Source of the DNA: Dehalococcoidia bacterium
GTDB taxonomy: Bacteria > Chloroflexota > Dehalococcoidia > Lucifugimonadales > QGNO01
Direction: 5' to 3'
Length of the DNA stretch: 64,000 nt
Assembly (NCBI GenBank): GCA_965220545.1
Contig: CBDCQF010000009.1
Span: forward strand, 84,660 to 148,659
How positions within the stretch are numbered: the stretch's first letter is position 1; every line of letters begins with the position of its first letter. The translations under genes were made by a program, and so were the position numbers. Shown here piece by piece: positions 1-64,000 of the stretch. The notes under the pieces are model-generated. The model saw only the letters and a list, made by a program, of their open reading frames with translations, ran no database searches and was not told the origin of the DNA.

Positions 1-2
1 CC

Positions 3-581
3 GAAATCAAGCTCCCCGATAGCTTCCACCTCCACGAGGCGGCGCGCAGCGTGGTCATCAACGTGGACGCGGCCGCTTTCCACCAGCGCATGTACAACCA
101 AAACCCCGATGACTACGGCCCGCACCTGCGTCGCATAATAGAGGTGGGAATGCTTGTTCCAGGGGCGCAATACCTGCAGGCGCAGCGAGTTCGAGCCAGG
201 TTCCGCAGGGACGCTGAGGCCATGTTCAAGGACTGCGACATTCTGCTCACTCCGGCAACACCGACGGCTGCGCCAAGAGACCGCACCACCACGGGAGACC
301 CTACCTTTCAGGCGGGATGGACTTCCGCTGGACTTCCCGCCGTAGCGATCCCCTCGGGGCTGGATGCCTCCGGCATGCCGCTCGGTGTCCAGCTGGTGGC
401 GGCCCCGTTTGCCGAGGCCAAGCTGCTTGCCGCCGCCCACTGGTGCGAATCGGTACTTGGCGTCGAGCTGCGTCCGCCGGGCCTGGGCCACCGCCCACAA
501 CCACGCAGTTGGGGTATAGGTGCCTCGGAACACATGGACACAGCGAGTGATATACGGCCGGAGCCTCGTTCTTGGCGCTAG
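3..581 (+). CDS. Amidase-signature (GatA-like) amidase, C-terminal part; 5' end outside window
   Basis: Frame open to the window edge; C-terminal amidase-family motifs (DILLTPATPTAAP, GLPAVAIPSG..GMPLGVQLVA). Confidence 0.8.
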   Translation, partial: EIKLPDSFHLHEAARSVVINVDAAAFHQRMYNQNPDDYGPHLRRIIEVGMLVPGAQYLQAQRVRARFRRDAEAMFKDCDILLTPATPTAAPRDRTTTGDPTFQAGWTSAGLPAVAIPSGLDASGMPLGVQLVAAPFAEAKLLAAAHWCESVLGVELRPPGLGHRPQPRSWGIGASEHMDTASDIRPEPRSWR

Positions 582-601
582 CCCATCCAAGACCGGAACC
601 C

Positions 602-1024
602 CTACCCTAACCGCGACTCGTGCTCCTTCTTGATGCAGAGATCCATGACCACGGGAATCCCCGCCGCCTCGGCCTTTTCCGCCGCGGCTTCATTGACAAT
701 CCCCTCCTGCATCCACACGTACCCGGCTCCGGCCTCTATGGCGTCCTCCACCACCGGCATGACGTCGCTGGGACGACGGAAAACGTCCACCACGTCGATG
801 GTCCCCGGGACTGACTTGAGGTCTGGGTAGCTCTTCTCTCCCAGCACCTCCTCCACCGCCGGATTGACGGGGATGATCCTGTAGCTGGCGTCTTTCAAGT
901 ACTCGGCAACCTGATAGCTTGGCCTATCCGGCCTCGGCGAAAGGCCCACTACAGCAATCGTCTTCTGCGCCAGAATCTCCTCTATCAAACCGTCCATATC
1001 GCTCATGGCCGGATTGTACCCCAT
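602..1024 (-). CDS. CoA-binding domain protein (YccU-like)
   Basis: 140-aa ORF with IAVVGLSPRPDRPSYQVAEYL...IIPVNP Rossmann-like CoA-binding signature. Confidence 0.85.
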   Translation of the reverse strand: MGYNPAMSDMDGLIEEILAQKTIAVVGLSPRPDRPSYQVAEYLKDASYRIIPVNPAVEEVLGEKSYPDLKSVPGTIDVVDVFRRPSDVMPVVEDAIEAGAGYVWMQEGIVNEAAAEKAEAAGIPVVMDLCIKKEHESRLG

Positions 1025-1097
1025 GAAACGGTAGCTGTCAGTCTTGGCAACCCCCCGTCACACCCACACTTCCCTCGTCATACCCGCACTCCTTTTT

Positions 1098-1178
1098 CGT
1101 CATACCCGCGGAGGCGGGTATCCAGGAGGGGCGGAGGCATTCCCCCTTGCCCGTTTGCCCGTTTGCCCGTTTGCCTGC
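1098..1178. repeat. Intergenic repeat mosaic: C-type hairpin (catacccgcggaggcgggtatccagg) plus 4 x 8-nt array (ttgcccgt)
   Basis: Hairpin module recurs throughout the window; octamer units at 1147-1178 read directly. Confidence 0.85.
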
Positions 1179-1201
1179 TAAAATCCCCCCACAACTAGCG
1201 C

Positions 1202-2008
1202 ATGGGGGTTCTCATGGCAATCAGTACGCTTCATTCTTCTCCGGCTGCATTGCGCCACATCATCCGCAATGGTGAATACGACACCGTAACGGCGGGGCTG
1301 GCGCCCGGCTACGTCCAGGCCAACCTCGTCATCCTGCCCAAAGCCCAGGCTTTCGACTTCCTGCTCTTCTGCCAGCGCAATCCCAAGCCCTGCCCTCTTA
1401 TAGAGGTCGTGGAGGCTGGCAGCGTGGAGCCCTCCATTACCGCACCCGGAGCCGACATCCGCACCGACCTGCCGAAGTACCGCGTCTACAGGGACGGCGT
1501 GCTGGAACAGGAAACCGAGAACGTTCTGGACGTCTGGCGGGACGACCTCGTTTCTTTCCTCATCGGCTGCAGCTTCACCTTTGAGACGGCCCTGCTAGCT
1601 GCCGGAATCTCCATGCGGCATATAGAAGAGAACAGCAACGTCTCCATGTACATCACCAACATGCCAACCGTGCCCGCGGGCCAGTTCGCCGGCCCCACGG
1701 TGGTGTCCATGCGCCCCATTGGCCGGGAAAAGGTGGTGAAGGCCGTGCAGGTAACTTCCCGATTCCCCAACACCCACGGCGCGCCCCTGCACGTCGGCGA
1801 CCCGGAATCGATAGGCATCGATGACATCCAGAAGCCGGACTACGGGGACGTTGTGCCCTTCAAACCGGGCGAGATACCCGTTTTCTGGGCTTGCGGCGTC
1901 ACCCCTCAGGCCGTGGCTATGGAGTCCAAGCCACCTTTTATGATTACCCATTCGCCGGGACACATGTTCATCACGGACGTCCGCGACGAAGACCTGGCCG
2001 TTCTCTGA
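1202..2008 (+). CDS. DUF1445/UPF0317 putative hydro-lyase (D-glutamate cyclase-like catalytic half)
   Basis: 268 aa; [35 protein letters not shown] motifs typical of the family. Confidence 0.8.
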
Positions 2009-2046
2009 TTACACAAATACCGCACACCGCAAATTGGGAGGCAACC

Positions 2047-2898
2047 GTGTCCGCTATAGAAGACATCATCCTTGACCGAGACCAGAGGGGCATATCCAAA
2101 CTGCGTGGATACCTCCCTGAAGACTACTGCGAAGACGCCGCGCAGCTCATCCTGGGCAACCCGGGCCGCGCCTTCGTCATCAGCGGCTTCTTCATAATCG
2201 GAGCCATGGCCTCGGAGACCGACGGCCCTCCCGGCGCTTACTTCATCGGCAAAGCGCTGCAAAAGCTGGGCTACGACGTCACCCACATCACCGACGAGTA
2301 CAGCTCATCTCTCTACAACTGCATTTCGGACGTGGGCGAAGTGATCGAGTTCCCCGTTACGGACGTAGACTCCAGCCGGAAGTATGCCAGTGAGCTCCTC
2401 GGCGACCTGAAGCCGTCGATAGTCATATCCACCGAGCGCTGCGGCGTGACTCAGAAGGGCGAATACCTGAACATGCGCGGCGTCGACATCTCGCAGTACA
2501 ACGCCAGGGCCGACTATCTTGTCCTCGACCACAACGCCACCGTGGGCATAGGAGACGGCGGCAACGAGATCGGCATGGGCAAGCTGGCCGAGCAGATCCC
2601 CACCATCGATACCCTGCCCAAGCAGCCCACCATAGTCCCCACCGACAAGCTGATCCTGGCCAGCGTCTCCAACTGGGGCGCTTCCGGCCTCATAGCGGGC
2701 CTCTCCCTGCAGGCGAAGCAGAACCTTCTGCCCTCCCCGGAGGAAGAAGAAGAGGTCATCAAGCAGATGGTGGATATCGGCGCAGTGGACGGCTTCAAAG
2801 TGGAGCGCACCTACGCCGTGGACGGATTCCCCCTGGAGGAGAACCGCAAAACGCTGGAATGCCTCCACGATTACTTGACACAGCAGGGCGTCTCCTAG
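2047..2898 (+). CDS. DUF4392 domain protein (counterpart of the N-terminal half of eukaryotic D-glutamate cyclase)
   Basis: GTG at 2047 preceded by GGGAGG 7 nt upstream; 283 aa; the longer track ORF from 1891 overlaps the upstream gene. Confidence 0.7.
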   Translation: MSAIEDIILDRDQRGISKLRGYLPEDYCEDAAQLILGNPGRAFVISGFFIIGAMASETDGPPGAYFIGKALQKLGYDVTHITDEYSSSLYNCISDVGEVIEFPVTDVDSSRKYASELLGDLKPSIVISTERCGVTQKGEYLNMRGVDISQYNARADYLVLDHNATVGIGDGGNEIGMGKLAEQIPTIDTLPKQPTIVPTDKLILASVSNWGASGLIAGLSLQAKQNLLPSPEEEEEVIKQMVDIGAVDGFKVERTYAVDGFPLEENRKTLECLHDYLTQQGVS

Positions 2899-2916
2899 CC
2901 CGTGCCCGGATCCTCC

Positions 2917-3324
2917 CTATCCACTTCCAAACGGATTCACGTAGTCAACGCCAAGGTCGTCAAAGTCGGCCACGTTTCTAGTGACCACCGTCAATCTATG
3001 AACCATAGCTGTCGCCGCTATCATGGCGTCTTCAGTTATAGCGCCTGATCTCCCGTGCATCAGTCGCGCCCACTCTCTAAAGGCCAGCGCATCTATTGGA
3101 AGTATTCCGTAGGAAGCCAGGACCTTGTCCAGCCATGCTCCCAACTCCTCAGCCTTGGCCTCATTCTGCTCACGGGTAATCTCAATCCCCGCCTGTATCT
3201 CGCCAACCGTAACGGCGGACACAAAGAGCTGCTCTGCCGGCACGTCTGCAATCCAATCCAGAACTGCGCCATGCGGACGGGGCCGACGCAGCTCCGAAAC
3301 CACGTTGGTGTCCAAGAGGTACAT
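2917..3324 (-). CDS. vapC: Type II toxin, PIN-domain ribonuclease VapC
   Basis: 135 aa; MYLLDTNVVSE N-terminus and acidic PIN residues; 3-nt gap to the upstream antitoxin gene. Confidence 0.85.
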   Translation of the reverse strand: MYLLDTNVVSELRRPRPHGAVLDWIADVPAEQLFVSAVTVGEIQAGIEITREQNEAKAEELGAWLDKVLASYGILPIDALAFREWARLMHGRSGAITEDAMIAATAMVHRLTVVTRNVADFDDLGVDYVNPFGSG

Positions 3325-3327
3325 AGG

Positions 3328-3588
3328 CTACTCCACTACTATGGGTGGGCGGCGGCGGCGCTGTTGGCGCGGCGACGTAAGGGTCTCGGTTCGTGCCTCA
3401 GGGGCAAGCAGCAACTCTTTCAGATCCGGTCTCGTCATCCGCTCTAGCCTCCGCCACTGCTCAATGGGAAGGAGCACGGCGGCTTCCACACCTCGCTTGG
3501 TTACAATCTGCGGCCCTTCCGCTAGCGTCGTGTCCAGAAGCTCGCTGAATCTCGATTTGGCATCCTGGACCGGCCATCTCTTGCTCAT
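3328..3588 (-). CDS. Type II antitoxin, Phd/YefM family
   Basis: 86 aa; WPVQDAKSRFSELLD..IVTKRGVEAAVLLPIEQW; immediately upstream of vapC. Confidence 0.8.
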   Translation of the reverse strand: MSKRWPVQDAKSRFSELLDTTLAEGPQIVTKRGVEAAVLLPIEQWRRLERMTRPDLKELLLAPEARTETLTSPRQQRRRRPPIVVE

Positions 3589-3800
3589 GGTTAACCTCTT
3601 TATCCATTGTGCTGACTAGCCATCAGACTAGGTTAAATCAACATTAGTGTCAAGGTAGAACGCGCCTATGCCGTGGACGGATGTCCTTGAAAAAGAACCG
3701 CAAAACCTGAGGCCAATTGACATAGCAGGTCCCATGACCCCTTGCGGCCTCGTATAATGGAAATGGCGGCTTGTGATAGAGAAGCCCAATCCATGCTGTA

Positions 3801-4985
3801 GTGGGGGCCCTTATGCGCGTAGCACTTGTTAGCGGACTCATTGCTCTTGTAGTACTCGTGGTGGGAGGAGGAGTAGGCTTTCTGCTCCTGGAACTGTACA
3901 ACACCAATGCCAAGTTGCTGGCAGCGAACACGAAGATAGATACGGTTAGCGCCGAAGCTCGCACAGAGATAGAAGGCTTGGGGAATTACATCACTGAACT
4001 ACTCGACACTATTGATGAAGCCGTAGACGCCAACGCTGCATACGCTAAGAGTAATGAGGAATTGCAGGCTGCTCTGTCCGGTACCCAGGCCAACTACGAT
4101 AGCGCCGTTGCTCTAACCATAGACTTGGAGAGCCGCCTAACTGCCGCTGAGGGCGAAGTTAGTACTCTCAATGAAGAAGTAGCCGAGCGTGATACAAGAA
4201 TTGCCGTCTTCATAAGCGACATTAGTAATCTCAATGCAGAAGTAGCTGAGCGTAATACAACAATTGCCGGCTTCGTCAACGACAACAGTAGGCTTAAGGA
4301 GGATTATCAGGCATTGGTAAATGCGGGAGGTGATCTAACGCAGGTTAGAGCCGAGGAGGAAGCTAGCCAAGAAAGGGTAGATGAACTGGAGATAGAAATT
4401 AAAGAGCTTCAGGAACAGCGCAGACCTCTGATATTGTCCCCTGGAGCTGTGGCTACCAGTGGATTTCTATGTACTGGAAGCATGTATCCGGCTATCACTT
4501 GTCTGGATAGGGGCACTTGGCTTGAAGAGTTCAATCCTGAGGATATCGCAGTGGGCGCCACGATTAGTTTTAGTCCGAACTGTTGGGAAGAAGAGCCAGA
4601 TGATATACCCACAGCTCACAGGGTTAAGGAGATCAAGGTGGAGGATGGCATCTACTACTTCTGGCCGCGGGGAGATGCCAACAGGGAGGATGATGGATGC
4701 TGGGTGCATCAGGACAATGTGGAAGGCTATCTCATTGAATTAGAGAAGGATGTGGTGCCGGAGAACGCTCATCTACAAAGCCAAGTCAGAGCTGCAAGGG
4801 TAGCTTACGATAACCTCTGGTCGACACACTGCGGTCATGTTGGTCCATCTGGAACATGCTATCTGTCAGGATATATCTACGACACTGTTCGAGATGCTCT
4901 AAACCTCTATAACTGCTGGCTTAGGAACGCGCAGGAATCGAAGTATCCCGGACATATTCCAAACCACTGTAGGCCAGTCCAATGA
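3801..4985 (+). CDS. Membrane-anchored coiled-coil protein with C-terminal ER/archaeal-type (S26B, SipW-like) signal peptidase domain
   Basis: N-terminal TM helix, ~200-aa heptad-rich segment, then GSMYPAI / AHRV / RGDANREDD motifs; alternative ATG start at 3813; visibly lower G+C. Confidence 0.65.
   Translation: MGALMRVALVSGLIALVVLVVGGGVGFLLLELYNTNAKLLAANTKIDTVSAEARTEIEGLGNYITELLDTIDEAVDANAAYAKSNEELQAALSGTQANYDSAVALTIDLESRLTAAEGEVSTLNEEVAERDTRIAVFISDISNLNAEVAERNTTIAGFVNDNSRLKEDYQALVNAGGDLTQVRAEEEASQERVDELEIEIKELQEQRRPLILSPGAVATSGFLCTGSMYPAITCLDRGTWLEEFNPEDIAVGATISFSPNCWEEEPDDIPTAHRVKEIKVEDGIYYFWPRGDANREDDGCWVHQDNVEGYLIELEKDVVPENAHLQSQVRAARVAYDNLWSTHCGHVGPSGTCYLSGYIYDTVRDALNLYNCWLRNAQESKYPGHIPNHCRPVQ
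4167..4292 (+). repeat. 2 x 63-bp in-frame tandem repeat inside the coiled-coil region
   Basis: ctcaatgaagaagtagccgagcgtgatacaagaattgcc... repeated at 4230 with a few substitutions (LNEEVAERDTRIA / LNAEVAERNTTIA). Confidence 0.85.
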
Positions 4986-5112
4986 AGCAGCCGGAAACCT
5001 AGCCCTGGTGTACAAAGGGTCTTGACGCTCCGCCGCGGCAATGGCAGCAGGCTTGCGAAGTTCCTGATTCCTTTGGAAGAATGAGCCGCTGTAGTTTGAA
5101 ACAAAGCCCCTC

Positions 5113-5972
5113 AACCAGCAGGTAGTGTCTCAGTTTCAGGAGGGTAGCCATGGAAGTAAAGGTTCCGGAAAAGAAGGTCTGCATTCTCGGGGCAACCGGC
5201 TGTATCGGCTTCGAGGTGACCGTTCACGTGTTGAAAGCTGGATGCGGTGTGCTCGCCGTGGTGCGTGACACCAACAAGTTCCGACGAATGCTCAGCGCGC
5301 AGGGAATAGACGATCTTGAGGGATTGTCCGTTGTAGAACTGGACTTATTTGCTGAAAAGGCCGTCGCCGACCCATCTGTGGCGCTGGAGATGATGGCTTG
5401 CGACTACATCTTCAACGTCGCCTCCAAGCCTGTCTCTTGGGTTCCCTGGTCCCGGGCCAATCGCGAATGGGGTGGTGTCGTTTCATCATTGACGAGAGAG
5501 ATTGTGGAGATTGCTTCCCAGGACGGAAGGAAGCCACACATTGTTGCCTTTTGTGGGACAGAGTATTTTGTGGGGTATGACGCCAATGTCAGCTTTCTCC
5601 AACAGGTGTTGCCGAAGGTGCTGAACAAGATGAGCGCGGCGCTGCACGACAATCACGACGAGGCGATGCTTCTTCTGACGTCGGGGTACGGACGGTGGAG
5701 CGTATTCCGCTGCGGCAGCATCCGGCCGAGTTCTGGGCAACCGGGCGACGCCGGCCGGATTGGGATGGATTTGCACAAAGACGGCAGCGACTATCGACGT
5801 GGGAAGGGGAAGGCGTTGGTAGTCGAAGACCTTGCTGCGTATCTCACCAACACAATCCAGAGTGGAGCATTCTCAGGATTTGAGGGGGAGATGCCGTTTC
5901 TGTTCAATACGCGCTTCTAAGGGCTTCTGCGTGTAAATTTGTTTCCTGAAACTGAGACGCTACGAACCAGCA
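5113..5972 (+). mobile_element. Candidate mobile insertion cassette (MIC-like): 20-bp terminal inverted repeats plus 8-bp direct repeats around one passenger gene, no transposase
   Basis: IR-L 5122-5141 gtagtgtctcagtttcagga; IR-R 5944-5963 tcctgaaactgagacgctac (19/20 complementary); aaccagca at 5113-5120 and 5965-5972, each one G away from the IR. Confidence 0.6.
5150..5920 (+). CDS. NAD(P)-binding Rossmann-fold protein (NmrA/atypical SDR-like)
   Basis: 256 aa; ILGATGCIGFEV glycine motif; AGGAGG Shine-Dalgarno lies inside the left inverted repeat. Confidence 0.7.
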   Translation: MEVKVPEKKVCILGATGCIGFEVTVHVLKAGCGVLAVVRDTNKFRRMLSAQGIDDLEGLSVVELDLFAEKAVADPSVALEMMACDYIFNVASKPVSWVPWSRANREWGGVVSSLTREIVEIASQDGRKPHIVAFCGTEYFVGYDANVSFLQQVLPKVLNKMSAALHDNHDEAMLLLTSGYGRWSVFRCGSIRPSSGQPGDAGRIGMDLHKDGSDYRRGKGKALVVEDLAAYLTNTIQSGAFSGFEGEMPFLFNTRF

Positions 5973-6084
5973 CAAACTTTTGACACTGAGGCAAGCTCAA
6001 TGCTAGCATTTCAACGGAGTTTGCCGTTCAACTGTGAACCAGGTAGTTGAAGCAAAGCCGGCGCTCTGAAAAGCGAAAGAGAGG

Positions 6085-7023
6085 CTGATCATAGAAGTCT
6101 TACTCAGCTCACCCAGAGGGTTTTGTGCGGGCGTTGTCCGCGCCATTGACGTGGTAGAGCTATGCCTGGAGCGTTTCCAGCCCCCCGTTTACGTTCGACA
6201 CGAAATCGTGCACAACTCTCACGTCGTGGACGACTTGCGGGACAAAGGGGCCATCTTCGTGGAAGACATAGACGATATCCCGGAGGGCAGCGTCGTGGTC
6301 TTTTCCGCGCACGGCGTCTCCCCTACCGTCTGGCAGCAGGCCCAAGCCAGGGGACTGGACATCATAGACGCCACCTGCCCGCTGGTCACCAAGGTCCACC
6401 TTGAAGCCATCAAATACGCCCGTGAAGGCTATACCATAATTCTCATCGGTCACCGCGGCCACGTCGAAATCGATGGCACAATGGGCCAAGCCCCCGAGAG
6501 CACCATCCTAATTGAAACGCCTGAAGAGGCGGCTCAGGTACAGGTTGAAGACCCCAACATGGTTGTGGCTCTAACTCAGACCACTCTCAGCATGGACGAC
6601 ACGGAAGCGATTATTAGCGTTCTCAAAGAGAGATTCCCCGCCCTGTTAACTCGTAACGACATCTGCTACGCCACTACCAACAGGCAGAACGCGCTCAAGG
6701 CCATAGCGCCCGAAATTGATCTGGTCCTGGTCGTGGGAGCGCAGAACAGCTCCAACAGCAACCGCCTGCGTGAAACCGCCGAAGCCGCCGGAAGACCGGC
6801 TTATCTCATCGACGGCCCCGACGACATAGACGATGCCTGGCTGGAAGGCGTGCAAAGCGTGGGCATTACTTCCGGCGCCTCAACGCCGGAATGGCTGGTG
6901 GACGCCGTGGTGGAGAGACTGAAGCCCAAGAACGTCCGCACAACGTCCATAGCGGAGGAGAACTTCACCTTCGTGCTGCCCAAACAACTGCGGGAAGAAG
7001 CCAAGCCTGAGGCGAGTAGATGA
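6085..7023 (+). CDS. ispH: 4-hydroxy-3-methylbut-2-enyl diphosphate reductase
   Basis: Strong IspH/LytB similarity. The conserved N-terminal PRGFCAGV (first cluster Cys) lies upstream of the track GTG at 6151. The frame is open only from 6070, so the start must be non-canonical (CTG 6085, ATC 6088 or ATA 6091). Confidence 0.85.
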   Translation: MIIEVLLSSPRGFCAGVVRAIDVVELCLERFQPPVYVRHEIVHNSHVVDDLRDKGAIFVEDIDDIPEGSVVVFSAHGVSPTVWQQAQARGLDIIDATCPLVTKVHLEAIKYAREGYTIILIGHRGHVEIDGTMGQAPESTILIETPEEAAQVQVEDPNMVVALTQTTLSMDDTEAIISVLKERFPALLTRNDICYATTNRQNALKAIAPEIDLVLVVGAQNSSNSNRLRETAEAAGRPAYLIDGPDDIDDAWLEGVQSVGITSGASTPEWLVDAVVERLKPKNVRTTSIAEENFTFVLPKQLREEAKPEASR

Positions 7024-7038
7024 TGCTCAGGAACAAAG

Positions 7039-7965
7039 TTGGCTGCCCGGCGTCTTAGGATGTCAGGCCCGGATACCCGTCCACCTGAAATAGACCCCGA
7101 CCTCCTATCCTCCATAGAAGAGCACGCCGTCTCACTGGCCGCAAGCGCCGGTGAGTTGCTTCTGGACTACTTCCATCGTGATATGAAGGTGGAGTACAAG
7201 TCCGAAGGCTCAAGAAGCCCCGTCAGCGACGCCGACAAAGGCGCGGAACAGCTCATCGTCGATGGCATCCGCAGCCGCTTCCCCAATCACGGCATCCTCT
7301 CCGAAGAGACACCTCCGGCGGAAGACTTGGACCAGACCTTTGTTTGGGTTATAGACCCTCTGGATGGCACCACCAACTTCGTCAACGGCTTTCCTGTCTT
7401 CTCCTCCTCCATTGGCGTGCTCCACCACGGCAAACCCGTCGCGGGGGCCATCTACGTCCCGTCTCCAACCACGTCTGCCGGGCTGGTTTTTCACGCCCGT
7501 TGTGGAGGCGGAGCATTCGCCGGAGACACCCCCATCCGCGTCTACGATAAGCCCAAGCCTATGCCCAACGGCCTCGTCATGCTCCCCGCGGCTTTCTGGC
7601 GGCGATACCGTATAGGCAAGGAGTTGAGAAGGCTCGGCGAGTTGCGCAACATCGGCAGCACCGCTTACGAGATGACGCTGGTAGCTTCCGGGGTCATGCA
7701 GTACGCCGCCTTCTCCGCGCCCCACCCGTGGGACGTCGTCGCGGGAATAGCAATCGTGCGAGAGGCAGGCGGCGAGGTAACGGCAAGAACGTCCAATCAA
7801 TGGCTGCCCCTCGAATCGTTATACGGCGGCATGGATGCCGGTCGTTCCACGGAAGGAGACTTGTCCAAGTGGAGGGCCAGCCTGCTCGCCGGCAATCCCG
7901 CCATAGTCGCCCTCCTCAGCGAAAACCTCAAACCCGCCAAGCGCCTCTGGCTCTGGCCAAAGTAA
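7039..7965 (+). CDS. Inositol monophosphatase family protein (SuhB/CysQ-like)
   Basis: WVIDPLDGTTNF and WDVVAG motifs; alternative ATG start at 7060. Confidence 0.85.
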   Translation: MAARRLRMSGPDTRPPEIDPDLLSSIEEHAVSLAASAGELLLDYFHRDMKVEYKSEGSRSPVSDADKGAEQLIVDGIRSRFPNHGILSEETPPAEDLDQTFVWVIDPLDGTTNFVNGFPVFSSSIGVLHHGKPVAGAIYVPSPTTSAGLVFHARCGGGAFAGDTPIRVYDKPKPMPNGLVMLPAAFWRRYRIGKELRRLGELRNIGSTAYEMTLVASGVMQYAAFSAPHPWDVVAGIAIVREAGGEVTARTSNQWLPLESLYGGMDAGRSTEGDLSKWRASLLAGNPAIVALLSENLKPAKRLWLWPK

Positions 7966-8032
7966 CTCCCCCCTACCCTTCCAGGCAAAGCGTACCCTTT
8001 CTGTAGGGGCGGTTCGCGCGAACCGCCCAGAA
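7966..8032. repeat. A-long repeat (cccctaccct..cagg..tttctgtaggggcggttcgcg(cg)aaccgcccagaac), left copy flanking the AKR gene
   Basis: About 65-bp direct repeat of 9105-9168; palindromic core ggcggttcgcgaaccgcc. Confidence 0.85.
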
Positions 8033-8974
8033 CTACAGACTGTCCAGCCTCTCCATGAAATCCGGAGGTAGCCTTAAGTCTACTGCTCGGGCGTTCTCCG
8101 CTATCTGTTCAGGCCTGCTGGAGCCCACGACTATTGAATTGACGCCGGGTTTGTGCAATGCCCACGCCTGCGCAATCTGGGCCGGTGAATATCCCAGTTC
8201 TAAGGCTATGGAACTGAGTTCGCTCACCATGTGGAATGTCTGGTCATTCCACCAGCGTGCTTTGTCTTCCAATGCGTGGCGGGACGCTAGGTGACTATCT
8301 TTGGGCGGCCCCGACTGACGATTGTAAGTTCCCGTTAGCAGCCCGCCCATAAGAAGCAGGTACGGTATGATCCCCACTTTCTGGTCTAGACATAGGGGCG
8401 CCATTTCGCGTTCTATGTCTCTTTCCTTCAGGTTGTAAAGCAGTTGAATAGACTCGAACCGTTCCAGGCCCAGGCTGTCGCTGACCCACAGGGCCTTGGT
8501 CAGTTGCCATGCCGCGAAGTTGGAGCACCCTATATACCTGATCTTGCCCTGCCGCACCAGGTTATCCAGAGTGCGCAGCGTCTCCTCTATGGGAGTATAG
8601 GGATCCCACCAGTGCACCTGGTACAGGTCTATGTATTCGGTGCCCAGACGCCGGAGGCTGCCTTCCACCGCTTCTATCAGGTGCTTGCGAGAAAGTCCTC
8701 CGTCGTTGACGCCCGGACCGGTAGTGGAGAACCCTTTGGTGCCAATGACAAGCTCATGCCGGTTGTGACGTTTGACCGCCTTTCCAACAATCTCCTCCGA
8801 TCGACCATCGTAGTACAGGTCAGCGGTATCGATGAAGTTGATGCCGTTTTCAATTGCTGCATCCACCACAGAAATGGCGCGATCATCGTCCACGTACTCC
8901 GCGCCGAACATGTTGGTGCCCAGACAGAGTCTGGATACCGAAACGCCTGCGCGACCGATCCTGGCGTACTCCAT
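8033..8974 (-). CDS. Aldo/keto reductase
   Basis: MEYARIGRAGVSVSRLCLGT..., IDTADLY, GCSNF motifs; start taken at the MEY Met rather than the longest ORF. Confidence 0.9.
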   Translation of the reverse strand: MEYARIGRAGVSVSRLCLGTNMFGAEYVDDDRAISVVDAAIENGINFIDTADLYYDGRSEEIVGKAVKRHNRHELVIGTKGFSTTGPGVNDGGLSRKHLIEAVEGSLRRLGTEYIDLYQVHWWDPYTPIEETLRTLDNLVRQGKIRYIGCSNFAAWQLTKALWVSDSLGLERFESIQLLYNLKERDIEREMAPLCLDQKVGIIPYLLLMGGLLTGTYNRQSGPPKDSHLASRHALEDKARWWNDQTFHMVSELSSIALELGYSPAQIAQAWALHKPGVNSIVVGSSRPEQIAENARAVDLRLPPDFMERLDSL

Positions 8975-9104
8975 ACACATGCCTCCGCATGACACGAGAA
9001 GAAGCTTCGATGTTTGAAGGGACTATCACTTAACTTGTTGTGATTGTTCCCCTATTGCACTGTAGGGCTAACATACCAGTCTCAGAGCTTCCCAACAAAG
9101 TAGT

Positions 9105-9168
9105 TCCCCTACCCTGTCAGGCCAGACATGCCATTTCTGTGGGGGCGGTTCGCGAACCGCCCAGAACC
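9105..9168. repeat. A-long repeat, right copy flanking the AKR gene
   Basis: Direct repeat of 7966-8032. Confidence 0.85.
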
Positions 9169-9372
9169 GCTCATGATGAGCTTACAGAACCACCACCCTG
9201 ACCTAGAACTACTTGTCAGACCACCTTGTCAAGTAGGACAATAAGATGGGCCTGCCTAGTCTGCAATAACAACGGACTGGACAGGCGCTATTTATGCCGA
9301 ACACAACGTTGTGCATCTACGTGGTGCCATTAACCGTAAAGGCATGGCATGAGCATGGAGAAGAGGATATAG

Positions 9373-12300
9373 ATGAGCGGAAAACTCAAGTTGGCTGTAA
9401 CAGTTGCACTTGTCTCCCTGGTGGTCGCCTTGATAGCGTGCGACCCGGAACCCACGCCCACGCCGACTCCTCAGCCCACCGTCGCCCCGGCGCCTACGGC
9501 TACGGCTACCGCCACTCCTGAACCCACGGCCACGGCGACCCCAACGCCCACCCCAACCCCGGCCCCCACGGCCACGCCGGTAGCCCCCGCCGCTACTCCT
9601 ACACCCACGCCTACTCCTATGCCGGAGCCCACTGCAACGCCTACGCCTACACCCGAACCGGAGCCCGAGCCTCCTCTCGTCTTTGACCCCCTGGTAGTTC
9701 GCGGAACCCTTTCCAACGGCCTGAGCTACTACATCAGGCACAACGAGGAGCCTATCGGCCGGGCCCAGATCTCGCTCGCCGTAAAGGCCGGCTCCGTCCT
9801 GGAGACGGACGACCAGCAAGGCCTCGCCCACTTCCTGGAGCACATGGCATTCAACGGTACCGAGCGCTTCGCCAAGCATGAGATCATCGACTACCTTGAG
9901 TCCATCGGCAGCACGTTCGGCCCTGACCTGAACGCCCGCACCGGCTTCGACGACACCCTCTATTTCTTTGAGATTCCGACCGGCGATCCCGAGATAACCG
10001 AGAGAGGGTTCCAGATTCTCAGCGACTGGGCCTTCTCCATAGCGCTTGAACCGGAAGAGGTCGAGCTTGAGCGCGGCGTCGTGCTGGAGGAGTGGCGCCT
10101 CTCCCAGGGATTCGACTCGCGCCTCCAGCAGAACCTGCTCGATCTCCTCTTCAGCGACTCGCTCTACGCCAGCCGCGCCCCCATCGGCCTCACCGAGGTC
10201 ATCGAGAACGCCCCACCAGAGGCCCTGCGGGCCTACTACGAGCGGTGGTACAGGCCCAACTTGATGGCTGTGGTCGCCGTGGGCGACTTCAACGTGGAGG
10301 AGATCGAAGCCAAGATCAAGCAGTACTTCGCGCCCCCGCCCGAGGGCGAAGCCGCACAGGAGCGCGCCGCCATCGGACAATCCACCGACAGGCCGCAGAT
10401 CGACGTTCCGGGCCACGAGACCCCGCTCATCGAGGTATTCACCGACCCCGAGTCTCCAGCCACCCAGTTCGTGCTCATCCGCAAGTACGACCCCGAACCG
10501 ACCGAGGACGAGGCGGATTTCAGGCGTACTATCGTTGAGAGGCTCGCCTTCATGATGCTCAACGCGCGGCTGTTCGAGCGCGGCCAAGTCGCTGAATCGC
10601 CATACATCACCGCCAGCGCGACCCGTTACAACTACGTCTACACGCTTGACATCGCCACGTTTTCGGCCTGGGTCGAGACCGACGGCGTCGAGGCCGGCCT
10701 CGCGGCCATGCTCGAGGAGATTCAGCGCGCCCACCAGCACGGCTTCACCGAGGGCGAGTTGGAGCGCGAGAAGAGCAACCTGCTCAGCTCGGTCGAGAGC
10801 CGGTACAAGCAGCGAGACCAGACGCCCTCCACGAACCTCGCCAACGCGTACGCCGACCACTTCTTCATCGGAGACCCCGTCCCCGGCATCGAGGCCGAAT
10901 GGGAGCTGTACCAGCAACTCTTGCCGCAGATCACCCTGGCCGAGTTCGCTGACGTGGCGCGGTCCTGGGCACAGACCGAGGACCTGGCCCTGCTGGTGGT
11001 GCGTCCCGAGGAGACCGACGTCGCGGGCGCCGACGACGATCTTGGCACGGCCCTGCTGACCCAGATGCAGACGGCCCACGCCCTGGCGGTGGAGCCCTAC
11101 GCCGACGACGTCGGTGACGTCCCGCTGCTGGCCAACCTGCCGGAGCCGGGGACCATCACCGCCGAAGAGCGAATCGAGTCCATCGATGCCGTGAAGTGGA
11201 CGCTGTCCAACGGCGTCACCGTCATCGCCAAGCAGACCGACTTCCGCGATGACGAGGTGCTGTTCAGGGCCTTCAGCCCCGGCGGCCACTCGCTCGTCAC
11301 CGACGAGGAACACCAGTCCGCTATCTACGCCGCCCAGCTTATCTCAGGCAGCGGCGCGGGCCCTCACGACAGCGTGACCCTGGATAAACTGCTCGCTGGC
11401 AAGAGGGTTTCGGTTGCGCCGTTTATTGGAGAGTTATTCGAAGGTCTTTCAGGCAACGCTTCTCCCGAGGACCTGGAGACCCTGTTCCAGCTCGTGACGC
11501 TGTATGCAACCGAGCCGCGGCTCGATCCCGACTTCTTCACGAGGTACAAGGCAAGGCTCCACAGCGTCGCCGAGTTCCGTGCCGCCGACCCGGATTCGGT
11601 CTTCTTCAACTCCATAAACAGTCTTCTCAGCCAGGGCCACCACCGCGGGCGGCCCTTCTCCGTCGAGGTGCTGGAGGAGCTGGACATGGAGACTGCGGAG
11701 GCCGTCTACGCCGACCGCTTCGCGGACTTGGGCGACGCAACATTTGTCTTCGTTGGCGCGTTCGACTGGGACAACCTGCGGTCGTTGACCGAGACTTACC
11801 TGGCCAGCCTGCCTACCACTGGCCGCGCCGAGGAGTGGATCGACCACGGCATCGACCCGCCGGTGGGAATAGAGGACCTCGTTGTCCGCAGCGGCATTGA
11901 GCCGCGCAGCAACACGGTCGTGGTGTACGCCGGTGATATGGAGTGGAGCCGTCAGGAGGTGCTCACACTGGACGTTGCGGGCGAGATGCTGGGGATTCGT
12001 CTGCGGGAGCGGGTGCGCGAGGAGCTGGGCGGCACCTACAGCATTGGGGTGAACGCGGGCGGCTCCAGCCTGCCGGACGAGGAATACCTGGTCTCCATAA
12101 TCTTCGGCAGCGACCCCTCTCGCACCGAGGAGCTCTTCGGCGAGGTTCTGGATGAGGTGGAGTGGCTGCGCATGGGCGGCGAGCAGGAGCTCCTGGATAC
12201 TGTCAAGGAGCTTCGGCGCACTTCCCGGCAGGAAGACCTGCGGAACAACGGGTTCTGGCTCAATCAGATCAGGGCTGCGGCGCAGCGGGGCGAGTCGTTC

Positions 12301-12432
12301 TCAGAGATAGTCGGCTTTGATGAGCTGCTAGACGCTCTGACCCTGGAGGATATCGAGGCTGTGGCGCAGCGCTACTTCACCACCGACAGCTACATACGCG
12401 TAGTGCTATTCCCGGAAGAGGAGCAGCCCTAG
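9373..12432 (+). CDS. M16-family (pitrilysin/insulinase-like) zinc peptidase lipoprotein with Thr/Pro-rich linker
   Basis: Lipobox LIAC, ~90-aa TP-rich linker, [11 protein letters not shown] (HxxEH) zinc motif, four M16 half-domains in 1019 aa. Confidence 0.9.
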
Positions 12433-12483
12433 CGAATTTGGTTGGGCCTCCCATAGCTCCACTTAGCCAACAAGCCTCTCCTA

Positions 12484-12727
12484 CTCGTCATTGTGAGCGC
12501 AGCGAAGCAATCTGGCGGCGGCGCGGAAACATTGTAGGGGCGGTTCGCGAACCGCCCTGCTATCCACCACGTCTTGCCCGCGCAGGCGGGCACCAGGCGC
12601 GGCGCGGCGGGCACATTGTAGGGGCAACCCTCGTGGTTGCCCTAGCCTACCCCGCCTGCCCGTAAGCCCGCCCGCCACGCCAAGAACCCCTCCGCTCATG
12701 GTGAGCTTGTCGAACCATTTGAGCGGT
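12484..12727. repeat. Intergenic repeat mosaic (modules B, A, C, A-variant, D)
   Basis: gtcattgtgagcgcagcgaagcaatc; gtaggggcggttcgcgaaccgccc; cttgcccgcgcaggcgggcacc; ccgctcatggtgagcttgtcgaac; all recur elsewhere. Confidence 0.9.
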
Positions 12728-12761
12728 GATACCCTCCACCCAAACCCAGCGGGAGACGCGC

Positions 12762-13871
12762 ATGAAAGCCCTCGTCATCGGAGGAACCGGACCGTCCGGC
12801 CCCCACGTCGTCAACGGCCTCCTGGAGCGCCGTTACCAGGTTGCCGTCCTCCACGGAGGACAGCACGAGGCCGAATTCGACGCGGACGTTGAGCACATTC
12901 ACGCCGACCCTCACTTCAAGGAGACGCTGGAAGAAGGCCTGGCCAACCGCACCTTCGACGTTGCCATTGCCACCTATGGCAGGATCCGCATTGTGGCCGA
13001 CGTGCTCAAGGGCAAGACCCAGCGCCTCCTCACCGTGGGCGGCGGCGGTGTCTACGCCCGCAGCAACGACGAACGGTGGGGCCCTCTCGGCGCGCCGCCA
13101 ATGGTGCCGGAGGACGGCCCGCTTAGCCATGACCCCGACGGGCCGCGTCTCAACTACATGATGTGGGTTACGGAGCAGACCGTCATGCAAGCTCACCAGG
13201 ACGGCTTCTACGGTGCTTCCATCTTCAGGTACCCCCAGGTATACGGGCCCAACTCTCCCGCCAACCCGGAATGGAGCATAGTCCGGCGGTTGCTGGACGG
13301 CAGGAAGCGCATCATCGTCCCCAACTCCGCCGCGCCGCGCCGCCGAGCCTTCGGCAAGAACGCCGCTCACGCGCTTCTGCTCGGCGTCGACAAGCCGGAG
13401 GAGTCGTCCGGGCAAATCTTCAACGTCAGGGAGGGCGCTCAGTACTCCCAGCGCCGGATCGTCGAGTTCATCATCAAGCACATGGGCCGCGACTGCGAGA
13501 TAGTGGAGATGCCGCCCGCGCTGGCAAGCAGAGTGTACAGGGGCAGCGGAGCGCCCGCGGTGGAGGCCGTCGCCAACTACGACATCACCAAGATCAAGAG
13601 CCTGCTCGGGTACAGCGACGTCGTCCCGGTAAGCGACGCCCTTGCCTGTTCCGTCGAGTGGCTGCTGGAGAACAGGCCCGAGCCCGGTGGAGAGAACGAA
13701 ATGCAGCTCGGCGACCCCTTCGCCTATGAAGCGGAGGACGCTCTTATTGCCGCCTACAGGGAAGCGTCCGCTCTATTGGAGGCAGTCCAGTTCCCGGAGG
13801 TAGTCTCAGGCCACATGTACCGGCACCCCAGGCGACCGGGAGAGGCCTGGGCGCCGCCCAGCCGTTCTTGA
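12762..13871 (+). CDS. NAD-dependent epimerase/dehydratase family protein
   Basis: MKALVIGGTGPSGPHVV Rossmann N-terminus; the upstream part of the track ORF lies in repeat DNA. Confidence 0.8.
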   Translation: MKALVIGGTGPSGPHVVNGLLERRYQVAVLHGGQHEAEFDADVEHIHADPHFKETLEEGLANRTFDVAIATYGRIRIVADVLKGKTQRLLTVGGGGVYARSNDERWGPLGAPPMVPEDGPLSHDPDGPRLNYMMWVTEQTVMQAHQDGFYGASIFRYPQVYGPNSPANPEWSIVRRLLDGRKRIIVPNSAAPRRRAFGKNAAHALLLGVDKPEESSGQIFNVREGAQYSQRRIVEFIIKHMGRDCEIVEMPPALASRVYRGSGAPAVEAVANYDITKIKSLLGYSDVVPVSDALACSVEWLLENRPEPGGENEMQLGDPFAYEAEDALIAAYREASALLEAVQFPEVVSGHMYRHPRRPGEAWAPPSRS

Positions 13872-13886
13872 CTCGTTGACCGCCCC

Positions 13887-14075
13887 CGTTCGTCGTTCCT
13901 GCGCATAACCTCTTCCCCCTCAACGGGGGAAGATTGAGATGGGGGTGACACCGCAGCCCACAAACCACCCCGCGAGGGGCAAACCACCATTATTCGTCGT
14001 TCCTGCGCAGGCAGGAACCCAGGTGGGGCGCAGCGGCGGGGGCTTCCCTCCTTGCCCCGTATGTCCGTTCTTGAC
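13887..14075. repeat. Intergenic repeat mosaic (modules C, E, C, F)
   Basis: cgtcgttcctgcgca...; ctcttccccctcaacgggggaagattgagatgggggtga; ccttgccccgtatgtccgt. Confidence 0.9.
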
Positions 14076-14126
14076 TGGCAGACCCGTCGGGCTTATCATC
14101 CACGCAAGCGTAGGAGGTAACAAACC

Positions 14127-15491
14127 ATGACAACCAGCGAGACCTTTGAAAGTCTAGTCGACGAGTTCAGGCGGCTTTCCCACGAAGACCTGGAAAAAGA
14201 GGTCGTCGGGGAAGGTTACCCGCTCGATATGTACCTATACCCGGGCACCACTCAGCCCTACGACGCCTCAGGCCCTCCCTACAAGAGCCCCTGGGTGCTC
14301 ACCGAATCCTTGATCAAGGACTACGCTGCCAGCATCGGTGACGACAACCCCCTCTACACCAACTCCGAATACGCCAAGAGCGGCCCCTACGGTTGTCTCA
14401 TCGCGCCGGGCACCGCGCTCATCATGGCCAGAAACGCCATGTGGCACGGCGCTCGCCGTGTAGGCGGCTGGCCCATCGCCAACTTCCACTCCGGCACCGC
14501 TTGGGAGTTCTTCGACGTGCTGCGCGTAGGCACCAGCTTCAAGACCTCCTCAGTGGGCAAGGAGATCATCGAGAAGCCGGGCGCGCACGGCAACCTCTTC
14601 TTCTTCATCACCGACGTTAACTACTGGGACATGCGCGGCGACCTCTTGGGCAAGTGCTACGGCACCCTTATCATGGTCCCCCGCGAAGAGATGGGCACCG
14701 GCAGAGCCATGTCAGTGGAAAGACTGGGCGAGCGCATGATGTACGAGCGCAACGTCCCCAAGCTCAACTCAGAGCAGGTGGAGGAGATTCTCGACCTCAT
14801 GGACAAGGCCCGCCCCAGGGGCAAGGAAGTCCTCTACTGGGAGGATGTCAACGAGGGCGATAAGCTCCCCACCTTCATCATCCCGCCATGGACAGACCAG
14901 GACTGGACGTCCATGTTCCACCTGCGTAACGGCCCTCCCATGTTCGGATATAACTTTGAGGGCGGCCACAATATGCGCCGCCACATCAGGCACGAAGGCT
15001 TCGGCGGCTTTGCCTACACCCACCCCGTCTCCCGATGGCCCTGGAGCGCCGCCGACGAGCACGGCGACCCTCTCATGGCCGCCTACCGTGGCCAGGCTCT
15101 ACCCTTCGACTGGGGCGGCCAGAGGTCTCAGATACCCCAGGCCCTGATGAGCAACTGGATGGGCGACAACGGCTTCATCCGAAGGCTGCAGATGGCGCTG
15201 CGCAGGCCCTTCTACTACTCCGATATCGGCCTCTACAACGGCACGGTCACCAAGAAGTTCACGGAGGTACAGAAGGGCGAACCCGGCGAAGGCGCAGTGG
15301 ACGGAGAGCGCACCTACTACGCCGTCGGCATCAAGTACGAGGGACGCAACCAGGAAGACCAGGTCTTCGTACAGGGCACGTCCACGGTTTACTTGCCCTC
15401 ACGAGAAGGCGGCATGGTGCAGCTGCCCATCCCCCACGTGGCCAAGCCCCCGGCCATCCCCTACGAGACCTTCTACCGCGACTGGTACTAG
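14127..15491 (+). CDS. Double hotdog-fold (MaoC/FAS1-dehydratase-like) acyl dehydratase/hydratase
   Basis: 454 aa; N-terminal MaoC-like dehydratase region (YAASIGDDNPLYTN..LIAPGTAL); paralog of 58894-60042 (shared C-terminal TVYLP....LPIPH). Confidence 0.7.
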   Translation: MTTSETFESLVDEFRRLSHEDLEKEVVGEGYPLDMYLYPGTTQPYDASGPPYKSPWVLTESLIKDYAASIGDDNPLYTNSEYAKSGPYGCLIAPGTALIMARNAMWHGARRVGGWPIANFHSGTAWEFFDVLRVGTSFKTSSVGKEIIEKPGAHGNLFFFITDVNYWDMRGDLLGKCYGTLIMVPREEMGTGRAMSVERLGERMMYERNVPKLNSEQVEEILDLMDKARPRGKEVLYWEDVNEGDKLPTFIIPPWTDQDWTSMFHLRNGPPMFGYNFEGGHNMRRHIRHEGFGGFAYTHPVSRWPWSAADEHGDPLMAAYRGQALPFDWGGQRSQIPQALMSNWMGDNGFIRRLQMALRRPFYYSDIGLYNGTVTKKFTEVQKGEPGEGAVDGERTYYAVGIKYEGRNQEDQVFVQGTSTVYLPSREGGMVQLPIPHVAKPPAIPYETFYRDWY

Positions 15492-15508
15492 ACCGCATTC
15501 AAGAAAGT

Positions 15509-15539
15509 GGCCCCGACAGTTAGCTAATCTGTCGGGGCC
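15509..15539 (+). terminator. Hairpin terminator candidate after the hydratase gene
   Basis: 11-bp perfect stem ggccccgacag / ctgtcggggcc, 9-nt loop, followed only by tt (weak U tract). Confidence 0.45.
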
Positions 15540-15943
15540 TTGAGACCCGTGCTCGCTTGATCGAGCTCCTGTTTCGTCAGGACAAGAGCGGTCTTGAACC
15601 CGCCCGAGTCTCAATTGGGACCTGCCTAAAGGAAAAGCAGGCTCCACCACCCTAGGGCTTGTTAAAATCTAGCAGGCCTTCTATGCATCATAGCGCACCG
15701 ACTAGATTACTGCATTGTCAAGGTGATACCTTAGCATACCATAGCATGCCGCCACGGAACAGGCTAATGACATTAACCTGCTTGTGTTCGGTTTCGATGC
15801 TGATCAGAAGGATGGGGAAATCTGGAAGCCGCATTAAGACAAAGCTATGAGTGAGCTTGATAGTCGGCTAAAGATTGGGGGAAATGCAAAGAGGTTGAAA
15901 TTGCCAAACTGACCTGACAAAGCAATTGACCCCTCCCCCGATT

Positions 15944-15985
15944 CACAGCCGCCGCATCTCCTTCGCAAAGTAAGTCCACACCGCG
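15944..15985 (-). pseudogene. Relic of an MFS-transporter 3' end (last 13 codons plus stop)
   Basis: 39/42 nt identical to 16864-16905; encodes the same AVWTYFAKEMRRL* tail; all 3 differences synonymous. Confidence 0.6.
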
Positions 15986-15987
15986 CT

Positions 15988-16305
15988 CTACGAACTCGTC
16001 TTCACCGCAGTGCCGTATACCAGTACTTCGGACGCGCCGGACGCGATTCCCGCGGTGATGAACCTGGTGGCGACAATCGCGTCCGCGCCCATAGCCTCGG
16101 CCCTCTCGCACATTCTCCTTAGGGCCAGCTCGCGCGACTCGGCCATCAGCTTCGTGTACTCGGTAATCTCCCCTCCCGCTATGTTGCGAAAGCCCGCCAT
16201 AATGTCCCTGCCCAGATGCTTGGCGCGCACCGAGTTGGCTGTGACCATGCCCAGCACCTCGTCTATCTGCCTGCCCGGGATCTCGTCACTCGTCACTACT
16301 ATCAA
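15988..16305 (-). CDS. ybjQ: YbjQ/UPF0145 family protein
   Basis: 105 aa; full-length similarity pattern (GMVTANSVRAKHLGRDI..GGEI..Y..L....R..A..RM...A...GADAIV..R). Confidence 0.85.
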   Translation of the reverse strand: MIVVTSDEIPGRQIDEVLGMVTANSVRAKHLGRDIMAGFRNIAGGEITEYTKLMAESRELALRRMCERAEAMGADAIVATRFITAGIASGASEVLVYGTAVKTSS

Positions 16306-16535
16306 TAGTCTACTCCTTCCAGGTCCTCGTCCTTACGTTCTCTGAGTCGCTGGAGCACAGCCACCAACAATAGGACGACGCAGCCCCCGATGATGGCCGG
16401 CACGGCTATCCTGATGAGGACTGGTACCTCTTCCGCGTCAAACAGGGCGCCCACGACAGCCACGAACCAGTAGGCGGCAAGCACAGCCGCGCCTCCGGCT
16501 ACCGCAATCGCCGCCGCCCACGTCGCGATCTTCAT
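16302..16535 (-). CDS. Small two-TM membrane protein, translationally coupled to ybjQ
   Basis: 77 aa; two hydrophobic helices; stop overlaps the ybjQ TTG start (TTGA). Confidence 0.5.
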   Translation of the reverse strand: MKIATWAAAIAVAGGAAVLAAYWFVAVVGALFDAEEVPVLIRIAVPAIIGGCVVLLLVAVLQRLRERKDEDLEGVDY

Positions 16536-16718
16536 GGCGTCACTAGAGCCGAAATCGAAGCTAATCCAAACGTCAAAAGCGGGAGGACCTCCACGACAGC
16601 GGAATAATGTATCTTAAGCAGCACATAGGTAGCCTTGTTATAGCAGTCTGTCTTAGGCGCTAATTATAGAGGACGGGCAACTCTCGCTCAACTGACCGGC
16701 CCTCACAACCATCCCCAC

Positions 16719-16855
16719 TCACCTGAACCTGCCGAAGGGTCATTCTGAGCGCAGCGAAGAATCCAAAAGCCGTTTGCCCACCTTGCCCGCTCGCCCTCCT
16801 GCCCGTTTGCCCGCTTACCCACCCGTCTTTCCCGCGCAGGCGGGAAACTAGGCGG
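16719..16855. repeat. Intergenic repeat mosaic (modules D-like, B, F, C)
   Basis: ctgccgaagggtcattctgagcgcagcgaagaatcc; 8-nt-phased ttgccc units; cgtctttcccgcgcaggcgggaa. Confidence 0.9.
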
Positions 16856-16862
16856 GGCAGCC

Positions 16863-18104
16863 TCACAACCGCCGCATCTCCTTGGCAAAGTACGTCCACA
16901 CCGCGGTCATCACCAGTCCGGAAACGGACATAAGCCCAACCGCCTGCCTGGGCCCCAGCCACTCCGCCATCCCGCCCAGCATGATCCCTCCTATCGGTTC
17001 CGCGCCGATAGCCAGGCTCAGAATACCCATCGCCCTACCCCGCATCTCCTCCCTGGCCGAGATCAGTATCAACGTAGCCTGCATTGTTCCAAATCCCGAT
17101 ATCGTGGCGCCCGCCAGCATCAGCAACACCAGCGACAACGGGAACGATGTCGATAAAGAGAACACCGCCAAGATGGCCATCGAAATCAGCGTGCCGCCGT
17201 AGTAGTAGATCGACTTTCGCTGTATGTTCCCCCGCGCCGCTATGAACGTTGCTCCAACCAGAGAACCTACGCCGGAAGCTGCGCCCAGAAGCCCCATGGC
17301 GGCTGGCTCCACTTCCAGCACCTTCTTCGCGAATACCGGGATCAACGGCATGAAGGGAAAGAAAGTCAGGTTCATCAGCACTGTGACGCCCAGCACGCCC
17401 ACCATTGCCCTGCTCCTCGATACTTCGCGGAACCCTTCCGAGATGAAGGCCAGGGTCTGCTTCAAGCTGATGTTGGCTTTCTCGCGAATCTGCGGTTTCA
17501 CCCTGAGCATCAACACCACCGCCGCAACGTAGCAGCAAGCTATCAACGAGTATATGGATGCCACGTTGACAAAGCCGTCCTCGGGGATTCCTTCCAGCAT
17601 GACGCCGGCAAGCACGGGGCCCAATAGCACCGCCACCGTCATGTTTACCGTGTCCAGCGACACCGCCGACGTCAGCATCTCCTTGCCCACGATGTCGATG
17701 ACGAACGTTCTGCGCACGACCATGTCCAGGTTGAAGGAAATCCCGATGAGGAAGTTTATCGCCAGGATCCGGGGCGCAGTCGCCGTCTCGGTGAACACCA
17801 GCGCCGCCAGCAGAGCGAATAGCAGTGCGTTCGCCAGGAAGGCAAGGCCGATCAGGGTGCGACGGTCGTAAGCATCCGCGATGACTCCGGTGAACACCCC
17901 CATGAACGTCTGCGGCAGCAGAAACGCGACTCCGGCCATCTGGCTCAGGAAGACGGAGTCGGTGAGTTGGAGCACCAGGTAACCTGAAACCAGCATCGCT
18001 ATCCAGCGGGCCATCATGGCAAACAGACCCGCCCCCCACAGCAGACGATAGTCTCTGTTGGCTACTACCTGAACAATCGGTCTTTGACTGGGCGGTGAGA
18101 CCAC
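16863..18104 (-). CDS. MFS transporter
   Basis: 413 aa, ~12 predicted TM helices, DRRTL-type loop motif (DAYDRRTLI). Confidence 0.85.
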   Translation of the reverse strand: MVSPPSQRPIVQVVANRDYRLLWGAGLFAMMARWIAMLVSGYLVLQLTDSVFLSQMAGVAFLLPQTFMGVFTGVIADAYDRRTLIGLAFLANALLFALLAALVFTETATAPRILAINFLIGISFNLDMVVRRTFVIDIVGKEMLTSAVSLDTVNMTVAVLLGPVLAGVMLEGIPEDGFVNVASIYSLIACCYVAAVVLMLRVKPQIREKANISLKQTLAFISEGFREVSRSRAMVGVLGVTVLMNLTFFPFMPLIPVFAKKVLEVEPAAMGLLGAASGVGSLVGATFIAARGNIQRKSIYYYGGTLISMAILAVFSLSTSFPLSLVLLMLAGATISGFGTMQATLILISAREEMRGRAMGILSLAIGAEPIGGIMLGGMAEWLGPRQAVGLMSVSGLVMTAVWTYFAKEMRRL

Positions 18105-18185
18105 GGAATCTCGCGTTGAAAAAGATTGCTGCTAATAATTGTATCCTCTCTAGTCTAGTGCCCACACCATGTGTCCCTCACTCCA

Positions 18186-18374
18186 CTGTTATTCTGAGGA
18201 GCGGACAGCGACGAAGAATCCAAAGCCTCCCGCCCTCCTCCCTCCGTCGTTCCCGTGCAGACGGGAACCCAGGGCGGCGCGGGGCGCATTCCCTCTTTCC
18301 CCCTTGATGGGGGAAGACTGAGATGGGGGTGACGCTCCTCCCTCTTCCCCCTTCACGCCCTCTCCTGTCATTCT
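18186..18374. repeat. Intergenic repeat mosaic (modules B, C, E, then the left half of a B module cut by the IS)
   Basis: ctgttattctgagga..gaagaatccaaagcc; cgtcgttcccgtgcagacgggaacccagg; ccccttgatgggggaagactgagatgggggtga; cctgtcattct at 18364-18374. Confidence 0.9.
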
Positions 18375-18384
18375 TGTATCTTGG

Positions 18385-19481
<1,097 letters not shown>

Positions 19482-19498
19482 CAATCAAGACAGTTGCT

Positions 19499-19553
19499 GA
19501 ACGCCAGCGAAGAATCCAAGGCCGCAACAAACCAGGCAAACTCCGTCCACTGC
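19499..19553. repeat. Right half of the interrupted B module plus linker
   Basis: gaacgccagcgaagaatccaaggcc matches the B consensus. Confidence 0.85.
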
Positions 19554-19705
19554 CTGCCCGTTTGCCCTCTTGCCCGCCTGTCCGCCTGTCCGTATGCCCA
19601 TCTGTCCGTACGCCCGTATGTCCGTATGTCCGTATGTCCGTATGCCCGTATGTCCCTCCACCCCCCTCCCCCCTTGCCCTCTTGCCCTCTTGCCCTCTTG
19701 CCCTC
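19554..19705. repeat. Degenerate octanucleotide tandem array (19 x 8 nt; NTGYCCGY then 4 x ttgccctc)
   Basis: Read in strict 8-nt phase: ctgcccgt ttgccctc ttgcccgc ctgtccgc ctgtccgt atgcccat ... atgtccgt x3 ... ttgccctc x4. Confidence 0.9.
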
Positions 19706-19781
19706 CTGATGATACATTCCCCAACTGGCAATCACCCTGCCATTAAAAGCCAATCACTCACGTTGTAAGGAGCAACACTTA

Positions 19782-21824
19782 ATGGAAACCTATCCGGAGC
19801 TCATCGCCGCTTCCATCGCCGTAGGAATCGTCGCACTACTCTTCTCCGTCTATCTCATCGCCAGGGTCCTCCGACAAAGCGCCGGTAACGAGACCGTTCA
19901 GGACATCGGCAAAGCCATCCAGGAAGGCGCCATGGCCTTCCTCAAGCGTGAGTACCGCATCCTCACCGTCTTCGTCGTAGTCATCGCGGTGATCATCGCC
20001 GTCTTCATCGACTACGACGTTCTGGACAAGGTCGGCTCCGACCGCTCGTTGCCTTCCACAGCCATCTCCTACCTGGTCGGAGCCATCGGCTCAGGTCTGG
20101 CCGGATTCGTCGGCATGACCATCGCGGTAAGGGCAAACACTCGAACCACCGCCGGCGCTGCCCAGGGCCTCAACCCCGGCCTCCGCGTAGCCTTCAACAG
20201 CGGCGCGGTAATGGGCATAACCGTGGTGGGAATAGGCATCATCGGCGTCGCCGTGCTCTACTGGATCTTCCAAGATGCCAACATCGTCGCCGGATTCGGC
20301 TTTGGCGCTTCGTCCATCGCCCTCTTCGCCCGTGTTGGAGGCGGTATCTACACCAAGGCCGCCGACGTCGGCGCCGACCTCGTGGGCAAGGTCGAGCAGA
20401 ACATACCCGAGGACGACCCGCGTAATCCGGCCACCATCGCCGACAACGTTGGCGACAACGTTGGCGACGTCGCCGGTATGGGCGCGGACCTCTTCGAATC
20501 TTACGTCGGCTCCATCATCGCCGCCATCGCCTTGGGAGCGACCGCCGCCGTTTTCAACAGCTCCAGCGACTCCTTCGACGGAGCGCGATTCGTGCTTCCG
20601 CTTCTCGTCGCCTCGATAGGCATCGTCGCGTCCATACTGGGCACCTTCCTTGTCCGCACCGGAGAGAACGCCACCATGGGAAGATTGCTCTGGGCCCTTC
20701 GCACCGGCATCTACTCCGCCGGTGGACTCGTTCTTATCGGCACCGCCGTGGCCATCGCCATCCTGGGCCTCGACTTCAAACTGTTCTGGGTCGTCCTGGT
20801 CGGTCTGGTGGTGGGACAGGTTATAGGGTTCGCCACCGAGTACTTCACCGCCTACGAATACGGCCCGACCAAGAAGCTGGCCGAGCAGGCCGTGACCGGC
20901 CCCGCCACCGTCATCATCGGCGGCCTTGGGCTGGGCATGCTCAGCACCGTGGTGCCGCTGGTTGCCGTGGTCGCGGGCATCTGGATAGCCAACGAGCTGG
21001 CTGGCGTCTACGGCATCGCCCTTGCCGCCGTGGGCATGCTATCCACCCTTGGTATCACCCTGGCCACCGACGCTTATGGCCCTGTAGCCGATAACGCAGG
21101 CGGCATCGCGGAGCAGGCCGGCCTTCCACCCGAGGTCCGGCAGCGCACCGACGCCCTGGACGCCCTGGGCAATACGACCGCCGCCACCGGCAAAGGGTTC
21201 GCCATCGGCTCCGCCGTCCTTACCGCTCTCGCCCTCATGGTCGCCTATTCGCAAGTCGCCGACCTCGAACTACTTGACCTGCTCGAACCCCAAGTCCTGC
21301 TCGGACTGCTCATCGGCGCGGTGCTTCCCTTTGTCTTCTCCTCCATGACCATGCAGGCCGTGGGCCGTGCCGCCAATAAGATGATCGAAGAGGTGCGACG
21401 CCAGTTCCGCGAGATCCCCGGCATCATGGAGGGCACCGGTCGCCCCGACTACGCCCGCGCCGTCGACATCAGCACCAGCGGCGCACTCCGCGAGATGATC
21501 CTGCCCGGGCTCATCGCCATCATCGCGCCCATAGCCGTCGGCGCGCTCATGGGCGCTGAGGCCCTGGGCGGCCTGCTCATAGGAGCCATCTCCGCCGGAT
21601 TCCTCCTCGCCATCACCATGGCCAATGCCGGAGGAGCCTGGGACAACGCCAAGAAATACGTGGAGCTGGGGAACTTCGGCGGCAAGGGCTCGGACACCCA
21701 CCACGCCGCTGTCGTCGGCGACACCGTCGGCGACCCGTTCAAGGACACCAGCGGCCCGTCCCTCAACATCCTCATAAAGCTCATGGCCATAGTCTCCCTG
21801 GTATTCGGCCCGCTGTTCATCTAG
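19782..21824 (+). CDS. hppA: Membrane-bound proton/sodium-translocating pyrophosphatase
   Basis: 680 aa; GGGIYTKAADVGADLVGKVE, DNVGDNVGD, DPFKDTSGPSLNILIKLM signatures. Confidence 0.95.
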   Translation: METYPELIAASIAVGIVALLFSVYLIARVLRQSAGNETVQDIGKAIQEGAMAFLKREYRILTVFVVVIAVIIAVFIDYDVLDKVGSDRSLPSTAISYLVGAIGSGLAGFVGMTIAVRANTRTTAGAAQGLNPGLRVAFNSGAVMGITVVGIGIIGVAVLYWIFQDANIVAGFGFGASSIALFARVGGGIYTKAADVGADLVGKVEQNIPEDDPRNPATIADNVGDNVGDVAGMGADLFESYVGSIIAAIALGATAAVFNSSSDSFDGARFVLPLLVASIGIVASILGTFLVRTGENATMGRLLWALRTGIYSAGGLVLIGTAVAIAILGLDFKLFWVVLVGLVVGQVIGFATEYFTAYEYGPTKKLAEQAVTGPATVIIGGLGLGMLSTVVPLVAVVAGIWIANELAGVYGIALAAVGMLSTLGITLATDAYGPVADNAGGIAEQAGLPPEVRQRTDALDALGNTTAATGKGFAIGSAVLTALALMVAYSQVADLELLDLLEPQVLLGLLIGAVLPFVFSSMTMQAVGRAANKMIEEVRRQFREIPGIMEGTGRPDYARAVDISTSGALREMILPGLIAIIAPIAVGALMGAEALGGLLIGAISAGFLLAITMANAGGAWDNAKKYVELGNFGGKGSDTHHAAVVGDTVGDPFKDTSGPSLNILIKLMAIVSLVFGPLFI

Positions 21825-21834
21825 CCACTCCCCA

Positions 21835-22238
21835 ACGTCATGCCCGTGAAGACGGGCATCCAGGGACGGTGGGCATGGACTCACGTTCATGGTGAGCCTG
21901 TCGAAGGGAGTGAGCGGTCGCCCACACCGTCGTTCCCGCGCAGGGGACCTTTGTAACATCTTCCTCCTTGACGGGGGAAGATTGAGATGGGGGTGAACCT
22001 GCGTGGGCAGCCTTAATCAACCCCCCGACGAGCATCCAGGGTGTCCACTCCCTGTCCGCTCACCCTGAGCCTGTCGAAGGGAGTGAGCAGGCGGCGCCAC
22101 ACCGTCATTCTGAACGTAGTGAAGAATCCCAAGCCTCTGCCCGCAAAACCACGAAAACCCATCCGTCTTTCCCGCGCAGGCGGGAACCCAGGGGCGGCAG
22201 AAAACACTACCCGCTTACCCTGAGCACAGCCGAAGGAA
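21835..22238. repeat. Intergenic repeat mosaic (modules C, D, C, E, D, B, C, D)
   Basis: ~400 bp made almost entirely of recognisable modules. Confidence 0.9.
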
Positions 22239-22280
22239 ATGGGGTCGTACCACTGTTCCCCGTTGGTCTATACTCTCTCC

Positions 22281-23156
22281 ATGGGCGCACTATCCCTAGC
22301 ACTGGTCTTGCTTTCCGCCCTTTGCCATTCATCGTGGAACCTGCTGCTTAAACGTTCTGGCAACCAGGAGGTCTTCGCTTGGGCCCTTCTGGTGAGCGGG
22401 AGCGTACTGTTAGCCCCATTGAGTGGCATTCTGTTCTGGCTCTACCCGGTTTCGGCCTCTGGATACTGGCTGGCTCTGGCATCCGCGGCAACGCATGTAG
22501 TCTATTTCGTCTTCCTGGGTCGGGCATATTCTCAAGGCGACCTGTCCCTGGTTTATCCCATAGCCAGAGGTGTTGGCCCCATGCTGGTCCCTGTGCTGGC
22601 GGTGCTGCTGTTGGGCGAGAGTGTGGCCCTGCCTGCCGCAACCGGCATCATCCTTATCATTGTCGGCATCTTCATAGTGTCATGGTGGGGACGTTTCCGG
22701 AAGATCCTTGCTCAGCCTTCAGTCTTCCTTCGGGATGGAGGCGTCCGCTATGCCATACTCACCGGGCTGTCAATCACCACGTATACACTGATAGACAAGG
22801 CCGGTGTGGGTCACGTCCAGCCCTTCCTCTACATGTACATGATCAACATAGGCGCTGCCATTGGCCTGGCTCCTTACATTGCATTCAAGCACGGGATGAC
22901 CCCGGTACGACGGGAATGGCAATCGAGCCCCTGGTCTATCGTGACTGCAAGCTTGCTGGTCTTCATTGCTTATGGCTTGGTATTGACTGCCTTCTCCCTC
23001 TCTCGGGTCAGCTATGTGGGCCCAGCACGAGAAGTAGGCATAGTGTTTGGCGTCCTCTTGGGAGTCTTGGTCCTCAAAGAGCAATTCGGGCAGGGCCGGC
23101 TGCTCGGGTCCACCCTCATCGTGCTGGGCCTGACCTTGATCGCCTTGTCGCCTTAA
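22281..23156 (+). CDS. EamA/DMT-family transporter
   Basis: ~10 TM helices with two EamA-like halves; start at MGALSLALV downstream of repeat DNA. Confidence 0.8.
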   Translation: MGALSLALVLLSALCHSSWNLLLKRSGNQEVFAWALLVSGSVLLAPLSGILFWLYPVSASGYWLALASAATHVVYFVFLGRAYSQGDLSLVYPIARGVGPMLVPVLAVLLLGESVALPAATGIILIIVGIFIVSWWGRFRKILAQPSVFLRDGGVRYAILTGLSITTYTLIDKAGVGHVQPFLYMYMINIGAAIGLAPYIAFKHGMTPVRREWQSSPWSIVTASLLVFIAYGLVLTAFSLSRVSYVGPAREVGIVFGVLLGVLVLKEQFGQGRLLGSTLIVLGLTLIALSP

Positions 23157-23165
23157 CAGCGAACA

Positions 23166-23362
23166 CCGCTCACCGCCAGCGCAGCGAAGCAATCCGGCGG
23201 CGAGGAGAGTTTACCCTGAGCATCGCCGAAGGGTCATTCTGAGAAGCGCAGCACCGAAGAATCTAAAACCTCCGCCATCGTAAGCCAGCCACATAGTCCC
23301 TACCCGCTCATGGTGAGCTTAGAGTTTACCTCGAGCACAGCCGAAGGAAGGATTTGAGCGCC
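23166..23362. repeat. Intergenic repeat mosaic (modules B, D, B, D)
   Basis: agcgcagcgaagcaatcc; agtttaccctgagcatcgccgaagggtcattctgag; ccgctcatggtgagcttagagtttacctcgagcacagccgaagg. Confidence 0.9.
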
Positions 23363-23745
23363 GCAGGCCCATCTTTGCACTAAGTTACAACAACTCACAG
23401 CAAATTGCGACGAAAGTTACGCAACGGTAACACATATGATTATACAATGCACCGTGAGTCTAGGTACAGGTTTCCCGTGAACAATGGAGGGGCTTAGCAA
23501 TGGTACATGTCAAGCTATGGCCTGCAAGGTCAGGATTCCCGTATCCACACGGCATTGTTCATATCGGCTGTCGCATGTACCGCAACCGCCGTACTGATAG
23601 AGACTGGTACGACACAACAAACAAGAACACCGCAGACCTAGCGTTTCCAGACCATAGGCTCTATTGGTGTACATTCAGAGCCTGTTTTGGGCGGGACAAT
23701 CCTAGACCTTTTCCGGTTTGGACAAGATGAATCGGAGCAAACGGG

Positions 23746-24330
23746 GTGTCCGTGCATAAGGTGCTTCTGATTGTTGGCCTAGTGATTCTTCTAGTGGCTT
23801 GTACACAACCTGAGCCTGCCGCTACCCCTACTCCTGCAGTAGACCTTCAAGCTACGATAGAGGCCCTGAGAGCGGAGCCAACACCTATGGTTGTCGTAAT
23901 TGCTACGGCTACGCCCACTGCTACACCTACCAACACTCCTACACCAACTCCTACCCCTACTGCAACTCCAATATCAGGCTTGCAACAGTATGCGAAAACG
24001 TGCGGAACGGTAACTGAATTGTTAATGGATTCAGACACCTGGGGAGATGTCACTCAGAACGCCCAATTTGCTTATCAGACAATGGAATCCCTTACGCCAC
24101 CAGAAGGGCTAGAGATTTACCATGATAGTTTGCTAGACAGATTTGCGGCTACAGTAGCAGTAGCAGAACAACAATCACCGAACAAAACCTTGGAAGAGGA
24201 ACAGACTAAGGCGAGCGATCCCCAAAGTGTGACAAACTTGGTGAGCTCTGCTGCTCGTCTTAGTGCTGTAACAGACACACTTGCTAGCAATACTAGAGAT
24301 ACGCTAGTAAGTTCTGGTTGCTTGTACTAA
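23746..24330 (+). CDS. Lipoprotein with Thr/Pro-rich linker, unknown function
   Basis: GTG start; lipobox LLVAC; [20 protein letters not shown] linker; AT-richer islet. Confidence 0.6.
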   Translation: MSVHKVLLIVGLVILLVACTQPEPAATPTPAVDLQATIEALRAEPTPMVVVIATATPTATPTNTPTPTPTPTATPISGLQQYAKTCGTVTELLMDSDTWGDVTQNAQFAYQTMESLTPPEGLEIYHDSLLDRFAATVAVAEQQSPNKTLEEEQTKASDPQSVTNLVSSAARLSAVTDTLASNTRDTLVSSGCLY

Positions 24331-24340
24331 GGAGGATAAC

Positions 24341-24691
24341 ATGACGGAAGAAACCAGCCCAAACATCCAAGAAGCACTAGCAAAGAGGCTACTGGTGGTT
24401 GTTCGATTCATTCCACCTAAAGCTAGGAAGATGGGGTACGCTCCTGATGGGCAAGATGTAGCTGCTGTCATACATCGCCGTTCCTGTAAGACCGTCCCTA
24501 CTACTCTTGTGGACGAAGGACAGTGTATAGAAATAGGGCAAGAGTGCCTTGCAAGGATTGGTTGTTGGGTGTTGTTTGCTAACCAGGAAGATGCACACAA
24601 AGGCGCTGAGGAATATGCGATGGAACGATACGGAAGTGTGAAGGGTAACATCACCGTTGAACCACTAACTTGCTGTCGAGTCGACAGCTAG
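24341..24691 (+). CDS. Hypothetical small Cys/His-motif protein (paralog-like to 24875-25132)
   Basis: 116 aa; AGGAGG SD 6 nt upstream; shared pattern IHRxxC...GC(W/Y)...F..eA...A....C-x(1,2)-C. Confidence 0.55.
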   Translation: MTEETSPNIQEALAKRLLVVVRFIPPKARKMGYAPDGQDVAAVIHRRSCKTVPTTLVDEGQCIEIGQECLARIGCWVLFANQEDAHKGAEEYAMERYGSVKGNITVEPLTCCRVDS

Positions 24692-24874
24692 CCTGTTACC
24701 AACTGCTTGTAGGTCAATCGCTTACCATTCCCGGCCTGAACAGGGTCTAAGAGCAAGGCATAAGATCGCCGAGGCCTTCGCTCTCCCATTGGACTGTATC
24801 CTGACAAAAGGCACCCACCCTTTCTGGCGCTGTCCTTAGAGTAGAGTCAAGGAGTAGATAGGGAGGAAATAGAA

Positions 24875-25132
24875 ATGACTTTCACCGTCTATGAGAATAG
24901 ACTCAACAACTATGCATCCATCCACAGAGAGGGTTGCAGCCACATCAGACAGCATGGAGGGGAGAGTAGCGTAGACCCCCCAACTGGCTGTTATCATGAC
25001 GAGATTGGAACATTCCTAGAGGCACTACGGATAGCACTCAACTCAGGGAAGCGAAACCTAGCTTTGTGCAGCAGGTGTTTCCTAGGCGGTGTACAACTGC
25101 GGAACTGGCAACCGATGAACTCCACAAGCTAA
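24875..25132 (+). CDS. Hypothetical small Cys/His-motif protein
   Basis: 85 aa; GGGAGGA SD upstream; YENRLNNYASIHREGCSHI...GCYHDEIGTFLEAL...CSRC. Confidence 0.55.
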   Translation: MTFTVYENRLNNYASIHREGCSHIRQHGGESSVDPPTGCYHDEIGTFLEALRIALNSGKRNLALCSRCFLGGVQLRNWQPMNSTS

Positions 25133-25596
25133 CCTGACCACTTGTTATTTTCTGGCATGAGTCGAGCGACAGGAAGGGACAAGTATGGTTCACGCTAATC
25201 TATGGAATCCCAACCCAGGAATGGGGCGACCCTGGTTGCACGCTATGGTTCACCGTCCTTAATGTCCGCACTATCGGGCTCGACGTGAACTTTCCAAGTG
25301 GCGTGATTTCGAGAATGAGCACACCGCAGACCAAGAACTTCACAGATTGGGTTATAGACCCTTTCGATGTAGGGTTTGTTTCCCACACGACACGAACCGC
25401 CATTTGATGTAGCAGCAGGTTTGAAGCTAAGACACGAATTATTCCTGATATGGCTTGTGGCGGGTGTGGCACTAGCAGAATGGGCGTATCCCGAAAGTGA
25501 CCTCGTAGCTCTACTTTGGGACTTGATTACAAGACCGTTCTAGTCAGCAATCCTCCCCGTTGTTTACCTTCGATATAATTCCCATTCAAAGCCCCC

Positions 25597-27030
25597 CTAC
25601 CCCGCGTACCTGCTCCTACCCCAGAAACCCTCCGGCAGCTCCAGCAGGTCTCGCACCCCTGCCCTATCCAGCATCCTCTCCGTTGCCCTTTGCGACACCT
25701 CCAGCGCCTCCGACTCGTCCACGCTTTTCACCACGCGACCCTCCATCAGCACCTTGCCATCCACCATCACCGTATCCACGTCGTGCCCGCTGGCGAAATT
25801 GGTGATGCGATATACCGGCATGTTCGATGGATAGAGATGCGGCTTCTCCATGTCGACCAGGATAAGGTCCGCCTTCTTCCCCGCTTCCAGCGATCCCAGT
25901 TCGCTCTCCACTCCCAGCGCCCTCGCCGAATCTATGGTCACCATCTCCAGCACCTTGCCCTGCGGCATGTATGAAGGATCGTGGAAGTGCGTTCTCTGGT
26001 AGTGCATGCACTGGAACATGTGCCTGAACATATCGAAGCCCCTGTCCGGGGCGTTCCCGTCCGAGCCGAGTATCACCGTCACCCCAGCGTCTATCAACTC
26101 CGGCACCGGGCATCGAGCCATTATCGCCGCCACCGCGCTGGGGTTGTGCACTATCTTGGTGTCCGTCTCACGGCAGATCTCTATCTCCTCGTCCGTCAAC
26201 CCCGTTGAGTGCGATAGCAAAGCGTCCGGCCCCAGTATGCCCAGTTGCTCATGCGCGAATTTCACCGTGCCCCTGGAGTGCCCGTCCTGCGCGAACATCA
26301 CCCCGTGCTTCTCGGTCAACGACCTCACAGCGTCCGCCTGCGCCTTCAGCTCTCCTAAATCAACACGACCGCTCTCCGGGTTGTGCACCGGCAGCATCAT
26401 CATCAACCTCATCCGGCCTTCCGCCCCGCCGTGCCACCTCTCTATCAGCGATTCACTGCTGGCAAGGTAATCGTCGAACCCCACCATCCTCTCCGACCGC
26501 TTCTCCCCGTCCCACTCCACGTACCTTCTTGGGTACGGCGCGTTGCTCGGCCCGACCGCCAGGAGCTCCCGCGTCCCCATGCGCTCCACCGCCTGACAGT
26601 GCCGCTCTCCGTACACCGGACTGTCCGAGCGGACCACCATCGTCCCGCCGCCCAGAAAGGTGACGCCCGAGGTCACTCCGAATTTCAGCCGCTCCAACGA
26701 CGTGAGCAGCGCGTCCGCGTACCAGTACTCCTCGTCCGTGGCCTCGGCGTATATGCGGTCCGCCGCCTCCGCCCACACCCCCGCACGACCCACTCCCAAG
26801 GTCTTCACCAGACTGTGTCCGGCGTGACCGTGACCGTCAATCAGCCCCGGCATGACCACTTTGCCGCTTGCCTCTATCACCCTGCTCGCCCGGTGCGACG
26901 CCTCCACCTCCCTCCTAGGCCCCACCTCCAGTATGCGGTCGCCTCCTATTGCCACCGCGCCGTCATCAATCACCCGACGATCCGGATCCATGGTTATTAC
27001 CCATCCGCCGGAAACCACTATGTCAGCCAT
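25597..27030 (-). CDS. Metal-dependent amidohydrolase (chlorohydrolase/aminohydrolase superfamily)
   Basis: MPGLIDGHGHAGHS (HxH), ..HSTGL.., ILGSDGN motifs; start at MADIVVSGGWVITMD abutting the upstream gene stop. Confidence 0.85.
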   Translation of the reverse strand: MADIVVSGGWVITMDPDRRVIDDGAVAIGGDRILEVGPRREVEASHRASRVIEASGKVVMPGLIDGHGHAGHSLVKTLGVGRAGVWAEAADRIYAEATDEEYWYADALLTSLERLKFGVTSGVTFLGGGTMVVRSDSPVYGERHCQAVERMGTRELLAVGPSNAPYPRRYVEWDGEKRSERMVGFDDYLASSESLIERWHGGAEGRMRLMMMLPVHNPESGRVDLGELKAQADAVRSLTEKHGVMFAQDGHSRGTVKFAHEQLGILGPDALLSHSTGLTDEEIEICRETDTKIVHNPSAVAAIMARCPVPELIDAGVTVILGSDGNAPDRGFDMFRHMFQCMHYQRTHFHDPSYMPQGKVLEMVTIDSARALGVESELGSLEAGKKADLILVDMEKPHLYPSNMPVYRITNFASGHDVDTVMVDGKVLMEGRVVKSVDESEALEVSQRATERMLDRAGVRDLLELPEGFWGRSRYAG

Positions 27031-27032
27031 AA

Positions 27033-27395
27033 CTAACCCCCGATTATTGGTCCGTACAGCACCTGGCGTCTGTTCCTGGTGTATGGCCTGACCTGCTCCG
27101 GCCATCTGCCAATCTCCACCGCTTTGGCCCAATCGTCGCCCCTGAGCACGTCCGGGCTCTCCAACTCGTACAGAGCCGCGTAGGAAGGCTCATCGCTGTG
27201 CTCGTACACCTGCAGCCCCCCGCCGATTGCTATCTCCACCCTGGGCAGCCTCTTGAACCGCACCGCCGAGAGCACCCCCGGCACCTTCAACAGCTCCGGC
27301 ACGTGCTCCTGGTCGTACACCTCGTTGAACACGTCCTCCTTGCCCGGCTCCACATCCATCCTGGTAAGCAAAAAGTACCTGCTGTCTATCGGCAT
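27033..27395 (-). CDS. Small alpha+beta protein (EthD/DUF4286-like dimeric barrel?), co-transcribed with the amidohydrolase
   Basis: 120 aa; adjacent to the downstream gene start; family assignment is tentative. Confidence 0.5.
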   Translation of the reverse strand: MPIDSRYFLLTRMDVEPGKEDVFNEVYDQEHVPELLKVPGVLSAVRFKRLPRVEIAIGGGLQVYEHSDEPSYAALYELESPDVLRGDDWAKAVEIGRWPEQVRPYTRNRRQVLYGPIIGG

Positions 27396-27416
27396 AATCC
27401 CCTCCTATCCTTCTCG

Positions 27417-27849
27417 CCATTGCGAGAAACATTGTAGGGGCGGTTCGCGAACCGCCCCTGCTACCCCCACGTCTTGCCCGCGCAGGCGGGAACCCACGCA
27501 CGCACACCTCCCTACCGTCATTCCGTGCGCCACACTGTCATTCTGAGCGCAGCGAAGAATCTTCTACCACAACAAACTAGGTCCCTCTACCCGCAAACTC
27601 CGTCCGCCTTCACCCACCCCCAGTCACCATTGCGAGAAACATCGTGGGGCGGTTCGCGAACCGCCCTGCTACCCCCACGTCTTGCCCGCGCAGGCGGGCA
27701 TCCAGGGGTGGTGGGGTATAGACTCCCGCCTTCGCGGGAGTGACGACAATACGCACCCGCCCACACTGTCATTCTGAACGGAGCTCCGCGTAGTGAAGAA
27801 TCCAAAGCCTCCGTTGCCAGCCTGCCCGTTTGCCCGCATGTCACTCCCC
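27417..27849. repeat. Intergenic repeat mosaic including two copies of a ~75-bp A+C compound unit 210 bp apart, plus B, B, F modules
   Basis: ccattgcgagaaacat(t/c)gt(a)ggggcggttcgcgaaccgccc(c)tgctacccccacgtcttgcccgcgcaggcggg at 27417 and 27627; third copy near 12525. Confidence 0.9.
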
Positions 27850-28449
27850 CTACCGCAAGAACGGGTTGTTCCGCCTCTCATCCCCTATCGTCGATTCCCC
27901 GCCGTGGCCTGGCAACACCACCGTCTCGTCGGGCAGCGTCAGCAGCCGCGACTCGATGCTCGCCAGCAGCAGCGGCCCGTTCCCGCCGTCCAAGTCAAAG
28001 CGGCCGATGCTCCCCTTGAACAGCGTATCGCCGGTAAACACCGTCCCCTCGACGTAAAAGCACACCGATCCCGGCGTGTGGCCCGGCGTCTCCATCACCC
28101 TTAGTGTTGCTCCGCCAACACGCAGTTCATCGCCGTCGTTTAGAAAACCGTCGGGTGGTGGAGGCATCTGGTAGTCCGGTATCAACATCGGCGCCCACGA
28201 CGCGCTCGCCGCCATGACCCGCACGTCCGACTGGTGAATCCTGAACTCCGCGGACGTCCTCTCCTTGATCTCCTTTACCGCCCCGTTGTGGTCTCCGTGG
28301 CCGTGCGTATTCACCATCAGCGCCACACTCAGCCCGGCCTCTTCCACCTTATGCAGTATCAGGTCCGACTGTGCCCCGGGGTCGATCAGTATGCACTCCC
28401 CCGACTCCTCAGACCCCACGATATACGCGTTCTCCCGACATGGAGCCAA
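27850..28449 (-). CDS. MBL-fold metallo-hydrolase (glyoxalase-II/YcbL-like; persulfide dioxygenase not excluded)
   Basis: VNTHGHGDHNG, PGHTPGS, FTGDTLF.GSIGR.DL, PGHG motifs; TTG start; N-terminus is short for the family. Confidence 0.8.
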   Translation of the reverse strand: MAPCRENAYIVGSEESGECILIDPGAQSDLILHKVEEAGLSVALMVNTHGHGDHNGAVKEIKERTSAEFRIHQSDVRVMAASASWAPMLIPDYQMPPPPDGFLNDGDELRVGGATLRVMETPGHTPGSVCFYVEGTVFTGDTLFKGSIGRFDLDGGNGPLLLASIESRLLTLPDETVVLPGHGGESTIGDERRNNPFLR

Positions 28450-28516
28450 CCACTACTTTTTTCAGGATTAGTTCACTTGAAGCCAATGTTTTAAGACAGT
28501 AGATAGTCTTGTGCAT

Positions 28517-28675
28517 CTAGAGAGCTTTGAGTTCGCCCTTGGACTTGGCTTCCAAAACCTCAGCCGACATGGCATCCAGCTTGCCAGCCTTTACGTCCTC
28601 TTCAAACTCTCTGTCCCACTGCTCCCAGTTTTTGTCTGGCGGAGTTGGCATATCTATCTTAGATGCTTTATGCAT
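28517..28675 (-). CDS. Small acidic hypothetical protein (52 aa)
   Basis: Below the track cutoff; ATG with GAAGGTG SD upstream; MHKASKIDMPTPPDKNWEQWDREFEEDVKAGKLDAMSAEVLEAKSKGELKAL. Confidence 0.35.
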   Translation of the reverse strand: MHKASKIDMPTPPDKNWEQWDREFEEDVKAGKLDAMSAEVLEAKSKGELKAL

Positions 28676-28716
28676 GTACACCTTCTATCTACCCGCAAAC
28701 TCCGTTCGTTGCCAGC

Positions 28717-28756
28717 CTGCCCGTTTGCCAGTATGTCCGTATGTCCGTATGTCCGT
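28717..28756. repeat. Octanucleotide array (ctgcccgt ttgccagt atgtccgt x3)
   Basis: Same 8-nt unit family as 19554-19705. Confidence 0.85.
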
Positions 28757-28765
28757 CCCCACCCC

Positions 28766-29587
28766 CTACCGCTCCAGCGGATACCCCTCCTCGTTGGCCC
28801 ACTCCGCAAACGACGCATCGTAGTTCGCCGCATTCTCATACCCTAGCAGCCTCAGGGTGAACACTCCGTGCGCCGCACGGATCCCCCCCTGTCAGTACGT
28901 GTACACCTGCTGCTCAGGCGTCACCCCCTTCTCCGACAGCATCGACCTGATCTCATCCGCAGGCCTGAATTCCCCCGACTCGACGTCCATCACGTCGCTC
29001 CATTCCAGGTGCGGCGCGCCCGGAATATGGCCTCTGTACTTGTTGCCCCGGCTGTTCTCCCCGCTGTACTCGTCCGCCGCTCTCGTATCCCAGATAACCG
29101 ACCCCTCTTTGCCGATAGCCGTCTTCAATTCATCGGCCTTCACAATCAGAGAAGGGTCCACTTTGGGCGTAAACCGCCTCGGCTCAGCGGTGCTCGGCCT
29201 ATCCGTCATGGCGTGGCCCTCAGCCAGCCACTTCCGCCATCCCCCGTTCAGCACCTTCACGTTCGTATGTCCGTAGTAGCTCAGCACCCACCACAGCCTC
29301 GCCGCGTATATCGAGTGCCTGCCGCTGTAGGCCACCACCAAAGTCTCGTCTCCAATGCCAAGGTTGCCCAGAAACTCAGACGCCTGCTCCGATGCCATCA
29401 CGTGCACGCTGCCGTCGCCCTTGATATAGTGGTTCTCTCCCAGGTTCACCGCACCCGGAATGTGCGCCCGGTTGTAAGCGTCCGGAAGATCGCAGTCCAC
29501 TATCACCATGTTGGCGTCGTCCAAATGCGACGCCAACCACCCCGTATCCACCAGCATCTCCGGATGAGCATAGCCAGTTGTACTCAC
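28766..29587 (-). CDS. Two-domain rhodanese (thiosulfate/3-mercaptopyruvate sulfurtransferase) with in-frame TGA at the catalytic Cys position (Sec candidate or nonsense pseudogene)
   Basis: GTG start at 29587 after GGAGGAG. Reading through TGA (28892-28894) gives YTY[TGA]QGGIRAAHGVFTLRLLGYENAANYDASFAEWAN, i.e. the canonical CxxGxR active-site loop and C-terminal helix, ending at TAG 28766. Confidence 0.7.
28865..28881 (-). promoter_or_regulatory. SECIS-like hairpin candidate 11 nt downstream of the in-frame UGA
   Basis: UCCGUGC-GGC-GCACGGA (7 bp, G-rich apical loop), extendable by GGGG/CCCU pairing. Confidence 0.4.
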
Positions 29588-29657
29588 GATAGGCTCCTCC
29601 CAGCTCAATTTGCCCCGAATCCTAGTGACCAGCCCATCCCCTGTCAACTTGAAACCG

Positions 29658-29790
29658 TCCGTCGTACCCGCACCCCCCCGTCGTACCCGCGAAGGCGGGT
29701 ACCCACTAACGGCGCGGAAACGTCGTAAAGGGGGTCGCGAACCGCCCTGGCCCCCCATCCCCACTTGCCCGTTTGCCCTCTACCCGTTAG
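29658..29790. repeat. Intergenic repeat mosaic (modules C, A-variant, F) in the divergent rhodanese/glyQS promoter region
   Basis: cgtcgtacccgcgaaggcgggtaccc; gggggtcgcgaaccgccc; cttgcccgtttgccctc. Confidence 0.85.
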
Positions 29791-29802
29791 CCTATTCAGC
29801 AC

Positions 29803-31125
29803 ATGACAGACCTCAACACCATAGTATCCCTCGCCAAGCGACGCGGCTTCGTTTTCCAGTCCAGCGAAATCTACGGCGGTCTCGCCTCCACCTACGATTA
29901 CGGCCCCCTCGGCGTCGAAATGCGACGCAACATCAAGGACCACTGGTGGCGCACCTTCGTACACAAGCGCGCCGACATGGTCGGCCTCGATGCCGCCATC
30001 CTCATGGCGCCGCAGGTCTGGGACGCCTCCGGCCACACCTCCGCCGGTTTCGCCGACCCTCTGGTGGAATGCCCCGAATGCCGCAAGCGTTATCGCCCCG
30101 ACCAAATCGATGACCCCTCGAAGTGCCCGGACGACGGCGCGACCCTCTCCGAACCCCGCATGTTCAACCTCATGCTCAAGACCTTCCTCGGCCCCGTGGA
30201 GGACGACGCATCTCAGACCTACCTCCGGCCGGAGACCGCGCAGGGCATCTTCGTCAACTTCCTCAACGTCCTCAACTCCACCCGCAAGAAGCTGCCCTTC
30301 GGCATCGCCCAGATCGGCAAGGCGTTCCGCAACGAAATTACCGTGGGCAACTTCATCTTCCGCACCCGTGAGTTCGAGCAGATGGAGATCGAGTACTTCG
30401 TCAAGCCGGGCGACGAAGACGAGTGGCTCGACGACTGGGTTCAAGCCTGCCTCAGCTGGTTTATCGACGCAGGCATCTCCAAGGACAACCTCCGTGTTCG
30501 CCAGCACGACCCCGATGAGCTTGCCCACTACGCCAAGGCCACCTACGACATCGAGTACCGCTTCCCCTGGGGCTGGGGCGAAATCCAGGGCATCGCCAGT
30601 CGCACCGACTACGACCTCAAGGCGCACTCAGAGGCAAGCGGCGTCGACCTCACCTACTTTGACGACGACGCCCAGGAGCACTACCACCCCTACGTCATCG
30701 AGCCCTCCGCGGGCGTCGACCGCCCCCTCCTCGCCTTCCTATTCGACGCCTACAAGGAGGAAGAGGCCCCCACCGGCGCGGGCAAAATGGAAAAGCGCGT
30801 CGTCCTCAAGCTCCACCCCGTCATCGCGCCCGTCAAAGTCGCCGTCCTGCCCCTCTCCCGCAACGAGAAGCTCGTGCCCAAGGCAAGAGAGGTCTTCGAC
30901 ATGGTCAACGATCGCTTCGTGGCCCAGTACGACGATTCCCAGAGCATCGGCAGACGCTACCGCCGCCAGGACGAGATCGGCACCCCCCTCTGCGTCACCG
31001 TCGACTTCCAGACCGTGGAAGACGACAACGCCGTCACCATCCGCAACCGCGACACCATGGAGCAAATCCGCATCCCCATCCCAAACCTCCTACCCACCCT
31101 CACCGAACGCCTGCCGTCCCTCTGA
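29803..31125 (+). CDS. glyQS: Glycine--tRNA ligase (homodimeric class II type)
   Basis: 440 aa; RRGFVFQSSEIYGG..YDYGPLG, FRNEI.. , class II motifs. Confidence 0.95.
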   Translation: MTDLNTIVSLAKRRGFVFQSSEIYGGLASTYDYGPLGVEMRRNIKDHWWRTFVHKRADMVGLDAAILMAPQVWDASGHTSAGFADPLVECPECRKRYRPDQIDDPSKCPDDGATLSEPRMFNLMLKTFLGPVEDDASQTYLRPETAQGIFVNFLNVLNSTRKKLPFGIAQIGKAFRNEITVGNFIFRTREFEQMEIEYFVKPGDEDEWLDDWVQACLSWFIDAGISKDNLRVRQHDPDELAHYAKATYDIEYRFPWGWGEIQGIASRTDYDLKAHSEASGVDLTYFDDDAQEHYHPYVIEPSAGVDRPLLAFLFDAYKEEEAPTGAGKMEKRVVLKLHPVIAPVKVAVLPLSRNEKLVPKAREVFDMVNDRFVAQYDDSQSIGRRYRRQDEIGTPLCVTVDFQTVEDDNAVTIRNRDTMEQIRIPIPNLLPTLTERLPSL

Positions 31126-31129
31126 ACTC

Positions 31130-31298
31130 CCCGCTCACCCTGAGCCTAGAGTTTACCCTGAGCACCGCCGAAGGGAAGGAAATGAGCGGCCCCCACCCCG
31201 TCTTTCCCGCGCTATCCCTTCCGTCGTTCCCGCGCAGGCGGGAACCCAGGGGCGGAGGGGAGTTTACCCTGAGCCTGCCGAAGGGTCATGCTGAGGAG
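31130..31298. repeat. Intergenic repeat mosaic (modules D, D, C, C, D)
   Basis: ccgctcaccctgagcctagagtttaccctgagcaccgccgaaggg; cgtcgttcccgcgcaggcgggaacccagg. Confidence 0.9.
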
Positions 31299-31410
31299 TC
31301 GGTTGACCTCCATGGCTCTGCTTTCTGCCACAGGGTGGGGATGGTAAAGAAAGCCATAGGGGGGAGAAGAGGCGCCCACTGAAGTAACCTTCCAAGCGAA
31401 GTCACTAACC

Positions 31411-31773
31411 CTAAGTTGAATCGTCAGCTTCCTTGAAGAATCCCGCACTGGGCAGTACCCGAATGTCCGCTACCGAGCAATCATCCTTACGGTACGTTAT
31501 AATAGCCCTACCACGCACAGGCACGCCGTACAGGTTACTTGACTCAAACTCAACACCGAAGTGATCTAGGGACTCGTCATCAGGTGGGTTGGTCAGTGAG
31601 ATGGCTACATCCTTCAAGTCCAGTGTAGCAGGGAAATCGACCGCTTGCTCTATCTCCTGCACAACCTCTTTCTTGGCATCAGACCAACAACTATAGTGTG
31701 GACTGCTCAACTCTGAACATCCGACTATCGCCAGAGCGGCCACGGCCACGAGTATCCACGCAACCATCTTCAT
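31411..31773 (-). CDS. Small lipoprotein, unknown function
   Basis: 120 aa; signal peptide plus lipobox AIVGC; AT-richer than its surroundings. Confidence 0.55.
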   Translation of the reverse strand: MKMVAWILVAVAALAIVGCSELSSPHYSCWSDAKKEVVQEIEQAVDFPATLDLKDVAISLTNPPDDESLDHFGVEFESSNLYGVPVRGRAIITYRKDDCSVADIRVLPSAGFFKEADDST

Positions 31774-31902
31774 TGAGGGTCACTCTACTTCTCAGGTTGT
31801 GAGCATGTCAAACGAGGCGCTGAATTCAAACTACGGACTGATACGCTGCAGGCAACTACCTGCCTGGGCACTCAGAACACAAACACGAATTATCAATCCC
31901 CC

Positions 31903-32018
31903 TCTCGTCATGCCCATGTAGGCTTTTCCTCGTGCCCCGACACGGGGAAGAGCATCCAAGCAAGGGCGGGACCCTCTTCCCCGCTCACCCTGAGCACTGT
32001 CGAAGGGAGTGAGCAGCC
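31903..32018. repeat. Intergenic repeat mosaic (C-variant, D)
   Basis: cgtcatgcccatgtagg..ccccgacacgggg; ccgctcaccctgagcactgtcgaagggagtgagc. Confidence 0.85.
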
Positions 32019-32099
32019 GCAAAATAACATTAGTGAACCAATGCACTAATCCGCGTTTTATTGTAGAATGCCGCTCGGACTGGTACCTTCCTCTAACAC

Positions 32100-33818
32100 A
32101 TGGAAACCTTAGAACACGACATCCTGATCATCGGCGGCGGCGCGGCAGGCCTCAGAGCCGCCATTGAAGCGGCCCACACCGCCGAAGCCGCAGGCAAGAC
32201 CTTGGACATCGCCATCGTATCCAAGGTCTACCCCGTCCGAAGCCACACCGTCTCCGCCGAAGGCGGCGCGGCCGGCGTCCTTCGTGACTACGACAGCCTT
32301 GAACTGCATGCCACCGATACCATCCGTGGCGCCGACTACCTCGCCGACCAGGACGCTGTGGAGCTATTCGTTCAGGAAGCCCCCAACGAGCTCATCCAGA
32401 TGGAGCACTGGGGCTGTCCTTGGAGCCGCGACCCCGACGGCCACGTCGCCGTCCGAGCCTTTGGCGGCATGAGCGTCAAGCGCACCGTGTTCGCCTCCGA
32501 TAAGACCGGCTTCCACATGCTGCACACCCTTTTCCAGACCTCCCTCAAGTACCCCTCCATCAAGCGTCACGACGAATGGTTCGTCACCTCCATAGTCGTA
32601 GACGATGGCAAAGCCAGGGGTGTCGTCGCCCTGGAGGTCAGCACCGGCAAGTTCCACCTCATCAAGGCCAAGTCCGTCATCCTCACCGCCGGGGGCGGCG
32701 GTCGAGTCTTCGCCTTCACCACCAACGGCTCCATCTGCACCGGCGACGGCATGGCGCTGGCCTACCGGGCAGGCGCGCCGCTCAAGGACATGGAGTTCGT
32801 CCAGTTCCATCCCACCGGCCTCCCCGATACCGGCATCCTCATCACGGAAGCTGCCCGCGGCGAAGGCGGATACCTCATCAACGCCAACGGCGAGCGCTTC
32901 TTGGAAAAGTACATCCCTAGCCGCATGGAGATGGGCCCCCGCGACATCATCTCCCGCGCCATCATCACCGAGCTTGAGCAGGGCCTCGGCTACGGCGAGC
33001 CCAAGGACGGATACGTGCACCTGGACCTCCGCCATCTCGGCGAAAAGCACATCCACGAACGCCTCCCCTTCATCCTGGAGCTTACCCGCACCTATGTCGG
33101 CATAGACCCCATCACCCAGCCCATACCTGTGCGGCCCGTGCTGCACTACATCATGGGAGGCGTCCACACCGATAACCACGGCCTCACTCCCATGGAAGGC
33201 CTCTACTCCGCCGGCGAAAACGCCTGCGTCACCATCAACGGCGCGAACCGGCTCGGCTCCAACTCCCTCACCGAATGCCTCGTATTCGGCGCAAGGGCCG
33301 GAGCCGCCGCCGCCACCTACGCGCTGGAGACCCCTCACTCCGACGCCGACCTCTCCCCCGCCGCTGACCGCGACGAACAGCGCATCCGTGATCACTTCCT
33401 CAGCGGCAACAGGGGCACGGAGAAGGTCGCCGATCTCCGCCGCGAGCTGCAGGACTCCATGGAGCAAGGCGCGGAGGTCTTCCGCACCAAGGAGGGCCTG
33501 CAGCAGTCCATGTCTGACATCGCAGACCTCCGTGAGCGCATTCAAAACCTGGATGTCCAAGACACCAGCGGCGTCTACAACGTGGAGCTCATCGGCGCGC
33601 TGGAGCTTGATTTCATGCTGGACGTGGCCCAGACCATCGTCCACTCCGCCTACACCCGGCAGGAGTCCCGCGGCGCTCACGTCCGTCGCGACTACCCTGA
33701 CCGAAACGACAAAGAGTGGCTTGTCCACCAGTTGGCCCATCACACCGCCGACGGCCCCAGGTTGGAGAACATCCCTGTTACCATTACCAACTGGCAGCCT
33801 CAGGAGCGCAAGTACTAG
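32100..33818 (+). CDS. frdA: Fumarate reductase/succinate dehydrogenase flavoprotein subunit
   Basis: Very close to the E. coli FrdA pattern (SKVYPVRSHTVSAEGG, WGCPWSRDPDG, DKTGFHMLHTLFQTSL, HPTG, RGEGG). Confidence 0.95.
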   Translation: METLEHDILIIGGGAAGLRAAIEAAHTAEAAGKTLDIAIVSKVYPVRSHTVSAEGGAAGVLRDYDSLELHATDTIRGADYLADQDAVELFVQEAPNELIQMEHWGCPWSRDPDGHVAVRAFGGMSVKRTVFASDKTGFHMLHTLFQTSLKYPSIKRHDEWFVTSIVVDDGKARGVVALEVSTGKFHLIKAKSVILTAGGGGRVFAFTTNGSICTGDGMALAYRAGAPLKDMEFVQFHPTGLPDTGILITEAARGEGGYLINANGERFLEKYIPSRMEMGPRDIISRAIITELEQGLGYGEPKDGYVHLDLRHLGEKHIHERLPFILELTRTYVGIDPITQPIPVRPVLHYIMGGVHTDNHGLTPMEGLYSAGENACVTINGANRLGSNSLTECLVFGARAGAAAATYALETPHSDADLSPAADRDEQRIRDHFLSGNRGTEKVADLRRELQDSMEQGAEVFRTKEGLQQSMSDIADLRERIQNLDVQDTSGVYNVELIGALELDFMLDVAQTIVHSAYTRQESRGAHVRRDYPDRNDKEWLVHQLAHHTADGPRLENIPVTITNWQPQERKY

Positions 33819-33845
33819 GATTAGCTGATCACCCGGGAGCACACA

Positions 33846-34592
33846 ATGGCACAGCGGCAACTCACAGTGAACGTAGAGCGATACCACCCCGAACAGGGCG
33901 CCGCCGTCTATTTCGACTCCTACCAGGTACCCGCCCGCGACGGCATGATGGTCCTCGACGCTCTCAACTACATCCGCGACGACCTGGACCCCACCCTAGC
34001 CTTCCGCTGGTCATGCCGCATGGGCATCTGCGGAAGCTGCGGCATGACCGTCGACGACCGCCCCCGCCTCACCTGCCAGGACAACCTGGCAGGCTACGGC
34101 AACGAGATCACCGTAGCCCCCCTCGACGGCTTCCCAGTCATCCGTGACCTCGTCGTAGACATCGACGACTTCATGCAAAACAAGCTCCCCTCGGTCAAGC
34201 CCTGGCTCATCCGCAAGGACACCAAGCCCCTGTCTGAAGGCGAGTACCTCCAGACGCCCAAGCAGATGGCCCCCTATGCCCAAAACTCCTCCTGCATCAA
34301 CTGCATGCTCTGCTATGCCGCCTGCCCCATCTATAACCTGGAGCCGCACTTCACCGGCCCCGCCGCCATCGCCCTTGCCCAGCGCTACAACCTCGACTCC
34401 CGCGACCAGGGCGCAGCCGAGCGTTACGCCATCCTTGCCCAGCCGGAAGGCGTCTGGGACTGCACCTTCATCGGCGAATGCTCCGTAGCCTGCCCCAAGG
34501 GCGTCTTCCCTGCCGAGGCCATCCAGCGCGCCAAGCCGCAAAGCGCCCAGGCCTGGGCCAAGTCCATCCTCATGCCTTGGAGCTCGCGATGA
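33846..34592 (+). CDS. frdB: Fumarate reductase/succinate dehydrogenase iron-sulfur subunit
   Basis: 2Fe-2S, 4Fe-4S and 3Fe-4S Cys clusters (CRMGICGSCG; CINCMLCYAACP; CTFIGECSVACP). Confidence 0.95.
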   Translation: MAQRQLTVNVERYHPEQGAAVYFDSYQVPARDGMMVLDALNYIRDDLDPTLAFRWSCRMGICGSCGMTVDDRPRLTCQDNLAGYGNEITVAPLDGFPVIRDLVVDIDDFMQNKLPSVKPWLIRKDTKPLSEGEYLQTPKQMAPYAQNSSCINCMLCYAACPIYNLEPHFTGPAAIALAQRYNLDSRDQGAAERYAILAQPEGVWDCTFIGECSVACPKGVFPAEAIQRAKPQSAQAWAKSILMPWSSR

Positions 34593-34987
34593 GTACCGCC
34601 GGCCGCACCTACAAGCGACCCTTCACCCGCACCTGGTGGCTACGTAACCCGCGCTACACCCTCTTCATGCTCCGGGAGCTTACCGCCATCCTCATACTCG
34701 CCTTTGTCGTCCTCTACCTGGTGCAGCTTGCCCGTCTCGGCTCCGGCCAGGCCTCCTACGACTCATTCCTGCAGCTCATGGAATCGCCCCTCTGGATAGC
34801 CCTTCACCTCATCTTCCTCCTCGCCGCGATTCTCCACTCCGTAACCTGGGTCCTCATGCTTGTGCCCAGGGCCATGCCGGAGTTCGTCTTCGGCATACGT
34901 ATCCCACAGATCGCCATAGCCGCCGGCGGACTGGCCGCTTGGATCGTCGTCTCCGCCGTAATCATAATCGCCTTCTCAGTCTCGTAG
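34589..34987 (+). CDS. frdC: Fumarate reductase membrane anchor subunit C
   Basis: ATG overlaps the frdB stop (ATGA); YKRPFTRTWWLRNPRYTLFMLRELTA resembles E. coli FrdC; 3 TM helices. Confidence 0.8.
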   Translation: MSTAGRTYKRPFTRTWWLRNPRYTLFMLRELTAILILAFVVLYLVQLARLGSGQASYDSFLQLMESPLWIALHLIFLLAAILHSVTWVLMLVPRAMPEFVFGIRIPQIAIAAGGLAAWIVVSAVIIIAFSVS

Positions 34988-35001
34988 CCGTGGAGTAATC
35001 T

Positions 35002-35346
35002 ATGCAAAAGCTGGAACCAATGTGGTGGGCGCTCTTCAGCGTCGGCGGCACCATCGCCGCCTTCGTGCTGCCCGCCCTCATCTTCGTCAACAACGTCGCA
35101 GGCCCCCTCGGATGGCTCCCAGACGCCATAGCCTACGACAACGTCCTCTCCCTCCTCGGCAACCCCATATCCAAGCTGCTCCTCATCGTCCTCCTCTCCA
35201 CCACCCTCTTCCACGTCGCCCATCGCATCGCCACACTCCCCACCGACTTCAAGCTGCCCGTACCCAAGACCCTCGCCTCCGCCGTCAGCCACCTCGGCGC
35301 ACTCGCCCTCTCCATAGTCGCAATCATCGCCATCCTCTCTCTCTAA
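35002..35346 (+). CDS. frdD: Fumarate reductase membrane anchor subunit D
   Basis: 114 aa; EPMWWALFSVGGTIAAFVLPALIF resembles the FrdD N-terminus; 3 TM helices. Confidence 0.75.
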   Translation: MQKLEPMWWALFSVGGTIAAFVLPALIFVNNVAGPLGWLPDAIAYDNVLSLLGNPISKLLLIVLLSTTLFHVAHRIATLPTDFKLPVPKTLASAVSHLGALALSIVAIIAILSL

Positions 35347-35363
35347 CCCACCTCCATCCCCAG

Positions 35364-35522
35364 CACTGTAGGGGCGGTTCGCGAACCGCCCTCCCATCCG
35401 CTCCTCCCCCCACCCGCTCATGGTGAGCCTGTCGAACATTTGAGCGGGAATACACACACCGTCTTTCCCGCGCAGGCGGGAACCCAGGGATGGGGGTGCA
35501 ACCCCCTACCTCTTGCCCGTTC
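35364..35522. repeat. Intergenic repeat mosaic (modules A, D, C, F)
   Basis: gtaggggcggttcgcgaaccgccc; ccgctcatggtgagcctgtcgaac; cgtctttcccgcgcaggcgggaacccagg. Confidence 0.9.
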
Positions 35523-35538
35523 TGATAACATAACCCAA

Positions 35539-36270
35539 ATGCGACACCTAACGCGTCTAACCGAAAAGCAGCTCGGCGGCTGGTCCCTGCTCCTTGGAAC
35601 CGCCGCCGTCGCCGTCGGCTACGCCCTCTCCCCGGGCCGCGGCGTCATCGACACCGTACCCAGCACCAACCTCAACGACCTCACCCTCGCCATGGCCCGC
35701 AACGAGGTGCTGGCCTACACAGTGCCAATCGTCATCATCTGCGGCGCACTCCTCATGCTCAACGGCATCCTCACCCTGCGGCGCTACGCAGCCCCGCTGC
35801 CCCGGCTCGGCCTTCTCGCCATGGCCGTCGCCCTAGTCCTCCAGATGGTCATGCGGGGTTTCGACTACATGATCACCGGCATGGGAGTAGCCTCCCTGGA
35901 GACCAGCGACACCGTGAAATCGCAGGAATGGCTCCAATCCGCGCTGGAGATGCAGCGAATGGTGTGGGGGATGCACTTCACCTCCGGCGTCGCCGGCTAC
36001 GTCGGCCTAGCGGTCATGGCGATGGGCCTCGCCTTCCGGCCTGAGCCCGTGCGCCTGCCCCCTGCCCTGCACGGCGTCGTTGCCCTGCTCGCCGTCGCCT
36101 CGCTGGTCGTGTTCATCACCGCATGGCACTCCAACCGATTGGAGTTGGCCTTCGCCCCCGTCTTTGCCGCAATGTCCGTAGCCGGACTCGTCTACATGGT
36201 CCTACTGGGCTGGGGACTGACATCATCCAAAGACAACCAGCCAAGCAAACCCGAAATGGAATCCCCTTGA
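35539..36270 (+). CDS. Integral membrane protein, unknown function
   Basis: ATG at 35539 downstream of repeat DNA; ~6-7 hydrophobic helices. Confidence 0.6.
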   Translation: MRHLTRLTEKQLGGWSLLLGTAAVAVGYALSPGRGVIDTVPSTNLNDLTLAMARNEVLAYTVPIVIICGALLMLNGILTLRRYAAPLPRLGLLAMAVALVLQMVMRGFDYMITGMGVASLETSDTVKSQEWLQSALEMQRMVWGMHFTSGVAGYVGLAVMAMGLAFRPEPVRLPPALHGVVALLAVASLVVFITAWHSNRLELAFAPVFAAMSVAGLVYMVLLGWGLTSSKDNQPSKPEMESP

Positions 36271-36285
36271 ACCCTCTCCAGGCAT

Positions 36286-36360
36286 TTGCATAACCTCTTC
36301 CCCCTCGACGGGGGAAGATTGAGATGGGGGTGCAAACTCCGTCCACCTGCCCGTCTGTGC
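36286..36360. repeat. Intergenic repeats (modules E, F)
   Basis: cataacctcttccccctcgacgggggaagattgagatgggggtg; ctccgtccacctgcccgtctg. Confidence 0.9.
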
Positions 36361-36447
36361 CAAAACCGACTCCACAACTGCCAAAAGGGTCCTCTCACAG
36401 CCCCAAGGGTCCGATACAATCCCCGGACCAAACCGCCGGAGGTTGCC

Positions 36448-36813
36448 ATGGGACTGGACGTCGGCATCATCGCCATTCAATACCTGCCCCGACCCACGGG
36501 TCACGCCTACGAGTTTGCCTGGGAGCTTGCCGCCGAGGCCGGCGCTTACGGCTATATGCATGGCGAGGGCAACAACTGGGGCGGATTCAGCCAGCGCCAG
36601 GTGCTCCGCATGCTCGACGAATTCACCGCAAGAGAGCAGCTCGACACCCCGGCGCGAACCGAGATCATCGACTGGCTGAGGTCACTCCCCTGGGACGACT
36701 GGCAAGACGACCTGCCCTTGCCCGCCGCCACCAACGACGATGACGAAGACCCCATCCTAGACCACGACCCTGACCAACACGGCGGCCTAATTGAGCTCCA
36801 TTTCAACTGGTAG
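36448..36813 (+). CDS. Acidic hypothetical protein (121 aa)
   Basis: ATG at 36448 after a GGAGG SD; host-like G+C; D/E-rich C-terminal third. Confidence 0.55.
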   Translation: MGLDVGIIAIQYLPRPTGHAYEFAWELAAEAGAYGYMHGEGNNWGGFSQRQVLRMLDEFTAREQLDTPARTEIIDWLRSLPWDDWQDDLPLPAATNDDDEDPILDHDPDQHGGLIELHFNW

Positions 36814-36834
36814 AATCAAAGTAGAGGTACTAGA

Positions 36835-37482
36835 ATGGCAAAGATTATGAAACAGCAACTGGATCCTTCACTGTACGAAAGCATTGGTTACGACGACTTA
36901 GTAACTTATGCCGTATACAAGTTGGTTTCAGAGGATTCTAATGGTGGCGAGGCAACGTTTGAAGATATTGTTGCTCAAGCCTTCACCTTGTTCCCTAAAC
37001 GATTTGGTTTACGTGGGTACAATCAGTGGCCAGACTCAGCCGTAGTAAACAAGAGTTGGCTGAGGTGTCGCACTGACAAAAAATACATCACCGGTAGCGT
37101 AAAGGATGGATTCAAGCTTACCCAGCGAGGACTAGAGATCGCCGAAAACGTTGAACAAAAACTCGGCAATAACACCGTTCCATCTTCTGGAGTATCAAGG
37201 ATCAAGAGTGAATTGCGCACCCGCTCAGGACGGTTGCTGCGTTCGTTGGAGCAAACCTCCGCTTTTCAAGCATTTGACAAGACCCGTGACGTTGAAGGTC
37301 TAACGACGGATGATTTGACTGATGTCCTACTTACACTTCCGGATAGCCCGCCAAATCGCTTACGGAGTAATCTAGAGCAGTTCAGAGACGCCGCAAAGTT
37401 ATACGAGCGTAGCGACGTACTTGAATTCTTGGACGCGCTAGAAACTAAGTTTGCGCTCAGACTTGGTATTAGAAGGAACTAA
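36835..37482 (+). CDS. Hypothetical protein, possible N-terminal winged-helix domain (gene A of the AT-richer two-gene operon)
   Basis: 215 aa; visibly low G+C; stop TAA shares one nt with the ATG of the next gene. Confidence 0.6.
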   Translation: MAKIMKQQLDPSLYESIGYDDLVTYAVYKLVSEDSNGGEATFEDIVAQAFTLFPKRFGLRGYNQWPDSAVVNKSWLRCRTDKKYITGSVKDGFKLTQRGLEIAENVEQKLGNNTVPSSGVSRIKSELRTRSGRLLRSLEQTSAFQAFDKTRDVEGLTTDDLTDVLLTLPDSPPNRLRSNLEQFRDAAKLYERSDVLEFLDALETKFALRLGIRRN

Positions 37483-39374
37483 TGGTAATTCGTATATCTC
37501 GCGCAATGGGCTATGCCGACAGACTTGGCGTACAGCAAGCTGATCAAGCCATAAAAAAGGATATCGTACGCGCGCTTGTTGAATTAGTAACCAATAGTGA
37601 CGATAGCTATAGGCGCATTGAGAATAATGGTCGAGATGTTGATGGACGAATAATCATCGAATTGCAGAGGCGAAGGAGGAACGATTCCACCATCAGAGTT
37701 ATTGACTTTGCTGAAGGCATGGATAGCCCAACTATGGATCATGCACTTGGCAGATACGCTGAGGACACCAGCGGGTTTTCAAGTGGACAGCCTGTAAGAG
37801 GATACTTTGGACGTGGTGTTAAGGACGCGATCCTTGGTTTAGGTGAAGGGCTGGTTAGAAGCATTGTAGATGGTCGTATGCACCTTGCTCGACTTAGCAT
37901 CAGAGATGGACGTCCTCACTATGAAAGCTACAAACCCACCCCTGCCCCAACTAAACCAAGCTCAAACGCTTCGATCGTTGAAATCAAAATCACCAGAGAC
38001 GATATCAGGATTCCGCAGTTTGAAAACCTCCGTAGACAATTGTCATTGCACTTTGCTCTACGGGATATTCTAGATAACCATAAGCGGGAAATTTTGCTTA
38101 GGGAGTTGGCTCCCAACAATAGTCGCAGACATGAGATCCAATTAACGTATCAATTTCCTGTTGCACAGCATGTATCTACAGAATCTGTTCCCGTTGGAGA
38201 CTCTGGCACCGAGTGTGAAGTCACTCTATATAAAGCAACGGAACCCCTGGATACGCCACGAGAAGCAGGGCCTTCTGCACAAGCAGGCCTTTTGATTAAA
38301 GGCACTAATGCAATATTTGAAAACACTCTCTTCAAGTTCGACGGCGTAGTCCATTCGCAGAAATTCTTCGGCAGAGTAACTTGTCCTTATTTAGACCAAC
38401 TGTTGCGCAAAAATGAACCGATTGTCCTGGCTACCAGAGATGGATTAGACCGTTCACACGCCTTCGTTAAGGACTTGTTCCAAGCCTGTGAAAATTTCCT
38501 GCAGCCCTTCATTGATGAGGAAGCAAAGCGAGCCAGAACAGAAGAACGCCGCGTTCAAAGTGCGCAACTTAGGCAGAAACTGTCACAAGCCCTCACAGAA
38601 TTAAACCGAATAGCTAGAGAGGAATTGGCGGCTCTTGATCCAGGAAATGATCCAGAGACTCCAAATCCTTTCGTTCCTGCCAGCGGGTTTGGATTTGTCC
38701 CGGACATGACCAATGTTGCCCTTACAAGAAGGAAGACTCTCTTGGTTCGTAGTTTAACGCCCCAAATCATACCCGAAGGCTCCTTAGTTAATGTTTCATC
38801 CGAAGACCAAAATGTGATCATCGCTACCCCAAACGTTACGATAGAACCTAGAGAGGACTTTCCATGGATCGGAGAGGCTAAAGTTATTGTTGAGGGAACA
38901 CAGGTAGGAGCAGAAAGTATCATCGTGGCCGAGTGTGAAGGCCTGATGTCGGAAGCTTTGGTAAGAGTGATTGTAAGAGAACCACCAGATGGCGGCAACG
39001 TTGAGAGAAGACGTCGTGGTGGCTTGTTTAATGAGATTAAATTCTCTGAACAGCAAAACCCTAGACAACGAGTTCGATATGACGAGCAAACTCAAGACAT
39101 CATCGTTGCAATAAACCACAGTTCCGTGAGTCCATATATATCTGACTCCGCTGGCACAGGAACTGACACAGCACAAGGACAGGTAATACTAGCCGAGCTC
39201 GTATCAGAGGCCGTTTGCAACGCTATAGCTATAAGAGGAGTCCGAACTGGGCGGTTCCCAGCCCCGGTTGGAGGCGATGTAGAGGCAATCCAAGTACAAC
39301 AACTACGATTGCAAAATCTCTATGCTGGGCCCATTCACAGAGCATTTGTAAATCCAGAATTCAGGCAGGCCTAG
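37482..39374 (+). CDS. GHKL/Bergerat-fold ATPase (HATPase_c_3, MORC/Hsp90-like) with central coiled-coil and Ig-like C-terminal region
   Basis: N box ELVTNSDDS, G1 VIDFAEGMD, G2 GYFGRGVKD; EEAKRARTEERRVQSAQLRQKL coiled coil; Big_2-like beta-rich stretch (VNVSSEDQNVIIATPNVTIEP...IVEGTQVGAESIIVAE). Confidence 0.65.
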   Translation: MVIRISRAMGYADRLGVQQADQAIKKDIVRALVELVTNSDDSYRRIENNGRDVDGRIIIELQRRRRNDSTIRVIDFAEGMDSPTMDHALGRYAEDTSGFSSGQPVRGYFGRGVKDAILGLGEGLVRSIVDGRMHLARLSIRDGRPHYESYKPTPAPTKPSSNASIVEIKITRDDIRIPQFENLRRQLSLHFALRDILDNHKREILLRELAPNNSRRHEIQLTYQFPVAQHVSTESVPVGDSGTECEVTLYKATEPLDTPREAGPSAQAGLLIKGTNAIFENTLFKFDGVVHSQKFFGRVTCPYLDQLLRKNEPIVLATRDGLDRSHAFVKDLFQACENFLQPFIDEEAKRARTEERRVQSAQLRQKLSQALTELNRIAREELAALDPGNDPETPNPFVPASGFGFVPDMTNVALTRRKTLLVRSLTPQIIPEGSLVNVSSEDQNVIIATPNVTIEPREDFPWIGEAKVIVEGTQVGAESIIVAECEGLMSEALVRVIVREPPDGGNVERRRRGGLFNEIKFSEQQNPRQRVRYDEQTQDIIVAINHSSVSPYISDSAGTGTDTAQGQVILAELVSEAVCNAIAIRGVRTGRFPAPVGGDVEAIQVQQLRLQNLYAGPIHRAFVNPEFRQA

Positions 39375-39650
39375 CCCCTAACACCCCCCTGCCATCTCCA
39401 CCTTCCCCATCCCCCTACGCCCTTGCTATCCTTGCCTCACCATGACAAACACCCATACCCCACGTCGCCCCGATTCCCATGGCGGAATCCGCCGCTTCCC
39501 TGAAGAAAATCCGATTCGTTTCTCACCTCAAAAAAATTTTGGTTCGTTTTAGCCTTGCTGCTTGACATAACGTTGGAAACGAATACCCCGCCCAACTCTG
39601 CCCATCCACCCGCTTGCCCGTCTGCCCCCATCTCCGCTATCCTAACCCCC

Positions 39651-40907
39651 GTGAAGCTCATCCACTTCGCTGACCTCCACATCGGCGTCGAGAACTACGG
39701 CAGGCCCGACCCCGATACCGGCATGTCCACCCGCCTCCTCGACTTCCTCTCCGCCTACGATGAGATGGTCCAATACGCCATCGACAACCGCGTCGACGCC
39801 GTCATCTTTGCCGGCGACGCCTACAAGAACCGCGACCCCTCCCAGACCCACCAGCGCGAGTTCGCCAAGCGAATCGCCCAGCTAGCCTCGGAGGGCATCG
39901 CCGTCTTCCTCATCACCGGCAACCACGACCTTCCCGCCGTCGCCGGGCGCGCCTCCGCCCTCGAGATATTCCCTACCCTAGCCGTAGAGCGCGTCCACGT
40001 CTCGGACCGCATTGAGACCACCCTCCTCCGCACCCGCTCCGGCCCCCTCCAGGTCGTCTCCCTGCCCTGGATCAGGCGCAGCCGCTTCCTCACCCGCGAC
40101 GATACCCGCAACCTCACCATAGACCAGATTACCCAGCGTCTCCAGGAGCGACTCACCTACAGCCTCACCTGGGAGCTCCAGAACCTCAAGCCAAACATCC
40201 CCGCCATCCTCGTCGGCCACGTCACCGTCTCCGGCTCCAGGGTCGGCGCCGAGCGATCCATGATGCTCGGCCGCGACCACGTCCTCCTCCTCTCCACCCT
40301 CTCAGACCCCTCGCTGGACTACGTCGCCCTCGGCCACATCCACAAGTACCAGGTCCTCGGCCACAACCCCATGATCGTCTACCCAGGCAGCATGCAGCGC
40401 GTCGACTTCTCTGAAGAGACCGAGTCCAAGGGCTTCTGCGTATTGGAGATCGACCCGAACCTACCCCAGGGTCAACGCCTCGCCAGCTTCGACTTCCAGC
40501 CCGTCCAGGCCCGCACCTTCATCACCATCGACGTCGATATCCCCGCCCACACCGACGACCCCACCCGCGCCGTCCTCGAAGCCATCGCCCGCAAGTACGT
40601 CAGCCAGGCCATAGTCCGGGTACGCATCAGTCTGCCCGAGGAGTTGGAGCCGCGCCTCCGTGAACCGGACATCCGCGCCGCCCTCAAGGACGCCCACCAC
40701 ATAGCCTCCATCCAGCGCAACGTGGTCCGCTCCCGCCGCACCCGCATAGCCCCCGAAGCGGGCCGCGGCCTCTCCCCCGCGGACGCCATCCGCCTCTACT
40801 TCACCGTCCGTGACACCGACCCCAAGCGCGCCCAGACCCTCCTCGCCCACGCCGACGCCCTCATCCAAGAGGAACTGGAAGATTCCCACCACGAACCGCC
40901 CGCCTGA
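39651..40907 (+). CDS. sbcD: Mre11/SbcD-family metallophosphoesterase nuclease
   Basis: GTG start; IHFADLHIGV, FAGDAYK, ITGNHD, GHVTV, LGHIH motifs; no sbcC-like gene follows. Confidence 0.85.
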   Translation: MKLIHFADLHIGVENYGRPDPDTGMSTRLLDFLSAYDEMVQYAIDNRVDAVIFAGDAYKNRDPSQTHQREFAKRIAQLASEGIAVFLITGNHDLPAVAGRASALEIFPTLAVERVHVSDRIETTLLRTRSGPLQVVSLPWIRRSRFLTRDDTRNLTIDQITQRLQERLTYSLTWELQNLKPNIPAILVGHVTVSGSRVGAERSMMLGRDHVLLLSTLSDPSLDYVALGHIHKYQVLGHNPMIVYPGSMQRVDFSEETESKGFCVLEIDPNLPQGQRLASFDFQPVQARTFITIDVDIPAHTDDPTRAVLEAIARKYVSQAIVRVRISLPEELEPRLREPDIRAALKDAHHIASIQRNVVRSRRTRIAPEAGRGLSPADAIRLYFTVRDTDPKRAQTLLAHADALIQEELEDSHHEPPA

Positions 40908-40914
40908 CCCCCTC

Positions 40915-41062
40915 GTCATGCCCGTGTCGACGGGCATCCAGGGGTGGGGCACTCCGTCATTCTGAACGTAGCCCCCGCCGTCATGCCCGTGTCGACGGGC
41001 ATCCAGGGGTGGGGCCTCTGTCATTCTGAAGGTAGCGTAGCGAAGTGAAGAATCCAAAGCCT
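40915..41062. repeat. Tandem 65-bp C+B compound repeat (2 copies)
   Basis: gtcatgcccgtgtcgacgggcatccaggggtggggc identical at 40915 and 40980, each followed by gtcattctgaa... Confidence 0.9.
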
Positions 41063-41137
41063 CAGGCTAGCTATGCACTGAACCCCGTTGACCTCAACCA
41101 CCATCCAATCTACAGTTGATATCAGAGAGCCCGGCCA

Positions 41138-41710
41138 ATGGAAGAGACAACGCAAACAACTTACCCGTCCACAGTCAGGCGAGTCACCCTCGCCATAACC
41201 GCCGTCATCTTCGCCGGCCTGGGAGCGCTCATCGCCTTCGGACTCTTCCAACTCCAGAACAACGCGGGCAATGCCCCCTCCACCGGCGACCTGGAGCCCG
41301 CACCCGACTTCACCGCCCCCCTTTATTCGGGCGGCACCGGCGAATTTACCCTCTCCGACCACCGGGGCAGCCCGGTCGTCGTCAACTTCTGGGGCTCCTG
41401 GTGTCCTCCCTGCCGCGCCGAGTTCCCTGCCCTTCAGGCCGTCGCCGACGAATACAAGGACCGTGGCCTTATAGTCTTCGGCGTCGATGTCCAGGACACG
41501 GAGGAAAACGCCAGGGCCTTCCTGGAGGAGCAAAACACCACCTTCTTAACCGGCCCCGATCTCACCGGCCAGATCTCCCTTGACTACCAGGTGCTCTCCA
41601 TGCCCACTACCTACTTCGTTACCAGGGACGGCAAGATTCTGCGGTCTTGGGCCGGCCAGATAGACGAAGCTCGACTGACCACCTTCATTGAAGAGATCTT
41701 GAACACCTAG
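41138..41710 (+). CDS. TlpA/ResA-like thiol-disulfide oxidoreductase (membrane-anchored thioredoxin fold)
   Basis: N-terminal TM helix; VVVNFWGSWCPPCRAEFP CxxC motif. Confidence 0.85.
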   Translation: MEETTQTTYPSTVRRVTLAITAVIFAGLGALIAFGLFQLQNNAGNAPSTGDLEPAPDFTAPLYSGGTGEFTLSDHRGSPVVVNFWGSWCPPCRAEFPALQAVADEYKDRGLIVFGVDVQDTEENARAFLEEQNTTFLTGPDLTGQISLDYQVLSMPTTYFVTRDGKILRSWAGQIDEARLTTFIEEILNT

Positions 41711-41728
41711 AGGAACCTTGCTAGAAAC

Positions 41729-42220
41729 ATGGATTTAACCGGCTGGTTTATGGTAGCCATGCGCTGGCTGCACATACTGGCGGCAGCGGCGTGGATCGGG
41801 GGCAGCATATTCTTCTTCGCTGTCCTGCGGCCTGCCCTGCGCGGCTCATCTGGCGGGCCTCTCCTCGCCCGCCTCGCAGGCCAGGAGTTCCGCCAGATGG
41901 TCGATGTCGCCATTTGGGTGCTTCTGGTAAGCGGCTCTATCATTTCCGTGGACAGACTGACCTCCGGGCACTCTACGCCCACCTATGGAGTGGTTCTGGC
42001 TCTGAAGATTGCTTTTTCCCTTTGGATGTTCGGCCTGGTCTGGTTTCGCAGGCGCAGCTCCTCGACCATGCCGCCTGAAGAGGCCGCGGGGAACCCCGGC
42101 CTTCTCAGTCGCGTCTCATCCGTGCTGACCCCAACCAACCTTATCCTGGCCCTTGGTCTGGTTGTGCTCCTACTCGCCGAACTTCTGGGCCACCTCTTTG
42201 AGCAGAGCCTGGCCGGATAA
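41729..42220 (+). CDS. Integral membrane protein (4 TM, CopD-like?)
   Basis: 163 aa; RWLHILAAAAWIGGSIFF.. resembles CopD-type helices; assignment tentative. Confidence 0.5.
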   Translation: MDLTGWFMVAMRWLHILAAAAWIGGSIFFFAVLRPALRGSSGGPLLARLAGQEFRQMVDVAIWVLLVSGSIISVDRLTSGHSTPTYGVVLALKIAFSLWMFGLVWFRRRSSSTMPPEEAAGNPGLLSRVSSVLTPTNLILALGLVVLLLAELLGHLFEQSLAG

Positions 42221-42231
42221 TTCAGCCTTAC

Positions 42232-42993
42232 ATGGAACTCGTCAGACAGCTTGGCAACAACCTCCTGGTCAATCTCCAACTGGTAGCGGGGCTTGTCTCC
42301 TTCTGGGTAGCTGACCTGCTGGTTCAACGGCGGCTCAGGTCCATGGGTCTAGAGGCCAAGTCCCTTGCCGGACTCACCTTCTGGGTAGGCGGTGGAGCGC
42401 TCATCGGTGGACGGCTCCTCTACGTTCTACCCAACCTGCCGAACTATCTCAGTCACCCCTTTGACCTTGTTTACGTAAACATAGGCGCATCCATCTATGG
42501 CGCTTTCCTGGGAGCTACGCTATCTCTGGCCATCTACGCGCGCCGAACCGGCCTCCCTTTCATATATATGTTGGATGCTTACGCCTTGTTCGCCCCCATT
42601 GGCATCGCCTCCTACCGCCTGAGCTGCTTCGCCCATAGCCCGTGCTGGGGCCGCCCCACCGATTCTATTCTGGGCGTCCAATTCCCTGGCCTCAGCATCT
42701 CCAGATACCCCTCCGACATCTACGAAGGTCTGCTTGTACTGGCGTTATTCGCCATCTTGCTTCAACTGGACCTCCGTAGAGCAATCCCCGGCCTGCTTTC
42801 CGCAAGCTTTTTGCTGGGGTATAGTCTGATCCGGGGTGTCGTGGACGTAACTCGCATGCAGCCCAGCTTCTGGGCTAAGATAGACCCCTGGATTGCAATT
42901 GCAGTAGCCCTGATAGCGAGCATAGCCGCTATACTTATCTTGTGGCAAAGGCCGTTTGCTGCTTTACGACGACAGCAGGAACAAGGAGACTAG
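42232..42993 (+). CDS. lgt: Prolipoprotein diacylglyceryl transferase
   Basis: GGRLLYVL, IYGAFLGA, YPSDIYEG (HPTQLYE-like) motifs; 7 TM pattern. Confidence 0.75.
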   Translation: MELVRQLGNNLLVNLQLVAGLVSFWVADLLVQRRLRSMGLEAKSLAGLTFWVGGGALIGGRLLYVLPNLPNYLSHPFDLVYVNIGASIYGAFLGATLSLAIYARRTGLPFIYMLDAYALFAPIGIASYRLSCFAHSPCWGRPTDSILGVQFPGLSISRYPSDIYEGLLVLALFAILLQLDLRRAIPGLLSASFLLGYSLIRGVVDVTRMQPSFWAKIDPWIAIAVALIASIAAILILWQRPFAALRRQQEQGD

Positions 42994-42998
42994 CACAC

Positions 42999-43181
42999 AT
43001 GAAGAAAGACCTTCTCAACATCCTGGCCTGCCCGGTCTGCAAAGGCCGTCTGGATCTGAGGGCGACCAAGGAAGACAACAACGACATAATCGAAGGCGCT
43101 TTGCATTGCGAACAATGCAATCAAGGTTATCCAATTGAGGACTCTATACCCAATCTTCTCCCGCCCAGCCTTACCGGTTGA
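42999..43181 (+). CDS. Trm112/UPF0434 family zinc-ribbon protein
   Basis: 60 aa; LLNILACPVCKGRL...LHCEQCNQGYPIEDSIPNLL. Confidence 0.8.
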   Translation: MKKDLLNILACPVCKGRLDLRATKEDNNDIIEGALHCEQCNQGYPIEDSIPNLLPPSLTG

Positions 43182-43184
43182 GCT

Positions 43185-43721
43185 TTAACGCCTCTCTTTG
43201 GGCAGCACTATCGGCGATTTCCAGATTCGCACGCCCTCCGTACCATTGACCTGCTCCAGCAGTTCGGCGGCTGTCTTGTTCAGAATCGGATGCTGCCACT
43301 GCGGCGCTATCTCAGCAAGCGGCGCCAGCACGAAAGCCCGTTCATGCAACGCACTGTGCGGTATTGCCAGCGAACCCGTCCTAACAACCTCGTCTCCGTA
43401 GGCCAGTATGTCCACGTCCAGTACCCTGGGCCCGTACTTGAAAGACGGTTCCCGACCGGCCAGAGTCTCCAATTCTTTGCATACGGATAGAAGCTCCTCA
43501 GGTTCCAGCCTCGTTAGGCACCTGCAAACCATGTTGAGGAACTTGGGCTGGTCCAAGTAGCCCCAGGGCTCGGTTTCATAAATCGATGAGGTTTGAATGC
43601 CGCACACCGACTCGGATAGGCGTTCGACAGCGCGCCGGATGTTCTCTTCTCTATCGCCCAGATTGCTGCCAAATCCCAGGTAAGCTTTAACAAGTCCCGC
43701 TGCCACTATTTTAGGCTCCAA
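43185..43721 (-). CDS. folK: 2-amino-4-hydroxy-6-hydroxymethyldihydropteridine diphosphokinase
   Basis: AYLGFGSNLGDR, YETEPWG, LDVDIL, PHP-like motifs. Confidence 0.9.
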   Translation of the reverse strand: MEPKIVAAGLVKAYLGFGSNLGDREENIRRAVERLSESVCGIQTSSIYETEPWGYLDQPKFLNMVCRCLTRLEPEELLSVCKELETLAGREPSFKYGPRVLDVDILAYGDEVVRTGSLAIPHSALHERAFVLAPLAEIAPQWQHPILNKTAAELLEQVNGTEGVRIWKSPIVLPKERR

Positions 43722-44566
43722 CCCCGAACCACGGCATCGGCCATACGGGCAACGCGGGTCATGGCCTTGACATCGTGAACCCTGATCAAATCTGCGCCAT
43801 TTGCTATGGCCAGGGCTACGGTTGCCGCGGTGCCTTCAAGTCGCTCTTCAACCGGCAAGCCCAGAACCGCCCCTATCGTAGATTTGCGGGAAGTCCCCAC
43901 CAATACCGGAAAACCGAGCGCCTTGACCTCGTTCAAGCGCTGCAGTATCTCTATGTTGTGCTCAGGAGTCTTGCCGAAGCCAAACCCCGGGTCAACCCAG
44001 ATGTCATGCCTGGCTACCCCTGCGTCAACTGCAACTCTAACGCTTTCCTGAAGGCTCAGCTTGACCTCTGATAGCAAGTCCTTGTAGTGAGTCCCTTGCT
44101 GATTGTGCATCAGAATAATGGGCACTTTGTAACTCTTTGCTACTTCTGCCAGGCCCGCATCAGCCTTCAGACCCCACACGTCGTTTATGATTGTTGCGCC
44201 TGCTTCCACAGCGTGTTTAGCAACCTCCGACTTGTACGTGTCCACACTTACAGGAACGTTTACTTCCGCGGACAGCCGCTGGATGACCGGGATGACGCGT
44301 CTCAACTCCTCATCCATAGCGACTACTTGCGACTCCTTGCCTTGACTTCCACCCGAAACGCTGCTCTCCACCCTTGCCGAAGTCAGCGGCCTTGTGGACT
44401 CACCGCCAACGTCAAGGATATCCGCTCCCTCTTCAACGAACCTCAAGCCTTGCTCTACCGCTTTCTCTATGTCGCAAAGGCCGTCGCCGGAGAAGGACTC
44501 AGGCGACATGTTAATGACGCCCATCACGTACGTCCTGCTTCCCCAGTCAAAAACAGGTTCTGCCAT
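43706..44566 (-). CDS. folP: Dihydropteroate synthase (with ~18-aa insertion after the GGESTRP motif)
   Basis: GVINMSPESFSGDG, DVGGESTRP, INDVWG, GTSRKS, RVHDV motifs; start at MAEPVFDW; 16-nt overlap with folK. Confidence 0.9.
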   Translation of the reverse strand: MAEPVFDWGSRTYVMGVINMSPESFSGDGLCDIEKAVEQGLRFVEEGADILDVGGESTRPLTSARVESSVSGGSQGKESQVVAMDEELRRVIPVIQRLSAEVNVPVSVDTYKSEVAKHAVEAGATIINDVWGLKADAGLAEVAKSYKVPIILMHNQQGTHYKDLLSEVKLSLQESVRVAVDAGVARHDIWVDPGFGFGKTPEHNIEILQRLNEVKALGFPVLVGTSRKSTIGAVLGLPVEERLEGTAATVALAIANGADLIRVHDVKAMTRVARMADAVVRGWSLK

Positions 44567-44579
44567 GGCTCGCCCCGCG

Positions 44580-45872
44580 TTACACATCATCCGAAAGGGA
44601 GACTGTTGATTCTCTGTCCGCCGCCGATACATCCTCCCGAACAACTGACGTCACCGGCCTGGCCCAGTAAAGAGCTAGCATACCCAACGCGAATATGCCT
44701 ATCACAGATGCAAAAGCCGGGCTGTAGCTCCCGGTTGCATCGAAGATAACTCCCACCATTATGGGGGCCAGGAACGCTGCTCCCGACGTTGCCATATTGA
44801 TGAGCCCAAATATGGTCCCAAAGTACTTCAAACCAAAGGTTTCCTGGGCCAGCAAGGCAAAAACCACGCCGGTGCCCCCCAGAGCCATCCCATACACAGG
44901 CGCCGCCATCCAGACTAGAGTCGTACTGGGTAGGGTGATTAGTATGACCAGCCCCAGGCTTTGCGCCAGAAGACCCATAATCAGCACGTAGCGAGACGGG
45001 AAACGCTCGGTCATAAATCCAAACACTATCTTGCCAGACATGCCAAATGCGGCGGTGAGTCCCAAGAAGAACGCAGCCCTGCTCAGAGTCATACCCTCAT
45101 TCTGCAAGTGTGGAATTATTTGGGTCAGCACGGCCTGGTAGGTAAAGCTGGCAGCCATCACCCCCAGGACCACAGCGTAGAATGATCCGCTCCTCAATGC
45201 ACCGCGGGCGGTCGTTCCTTGGATAGCAGCGGGCTGGGTCAGACCAATACGGGTGTTGAACTGATCCGGTTGCCTAGGTTGGTCGCGCACGAAGAGCAAA
45301 GCCGCCAGAGCGGTGATGACGCAGATAACGCCAAACGTGCTGTAGCCGCCTTGCCAGCCTGCGTTAGATACAAGAACACTGGCGAACACCGGCATCACAA
45401 CCCCTCCGAAATTGGCGCCCATCATGGCAATCCCCAGCATCCTCCCCGTAGTTCTGGGAAACCATGCGCCAATCAGCTTTCCGGCCGGCAGCATTGCGGA
45501 ACCTGGCATACCGGCGAATTGCATGATGCTCAGAGCGTACCAGTGCCAGAGCTCGCTCATGAACGGACGCAACAAATAGCTCGCACCAAACAGAACAAGT
45601 GAGGCGGCCATGACCGGCCTTGCTCCAATCTTGTCCATCATCCTTCCCACCAGAGGAGCGCTCAGACCGCCTATGGCAAAGAACGACAATGAGACGTTGA
45701 TTTGAGCCCTGGACCAAGCAAACTGCTCTTCCAAGGGCTCGATAAAAACGCCGAAGGCGTACTGTCCCGTTCCTACGGCCACGCTCATAGAGGCAAATAC
45801 TATGGCTACAATTGCCCACCCGTAACCGGGCCTTTTGAGCAACGCTTTTCCAGGATATGCGCTGTAATTCAT
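44580..45872 (-). CDS. MFS transporter (oxalate/formate antiporter-like)
   Basis: 12 TM pattern; GRMMDKIGARP loop motif; 13 nt upstream of folP on the same strand. Confidence 0.85.
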   Translation of the reverse strand: MNYSAYPGKALLKRPGYGWAIVAIVFASMSVAVGTGQYAFGVFIEPLEEQFAWSRAQINVSLSFFAIGGLSAPLVGRMMDKIGARPVMAASLVLFGASYLLRPFMSELWHWYALSIMQFAGMPGSAMLPAGKLIGAWFPRTTGRMLGIAMMGANFGGVVMPVFASVLVSNAGWQGGYSTFGVICVITALAALLFVRDQPRQPDQFNTRIGLTQPAAIQGTTARGALRSGSFYAVVLGVMAASFTYQAVLTQIIPHLQNEGMTLSRAAFFLGLTAAFGMSGKIVFGFMTERFPSRYVLIMGLLAQSLGLVILITLPSTTLVWMAAPVYGMALGGTGVVFALLAQETFGLKYFGTIFGLINMATSGAAFLAPIMVGVIFDATGSYSPAFASVIGIFALGMLALYWARPVTSVVREDVSAADRESTVSLSDDV

Positions 45873-45955
45873 ACCTACTTCCACTAACGGTACGGGTTGC
45901 AGGACTGATATACAACCCTTACGATAGCACCACCTTTCTCCTGGGAGGGAGCACT

Positions 45956-48697
45956 ATGGTTAGCCAGGACCCATTTGAGGCACGCGATATCCTGAGCACG
46001 TCTTTGGGAGATATTGCCTACTACCGGTTAGACGCGTTGCAGACCAAACATAACGTTGCTCTGGACCGTCTGCCGGTATCCATCCGTATCCTTCTTGAAA
46101 ACGTTCTCCGTAATGTGGACGGTGAGATCATCACCGACAAAGATGTACTCACAATTACAGAGTGGAACCCGGACAGCTTACCTCCAAAGGAGATACCCTT
46201 CATGCCCTCCAGGGTGCTCTTGCAGGACTTTACCGGCGTTCCCGTTTTTGTAGATCTAGCCAGTATGCGGTCGGCGGTGCAGCGCATGGGCGGGGATCCT
46301 AACCGGATAAACCCTCTTGTACCCGTAGACCTGGTCATAGACCACTCGGTACAGGTCGACTACTTTGGCAGCCGTGATGCATTCGGACTTAACTTGAAGC
46401 GGGAATTCGAAAGGAACCAGGAGAGGTACTCTCTGCTCAGATGGGCACAGCAAGCCTTTCAAAACACGCGCGTTCTGCCGCCGGGTATTGGCATTGTCCA
46501 TCAAGTAAACCTGGAATATCTGGCTGATGTAGTTTCTATCAAAGAAACCCAGGATGGCCCCGTAGCTTTTCCCGACACTTTGGTAGGCACCGATTCCCAC
46601 ACAACCATGGTGAACGGCCTGGGTGTACTCGGCTGGGGAGTCGGCGGCATAGAAGCCGAAGCCGTTATGGTGGGACAGCCTTACTATATGCTGCTTCCGG
46701 AGGTCATTGGCTTCAAGCTAACCGGAGAGCTAAGTGAAGGAGTAACCGCCACTGACCTTGTCCTCACCGTGACTGAGATGCTGAGGAAGAAAGGTGTAGT
46801 GGCGAAGATAGTCGAATTCTACGGTACTGGGCTATCCAAGCTTCCCCTACCCGACCGCGCCACTATATCCAATATGTCGCCGGAGTTTGGCGCCACTGCC
46901 GCCATTTTCCCCGTAGACCAAGAGACGCTAACCTACCTTGCCGGCACCGGTCGTGACCCGGCCAAAGTAGAGATGGTCAAGGAATACCACCAGGCACAGG
47001 GATTGTTCCGTACCGATGACAGCCCTGAACCCGAGTTTACGGACACTTTGACCCTCGACCTGGGCGATATAGAGTCCAGCCTTGCCGGGCCGCGCCGTCC
47101 TCAAGACCGCGTATCTCTGGGAGACATGAAGCGTTCCTTTAGCGTGGCTCTTGGTGAGATCTACGGCAATCCAAGGTCGGCTGCAGCGGAAGCGCAGGCT
47201 GCTCCGGCAGCCACTGCGGTAGCGGAACCCGAAGGGTTCAAAGTCACGTTGGACAGCGGCGAAGACGTCATGCTGGATCACGGCGCCGTGGTCATTTCGG
47301 CCATAACCAGCTGTACCAACACGTCCAATCCCTCGGTGATGGTAGGCGCCGGGTTGCTCGCAAAAAGAGCTTCAGAGCATGGCTTGGCAGCCAAGCCATG
47401 GGTGAAGACAAGCATGGCGCCCGGTTCCAAGGTCGTCACCGACTACCTGGAGGCCGCCGGGTTGACTTCCTACTTGGAAGAGCTTGGCTTCTATACCGTA
47501 GGTTACGGTTGCACCACCTGCATAGGGAACAGCGGGCCGCTGCCGGAGCCGGTTGCGCAAGCGGTGTCGGAGCACAACATCATCTCAGCTGCCGTTCTCA
47601 GCGGAAATCGCAACTTTGAAGCGCGTGTCCACCCTCAAGTTAAGGCCAACTTCCTAGCCTCACCCATGCTGGTCGTTGCCTACGCCATTGCCGGTACTGT
47701 GGATGTCGACCTCACCAATGAACCCCTGGGCCAGGGAGCTGATGGAGGAGACATCTACCTGAGAGACATCTGGCCTTCCCAGGAGGAGATCAAGCAGACC
47801 GTCAATAGCTGCTTGAATCCGGAAACATATCGCCACGAGTACAGCACGGCGATGCAAGGAGACGAACAATGGGCAAGCCTGCCGATTCCTGACGGAGAGC
47901 TGTACGAATGGGACGCAGACTCCACGTACATCCAGGAGTTGCCCATATTCCACGATTTGCCTGTTGAGCCTGAGCCGCTGCAAGACATCGCTGAAGCGCG
48001 GGTGCTGGCGGTCTTGGGTGATTCCATAACCACAGACCACATATCTCCTGCGGGTTCTATTTCATCGCAAAGCCCCGCCGGAGAGTACCTCCTGGCGCAT
48101 GAAGTACCCCAGCGCGACTTCAATACCTATGGCGCCCGCCGCGGCAACCATGAAGTATTGATCAGAGGCACCTTCGCCAACGTAAGGATGCGCAACGCCA
48201 TGGCCCCGGACACGGAGGGAGGCTGGACGGTACATCTCCCTGAGAAGGAGCAAATGACCATCTTTGATGCTTCAGTCCGCTACCTGGAGGACGGCGTGCC
48301 TTTGCTTGTCCTGGCCGGTAAAGAATACGGCTCCGGCAGTTCCCGGGATTGGGCCGCCAAGGGTCCATACCTAATGGGAGTGAAGGCCGTTATTGCCGAG
48401 AGCTACGAGCGCATACATCGCAGTAACCTCATTGGCATGGGGGTCCTGCCCTTGCAATTCATGGATGGCGAAAACCGTGATTCACTGGGACTTACCGGCT
48501 TCGAGACCTTTGACGTTTCCGGTATAGCCGAAGGACTGGCTCCAGGAAAGGTAATAGACGTGTCCGCCAGACGGGATGACGGGAGTGAAGTTAACTTCAA
48601 GGCAATAGCACGCATAGATACGCCAATTGAAGTCGAGTACTACCGACATGGAGGCGTTTTGCAGTACGTTTTGCGACAGATGCTAAAGACGACTTGA
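45956..48697 (+). CDS. acnA: Aconitate hydratase A
   Basis: 913 aa from ATG 45956 (GGGAGGGA SD); IDHSVQVD, GTDSHTT, CTNTSNP, GCTTCIGNSG, SGNRNFEGR-like motifs. Confidence 0.95.
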   Translation: MVSQDPFEARDILSTSLGDIAYYRLDALQTKHNVALDRLPVSIRILLENVLRNVDGEIITDKDVLTITEWNPDSLPPKEIPFMPSRVLLQDFTGVPVFVDLASMRSAVQRMGGDPNRINPLVPVDLVIDHSVQVDYFGSRDAFGLNLKREFERNQERYSLLRWAQQAFQNTRVLPPGIGIVHQVNLEYLADVVSIKETQDGPVAFPDTLVGTDSHTTMVNGLGVLGWGVGGIEAEAVMVGQPYYMLLPEVIGFKLTGELSEGVTATDLVLTVTEMLRKKGVVAKIVEFYGTGLSKLPLPDRATISNMSPEFGATAAIFPVDQETLTYLAGTGRDPAKVEMVKEYHQAQGLFRTDDSPEPEFTDTLTLDLGDIESSLAGPRRPQDRVSLGDMKRSFSVALGEIYGNPRSAAAEAQAAPAATAVAEPEGFKVTLDSGEDVMLDHGAVVISAITSCTNTSNPSVMVGAGLLAKRASEHGLAAKPWVKTSMAPGSKVVTDYLEAAGLTSYLEELGFYTVGYGCTTCIGNSGPLPEPVAQAVSEHNIISAAVLSGNRNFEARVHPQVKANFLASPMLVVAYAIAGTVDVDLTNEPLGQGADGGDIYLRDIWPSQEEIKQTVNSCLNPETYRHEYSTAMQGDEQWASLPIPDGELYEWDADSTYIQELPIFHDLPVEPEPLQDIAEARVLAVLGDSITTDHISPAGSISSQSPAGEYLLAHEVPQRDFNTYGARRGNHEVLIRGTFANVRMRNAMAPDTEGGWTVHLPEKEQMTIFDASVRYLEDGVPLLVLAGKEYGSGSSRDWAAKGPYLMGVKAVIAESYERIHRSNLIGMGVLPLQFMDGENRDSLGLTGFETFDVSGIAEGLAPGKVIDVSARRDDGSEVNFKAIARIDTPIEVEYYRHGGVLQYVLRQMLKTT

Positions 48698-48756
48698 ACG
48701 GCGTCTGCTAGAATTCCTGGGTACGCTAGGACGTTAGAGGGGGTACACACCTATAT

Positions 48757-49383
48757 ATGTTTAGTGCATCAGTTTTTCCTGAACTGGCGCTATCGATACT
48801 GGCGGCTTATCTCATTGGCTCTATACCAATAGCCGCATTGGTCAGCCGCATTCGCGGGGTGGACATCTTCTCCACGGGGACCGGACTGGCGGGCGCAGCC
48901 AACGTATTGCGAAACGTTGGCTATATCGCAGGCTTGGTAGTTTTTACTGGAGACGCCTTGAAGGGCATACTGGCCATAGTCGTGGCTTCATGGCTGGGCA
49001 TAAGTGGAGAGGCTATACTGATTCCTGCATTTGCTACTCTGGCTGGCCATTGGAAGCCGTTCTTAACAAAGTTCCGCGGCGGCGACGGTCTGTCCCCCCT
49101 GGTAGGCATCACAATAGCCGTGATACCGTTGTTCGGATTGCTCGCCGTTGTAACCGGCGGCGCGGTAGCGGGCATTGCCAATCTCGCCGGCAGACATGCC
49201 TCTGTTTGGGGTGGCATAGCAGGCTACGGTTTCTTGTTGGTACAGACCCCCTTCACGCCGGTTGATATTGCCATGGTCTTGGGCATTGTGGCCCTTGCGC
49301 TCATGGTCATGACACATGGAATAATCGGACACCGTCGCCGGGCCGGAGGTCAGGAATCGCAGGAAGCACTGATCGAATCGTAG
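48757..49383 (+). CDS. plsY: Glycerol-3-phosphate acyltransferase PlsY
   Basis: AYLIGSIP..., GTGLAGAANV, GHWKPFL..F.GG.G motifs. Confidence 0.85.
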   Translation: MFSASVFPELALSILAAYLIGSIPIAALVSRIRGVDIFSTGTGLAGAANVLRNVGYIAGLVVFTGDALKGILAIVVASWLGISGEAILIPAFATLAGHWKPFLTKFRGGDGLSPLVGITIAVIPLFGLLAVVTGGAVAGIANLAGRHASVWGGIAGYGFLLVQTPFTPVDIAMVLGIVALALMVMTHGIIGHRRRAGGQESQEALIES

Positions 49384-49390
49384 CCCGTTG

Positions 49391-49467
49391 TGGTCGGGGT
49401 GCCCGGACTTGAACCGGGGGCCTCTGCGTCCCAAACGCAGCGCTCTGCCAAACTGAGCTACACCCCG
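49391..49467 (-). tRNA. tRNA-Pro (anticodon UGG), CCA encoded
   Basis: Manual cloverleaf: acceptor CGGGGTG/CACCCCG, D arm GCTC..GAGC, anticodon stem CTGCG/CGCAG with loop TTTGGGA, T arm CCCGG-TTCAAGT-CCGGG, discriminator A, CCA. Confidence 0.9.
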
Positions 49468-49559
49468 CTGAGTTATCCTATGGTCACAGCGGACTTTGGG
49501 TCAATGGCACGGCGGCTTACTAATAGAATACATCTTTTGAGAAACCCTAGGGGAGGCTA

Positions 49560-51893
49560 ATGGCTGCAATATCTCTAACAAGTGATGTTTTGACTTCGGC
49601 TCTTCCCGACACCTCGTCATCGCTGACTCTACCGGGAATGCACTCAGCGGCTGAGATCATCCGTGACAGATTCGGCATCCCCCACGTCAAGGCGGCATCA
49701 AGCTGGGACGCCTTCTTTGCCCAGGGCTTTGTGACCGCCCAGGACCGGCTTTGGCATATGGACTTGGACAAGCACAGGGCTTATGGTCGCTGGGCCGAAT
49801 TTGCCGGGCCGCCGGGCTTGGAGCAGGACTTGATGATGCGGCGCTTCCGGCTCGGAGAAAGCGCTCAAGCGGACTACAACGCTATCGATCAATCCAGCCG
49901 CAGTATGCTGGAAGCCTACTCCGCGGGCGTGAACGCCTTCATCTCAACCACCGCTGCCCTGCCAGTGGAGTACGCCCTAGTAGGGGCCGCTCCCGAACCG
50001 TGGCAGCCCTGGGACTCGCTGGCCGTCCTCAAACTACGCCACATCTTCATGGGCACCTTTGAATCTAAGACCTGGCGCGCCAAACTGGTCAACTCCCTGG
50101 GGCCTGAGAAAGCCGCCGCCCTCATGCCAGGCTATCAGAAAGGACATCTCCTGATCCTGCCTCCCGGCGCCGAATACCTGGGAGACCAGACAGACGTGCT
50201 GGAAGAGCTGAGCAAAGGCGCTGATGCCGCCTACTGGCTTCAAGAACACGACGCCGGCAGCAACAACTGGGTCGTATCCGGTAGCAGGACGGCGTCTGGA
50301 AAGCCCCTGCTAGCAGGCGACCCCCACCGCGCCCTGGACACACCCAACGTCTATTACCAGAACCACATATCCTGTCCGGACTTCGACGGCATCGGGCTCT
50401 CCTTCCCAGGAGTGCCCGGCTTCCCCCACTTTGGCCACAACCGGCACGTTGCCTGGTGCGTTACCCATACCGGCGCCGATTACCAGGACCTATTCGTGGA
50501 GAGGTTTGAAGAGGGTGACCCAACCAAGTACGAGTTCCAAGGCCGCTGGCTGGACGCCGAAGTGCATAAAGAGACCATCCAGGTTCGCGGCGCCGACCCT
50601 GTTGAAATCAACGTAACGGTTACGCACCACGGGCCCGTCATAGCCGGCGACCCGTCCCAAGGCAACGCAATCTCCTTTTCATATAGCGCCACCGCGGGCC
50701 CCAACAACGCCGCCGATGCTCTGCTCGGTATGCTCACCTCCAAGTCTACAGACGAGTTACAGGAGGCCGTGCGTCCCTGGGTAGACCCTTGCAACAACTT
50801 CCTATTCGCGGATGTCCACGGCAACATAGGGTACCGCACCCGCGGCCAGTTACCCATAAGGTCACGCGCCAACGCCTGGCTACCCGTGCCCGGCTGGACT
50901 GGGAAGCACGAGTGGACAGGCACAGTCCCCTTCGAGGAGATGCCATATCTAACAAATCCTGAGCAAGGCTACATCGTCACCGCCAACAACAAGGTAATCG
51001 ACGATTCCTACCCTCACTACATCGCCCTGGACTTCGCTCCCGGGTTCAGAGCCAGCCGGATACACGACAGGCTACACCTGATAGACAAAGCCACTGTGGA
51101 TGACATGGCCTCCGTTCACACGGAAAAGACCTCTATCCCCGGACAGGCCTTCGCCAAGCTGCTGATGGACGTACCCACCCAGGACGAGCTGTCATCCCAG
51201 GCCAGGGACGTACTGATCGGATGGGACGGTGTGGTGCACCAGGACAGCGCAGCCCCCACCATCTATAACGCCTTCCGCGATAATCTAGTCAAGCTGGTCT
51301 TGCAGCCTTACCTCGGCTCATTGGCCATGGATGCCTTCGGCACCCTGGGCAGGGGCGGCCCGGCGCACATTGGACGCCTCAAGTCCAGGTTTCACACCAT
51401 GATTGAAGAGGACGACCGCACCCTCCTTCCGCCCGGTGCCGACTGGCAGTCGCTCATGAGCACGGCGCTTGCTCAGGCCGCGAAGCAGTTGGAGGAGAAG
51501 CTGGGGCCGGACGTGGAGGGATGGCGTTGGAGCAAGCTGCATCGCACCAGGCCTCGTCATCCGCTATCGGCGCTGTTCCCTGAGTCCGCCCGCGTGCTCG
51601 ATCCACCGTCCTTTGCCATGGACGGCGACGCGGATACTCCCCTTGCCGCTTCCTATGCCATGGCAGAGCCGTTCACAGTTATGGGCATGTCCGTAGCAAG
51701 GTACGTCTTTGACCTGAGCGACTGGGACAACTCCCGATGGATAGTGCCCCTCGGCTCGTCCGGACACCCGGGAAGTCCGCACTATGCAGACCAGGCCGCA
51801 ATATGGGCCAACGTTGACCTGATCCCCATGCTCTACGACTGGACCAGGCTTGAGCAGCAGGCCGAATCCCGTCAGGAGCTGAAGCCGGAATAA
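49560..51893 (+). CDS. Penicillin acylase family (S45 Ntn-hydrolase) protein; possible acyl-homoserine-lactone/beta-lactam acylase
   Basis: 777 aa; autoprocessing-site context DAGSNNWVVSG; GDPH; family-wide similarity. Confidence 0.9.
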   Translation: MAAISLTSDVLTSALPDTSSSLTLPGMHSAAEIIRDRFGIPHVKAASSWDAFFAQGFVTAQDRLWHMDLDKHRAYGRWAEFAGPPGLEQDLMMRRFRLGESAQADYNAIDQSSRSMLEAYSAGVNAFISTTAALPVEYALVGAAPEPWQPWDSLAVLKLRHIFMGTFESKTWRAKLVNSLGPEKAAALMPGYQKGHLLILPPGAEYLGDQTDVLEELSKGADAAYWLQEHDAGSNNWVVSGSRTASGKPLLAGDPHRALDTPNVYYQNHISCPDFDGIGLSFPGVPGFPHFGHNRHVAWCVTHTGADYQDLFVERFEEGDPTKYEFQGRWLDAEVHKETIQVRGADPVEINVTVTHHGPVIAGDPSQGNAISFSYSATAGPNNAADALLGMLTSKSTDELQEAVRPWVDPCNNFLFADVHGNIGYRTRGQLPIRSRANAWLPVPGWTGKHEWTGTVPFEEMPYLTNPEQGYIVTANNKVIDDSYPHYIALDFAPGFRASRIHDRLHLIDKATVDDMASVHTEKTSIPGQAFAKLLMDVPTQDELSSQARDVLIGWDGVVHQDSAAPTIYNAFRDNLVKLVLQPYLGSLAMDAFGTLGRGGPAHIGRLKSRFHTMIEEDDRTLLPPGADWQSLMSTALAQAAKQLEEKLGPDVEGWRWSKLHRTRPRHPLSALFPESARVLDPPSFAMDGDADTPLAASYAMAEPFTVMGMSVARYVFDLSDWDNSRWIVPLGSSGHPGSPHYADQAAIWANVDLIPMLYDWTRLEQQAESRQELKPE

Positions 51894-51912
51894 CCAACCA
51901 AAGGAGTCTACT

Positions 51913-52692
51913 ATGCGTCCCAACAAGATCAAGGCCATGTGGCGAGAGGGCAAACCCGCGGCGGCGGGATGGCTATCCACGGGCAACACCTACCTGGCCG
52001 AGGCCATGGCCCACGCCGGCTACGATGCCGTAATCATAGACATGCAACACGGTATGGCCGTCACCACGGACAAGGCCGTTGCCTGCCTGCAGGCCATCTC
52101 CACCACCGATACCGTTCCCATGGTGCGCCTGCCCTGGAACGACCCCCAGGTCATACAGTTCGTTCTTGACGCCGGCGCATACGGCGTCATTGTTCCCCTG
52201 GTCAACACCTACGAAGACGCCGTTGCCGCGGGACGGGCCTCTCGCTATCCGCCCATCGGCGACAGAAGCTTCGGGGCGAACCGCGCCCGCTTCTATGCCG
52301 GAGCGGACTACGCGGAACATGCCAACGACGAGATCATCGTGCTGGTCATGATCGAGACGCTGCAGTCCATCGACAACCTGGAGGAAATAGCCAAAGCGCC
52401 GGGCATCGACGGCTTCTACATCGGGCCTTCCGACCTGGCCGTCACCATGGGGCTGTCGCCCGGGTCGGACGCCTTCAAGCACCCCGACCACCTGGCGGCC
52501 TGCCAGCGCGTTCTGGACGTGGCGAACGCCACCGGCATGGTGCCCTGTCACCACGGCGTGGGCCCCGCCGACGCCGCCCGGCTCTTTGCCCAAGGGTTCA
52601 AGCTCTCCCAGATAGGCAGCGATATTCTCATGGTTACCAACGGCGCGGCCAGCGCTCTTAAAACGCTGGCAGAGGAACGGGGTAAGGTTTAG
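51913..52692 (+). CDS. HpcH/HpaI family 2-keto-3-deoxy-acid aldolase
   Basis: DAVIIDMQHG, MVRLPWN, GAYGVIVPLV.., RYPPIGDRS motifs. Confidence 0.9.
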   Translation: MRPNKIKAMWREGKPAAAGWLSTGNTYLAEAMAHAGYDAVIIDMQHGMAVTTDKAVACLQAISTTDTVPMVRLPWNDPQVIQFVLDAGAYGVIVPLVNTYEDAVAAGRASRYPPIGDRSFGANRARFYAGADYAEHANDEIIVLVMIETLQSIDNLEEIAKAPGIDGFYIGPSDLAVTMGLSPGSDAFKHPDHLAACQRVLDVANATGMVPCHHGVGPADAARLFAQGFKLSQIGSDILMVTNGAASALKTLAEERGKV

Positions 52693-52720
52693 GGATAGCC
52701 CTACCCTCAGCGGCACAGTC

Positions 52721-54067
52721 TCACACACCCGCGCCCGCCAGCACGGGCGATGCGGCGCGCAGGCCGGCAATCGGGCAGGTTCCGCAGGCCGGGGTTACGC
52801 ATGAGGAGCACCCGCCGCCCGCGTGTGCCACCGGAAGCTCCCGTCCCGGTTTCGTCTTCGCCTTCGCTTTATCGCCGAGGGTGAAGTCCATCTTCAACTG
52901 CCGGGACTGCTCCGGCTTGTAGCCGTTGAATCCCACGAACGCCTTAGCCCTTTTAACCACCACCCCCATGGCCTGCAGGTCTCGCCAGGTGTCAATGCGG
53001 TGCTCTGCCCTGTACTTCACTATTCGCTCCGCGGAAGTCGGCCCCACGCCAGGAACCCTGATGAGCTGTCCGTAACCGGCGTGATTTATGTCGACGATGT
53101 TCCCCCAGAGCTGATCCAGCGCCACCTGCAGCTTGGGGTCCACGTCCATTGAAAGATGGCCCTTGGGGTCGAAGGCGGGCTGCAACTCCTCCGCCGAGTA
53201 ACCGTATATCCTGCTCAGCCAGTCGGTCTGATAGAGGCGGTGCGCCCTCATCATGGGCGTGGCGGGATGCTCCTCCAGCGGAGTGTATCGGGCGGGACGA
53301 AACGGCTGGTAGTAGACTCGCTTGAAGCCCCACTGGCCGTAGAGCTGCGTCATCCGCTGGTATATGTCCCAGTCCGACTCATCGGCGGCGCCAACAACCA
53401 TCTGGGTAGCCTGCCCTACCGCGCCGCCCTTGCCCTCGTCCTTTATCAAGCGGTGTATGGCCGACATCGGGTCCAGGATATGCGACTGGTAGTCCTTCAT
53501 CGTGCTCAGGCGCTCCATGTGGGCATGTGAAGGGGTCTCTATGTTGATCGACAAACGCGTGCCCAGGCGGTAGGCCGCCTCCAGGTACTCCTCCGTTGCG
53601 CCCGGCATGACCTTGAGATGGATGTACCCCTTGAACTTGTAGCGGTTGCGCACAGCGTCTACCACGTCTATCAGCTTGCTCATGGTCTTGTCCGGGCTGC
53701 CCGATATACCGGAGCTGAGGAATAGGCCGTCCACGGTATGTCTGCCGTGCATCTCCATGAACAGCTTGGCCAACTCATCCACTTTGAACCCGTACCGCCT
53801 GCGGGGCACCCAGGTGCTGTTGGGACAGTAGAAGCAGTCGTATTTGCAGACGTCGGTGAACATGACCCGCATCAGGGAGATGGTCTTGCCGCCGGGCATG
53901 ATCGCCTTGTAGACTCCCGCCGGCATGTCGCGGTTTCTGGACTGGGAGTAAGCATTCCTGGGCATGTTGAAGCGGCGCGCCGCATCCTCCGATAGCACGT
54001 CGTCCCCTGCCATCCCTCCCAGCAGCCGCAGCTTGTCATAAGCGTCCGGTGCAGTCCTAACCAGCAT
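52721..54067 (-). CDS. Putative DNA modification/repair radical SAM protein with helix-hairpin-helix region
   Basis: CKYDCFYCPN (CxxxCxxC), C-terminal LIRVPGVGPTSAERIV HhH; resembles the TIGR03916-type family (from memory). Confidence 0.8.
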   Translation of the reverse strand: MLVRTAPDAYDKLRLLGGMAGDDVLSEDAARRFNMPRNAYSQSRNRDMPAGVYKAIMPGGKTISLMRVMFTDVCKYDCFYCPNSTWVPRRRYGFKVDELAKLFMEMHGRHTVDGLFLSSGISGSPDKTMSKLIDVVDAVRNRYKFKGYIHLKVMPGATEEYLEAAYRLGTRLSINIETPSHAHMERLSTMKDYQSHILDPMSAIHRLIKDEGKGGAVGQATQMVVGAADESDWDIYQRMTQLYGQWGFKRVYYQPFRPARYTPLEEHPATPMMRAHRLYQTDWLSRIYGYSAEELQPAFDPKGHLSMDVDPKLQVALDQLWGNIVDINHAGYGQLIRVPGVGPTSAERIVKYRAEHRIDTWRDLQAMGVVVKRAKAFVGFNGYKPEQSRQLKMDFTLGDKAKAKTKPGRELPVAHAGGGCSSCVTPACGTCPIAGLRAASPVLAGAGV

Positions 54068-54083
54068 AATGACCTCCTGAAAA

Positions 54084-54097
54084 AGAACTAGTGTTCT
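54084..54097 (-). promoter_or_regulatory. LexA (Cheo-box type) operator candidate
   Basis: Perfect palindrome AGAAC-TAGT-GTTCT (GAAC-N4-GTTC) 17-30 nt upstream of the radical SAM start codon. Confidence 0.5.
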
Positions 54098-54389
54098 ATT
54101 TCATAGGAAGTATGCAAAGCTTGTCAAGGGGTCTTTGACGTGCCACAGGACTGGGGGCCGGTTGATGGTTGATAACTTGACATAAGTCGATTTTGGTATG
54201 TCGTAAAACGACATGTTAGGCGTGAGAAAGTGTGCAACGGCGGAGTTGTGTCGTGCCTGAGAAGGGGATTCGTTTTAACATTATGTAAAGAGCTGCAAGG
54301 CTAAACGAGGACCATTTTGTTGAAAATATGGGAAACAATTCCAAATGTTGGCAAGGATGGGGTGATTTTCGTCCGGAGAGGCGCGGCCC

Positions 54390-54945
54390 TCCGCCCAACC
54401 CCTGGATTCCCGATCGGGGTCGGGAATGACGTTGGAGGTTGGCGCGGGAATGACGAAAGGGTCCAGCCCCTAGATTCCCGATCAAGCCGGGAATGACTGG
54501 TGAGTAGGTGGACAGGCGGAAATTTGCGGGTAGGGTCCATGGGTCAAGGGTAGCGGGCGCGGAGGGGTGTGGGGAAGGGGGAGATGTCAGGGGGGTCACC
54601 TCCATCCCCACATCAAGTGCGGGGCAGGCTCTAACCTTCCCCCATCGAGGGGGAAGGGAGTTTGCAGGCGGGCTAGGCGGGCGACCTCCCCCGCCACCCC
54701 TGGATGCCCCCCTACGCGGGCAAGACGGGAGTAAGGCGGGTGGGGCACGGGAATGACGGGTGTGTTTTGCAAGCGGGAGGCTTGAGATGCTTCGTCGGCG
54801 GGAGGTGGTTCTAGTGAGGACGTTGTGCAACCGACTCCTCAGCATGACAAGTGGGGGTGTGTGCGTGGATTCCGCCTGCGCGGCAATGACCCCTCGGCTA
54901 GGCGCAAGGTGAACTCCAGTCTCAGGGCGAGCGGTATGACAACGG
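54390..54945. repeat. Long intergenic repeat mosaic (reverse-oriented C x4-5, E, D modules)
   Basis: ccctggattcccgatcggggtcgggaatgacg; cccctagattcccgatcaagccgggaatgac; ccttcccccatcgagggggaaggg; ctcagggcgagcgg. Confidence 0.85.
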
Positions 54946-55006
54946 CATTAAAGCTGATGCAGTGAGCCTATATGGTCTAACATAGAGCAAAAAGAGGGAT
55001 TTGAAT

Positions 55007-55546
55007 ATGAAACCTATCGAAGCAATTGTTTTCAACTACAAACGGACTCATGAACTCGCCATAGGTGCGGTCAGCGAGCTATCCGACAACCAGCTCAAGT
55101 GGCGCCCCAACCTGACTGCGCCATCCATTGGCTTCCATATCTGGCACATGGCGCGATGGGCCGATGACCTCGTCGAGACTATCAAGGGCCCAGGAAGCCA
55201 GATATGGCAAAGAGCAGGAGTTGCTGAGACCTGGGGCCTGAGTCCGAGCAATTTAGGCCAAGCGGAGACGGGCGCAGGTATGGACGACGATATGTCAGCG
55301 AACCTGGGGTTGCCTGCAAAAGACGAGATACTGGACTATGTCCGGAGAGCATTTACGGCGGCAAATGAAGCCGTGTCTTCCATTAGCGAAAGCTCTTTCC
55401 AAAGGTCTAGCTATTCAAGAGGCCACGGAGAAGAGCAGCCCCTCGGCGACGTAGTGGTAAGAGCAGTCACTCATAACAACCGCCACCTGGGAATGATGGA
55501 AGCCCTCAGAGGCTTGCTGGGTATGCCAGGCACAGCGACCAGGTGA
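55007..55546 (+). CDS. DinB/YfiT-like (DinB_2) four-helix-bundle metalloprotein
   Basis: LKWRPN...SIGFHIWHMARWADDL...HNNRHLGMMEALRG His-triad pattern; ATG at 55007 after an AGAGGGA SD. Confidence 0.75.
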   Translation: MKPIEAIVFNYKRTHELAIGAVSELSDNQLKWRPNLTAPSIGFHIWHMARWADDLVETIKGPGSQIWQRAGVAETWGLSPSNLGQAETGAGMDDDMSANLGLPAKDEILDYVRRAFTAANEAVSSISESSFQRSSYSRGHGEEQPLGDVVVRAVTHNNRHLGMMEALRGLLGMPGTATR

Positions 55547-55555
55547 CTCCGGAAG

Positions 55556-55915
55556 CTACGCCGCTTCCACATCGCTGAGGTCAGCCAGGAGCAGGTACGG
55601 TTCGCCCCACTGGCTGTCATCGTCCAGGCTCCATTCGCCGACGTGGTCAGGCGGCATCAGTCGCAGGCCGTAGTCGCCACCGTGCACCAGAAACGAGAAC
55701 CCTGAGCCTGAATCACCGACTTTGGCGCAGAGCGCCTCGCAGGGGGAGCCGTCCTCATCGCTGCACCAGCCGGTGACCAGGCACCAGCCGTAGGAGCCAT
55801 CCGGCCGCTCCACCCTAACGCGGGACACTGGCCACGGCTCTTCCATAGCTTCAAAGACCTGCTGGGGATGGTAGTCGCAGTTCGGGCTGGGTTCCACTTC
55901 CACGGTTATAATCAT
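55556..55915 (-). CDS. Hypothetical protein (119 aa)
   Basis: ATG directly abuts the upstream stop (TAGATG); third gene of the amidase transcription unit. Confidence 0.5.
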   Translation of the reverse strand: MIITVEVEPSPNCDYHPQQVFEAMEEPWPVSRVRVERPDGSYGWCLVTGWCSDEDGSPCEALCAKVGDSGSGFSFLVHGGDYGLRLMPPDHVGEWSLDDDSQWGEPYLLLADLSDVEAA

Positions 55916-56140
55916 CTAGCTGCCCAGCACCGCCTTGAGCTGATTATCAAGCGTGGGCAGCCAGCGCTCAAGAGACGTGGTCAGTGGAACCGTGATCTCA
56001 ATCATACCGGCTTCGCCTTTCCTCACGGAGCCGGGGTCCTCCTTGGCCAGGTCAACCCGTATTTGCTCACGGTCGATTCCATAGCCATCGGTAACCTCAA
56101 AGATGAGGCCCATATCGGACATGGAGATGATGTCTTCCAT
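55916..56140 (-). CDS. Hypothetical small protein (74 aa)
   Basis: First Met not overlapping the amidase; 7 nt after the amidase stop; no clear SD. Confidence 0.4.
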   Translation of the reverse strand: MEDIISMSDMGLIFEVTDGYGIDREQIRVDLAKEDPGSVRKGEAGMIEITVPLTTSLERWLPTLDNQLKAVLGS

Positions 56141-56147
56141 GACAGGA

Positions 56148-57572
56148 TCAGGAGACGGGGGGCAGGAACCCCGCCCAGGGCCGCGCCTCCTCGAAAGCGG
56201 CGGAAGCCTGCAGAACGGTTGCTTCATCGCCTTTGTGGCCAATGATCTGCAAGCCCACCGGCATACCTTCGCTATTGAAACCGCAGGGAACGCTGGACGC
56301 GGTGTGCCCGCTCATGTTTATGGGGAACGTGAGCGGCGTGAAGCCCCAGAACGCGCCCACCTCCTTGCCGTCGATGATGGTAGGACGCTCCTCCACGGGG
56401 AAGGCCGCCGTGGCCAAGGTAGGCGTAAGCAGCAGGTCGTACTGGGTCACTATGTTATTCATTTGGTAGCGGTGCCATTCCAGGCCGTGCAGAGCCGAAG
56501 CGAGCCTGGAAGCGGGCCAGGTCACCGCCTCTTCCAGCATCTCCCTGAGCTGGTAGGTGTACTCATCAGCGCGGGTCTCCAGCAACTCGGTATTCACAGC
56601 GGCGTAGTCGGAAAGCCAGATGATCATGAATATGTTGCGCAGATTGTCATGGTCTATGGGCATGTCCGCATGCTCTACGGTTGCGCCAAGCTCTTCGAAG
56701 ACATGCGCCGCCTCTTCAGTGATGCGGCGCACCTCCGGGTCCACCGCCAGCGACCCCATGTCGGGGCTCCAGCCTATTCTCAGTCCGGCAACACCCTTTT
56801 CCAGATTAGCCGAAAAGTCCGGTGGGTCTTCCTGGAGAGCGATGGCATCATCCGGATCAGGGCCGGCCATAACCTGGAGCAGCATAGCCGTATCCCGCAC
56901 GGTGCGGGTCATGGGGCCGTTCTGGGAGAACTGTCCCCATCCACCTGGGCCTTTATAAGGCCTGGACACCCTACCCTGCGTGGGCTTGATGCCAAAGGTG
57001 CCACAGAGACTGGACGGAATCCGTATTGACCCTCCGCCGTCGCTGCCCTGTGCCAGGGGGTGCAATCCGGCGGCAAGGCCTGCGCCGGCGCCTCCGCTGG
57101 AACCTCCCGGTGTACGCTCAGTATCCCAGGGGTTGCGGCACGGCTCACCCAGCCTGTTTTCGGTAGTGGCAGAAGCGCCGAACTCAGGAGTATTGGTCTT
57201 GCCCAGAATAACGGCTCCTGCTTCTTTGATGCGTCTGACCACCGGTTCGTCGGTCTGCGGGACAAAGTCTTTGAACAATAAGGAGCCCCTGGTTGTGCGC
57301 ACTCCCTTGGTCATGTTGAGGTCCTTGATGGAGATGGGGATGCCGTGCAGCGGGCCCAGCGGTTGACCGGATTGAATGGCAGCCTCTGCCTGCTTAGCGT
57401 CTTGCATCGCTTCATCAGCGGTAACGGTGAGATAGGCGTTCAGGTTATGGTCCAAAGCCTCTATGCGCCTCAGATAAAGCTCGGTCAGCTCCACGGGCGA
57501 GACCTGCTTTGACGCCATCATGTCTCGCAGTTTCCAAGCCGGGGTAAAAGCTAGCTCTTGATCAGTAGTCAT
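56148..57572 (-). CDS. Amidase-signature family amidase
   Basis: GGSSGG, GSDGGGSIRIPS, Ser-cisSer-Lys context; ATG 57572 after an AGGGAGGGA SD. Confidence 0.9.
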   Translation of the reverse strand: MTTDQELAFTPAWKLRDMMASKQVSPVELTELYLRRIEALDHNLNAYLTVTADEAMQDAKQAEAAIQSGQPLGPLHGIPISIKDLNMTKGVRTTRGSLLFKDFVPQTDEPVVRRIKEAGAVILGKTNTPEFGASATTENRLGEPCRNPWDTERTPGGSSGGAGAGLAAGLHPLAQGSDGGGSIRIPSSLCGTFGIKPTQGRVSRPYKGPGGWGQFSQNGPMTRTVRDTAMLLQVMAGPDPDDAIALQEDPPDFSANLEKGVAGLRIGWSPDMGSLAVDPEVRRITEEAAHVFEELGATVEHADMPIDHDNLRNIFMIIWLSDYAAVNTELLETRADEYTYQLREMLEEAVTWPASRLASALHGLEWHRYQMNNIVTQYDLLLTPTLATAAFPVEERPTIIDGKEVGAFWGFTPLTFPINMSGHTASSVPCGFNSEGMPVGLQIIGHKGDEATVLQASAAFEEARPWAGFLPPVS

Positions 57573-57686
57573 ACGTCCCTCCCTACGTATTGGAAACACT
57601 AGTCTAGTTTCTTGAAAGGGACACTGCAACAGTTGGATAAAGGGTGGTTTGGGATTATCATTGCTGATACTCAAACGGAGGAAGAG

Positions 57687-58772
57687 ATGCTAAAGAGTTT
57701 TACCATACCAGAAGAGGACATGCTGCTGGTGCAGGAAGCCGACCTTCACCGGACGGTAAGCGCCATCTTTCAAAAACTGAACGTGCCGCAAGCCGATGCC
57801 GAGGTTGGGGCAAGCGTGCTGGTATCCGCCGACCTAAGGGGCATAGACAGCCACGGCGTATCCAATCAGTTGCGCAAATACGTAGCCGACTACAACGGCG
57901 GACTCCTAAACCCACGACCCAACGTGAGAATAGTGCGGGAGACTCCTGCCACGGCCAACATAGATTCAGACAGAGGCCTGGGAATCATTACTACGCCCGC
58001 AGCCATGGAGGTCGCCATCCGAAAGGCCCAAAATACGGGGATAGGAATGGTCACGGTGCACAACGGCAAGCACCTGGGCATGGCTTCTTATCATTCAATG
58101 ATGGCGCTGGAGCACGACATGATTGGAGTGTGCATGACCAGCACGCGTCCATCAGTACTGCCAACGTTTGGCCGTGAGCCGCGCCTGGGCACCAATCCCA
58201 TAGCCGTAGCAGCGCCGGCGAAGAGCGAACCTCCGTTTGTGCTGGACATGGCTACCAGCGCCGTTGCGTCCAACAAGTTCGATCTGGCAAAGAGACTAGA
58301 GATCGACGTAGAGGGCGGCTGGCTTTCCGACAAGAGCGGAACTCCCATCATGGCGCCGACGCCCCTTCCAGACGTGTACCACGGGCTACCGCTGGGCGCT
58401 ACCAGAGAGCTGGGGTCGCACAAGGGGTACGGTCTGGGAGCAGTGGTAGATATCCTGTGCGGCATTCTCTCAGGAAACGGCTCCGGCATGATATCGGGAG
58501 CCGTGGGAAACTATTCCCACATGGTGGCGGCCTATCGCATAGACGCTTTCGCCCCTGTCGACCAGTTCAAGGAGATGATGGACGAATTCCTACGGACGTT
58601 GAGGGAGACACCGGCAGCTCCGGGCCATGACCGCGTGCTTTACGCGGGACTCCCCGAGTTCGAGGTGGAACTACAACGCAAGGCCAATGGCATTCCTCTG
58701 CACCGCGAGGTAGTGGACTGGTTCAGAGACATCTGCGGGGAAATGGACATACCTTTCTTGCAGGCCGGGTAA
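57687..58772 (+). CDS. Ldh_2 family (malate/L-lactate/sulfolactate-type) NAD(P)H-dependent 2-oxo/2-hydroxyacid dehydrogenase
   Basis: ADLRGIDSHGV, HKGYGLG motifs; ATG 57687 after a GGAGGAAG SD. Confidence 0.85.
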   Translation: MLKSFTIPEEDMLLVQEADLHRTVSAIFQKLNVPQADAEVGASVLVSADLRGIDSHGVSNQLRKYVADYNGGLLNPRPNVRIVRETPATANIDSDRGLGIITTPAAMEVAIRKAQNTGIGMVTVHNGKHLGMASYHSMMALEHDMIGVCMTSTRPSVLPTFGREPRLGTNPIAVAAPAKSEPPFVLDMATSAVASNKFDLAKRLEIDVEGGWLSDKSGTPIMAPTPLPDVYHGLPLGATRELGSHKGYGLGAVVDILCGILSGNGSGMISGAVGNYSHMVAAYRIDAFAPVDQFKEMMDEFLRTLRETPAAPGHDRVLYAGLPEFEVELQRKANGIPLHREVVDWFRDICGEMDIPFLQAG

Positions 58773-58893
58773 GTGGGACGGACATGCAGGGGCTATTGAC
58801 GAAACACGTTTTCTGAGATATACCCTAATCGACAATGTGCCGCAGTATGCAACCACGCCTAATACAGTTGCATCTCAGCTTGAAGGAGGCAAG

Positions 58894-60042
58894 ATGGCTA
58901 GCGATTTGAAAGGTTTTGTTGAGGACGCCAAAAAGCTGATTGGCCAGGAGGTTGATGACGTTGCCCCAGGCACCGATCTGGCTGACTGGCTGACTATCCG
59001 CCGATTCTGTGCAGCGTTGGGCGATCCCAATCTGCTGTACAAAGACCCCAGCAGCGGGGTTGCCACCAAGTACAACAGCATGATAGCTCCCCCCACCTTT
59101 GTGGTGGCGGTGAGAACTCCCAACTCGGCAGGCCCCTACGTCAACAAACAGTACGGCGTCTCCCCATTCCTGACCCGCGCCTCCTTTGAATGGAGCGACA
59201 TCATCCGCGTCGGTGACCGACTGAATAGCAGCATCAAAGTCAGCGGCGCAGGAAACGCCGGTTCAACCTGGGGTCACGATTCTGCCCACGTGGAGTCGTC
59301 AGTGGTGTACCGCAACTCCTACGGAGGTCTCGTTGGCTGCGCCACGGGCGTCAACACCATGGTGGCTTACGAGCGCGGCAAGGATATGATAGAGCCCAGG
59401 GAGATCTACCGCTATTCCGACGAGGAAATCAGCCAGATAGAGAACGACATAGAGGCCGAACCCGAACCGCGCGGCAAGCTCCTGCGCTACTGGGACGACG
59501 TGGAAGTCGGTGAGAAGCTGCCTCAACTGGTCAAGGGCCCCCTGACGCTGTCCGACATGATGGCCTGGGTGGTAGCGGAAGCCAAGTCCTTGGCCCTGGG
59601 CGCTCTTGTCTACCACGACTTGAAGGACAAGTACCCAGGCAGAGTGGTTACCAACCCAACCACCAACTGGCCCTACTGGGACGCCGACCAGAGCTTCGAG
59701 GACATCCTCTCCTGCCAGGAGATGGGCTTCAAGTCGCCTCCAAGCCGCGGCATTCAGCGCGTCTGCCTGGCCGGACAGGTGCTCACTCACTGGATGGGCG
59801 ACGACGCCTTTGTCCGCAGCCTTGACATCTGCGTGCCGGAGCACTGGCTGTACGGCGACACCATGTGGCTCAACGGTGAAGTGACTCAGAAGCGCACCGA
59901 GCAGGTTGGATCCGAGACGTACTTTGCCGCAGACGTGAAGATCTCCGGAGTCAACCAGCTAGGCGCCACTGTGGCGGAAGGCACGGGGACCGTGTATCTG
60001 CCCAATCCAGGCCACCCGGTAACTCTGCCTATCCCTCACTAA
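58894..60042 (+). CDS. Double hotdog-fold (MaoC/FAS1-dehydratase-like) hydratase, paralog of 14127-15491
   Basis: FCAALGDPNLLYKD..MIAPPTFVVAV N-terminal dehydratase region; GAAGGAGG SD before ATG 58894. Confidence 0.7.
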   Translation: MASDLKGFVEDAKKLIGQEVDDVAPGTDLADWLTIRRFCAALGDPNLLYKDPSSGVATKYNSMIAPPTFVVAVRTPNSAGPYVNKQYGVSPFLTRASFEWSDIIRVGDRLNSSIKVSGAGNAGSTWGHDSAHVESSVVYRNSYGGLVGCATGVNTMVAYERGKDMIEPREIYRYSDEEISQIENDIEAEPEPRGKLLRYWDDVEVGEKLPQLVKGPLTLSDMMAWVVAEAKSLALGALVYHDLKDKYPGRVVTNPTTNWPYWDADQSFEDILSCQEMGFKSPPSRGIQRVCLAGQVLTHWMGDDAFVRSLDICVPEHWLYGDTMWLNGEVTQKRTEQVGSETYFAADVKISGVNQLGATVAEGTGTVYLPNPGHPVTLPIPH

Positions 60043-60176
60043 ATACGACGGGCGGCATGAACCCCGGATGGTATTAATCAAGGTGAACATGGCAAAGCGG
60101 CAGCTCATTGACTGGTGGGCTGTCGCTTTGTAATTATCGAGCTTGTATGGCTGAACGTTATGTTGCGAGGTGAAAG

Positions 60177-61508
60177 ATGAGCGGAGCGCTTGAAGGGGTG
60201 CGAATCATAGACTCCACTACCATGGTTGCCATGCCGACGGCGTTGCACATCATGGCGGACATGGGGGCGGAGGTGATCAAGGTCGACAGCCATACCCTTT
60301 TCAGAACGGAGGGTGGAGTATTCCCGGAAAACGATCCCGGCGAACGGCATTGGGACAGAGACGGCAGCTTCAACACACTGCAGAGAAGCAAGGTTGGTGT
60401 GACCCTGAATCTCAAAGAGGATGACTCCGTCAGAGCTTTCAAAGACATAGTCAGGGTGTCGGACGTAATCATAGAAAACAACCGGGCAGGCACCATGGAC
60501 CGCCTGGGCCTGGGCTATGAAGAGCTCCGTCAGGTCAAGCCGGACCTGATATATCTATCCAATACGGGGTTCGGGTATACGGGGCCATGGCGGCAGTATG
60601 CAGGAATAGGCAGAATGTTCGAGCTGACATGCGGCCTCAGCCAGTTCGCCGGCTACCCGGAGGAAGGCCCCCGCCGGGTCGGCATCTCCTTCTTCGATCA
60701 GCACGTGGGCTGGATGGCCGTATTCGCCGTGCTGGCCGCGCTGCATCACCGCAATAGCACCGGTGAGGGCCAATGGGTGGACTTCGCCATGTACCAGATA
60801 GGCGTTTCCACAATGGGCGACGCCCTCATGGACTACATCTCCAACGGCCGCAGCGGAACTTCCATGGGCAACAGGCACAACTACCTGGCGCCCCACGGGG
60901 TCTATCAGTGCAAGGGCGACGATAGGTGGATAGCCATCACCGCTGAGACGGACGACCAATGGGACGCCCTAGTCAGGGAGATGGGGTCTCCGGCGTGGGC
61001 GGAGGAAGACAGGTTTGCCGACCCCATATTCCGCTTGCGCAACCAGGATGAGCTTGACGACCACATAAGCGAGTGGACAAAGGACAAAGACCAGACGGCG
61101 CTGATGAATCAGCTCCAGAAAGCAGGCGTTCCGGCCATAGCGGTAATGGACGGCAGGGACTTCACCCTGGACCCGCACATCACAGACCGCGAGTTCTTTG
61201 AAAGAGTCGCTCACCAACCGGAGACCGGCATTGGGACGCGTCTCTACTTTGGGCGGCCCTGGAAGATGTCCAAGACGCCTTCGTATATTCGCAGGCCCGC
61301 TCCCATGCTGGGCGAGCACAACGAGTACGTATTGAGCGAGCTCCTGGGCATAGACGAGGCCGACATCGCAAGGATGTATGAGACCAATGCCATAGGAAAG
61401 GAGCCGGTCAACCCGGGAACCGCTAGGCCGACCAACCTTCAGAAGCAAGTGGACGAAGGCGCCGTGGCTGCCATCGATCCGGACTACAGAAAGAAGCTGA
61501 GGATTTAG
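60177..61508 (+). CDS. Family III (CaiB/BaiF) acyl-CoA transferase
   Basis: LEGVRIIDSTTMVAMP..ADMGAEVIKV, ..VIIENNRAGTMDRLGLGYE.. pattern. Confidence 0.9.
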   Translation: MSGALEGVRIIDSTTMVAMPTALHIMADMGAEVIKVDSHTLFRTEGGVFPENDPGERHWDRDGSFNTLQRSKVGVTLNLKEDDSVRAFKDIVRVSDVIIENNRAGTMDRLGLGYEELRQVKPDLIYLSNTGFGYTGPWRQYAGIGRMFELTCGLSQFAGYPEEGPRRVGISFFDQHVGWMAVFAVLAALHHRNSTGEGQWVDFAMYQIGVSTMGDALMDYISNGRSGTSMGNRHNYLAPHGVYQCKGDDRWIAITAETDDQWDALVREMGSPAWAEEDRFADPIFRLRNQDELDDHISEWTKDKDQTALMNQLQKAGVPAIAVMDGRDFTLDPHITDREFFERVAHQPETGIGTRLYFGRPWKMSKTPSYIRRPAPMLGEHNEYVLSELLGIDEADIARMYETNAIGKEPVNPGTARPTNLQKQVDEGAVAAIDPDYRKKLRI

Positions 61509-61513
61509 CGCCC

Positions 61514-62737
61514 ATGACTACAACAACCGGACTGGGAGAATACAAAGTTCTGGATTTGAGCACGGGGATATCCGGGCCGTTTGCAGCCAGGCTGTTCGGT
61601 GATTACGGTTCAGACGTAATCAAAATAGAATCGCCCGGCGTGGGGGACCCGTCTCGACGCCTTGGGCCGTTCCATCATGACGAGCCACACCCGGAGAAGA
61701 GCCTGTCTTATTTCTACCTGAACAACAACAAGAGAGGGGTTACCCTCAACCTGGAAACGGCAGAAGGCAGGGAAATCTTCAAGGAGATGCTGAAGAAAGC
61801 TGACGGCGTTGTAGAAAGCTACGACCCGGGCTATCTGGACAGCCTTGGACTGGGCTACGGAGAGATGGAACAAATCAACCCGCGACTTGTGGTGACATCC
61901 ATCACGCCGTTTGGACAGAGTGGCCCGTACAGAGACTTCCAGGGGAACGATCTTCTGTACCAGGCCATGGGCGGCATCATGTACACCAGCGGAGCCTACG
62001 GCCGGGAGCCGCTCAAACACGGCCATCCCCAAACGCTCTGGATGGGCGGCATCATAGCGGCTTATGCAACATCGGCGGCGCTGTTTACGGCCAGGCTGAA
62101 CGGCCAGGGGCAAAGCATCGACCTATCGATGGCTGAAGTAGCGGCCTCACACCACTACACCTCTTCCATCAGGTACATCTACAACGGCTCCATAGAGAGG
62201 CGCGCTCCCAAGGTAGAAAGCGGCTCGACCAAGGGCACCAAGTTCGAGGGTATAGTCCCCTCTCAAGACGGGCACATAGGCCCCACTTTCCAAAAGGGCC
62301 GGCAACGCGCATCGTTTGCGGAATACATTGGCCTACTGGACCGTGCTGACCTGGACGACCCGAGGTTTGCCACGGAGGCAGAGCGCCAGCAGCATCTGGA
62401 GGAGATAGACGAGGTTCTGCTGCCGGTGTTAAAGGAGTGGAAGAAATTCGACTACTTCAATACCACAATGTCGGAAGGCTTTGTGGCGGCCGTGGTGCAG
62501 ACATCAGAAGACCTAGTGAACTGCCCCCAGCTAGCGGAAAGAGAGTACTTTACGGAAATAGAGCATCCCGTAATTGGGAAGACCAAGATACCAGGCGAAG
62601 TGTTCAGGCTGCCCAAAGCGCCGTGGGGCACAAGCCGTCCCGCACCAATACTGGGTCAGCACAACGAAGAGATATACTCAGCCCTTGGATATTCAAGAGA
62701 CGACCTGCTGCAATTGCGCCGGCAGGGTGTGATCTAG
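61514..62737 (+). CDS. Family III (CaiB/BaiF) acyl-CoA transferase
   Basis: YKVLDLSTGISGPFAARLFGDYGSDVIKIE, ..VVESYDPGYLDSLGLGY.. Confidence 0.9.
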   Translation: MTTTTGLGEYKVLDLSTGISGPFAARLFGDYGSDVIKIESPGVGDPSRRLGPFHHDEPHPEKSLSYFYLNNNKRGVTLNLETAEGREIFKEMLKKADGVVESYDPGYLDSLGLGYGEMEQINPRLVVTSITPFGQSGPYRDFQGNDLLYQAMGGIMYTSGAYGREPLKHGHPQTLWMGGIIAAYATSAALFTARLNGQGQSIDLSMAEVAASHHYTSSIRYIYNGSIERRAPKVESGSTKGTKFEGIVPSQDGHIGPTFQKGRQRASFAEYIGLLDRADLDDPRFATEAERQQHLEEIDEVLLPVLKEWKKFDYFNTTMSEGFVAAVVQTSEDLVNCPQLAEREYFTEIEHPVIGKTKIPGEVFRLPKAPWGTSRPAPILGQHNEEIYSALGYSRDDLLQLRRQGVI

Positions 62738-62813
62738 CAACAGCTCCTGTGGGGCGCGAACCGCCTAAGGTTGCCGAAAAAGAGATGCCCTGCCCGTCTG
62801 TTCTAAGCAAGCC

Positions 62814-63467
62814 CTATCTGTTCAGGGTGAACGGCGGGTAGCGGTCGGTAAGCCCGAAGAGCCAAGCACCCGTCCTGTAGTTCCAGCGCTGGACCCCAAC
62901 CACCAAGTCGAACATCCCTCGGGGGTACCTACCGGTTATGAGCACCGCCCAGTAGCCTATGTAAACGACTACGAGTGAAACTAAGCCCAAGGCGTAGAGA
63001 ATTATTAGGTGTGGAATGAGCAGAAGCGCCTTAAGAATGAAAAGCGCCCCAAGGAGCGCCAGTCCTCTGGATGAGGCATCCGGATAGTCCACCTCAAACC
63101 TTACGGGGTAGTCCACATCGCTCAGGCTAAACGGCGGGTATCTGTCTACCATGCCGTACATCCATGAGTCCGTCCTAGTACTCCATCGCTGGACGCTGAG
63201 TACGAAGGCAAAGAGGCCCTGGGGGTACCTGCCGGTTATGAGCACCGCCCAGTAGCCAATGTAGAAGGCAATAAAAAGGGCAATTCCGAGGAAGTAGAGA
63301 ATTATGATGTGTGGAATGAGCAGAAGTCCCTTGATGAAGAAAAGCACCCCAAGGAGCGCCAGTCCTCTGGATGGAGCCTCCGGATAGTCCACCTCAAACC
63401 GAACGGGATAGCCACTGTCTGCTGACTGCATCACTCTCCTCCTCACCGGGTAGACAGATTCGTCCAC
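62814..63467 (-). CDS. DUF4389-like membrane protein made of two tandem ~100-aa repeats
   Basis: YPVRFEVDYP(E/D)A(P/S)SRGLALLG..LLLIPH.IILY..GYWAVLITGRYP..RW..R......G..DRYPPF(S/T)L occurs twice. Confidence 0.75.
   Translation of the reverse strand: MDESVYPVRRRVMQSADSGYPVRFEVDYPEAPSRGLALLGVLFFIKGLLLIPHIIILYFLGIALFIAFYIGYWAVLITGRYPQGLFAFVLSVQRWSTRTDSWMYGMVDRYPPFSLSDVDYPVRFEVDYPDASSRGLALLGALFILKALLLIPHLIILYALGLVSLVVVYIGYWAVLITGRYPRGMFDLVVGVQRWNYRTGAWLFGLTDRYPPFTLNR
62830..63420. repeat. Intragenic 300-bp tandem duplication
   Basis: e.g. ccggttatgagcaccgcccagtagcc at 62932 and 63232; ccccaaggagcgccagtcctctggatg at 63047 and 63347 (exact 300-bp offset). Confidence 0.9.
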
Positions 63468-63551
63468 AGCTAAGCATGGTACCCTTGGGCGTACAATCGA
63501 AATTCTACCAGAATCTTGGAAGGAGTCGTCACATCATCGCCGTGGGTCGTC

Positions 63552-64000
63552 TTAGAGGTCGGCGTCCGGATCCCGATAGGGTCCTCCATGCAGGTTCCTA
63601 TACATTTCGCGGAATTCTTCCCTGCTTTCGGGGGAAGTGTGCTCAAGAAAAACACGATAGATGAGGTCCTCCAGTTCCTCTTCGTGCCCATACAGGTATT
63701 TCATCAAAGGAGTTCGATAACCAGTCTCCTCGTCAACCGTCAACTGAGACAACTCCTGTAGCGCTGATCTCATTGCTTCCTCGCCTATCGTGTCAAGTAG
63801 GGCCAGAAAGAGATTCTCCCCCATGCGGTACGCACAGGTGATCCGACCTGAATAGGTGGAGGCAGTCTTGATAGCAAGTATATTCTCCACTTCGTCGATC
63901 TCGATGCAACGTTGGACCTGTGATGCTACGTGGATTCTGCGGTCTTCAAGGTTTTGGACACCGGTAAGATGGTTGACGTACGCTTCGATGAACTCGGCCC
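63552..64000 (-). CDS. Hypothetical protein, C-terminal part; 5' end outside window
   Basis: Frame stays open from the track GTG (63890) to the window edge; no family recognised. Confidence 0.5.
   Translation of the reverse strand, partial: AEFIEAYVNHLTGVQNLEDRRIHVASQVQRCIEIDEVENILAIKTASTYSGRITCAYRMGENLFLALLDTIGEEAMRSALQELSQLTVDEETGYRTPLMKYLYGHEEELEDLIYRVFLEHTSPESREEFREMYRNLHGGPYRDPDADL

Follow-up and report, generated by a model that had tools for sequence, protein, structure and literature searches.

A probable selenocysteine-containing tandem rhodanese in Dehalococcoidia, with a predicted SECIS element built from catalytic-loop codons

The window analysed here, a 64-kb stretch of DNA from a Dehalococcoidia bacterium, carries on its minus strand a rhodanese-type gene whose reading frame contains a single in-frame TGA (Table 1). 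The frame opens at a GTG at 29587, behind a Shine-Dalgarno motif, and its upstream part ends in ...PEQQVYTY, directly followed by the TGA at 28894-28892; past this codon the frame stays open for a further 41 codons, QGGIRAAHGVFTLRLLGYENAANYDASFAEWANEEGYPLER, up to a TAG at 28768-28766. Reading the minus strand confirmed the frame proposed in the original prediction, from QQVYTY-TGA through the continuation to the TAG, for a total of 273 aa. Orthologues share the start position of the window gene, with an N-terminus of the form M-T/S-T-T-G-Y.

Locally, the genes are ordered as a divergent glyQS, the rhodanese gene, a 54-aa ORF, an MBL-fold hydrolase and an amidohydrolase, and this order is common to the closest relatives and to one locus, L017, that encodes a Cys form of the enzyme. 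The MBL-fold hydrolase resembles GloB and persulfide dioxygenases, at scores below curated cut-offs, and lies downstream in about 11 of 81 loci, L017 included. An all-versus-all clustering of the neighbouring genes of these 81 loci revealed no family-wide partner gene or operon. Recurrent neighbours are found at the level of subclades: an acetyl-CoA-synthetase-like ligase (23 loci), a 198-aa hypothetical protein (18), an SDR (13) and glyQS (12). Since no operon is conserved across the family, and the genes present are glyQS, an MBL-fold hydrolase and an amidohydrolase, the sulfur-metabolism neighbourhood initially attributed to this locus was not borne out.

Table 1. Features of the rhodanese locus, in window coordinates.
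Feature	Position	Strand	Basis or remarks
Predicted selenoprotein CDS, tandem-domain rhodanese-type sulfurtransferase, 273 aa	28766..29587	-	GTG to TAG, single in-frame UGA (Sec232)
Shine-Dalgarno GGAGGAG	29594..29600	-	6 nt 5' of GTG; direct sequence reading
N-terminal rhodanese domain, aa 16-122	29222..29542	-	Pfam PF00581 best stretch
C-terminal, predicted catalytic rhodanese domain, about aa 163-271, loop U-Q-G-G-I-R	28775..29101	-	Alignment to domain 2 of 1UAR and 1E0C
UGA, predicted selenocysteine codon at the catalytic position	28892..28894	-	Same alignment column as the catalytic Cys in solved structures; TGA in relatives
Predicted SECIS upper stem-loop, UCCGUGC-GGC-GCACGGA	28865..28881	-	Folding, comparative data; codons I236-G241
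Putative SECIS lower stem (CAGGGGGG with CACCCUG) flanking the upper hairpin	28853..28891	-	Weakly suggested by MFE folds
MBL-fold hydrolase, GloB / persulfide-dioxygenase-like	27850..28449	-	Downstream, same strand; below curated cut-offs

Two Rhodanese domains (PF00581) are recognized by Pfam in the read-through protein (E = 1.5e-36), and the 273-aa product can be aligned over its full length with tandem rhodaneses of known structure (1UAR, E = 6e-46). The N-terminal domain presents a Ser (YSGRHS) in place of the active-site Cys, as is usual for inactive domains, and is predicted to be catalytically inactive. In the C-terminal domain, the TGA column coincides with the catalytic Cys of both Thermus 1UAR (yCriaeRs) and Azotobacter RhdA 1E0C (hCQTHHRS), in agreement with the original placement of the TGA at the rhodanese catalytic-Cys codon. 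The same inactive-N, catalytic-C architecture, together with an active-site loop of six residues headed by the nucleophile, is found in the Cys tandem rhodaneses of T. thermophilus (1UAR), A. vinelandii (RhdA, 1E0C), Mycobacterium (3AAX, 3HWI and 3HZU) and bovine origin (1RHD). In those enzymes the nucleophile is Cys and is followed by loops RIAER, QTHHR or RKGVT, whereas the window protein would combine Sec with QGGIR, so that a substrate preference is not transferable from them. No NCBIfam-specific model scored above its cut-off for the window protein, and the 3-mercaptopyruvate sulfurtransferase equivalog NF008557 in particular was not reached (121.7 bits against a cut-off of 250). With no curated equivalog reached and a loop unlike those of characterised enzymes, the substrate is not assignable.

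Relatives of the gene were collected in two scans. The species-level scan used one genome per GTDB species and retained the 80 best-matching loci, at 51-96% amino-acid identity, the orthologue in OZ220698.1 being 96% identical to the window gene. Chromosome-level MAGs with an orthologue include, besides OZ220698.1, OY762956.1, OZ240235.1 and OZ252212.1. In 79 of these 80 loci the catalytic codon is TGA, followed in frame by Q(G/A)GIRAAHG; the sole exception is L017 (SAR202-VI), with TGC. Protein calls point to the same conservation: in a collection of 5.8 billion proteins, 53 of the 120 best homologues are 221-244 aa long, and all 53 terminate in ...(V/I)(Y/F/C)(T/A)(Y/H/Q), at this very codon. 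The loci belong mostly to Dehalococcoidia/SAR202 MAGs, a few being labelled Methylomirabilota, Deltaproteobacteria or Proteobacteria. A metagenome scan, which was seeded with Cys-form homologues, provided 79 further relatives, 45 with TGA and 34 with TGC or TGT at this codon. Combined, the same column holds TGA in 125 forms (the window and 124 other independent assemblies) and TGC or TGT in 35, a tabulation that upholds the Sec/Cys pair originally suspected from the window alone. As L017 also shares the local gene order, it forms with the window gene a syntenic Sec/Cys orthologue pair.

Shortly 3' of the UGA, the transcript can form a hairpin with a GGC apical loop at 28874-28872. The sequence and position first reported for this element stand, except that its 5' edge lies 10 nt, not 11, past the UGA. 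Bacterial SECIS elements are described by a model with an apical loop of 3-9 nt, an upper stem of 4-16 bp, a G in the first two loop positions, a spacing of 16-37 nt between UGA and loop, and an MFE of -7.5 kcal/mol or lower (PMC13188914). The window hairpin agrees with this description on every count, having a 3-nt loop (GGC) that includes the G, a stem of 7 bp, a loop located 17 nt past the UGA and an energy of -10.7 kcal/mol. The single-sequence fold is no better than that of shuffled sequences (z = -1.1 to -1.2), so that the significance of the hairpin is drawn from comparative data. A GGGG/CCCU extension, also part of the original prediction, does show up as a lower stem when the window and several orthologues are folded at minimum free energy, with no advantage over shuffled sequences; its register shifts from one sequence to another, which precludes a column-wise test, and we therefore treat this stem as putative. 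RNAalifold returned no structure on all 121 distinct TGA sequences, owing to seven sequences with divergent hairpins, and a 6-bp hairpin at -8.87 kcal/mol on the 114 sequences of the main type. An Rfam search yielded no match except tRNA-Pro.

Comparative data reveal a strong constraint on the nucleotides of the hairpin. Among the 77 conserved columns with four- or six-fold-degenerate codons in 80 TGA sequences, the lowest synonymous entropies of the gene are found at codons 239, 238, 237 and 235, which range from 0 to 0.73 bit against a gene median of 1.51. Arg237 is written CGT in 74 of the 80 sequences, other Arg columns of the same genes being CGG or CGC. The peptide R-A-A-H is encoded exactly as CGT GCG GCG CAC G in 115 of 115 TGA forms; of the 30 Cys forms that share this peptide, a single one has that exact sequence (Fisher p ~1e-29, a statistic that ignores phylogeny). 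Apart from that single Cys form, L089, Cys forms use CGC or CGG, GCC or GCA, and CAT freely within this motif. The six core pairs of the stem are kept in 113 to 121 of the 121 distinct TGA sequences. Covariation is sparse, as expected from an almost invariant stem, and amounts to three cells in two pairs: a C-G to A-U change in L131 and L158, where Ile ATC becomes ATA and Gly becomes Val, and a G-C to U-A change in L070. One subgroup of seven sequences, with RAANS or RAANG at this position, does not form the main hairpin; an alternative, GGCGAACA-GUG-UGUUCGUC, occurs 8 nt further 3' and also fits the bSECIS model (loop GUG, 8 bp, spacing 25 nt, -8.1 kcal/mol).

We regard the freezing of synonymous sites in TGA forms only as the decisive evidence, at the level of sequence comparison, that the hairpin is selected as an RNA. 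Both this restriction and the fit to the published model speak for the bacterial SECIS element that was initially proposed, and the conservation of the core pairs with three compensatory cells is what such an element should display among TGA orthologues. As the stem is made of the codons of the catalytic loop (I-R-A-A-H-G), the constraints acting on RNA and on protein coincide. A similar location, inside the coding region and immediately 3' of the UGA, is that of the bSECIS consensus implemented in bSECISearch, with E. coli fdhF as prototype; the window element differs from that of fdhF by its very small GGC triloop, its unrelated primary sequence and a stem derived from catalytic-loop codons.

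How the UGA would be decoded is a separate question. Screened with ARAGORN, neither the 64-kb window nor the flanks of 160 related loci (about 1.7 Mb) contained a tRNA-Sec, and tblastn with E. coli SelD and SelA as queries gave no match to selD or selA in the window and flanks. These negative results leave some room for the UGA being read through or recoded by other means, such as near-cognate Trp or Cys decoding, a suppressor tRNA or a lineage-wide reassignment of TGA, with a hairpin that merely slows termination. The invariant UGA-C context would suit such a process, as UGA-C terminates weakly in E. coli. Against it, TGA is the stop codon of 14 of the 44 large ORFs of the window, including glyQS and a frdB-like gene, as originally noted for this stretch; its use as an ordinary stop counts out a reassigned code. 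Furthermore, recoding affects only the redox-active Cys column, which is the hallmark of Sec/Cys pairs, and the hairpin has all the attributes of a SECIS element, loop G and spacing included. Finally, the family has an entry among catalogued selenoproteins, and some Chloroflexi are described in the literature as decoding Sec and carrying an unusual 8/4 tRNASec, a type that may escape standard tRNA finders. Recoding by a route other than selenocysteine insertion thus appears very unlikely.

A six-frame scan of the window for other in-frame TGA candidates was noisy, with 123 candidates, none convincing beyond the one at 28894. Of two same-frame pairs of adjacent ORFs, the ispH/IMPase-family pair (7021) corresponds to separate genes, and the pair at 35440/36286 has no family match.

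The sequence 3' of the UGA bears on whether translation simply ends there. If the UGA were a true stop, the product would be a 231-aa rhodanese devoid of a catalytic residue, and the conservation of the 3' region would be due to an independent small ORF or to an RNA element. Inactive rhodanese domains do occur, the N-terminal domain of this very protein being an example, and a regulatory role is conceivable for the hairpin. The 41 downstream codons, however, have no start codon of their own and complete the rhodanese fold, aligning up to residue 280 of 1UAR with the conserved YD-S-W-EW helix. Across 80 sequences, tail columns G249, D257, S259, W263 and N265 are invariant and yet written with several synonymous codons. 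Synonymous variation combined with conserved amino acids, in the frame of the preceding codons, is the signature of a tail translated under amino-acid-level purifying selection. Moreover, Cys-form orthologues are single uninterrupted ORFs, in the case of L017 with the same synteny. Termination at the UGA is accordingly most improbable. As for a nonsense pseudogene or a TGC/TGT to TGA sequencing or assembly error, a single base change would suffice, and gene callers and NCBI do list orthologues as short 'sulfurtransferase' proteins of 231-242 aa, but an identical TGA in the 124 other assemblies, at identities down to 44% and with a downstream frame that is intact and amino-acid-conserved in all of them, makes this explanation negligible. 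A conserved TGA and a tail under purifying selection together count out the pseudogene, sequencing-error and true-stop readings.

The reading that we favour, with a probability of roughly 93%, is that of an intact selenoprotein gene encoding a two-domain rhodanese-type sulfurtransferase, in which the catalytic nucleophile would be selenocysteine (U232, in the loop U-Q-G-G-I-R) instead of Cys. By analogy with the bacterial Sec pathway, a SelB-GTP-Sec-tRNASec complex would bind the 7-bp, GGC-loop hairpin that the active-site-loop codons make up at 14-30 nt past the UGA, and SelB would hand Sec to this UGA while RF2 competes for it. The enzyme would then follow the ping-pong mechanism of rhodaneses: the U232 selenolate would attack a sulfane-sulfur donor (thiosulfate, a persulfide or 3-mercaptopyruvate), hold the sulfur as a Se-S intermediate and hand it on to a thiophilic acceptor. 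Sec, with its lower pKa and greater nucleophilicity, may be more reactive here than Cys. A role as a selenium carrier rather than a sulfur carrier, with a Se-Se or Se-S-bound intermediate feeding selenophosphate synthesis, seems unlikely for this enzyme; such a role toward selenophosphate synthesis has reportedly been shown in vitro for a Cys rhodanese.

Selenoproteins of this kind are already known. A "rhodanese-related sulfurtransferase" of COG2897 was introduced as a new selenoprotein family, documented by three sequences and a figure of the SECIS, in the 2005 Sargasso Sea study of Zhang, Fomenko and Gladyshev (PMC1088965, Table 1), in line with the original prediction, and a rhodanese-related selenoprotein family also figures in a 2026 review (PMC13188914). 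The Sargasso Sea family ('form 4', UxxG) shares with the window gene its COG and Pfam assignment, a single Sec replacing the catalytic Cys, and a SECIS-like hairpin directly downstream with a G in a small apical loop; it likewise comes from marine or environmental uncultured bacteria. We found no difference of kind between the two, the match being one of COG, motif and description rather than of alignment to the published representatives, AACY01016424 and MCY3690685.1. The latter, the representative given in the review, is absent among the cluster members looked up, of which the NCBI-sourced ones are MBI4200147.1 and MBM3926134.1. As a COG2897-type protein with UQGG, the window gene belongs to the Sargasso Sea family. 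Other Sec rhodaneses, namely the single-domain COG0607 forms 1-3 (including NF041203, rhodanese_LYCAU, with a CxU motif) and the TsoB rhodanese/DsbD fusion, also have Sec in or near the active-site loop and differ from the window protein in architecture and motif; NF041203 matches it weakly, at 35 bits against a cut-off of 115, on the N-terminal domain.

The family has therefore been catalogued since 2005. Its literature may not have stated that the Sec form is near-universal in Dehalococcoidia/SAR202 species, that the SECIS completely freezes the codons of the catalytic loop, that one subclade has a relocated hairpin, and that a Cys revertant keeps a fossil SECIS. This last instance comes from a distance tree in which Sec and Cys forms interleave, the nearest neighbour of nine Cys forms being a Sec form. 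L089, the Cys form that keeps the hairpin sequence, is placed among Sec forms and seems to have changed from Sec to Cys recently, leaving a fossil SECIS. Such an interleaved topology fits the repeated exchange of Sec and Cys known from bacterial selenoproteins (PMC1794560). One reading of the species-level data, where 79 of the 80 best-matching representatives carry TGA, is that the Sec form would be the default state of this housekeeping sulfurtransferase in Dehalococcoidia/SAR202, with a SECIS fused to the catalytic-loop codons and apparently rebuilt 8 nt downstream in one subclade.

The known picture of Sec decoding is unchanged by this gene. The family nevertheless offers a dataset on SECIS evolution in four states: an invariant element laid over active-site codons, compensatory changes, a relocated hairpin and a fossil SECIS in a Cys revertant. 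It also has a consequence for annotation. MBI4200147.1 and MBM3926134.1 are "sulfurtransferase" entries of 233 and 242 aa that end at the UGA and have no catalytic residue; as orthologues are annotated in this short form, metabolic reconstructions of SAR202/Dehalococcoidia carry a systematically wrong protein. These bacteria are among the most abundant of the deep ocean, and they appear to be selenium-dependent for a widely conserved sulfurtransferase.

Among the relatives of the window rhodanese that carry selenocysteine (Sec) in place of the catalytic cysteine, seven loci (L026, L033, L044, L062, L064, L069 and L074) form a subclade marked by the loop ...IRAAN(S/G), in which the standard SECIS hairpin has been lost. 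These loci carry a replacement hairpin, GGCGAACA-GUG-UGUUCGUC, located 8 nt further downstream than the standard one, an apparent case of SECIS relocation inside one orthologous family. Locus L089 encodes cysteine (TGC) at the catalytic column and keeps the exact SECIS sequence ATCCGTGCGGCGCACGGA. The nearest relatives of this locus are Sec forms; L089 is probably a recent Sec-to-Cys conversion, its SECIS now being a fossil.

In the TGA forms the base directly 3' of the UGA is invariably C, and the tyrosine codon preceding the UGA is TAT in 61 of 71 sequences (its last base is column 9 of alignment A3); other conserved tyrosine columns of the same genes favour TAC. The window gene itself has TAC before the UGA (base at 28895). 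The Sec codon may thus have preferred flanking bases.

Features of the window and of related loci
Feature	Position	Strand	Remarks
Short tandem array	28709-28756		directly 3' of rhodanese stop codon
Replacement hairpin	about 20-40 nt 3' of TGA in each of the seven subclade loci
SECIS sequence in Cys form	L089:1700-1734
Two ORFs	35440-36270 and 36286-36813	+	shared frame, TGA + 15 nt between
ispH and inositol-monophosphatase-family gene	6151-7023 / 7039-7965		shared frame
GC-rich palindromic repeats	27427-27850, 28688-28756, 29665-29778, 31208-31248
More repeat copies	near 1105, 9146, 12541-12577, 16831, 22171, 35375-35467, 51955, 54707
MBL-fold hydrolase, 199 aa	27850-28449	-	downstream of rhodanese, same strand

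Intergenic regions near the rhodanese gene, and throughout the window, contain GC-rich palindromic repeats of one modular family (for instance GGGGCGGTTCGCGAACCGCCCC and TTGCCCGCGCAGGCGGGAACCCA, the core CCCGCGNAGGCGGG of the latter being present in at least 12 copies), which resemble REP/BIME-type elements and give rise to spurious long ORFs with recurring peptide motifs. The tandem array consists of 3.2 copies of the 8-nt unit GTATGTCC, nested inside a 16-nt unit repeated 3 times. The two ORFs separated by a stop in the same frame have no NCBIfam match and are probably separate genes; in the analogous pair, ispH and its neighbour are separate genes.

The MBL-fold hydrolase also follows the rhodanese, on its strand, in a subset of genomes (L001, L003, L005, L006, L007, L010, L012, L017, L037 and L077), including the Cys form L017. 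Its top NCBIfam similarities, both below cut-off, are to GloB and to the sulfurtransferase/dioxygenase Blh, and a role as a persulfide-dioxygenase-type functional partner is possible.

Follow-up and report, generated by a model that had tools for sequence, protein, structure and literature searches.

The window, a stretch of 64,000 nucleotides from a Dehalococcoidia bacterium, raises the question of what a two-gene, AT-rich cassette does for its host when it encodes a winged-helix DNA-binding protein (A) and a MORC/topoisomerase-VI-B-like ATPase (B). The initial annotation read the pair as a candidate conflict or defence module. Our analysis supports this reading, and its strongest backing is a swap of the cassette at this exact site in related genomes. 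With a probability of roughly one half, A+B is a self-contained accessory cassette that is horizontally exchanged, occupies a defence hotspot of the chromosome and most probably targets DNA that invades the cell.

Both open reading frames had been delimited exactly (Table 1). Translational coupling had been claimed at position 37482, and the junction AAC TAATG GTA bears this out, as the last A of the stop codon of A (TAA, 37480-37482) doubles as the A of the start codon of B (ATG, 37482-37484). The claimed compositional contrast proved real and sharp when computed: each 500-nt interval from 36750 to 39249 has a G+C content of 0.45-0.48 compared with 0.61-0.69 on both sides, and GC3 is 0.468 for A and 0.403 for B, whereas the eight genes that lie closest on the flanks have 0.72-0.89 and the 253-aa Lgt gene and HPPK, further downstream, 0.64-0.65. 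The low-GC block extends from directly behind the stop codon of the preceding 121-aa gene (gene C) to the stop codon of B. We found no terminator-like site between gene C and A, and the sequence suggests that the two are likely co-transcribed. At the cassette borders in the window there is neither an integrase or transposase nor a tRNA; terminal repeats, convincing direct or inverted repeats on the flanks and Rfam families are likewise absent.

Table 1 Coordinates of the cassette, its two genes and their flanks in the window.
Feature	Position	Strand	Basis or remark
Gene C, 121 aa, acidic	36448..36813	+	GC3 0.795, host-like; adjoins hotspot
AT-rich spacer of 21 nt, stop of gene C to start of A, with GAGGT ribosome-binding site	36814..36834	+	sequence read directly
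Exchangeable cassette: leader, gene A and gene B	36816..39381	+	absent from related genome L090 (blastn)
Gene A, 215 aa, candidate DNA-binding partner protein	36835..37482	+	ORF, homologues, model
A residues 19-95, predicted winged helix-turn-helix (H-H-H + beta hairpin)	36889..37119	+	AlphaFold model, conservation
A residues 97-205, predicted five-helix tail	37123..37449	+	model
Gene B, 630 aa, GHKL ATPase of the Bergerat fold, followed by transducer and C-terminal domains	37482..39374	+	ORF, model, Foldseek
B residues 1-175, ATP-binding GHKL domain preceded by an N-terminal strap (1-24)	37482..38006	+	invariant columns, HATPase_c_3
B residues 180-325, transducer-like alpha/beta domain	38019..38456	+	model, Foldseek, invariant columns
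B residues 327-385, one charged helix of 59 residues that may form a coiled coil in a dimer	38460..38636	+	model
B residues 403-497, beta-rich (possibly Ig-like) domain	38688..38972	+	model strands
B residues 518-622, small beta unit and two long helices	39033..39347	+	model, conservation
SbcD-type nuclease gene, right-hand anchor of the hotspot, outside the cassette	39555..40907	+	TIGR00619, 6.7e-41

Two close relatives of the window, L090 and L091, lack A+B. In a blastn comparison with L090, homology (84-90% nucleotide identity) ends at 36815 and restarts at 39382, and the cassette limits drawn from these points, 36816 and 39381, coincide with the low-GC block. L090 is otherwise colinear with the window and carries 3.4 kb of other genes in this place, a cassette of an HhH-GPD/HTH gene, DndB and a C5-methylase. 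In L091 the same slot holds VapBC and an Mrr_N protein. The site is hence a variable slot that is filled with known defence genes in relatives. Further afield, the defence-type or mobile neighbours of A+B comprise HEC-01, an OLD-family ATPase, ParE, a NotI restriction-modification (R-M) system and, next to the pair in locus L007, a transposase with an integrase. Among 148 neighbour ORFs from 15 loci, counted without a background control, most are housekeeping genes and few match defence models (HEC-01B, PDC-S01/S04/S05, PD-T4-4_A, SoFic, NsnB and AriA). Several A+B loci lie amid plain housekeeping genes, for example Mfd and the pyr operon in L008.

The ATP site of B is complete. GHKL motifs I (ExxxNxxD; E34/N38/D41), II (DxxxG; D75/G79), III (GxxGxG; G107/G110/G112/K114) and IV (T164) occur in order, and the three Bergerat motifs named in the initial annotation are found at residues 34-42 (ELVTNSDDS), 73-81 (VIDFAEGMD) and 107-115 (GYFGRGVKD). 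We collected 135 homologues of B; over 60 B homologues, E34, N38, D41, D75, G79, G107, G110 and G112 are invariant and T164 is kept in at least 90%. The sole Pfam match of B is HATPase_c_3 (PF13589) with 26.4 bits at a cut-off of 25; the same family is matched by 55 of the 60 homologues, the best at 6.2e-12. A profile of B compared with solved structures aligns at the ATP site only, to those of MORC3 and the Hsp90 family. Past the ATP-binding domain B has no match in Pfam or NCBIfam, PADLOC returns zero families, and Pfam detects no second domain in the 60 homologues. The expectation that no housekeeping family would cover B over its full length was thus confirmed, with only the GHKL domain being recognised by Pfam, NCBIfam, structure profiles and the 60 homologues. 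B holds no toxin-type domain, longer or shorter B variants and long A variants hold no fused effector, and in the core pair as a whole no nuclease or other effector domain is recognisable (Pfam, homologues, variants).

The predicted model of B (pLDDT 92) consists of the GHKL domain, a transducer, a long helix, a beta domain and a helical hairpin. The transducer-like domain directly follows the ATP-binding domain, which is a feature of the clamp-type GHKL branch. Foldseek aligned 370-440 columns of B to the GHKL and transducer modules of MORC2/3, GyrB, ParE, MutL and TRAP1, and gave a probability of 1.0 for Topo VI-B, MORC2/3, GyrB/ParE, Hsp90/TRAP1 and MutL. Within it, the invariant R319 and G321 in a loop are a candidate gamma-phosphate sensor. 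The coiled coil and Big_2-like segment proposed for the remainder hold in part: a beta-rich domain is predicted, while neither B nor its 60 homologues match a Pfam Ig-domain or Big_2 family, and the "coiled coil" is one predicted helix. Towards the C-terminus the conserved motif QRVRYD ... AELVxEAVC includes E572, invariant in the 60 homologues, and this end of the protein may serve dimerisation or partner binding.

Gene A had been called a winged helix with a helical tail, in accordance with the fold that we obtained by prediction (AlphaFold, pLDDT 89.5). The winged helix is modelled with helices at residues 19-33, 42-52 and 68-80 and strands at 85-88 and 92-95 (pLDDT about 95). Its basic recognition helix, NKSWLRCRT, is nearly invariant, as is Tyr14, and the tail may be a docking or dimerisation part. 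A word search retrieved 86 homologues and a profile search 1088 representatives. In one subfamily (282-590 aa, matching in two stretches) a Lys/Pro-rich, histone-H1-like insert of 100-350 aa splits the winged helix from the tail, and one homologue with such an insert is followed by a B homologue. A belongs to no Pfam, NCBIfam or PADLOC family, the only PADLOC similarity being to DruH at chance level (E 0.016, 11 bits), and sequence comparison with solved structures gave chance-level matches only, such as ribosomal eL21. Foldseek returned weak winged-helix matches to MukF-N, MntR/DtxR, PadR and MarR, the best with an E-value of 0.038 and none below 1e-3. The resemblance to the kleisin MukF (E 0.038) is a lead only.

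Across 185,579 species genomes we located 277 loci; they belong to about 20 phyla, among them archaea, CPR and DPANN lineages. The pair is present in only some 0.15% of species genomes, scattered over phyla. The two genes recur as neighbours: A adjoins B in 50 of the 69 evaluable loci, whose hosts range from Chloroflexota through CPR bacteria to DPANN archaea, and in all seven gene-called loci the coupling is tight, the genes overlapping or lying no more than 23 nt apart. Identity to the B of the window is 43-44% in Acidobacteriota, Lentisphaerae, Xenobia and Chloroflexi alike, and the similarity of B does not track taxonomy. All hosts are uncultured MAGs. The sequencing runs that hold the locus are DNA runs. 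Two clades possess B alone and look like cases of a domesticated cellular function because they combine host-like G+C with conserved synteny. A search by tblastn found B in none of 50,697 phage and 72,556 plasmid records, and no transfer vehicle was seen in them. In IMG/VR the only relatives of B are on five giant-virus MAG contigs and one 129-kb viral contig (L099), at 25-28% identity; an A neighbour accompanies the copy on the 129-kb contig but not those of the giant viruses. The literature yielded no published description of the pair, and neither protein matches a named or candidate defence system in PADLOC-DB v2.0.0 (2023), consistent with the earlier remark that the pairing is not recognisable as any named system. 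A+B is a credible candidate for a new defence-type system.

The core pair gains clade-specific small genes. In six phyla MazE and PIN form an operonic pair directly upstream of A, and in the gene-called locus L006 the PIN gene overlaps the start of A.

Compared with their counterparts in locus L001, both genes are under purifying selection (dN/dS 0.05 for A and 0.12 for B), and their dS is 3-4 times that of the flanks. The AT shift recurs in 31 of 37 A+B loci, with a median over all 52 loci of -0.05 (Wilcoxon p = 7e-5). The same interval from HisRS to SbcD, although differing in gene order, contains the pair in Chloroflexi with flank proteins of no more than 43-57% identity, and the AT bias is kept there; the pair may therefore be old and vertically kept in these lineages. 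The horizontal acquisition first proposed from composition is made more complicated by this persistence of interval and bias.

Among known proteins, MORC2 and MORC3 share with B the HATPase_c_3-type GHKL domain, followed by a transducer and a long helix. Prokaryotic MORC members are reported from R-M and defence contexts, and the chemistry expected of the family is ATP-driven dimerisation on DNA, which MORC proteins entrap, compact or mark. MORC3 is the best PDB sequence-profile match of B (E 3.5e-4 over 78 residues), with similarity confined to about 80 residues, and the Foldseek TM-scores of MORC proteins are 0.49-0.55 on the target side. In MORC, however, a helix is inserted in the ATPase module, whereas that of B comes after the transducer; no reader domain, CW or otherwise, is present in B, which adds a beta domain and a conserved hairpin at its C-terminus and is tied to an obligate separate winged-helix partner. 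We rejected membership of the MORC family proper on the short match, the position of the helix and the missing reader domain. The prokaryotic MORC and paraMORC proteins meant here are those of Iyer, Abhiman & Aravind (2008), a work cited in PMC12137116 and PMC8011034. The N-terminal modules of MutL, GyrB and Hsp90 have the GHKL and transducer fold and the ATP-lid motifs in common with B, which is without the MutL C-terminal endonuclease domain, the Toprim/GyrB C-terminal domain and the HSP90 family domain. A MutL assignment was discarded in view of the absent DNA_mis_repair and MutL_C matches (Pfam and NCBIfam on B, Pfam on the 60 homologues). An assignment as histidine or anti-sigma kinase, including CapK, was discarded as B matches neither HisKA nor STAS and its model contains a transducer.

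GHKL ATPases act in anti-phage immunity in VcSduA (GHKL-Shedu; PMC12137116), for which a dimeric clamp controlling the output was proposed, and in SLFN-pAgo-GHKL (bioRxiv 10.64898/2026.05.29.728809). The former fuses the ATPase to a nuclease (DUF4263) and the latter to Argonaute, whereas B has neither, and the PADLOC Shedu model does not match B. CapK/CapS and VapKSC contain GHKL proteins that regulate adjacent immune operons (PMC13373217). Like A+B, CapK/CapS are GHKL and winged-helix proteins encoded side by side near immune genes, and the VapKSC trio, which controls a VapC/PIN toxin, resembles the MazE-PIN-A-B operons. CapK, though, joins HTH and STAS to an anti-sigma-type kinase and has no transducer, and CapS is a STAS-wHTH protein, while A and B are without STAS and stand in the reverse gene order. 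By their descriptions, CapK/CapS and VcSduA were judged to be systems different from A+B. The best full-length structural matches of B by far are uncharacterised giant-virus proteins from Hokovirus (A0A1V0SGC9, E 3.4e-27) and Yasminevirus (A0A5K0UA26, E 3.5e-24), with TMq 0.48-0.51, and they hint at exchange across domains of life. Phage rIIA has its N-terminal ~340 columns in common with B and differs in its C-terminal half.

In the favoured reading, B would be an active member of the gyrase/Hsp90/MutL/MORC/Topo VI-B branch of GHKL ATPases and would form a constitutive dimer through its long helix and C-terminal hairpin, and ATP binding would close its N-terminal gates into a clamp. A would be its DNA-binding subunit, with the winged helix on DNA and the helical tail on B, and, depending on ATP, the two would jointly entrap, compact or mark DNA in the manner of MORC proteins. 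In some clades an output that kills or arrests the cell may come from small accessory proteins, including the MazE-PIN toxin pair. The analysis shows the layout of the genes, a complete set of ATPase motifs, the predicted folds, the recurrent pairing, purifying selection on A and B, the AT shift and the exchange of the cassette at this site; dimerisation, binding of A to B, trapping of DNA and protection from phages or plasmids are what we infer for the pair. Should it protect cells, a nuclease-free, clamp-based mechanism would be added to the catalogue of prokaryotic immunity, in hosts barely touched by defence research (Chloroflexota, CPR bacteria, DPANN and Thaumarchaeota). A bolder proposal, tentative and in our view rather doubtful, is that A+B is the core of a new pan-prokaryotic immune system with giant-virus relatives, in which a MORC/Topo VI-B-like, ATP-gated clamp and a histone-like winged-helix adaptor leave foreign DNA uncut but entrap it topologically or silence it. 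Such a system would parallel MORC-mediated silencing in eukaryotes, with interchangeable MazE-PIN, acidic C-type proteins and a basic 75-aa protein tuning sensing or output. If the pair is protective, it would also offer an experimentally tractable prokaryotic model for the recognition and silencing of foreign DNA by MORC-type ATPases, a question still open in eukaryotes.

As an alternative, A+B might serve the host chromosome as a nucleoid-associated, ATP-driven DNA organiser, a MORC-like compaction or repair factor. The histone-H1-like inserts of one A subfamily, the B-only clades, the strong purifying selection on both genes and the housekeeping neighbours at many loci are in line with this, as is the proximity of SbcD (window, L001, L004, L010), of Mfd (L008) and, by solo B, of RecD-like helicases. 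We nevertheless consider it unlikely, as the pair is rare and scattered, is dispensable in L090 and L091, which have defence genes instead, and shows the strong AT and GC3 shift typical of accessory DNA; the SbcD adjacency is synteny that persists without A+B. Topo VI provides another possible frame. M. mazei Topo VI-B (Top6B) is the best full-length PDB match of B, with the longest structural alignment (658 columns, E 3.5e-12), and in both proteins GHKL and transducer domains are succeeded by a long helix and then a beta-rich C-terminal domain. B could then belong to a degenerate or novel type IIB topoisomerase-like machine in which A, with its winged helix and nearly invariant Tyr14, replaces the Top6A/Spo11 winged-helix subunit. 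This is very improbable: the TM-score reaches only 0.36, with 9-10% of residues identical, and the fit to MORC, GyrB and MutL is almost as good, A has no Toprim domain, acidic metal-binding cluster or Top6A/Spo11 fold match, and no Top6A/Spo11-type gene is nearby. An identification as Topo VI itself fails in the same way, A having no Pfam family and no Top6A/Spo11 match in Foldseek, and no Toprim + 5Y-CAP ORF lying in the vicinity.

The order of the genes lends itself to two further explanations, each of which we regard as quite unlikely. As a winged-helix protein encoded first in the operon, A could be a transcriptional repressor and B an ATP-dependent sensor, jointly controlling neighbouring effectors such as the PIN toxin. 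Parallels would be CapK/CapS, CapW or BrxR-type proteins, which control the immune operons beside them; CapK/CapS and VapKSC are known GHKL examples, and the attachment of variable small genes and MazE-PIN to the core in different clades agrees with such a role. Yet the window and most loci offer no effector to control, B has a clamp-type transducer rather than the compact kinase type and lacks STAS and HisKA, and a five-domain protein of 630 aa is large for a pure regulator. A small DNA-binding protein translationally coupled to a larger enzyme is, moreover, the layout of a selfish addiction module, and the pair might be a toxin-antitoxin-like unit or a mobile-element relic that is maintained through post-segregational effects or by hitch-hiking and plays no part in defence. 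It is AT-rich and patchily distributed, is joined to a bona fide MazE-PIN toxin-antitoxin pair in several phyla, and adjoins a transposase and an integrase in L007. Against this, the borders in the window are free of mobility genes, repeats and tRNA, B is absent from the plasmid and phage collections, and it has no toxin-type domain.

Regardless of function, the locus defines a cleanly bounded defence hotspot between gene C and sbcD. Gene C had been regarded as host-like, and its composition is; it is no mere bystander, however, because it turns up repeatedly beside A+B, with which it travels in Chloroflexi as a frequent and tight neighbour, and beside other defence genes. Its homologues adjoin A+B in L001, L002 (two copies), L004, L008, L010, L011 and L086, and occur without the pair beside DndB and the methylase (L090), VapBC and Mrr_N (L091) and AIPR (L094). 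Searches with Pfam, NCBIfam and PADLOC placed it in no Pfam family. It probably lies outside the A+B core; a role as third core component was rejected in view of its host-like GC3, its retention in L090, L091 and L094 and its restriction to Chloroflexi. The gene C family could be used for mining Chloroflexi genomes for further unknown systems. On the other side, the downstream gene does encode SbcD, as had been noted. The adjacency reflects lineage synteny because SbcD is in the same place in L090 and L091, and a functional link was rejected, as SbcD stays without A+B and A+B occurs elsewhere without SbcD. The TIGR00619 match of SbcD begins at residue 34, and the true start is probably the GTG at 39654.

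The A+B cassette is sharply delimited by its composition. G+C lies at 0.45-0.48 in each 500-nt window between 36750 and 39249 and at 0.61-0.69 on either side, and third-position G+C (GC3) is 0.47 in A and 0.40 in B compared with 0.72-0.89 in the eight nearest flanking genes. The switch is abrupt, setting in just past the stop codon (36813) of the acidic 121-aa gene upstream (gene C) and ending at the B stop. A 21-nt AT-rich spacer with a GAGGT ribosome-binding site leads into A, which encodes a winged-helix protein; its stop codon shares base 37482 with the start of B, the GHKL ATPase gene (junction AAC-TAATG-GTA, read from the sequence). The initial annotation had placed both ORFs, their one-nucleotide overlap and their lower G+C correctly. 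Genes in the remainder of the window have ordinary housekeeping roles (fumarate reductase, HisRS, aconitase, H+-pyrophosphatase, Lgt and HPPK).

Coordinates of features in the window, in homologous loci (L-numbers) and in protein B
Feature	Location	Position	Strand	Remark
Gene C	window	36448-36813	+	acidic, 121 aa; GC3 0.795, host-like
Gene A	window	36835-37482	+	ORF, 215 aa
Gene B	window	37482-39374	+	ORF, 630 aa
SbcD gene	window	39555-40907		start as listed
Second variable slot	window	31126-32099		G+C 0.54; small ORFs only
ORF in second slot	window	31411-31773	-	120 aa
REP-like repeats	window	12570, 13903-14023, 16823, 18243-18331, 21836-22197		palindromic, intergenic
REP-like repeats	window	27470-27707, 31190-31285, 35408-35518, 36279-36332, 40907-41036		palindromic, intergenic
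N-terminal strap	protein B			AlphaFold model
ATP-binding domain	protein B			AlphaFold model
Transducer-like domain	protein B	residues 180-325		AlphaFold model
Single 59-residue helix	protein B	residues 327-385		AlphaFold model
Beta-rich domain	protein B	residues 403-497		AlphaFold model
Small beta unit + two-helix hairpin	protein B	hairpin 564-622		AlphaFold model; hairpin holds the family's conserved C-terminal motif
MazE + PIN upstream of A	L006; L013; L015	8696-9333; 8627-9299; 1947-2644		
MazE + PIN upstream of A	L022; L029; L079	8663-9300; 8651-9360; 8659-9327		
Gene C homologues	L090; L091; L094	8001-8366; 8001-8366; 6001-6348		
Gene C homologues	L002	8521-8805 and 8874-9167		
B without A	L019-L025, L034, L052			Anaerolineales
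B without A	L045, L050-L055, L058, L059, L063, L064			Dehalococcoidia, ~500-aa B
B relatives	L095-L098, L100			giant-virus MAG contigs

The most informative result is a cassette swap at this site. L090, a relative lacking the pair, has flanks with 84-90% DNA identity to the window and is colinear from HisRS to HPPK except at 36816-39381, exactly the low-GC A+B block, where it instead carries 3.4 kb coding for an HhH-GPD/HTH protein, a member of the DndB family and a C5 DNA methylase. In the more distantly related L091 the order is VapBC, 121-aa gene, Mrr_N protein, SbcD. In L001, the nearest pair-bearing relative, B and SbcD are separated by two extra genes, one for PaREP1 and one aspartyl-protease-like. 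Between HisRS and frdA lies another variable slot, occupied in L001 by a NotI restriction-modification pair and in L090 by an AAA_15/AAA_21 ATPase together with a 185-aa gene. In the window's own slot, the 120-aa ORF has a hydrophobic N-terminus, MKMVAWILVAVAALAIVGCS, that is signal- or lipoprotein-like by eye. Elsewhere the immediate neighbours of A+B include HEC-01 with another AAA_15 pair in L002, an OLD-family ATPase with ParE in L004, and a transposase with an integrase in L007; other loci are flanked by plain housekeeping, e.g. Mfd and the pyr operon. By plain family counts, the 148 neighbouring ORFs of 15 loci are mostly housekeeping with a handful of PADLOC matches. The case for a defence hotspot rests mainly on the swap at the window site.

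Gene C, initially described as host-like, is so in composition, but it recurs beside A+B and other defence-type genes. Its family comprises ~70 Chloroflexi-restricted proteins without a Pfam match, neighboured by A+B, DndB/MTase, VapBC and Mrr_N, AIPR (an abortive-infection gene, in L094) or an AAA_15 pair. It sits tight against A+B in four non-syntenic contexts and is retained where A+B is replaced (L090, L091). We treat it as a hotspot-flanking or shared accessory gene outside the core; the family may be a defence-hotspot marker, or a shared accessory or regulator. SbcD had been called an orphan, and it indeed lacks an adjacent SbcC partner in the window, L001, L004, L090 and L091, with no SbcC-like protein among the four longest window ORFs; the significance of its adjacency to A+B needed correction, however: this reflects lineage synteny, with SbcD also in place in L090 and L091, which lack the pair. 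The TTG listed as its start (39555) is probably incorrect, since homology begins at the GTG at 39654.

The three Bergerat motifs claimed for B proved to be part of a complete set, with E34, N38, D41, D75, G79, G107, G110 and G112 invariant across 60 homologues, whose identity falls as low as 27%. Pfam returned HATPase_c_3 only, matched by 55 of the 60 homologues and by the window protein just above threshold. NCBIfam and PADLOC gave no family for B. Modelling by AlphaFold from the family alignment gave a confident structure (pLDDT 92). It predicts a beta-rich domain where a Big_2-like segment had been proposed, but neither B nor any of the 60 homologues has a second Pfam domain. PDB entries matched by the model are the two-domain ATPase modules of Topo VI-B, MORC2/3, GyrB/ParE, Hsp90/TRAP1 and MutL, each with probability 1.0. 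M. mazei Topo VI-B aligns over the greatest length but with a TM of only 0.36, and the best sequence-profile match is MORC3, over 78 residues. Motifs, Pfam and the predicted transducer place B in the GHKL superfamily and its clamp-type branch. From the motifs, model folds and family searches together we infer that B is a clamp-type GHKL ATPase, and it is outside every named family of that branch. Assignment to MORC proper, Topo VI, MutL, histidine kinases or anti-sigma kinases failed on the family tests, and B matched no PADLOC-2023 system.

Protein A matched no Pfam, NCBIfam or PADLOC family. Its predicted fold (pLDDT 89.5) agrees with the initial description of a winged helix plus helical tail, showing a canonical winged helix (residues 19-95) and then five helices; the recognition helix NKSWLRCRT is nearly invariant among homologues. 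No solved structure matched below E = 1e-3, and the weak matches are wHTH-plus-helical proteins, e.g. MukF-N and MntR/DtxR. A profile search with A yielded 1088 representatives. One subfamily has a 100-350-residue Lys/Pro-rich, histone-H1-like insert separating winged helix from tail, and one such gene precedes a B homologue of 39% identity (L092 1233-2522), which together strengthens the view of A as a DNA-binding subunit. The A relatives P0293, P0309, P0333 and P0378 (282-590 aa) carry a Lys/Pro/Ala-rich histone-H1-like low-complexity insert.

Word-based searches returned 135 B and 86 A homologues, nearly all unnamed and many on common contigs. Scanning 185,579 genomes, one per species, gave 277 loci, all from metagenome-assembled genomes, in Chloroflexota, Acidobacteriota, Verrucomicrobiota, Lentisphaerae, Ignavibacteria, Nitrospirota, Planctomycetota, Gammaproteobacteria, Clostridia and several CPR groups as well as in the archaeal Nitrososphaerota, Bathyarchaeia and DPANN. 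The neighbourhood check proposed at the outset came out in favour of the pairing: of 69 loci with enough flank, 50 have A and B side by side, with A directly before B in 46 of them and after it in 4. Where genes were called (seven loci), the two overlap or are separated by no more than 23 nt. The loci lacking A, 19 in all, form two clades, Anaerolineales and short-B Dehalococcoidia, with conserved synteny and G+C that is host-like or slightly higher; these clades look domesticated and vertically inherited. B is accompanied there by an upstream membrane protein with a RecD-like helicase nearby, or by tandem ~300-aa paralogues (not annotated).

All-against-all comparison of neighbours revealed small genes accompanying the core, with different genes in different clades; in Chloroflexi the companion is gene C. 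A MazE-type (MazE/AbrB) antitoxin and a PIN toxin lie immediately upstream of A in six phyla, the PIN gene overlapping the A start in gene-called L006, which suggests that the system has an operon variant of four genes, MazE-PIN-A-B. A basic, helical protein of 71-88 aa precedes A in CPR, Nitrospiraceae, Gammaproteobacteria, Ignavibacteria and one DPANN archaeon, and four loci have an acidic, Trp-rich protein of 70-90 aa after B. No B homologue turned up among 50,697 phage and 72,556 plasmid records. Relatives of B in IMG/VR are restricted to five giant-virus contigs and one 129-kb viral contig, L099, which at 7248-10172 has an A-like gene directly ahead of a 746-aa B-like gene. Overall, the best full-length structural matches to B are uncharacterised proteins of Hokovirus (BFVD A0A1V0SGC9, E ~3e-27) and Yasminevirus (BFVD A0A5K0UA26, E 3.5e-24).

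Judged from sequence divergence, A and B are clearly functional (dN/dS to L001 of 0.05 and 0.12). Synonymous divergence from L001 is 0.93 for A and 0.69 for B, three to four times the 0.17-0.27 of flanking genes. This could mean that the alleles predate the chromosome around them, which implies recombinational exchange, or simply that synonymous sites are under less constraint in the low-GC genes. Compared with its flanks, the module is shifted towards AT over 52 loci (median -0.05, Wilcoxon p = 7e-5); 31 of 37 A+B loci show the shift, whereas B-only loci are host-like. The compositional contrast behind the proposed horizontal acquisition is thus real, but the history is more complex. The pair occupies the same HisRS..SbcD interval, in different gene order, in Chloroflexi whose flank proteins are only 43-57% identical, and A (52%) and B (44%) have diverged there to much the same degree as those proteins, so recent acquisition is too simple. 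Either the cassette is long-resident and has kept its AT bias, or it was recaptured repeatedly at the same hotspot.

We consider A+B a DNA-targeting conflict or defence cassette with a probability of about 0.5. The conflict-module proposal is supported as a candidate by the L090 swap, with corrections on Big_2, the 121-aa gene, SbcD and acquisition history. Prokaryotic MORC and paraMORC GHKL ATPases occur in restriction-modification contexts. GHKL ATPases also act in defence in GHKL-Shedu VcSduA (PMC12137116) and SLFN-pAgo-GHKL (bioRxiv 10.64898/2026.05.29.728809). A+B resembles these in its GHKL ATPase but differs in being a new, unnamed family whose ATPase has a new obligate partner and is fused to no effector. 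That it corresponds to no named system agrees with the initial annotation: every PADLOC-2023 system was negative and our literature search found no published description of the pair. The intact ATP site, the clamp-type two-domain ATPase module and the translationally coupled winged-helix protein are the observed basis for a specific clamp-and-silence mechanism, which we put forward tentatively. By analogy with the GyrB/Hsp90/MutL/MORC/Topo VI-B branch, B would form a dimer held by the long helix and C-terminal hairpin, with N-terminal gates closing on ATP; A would deliver DNA to this clamp via its winged helix while its helical tail docks, and the complex would entrap, compact or mark the DNA. 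The core has no nuclease, and therefore any protection would come by one of three routes: silencing or obstruction of invading DNA, as by MORC proteins; licensing of a host nuclease; or, in MazE-PIN-bearing clades, release of the companion toxin.

The evidence for this well delimited, phylogenetically broad and unnamed cassette is good but circumstantial; its hosts are all uncultured, and other readings have to be set beside it. A cellular chromatin or repair factor, for which the histone-H1-like inserts speak and against which the swap for DndB and methylase genes speaks, seems unlikely. Rather unlikely, too, are a sensor/regulator pair serving neighbouring effectors in the style of CapK/CapS (PMC13373217), favoured by companion genes that change from clade to clade, and a selfish TA-like module, favoured by MazE-PIN upstream of A in some loci. 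A degenerate type IIB topoisomerase is very improbable despite the Topo VI-B alignment.

Short, GC-rich palindromes of REP-like type, falling into three families, also occur between genes of the window; one example, CGTCTTTCCCGCGCAGGCGGGAACCCAGGG, has at least 10 copies. The A+B borders do not coincide exactly with any of these repeats, and copies occur in L001 and L090 as well.
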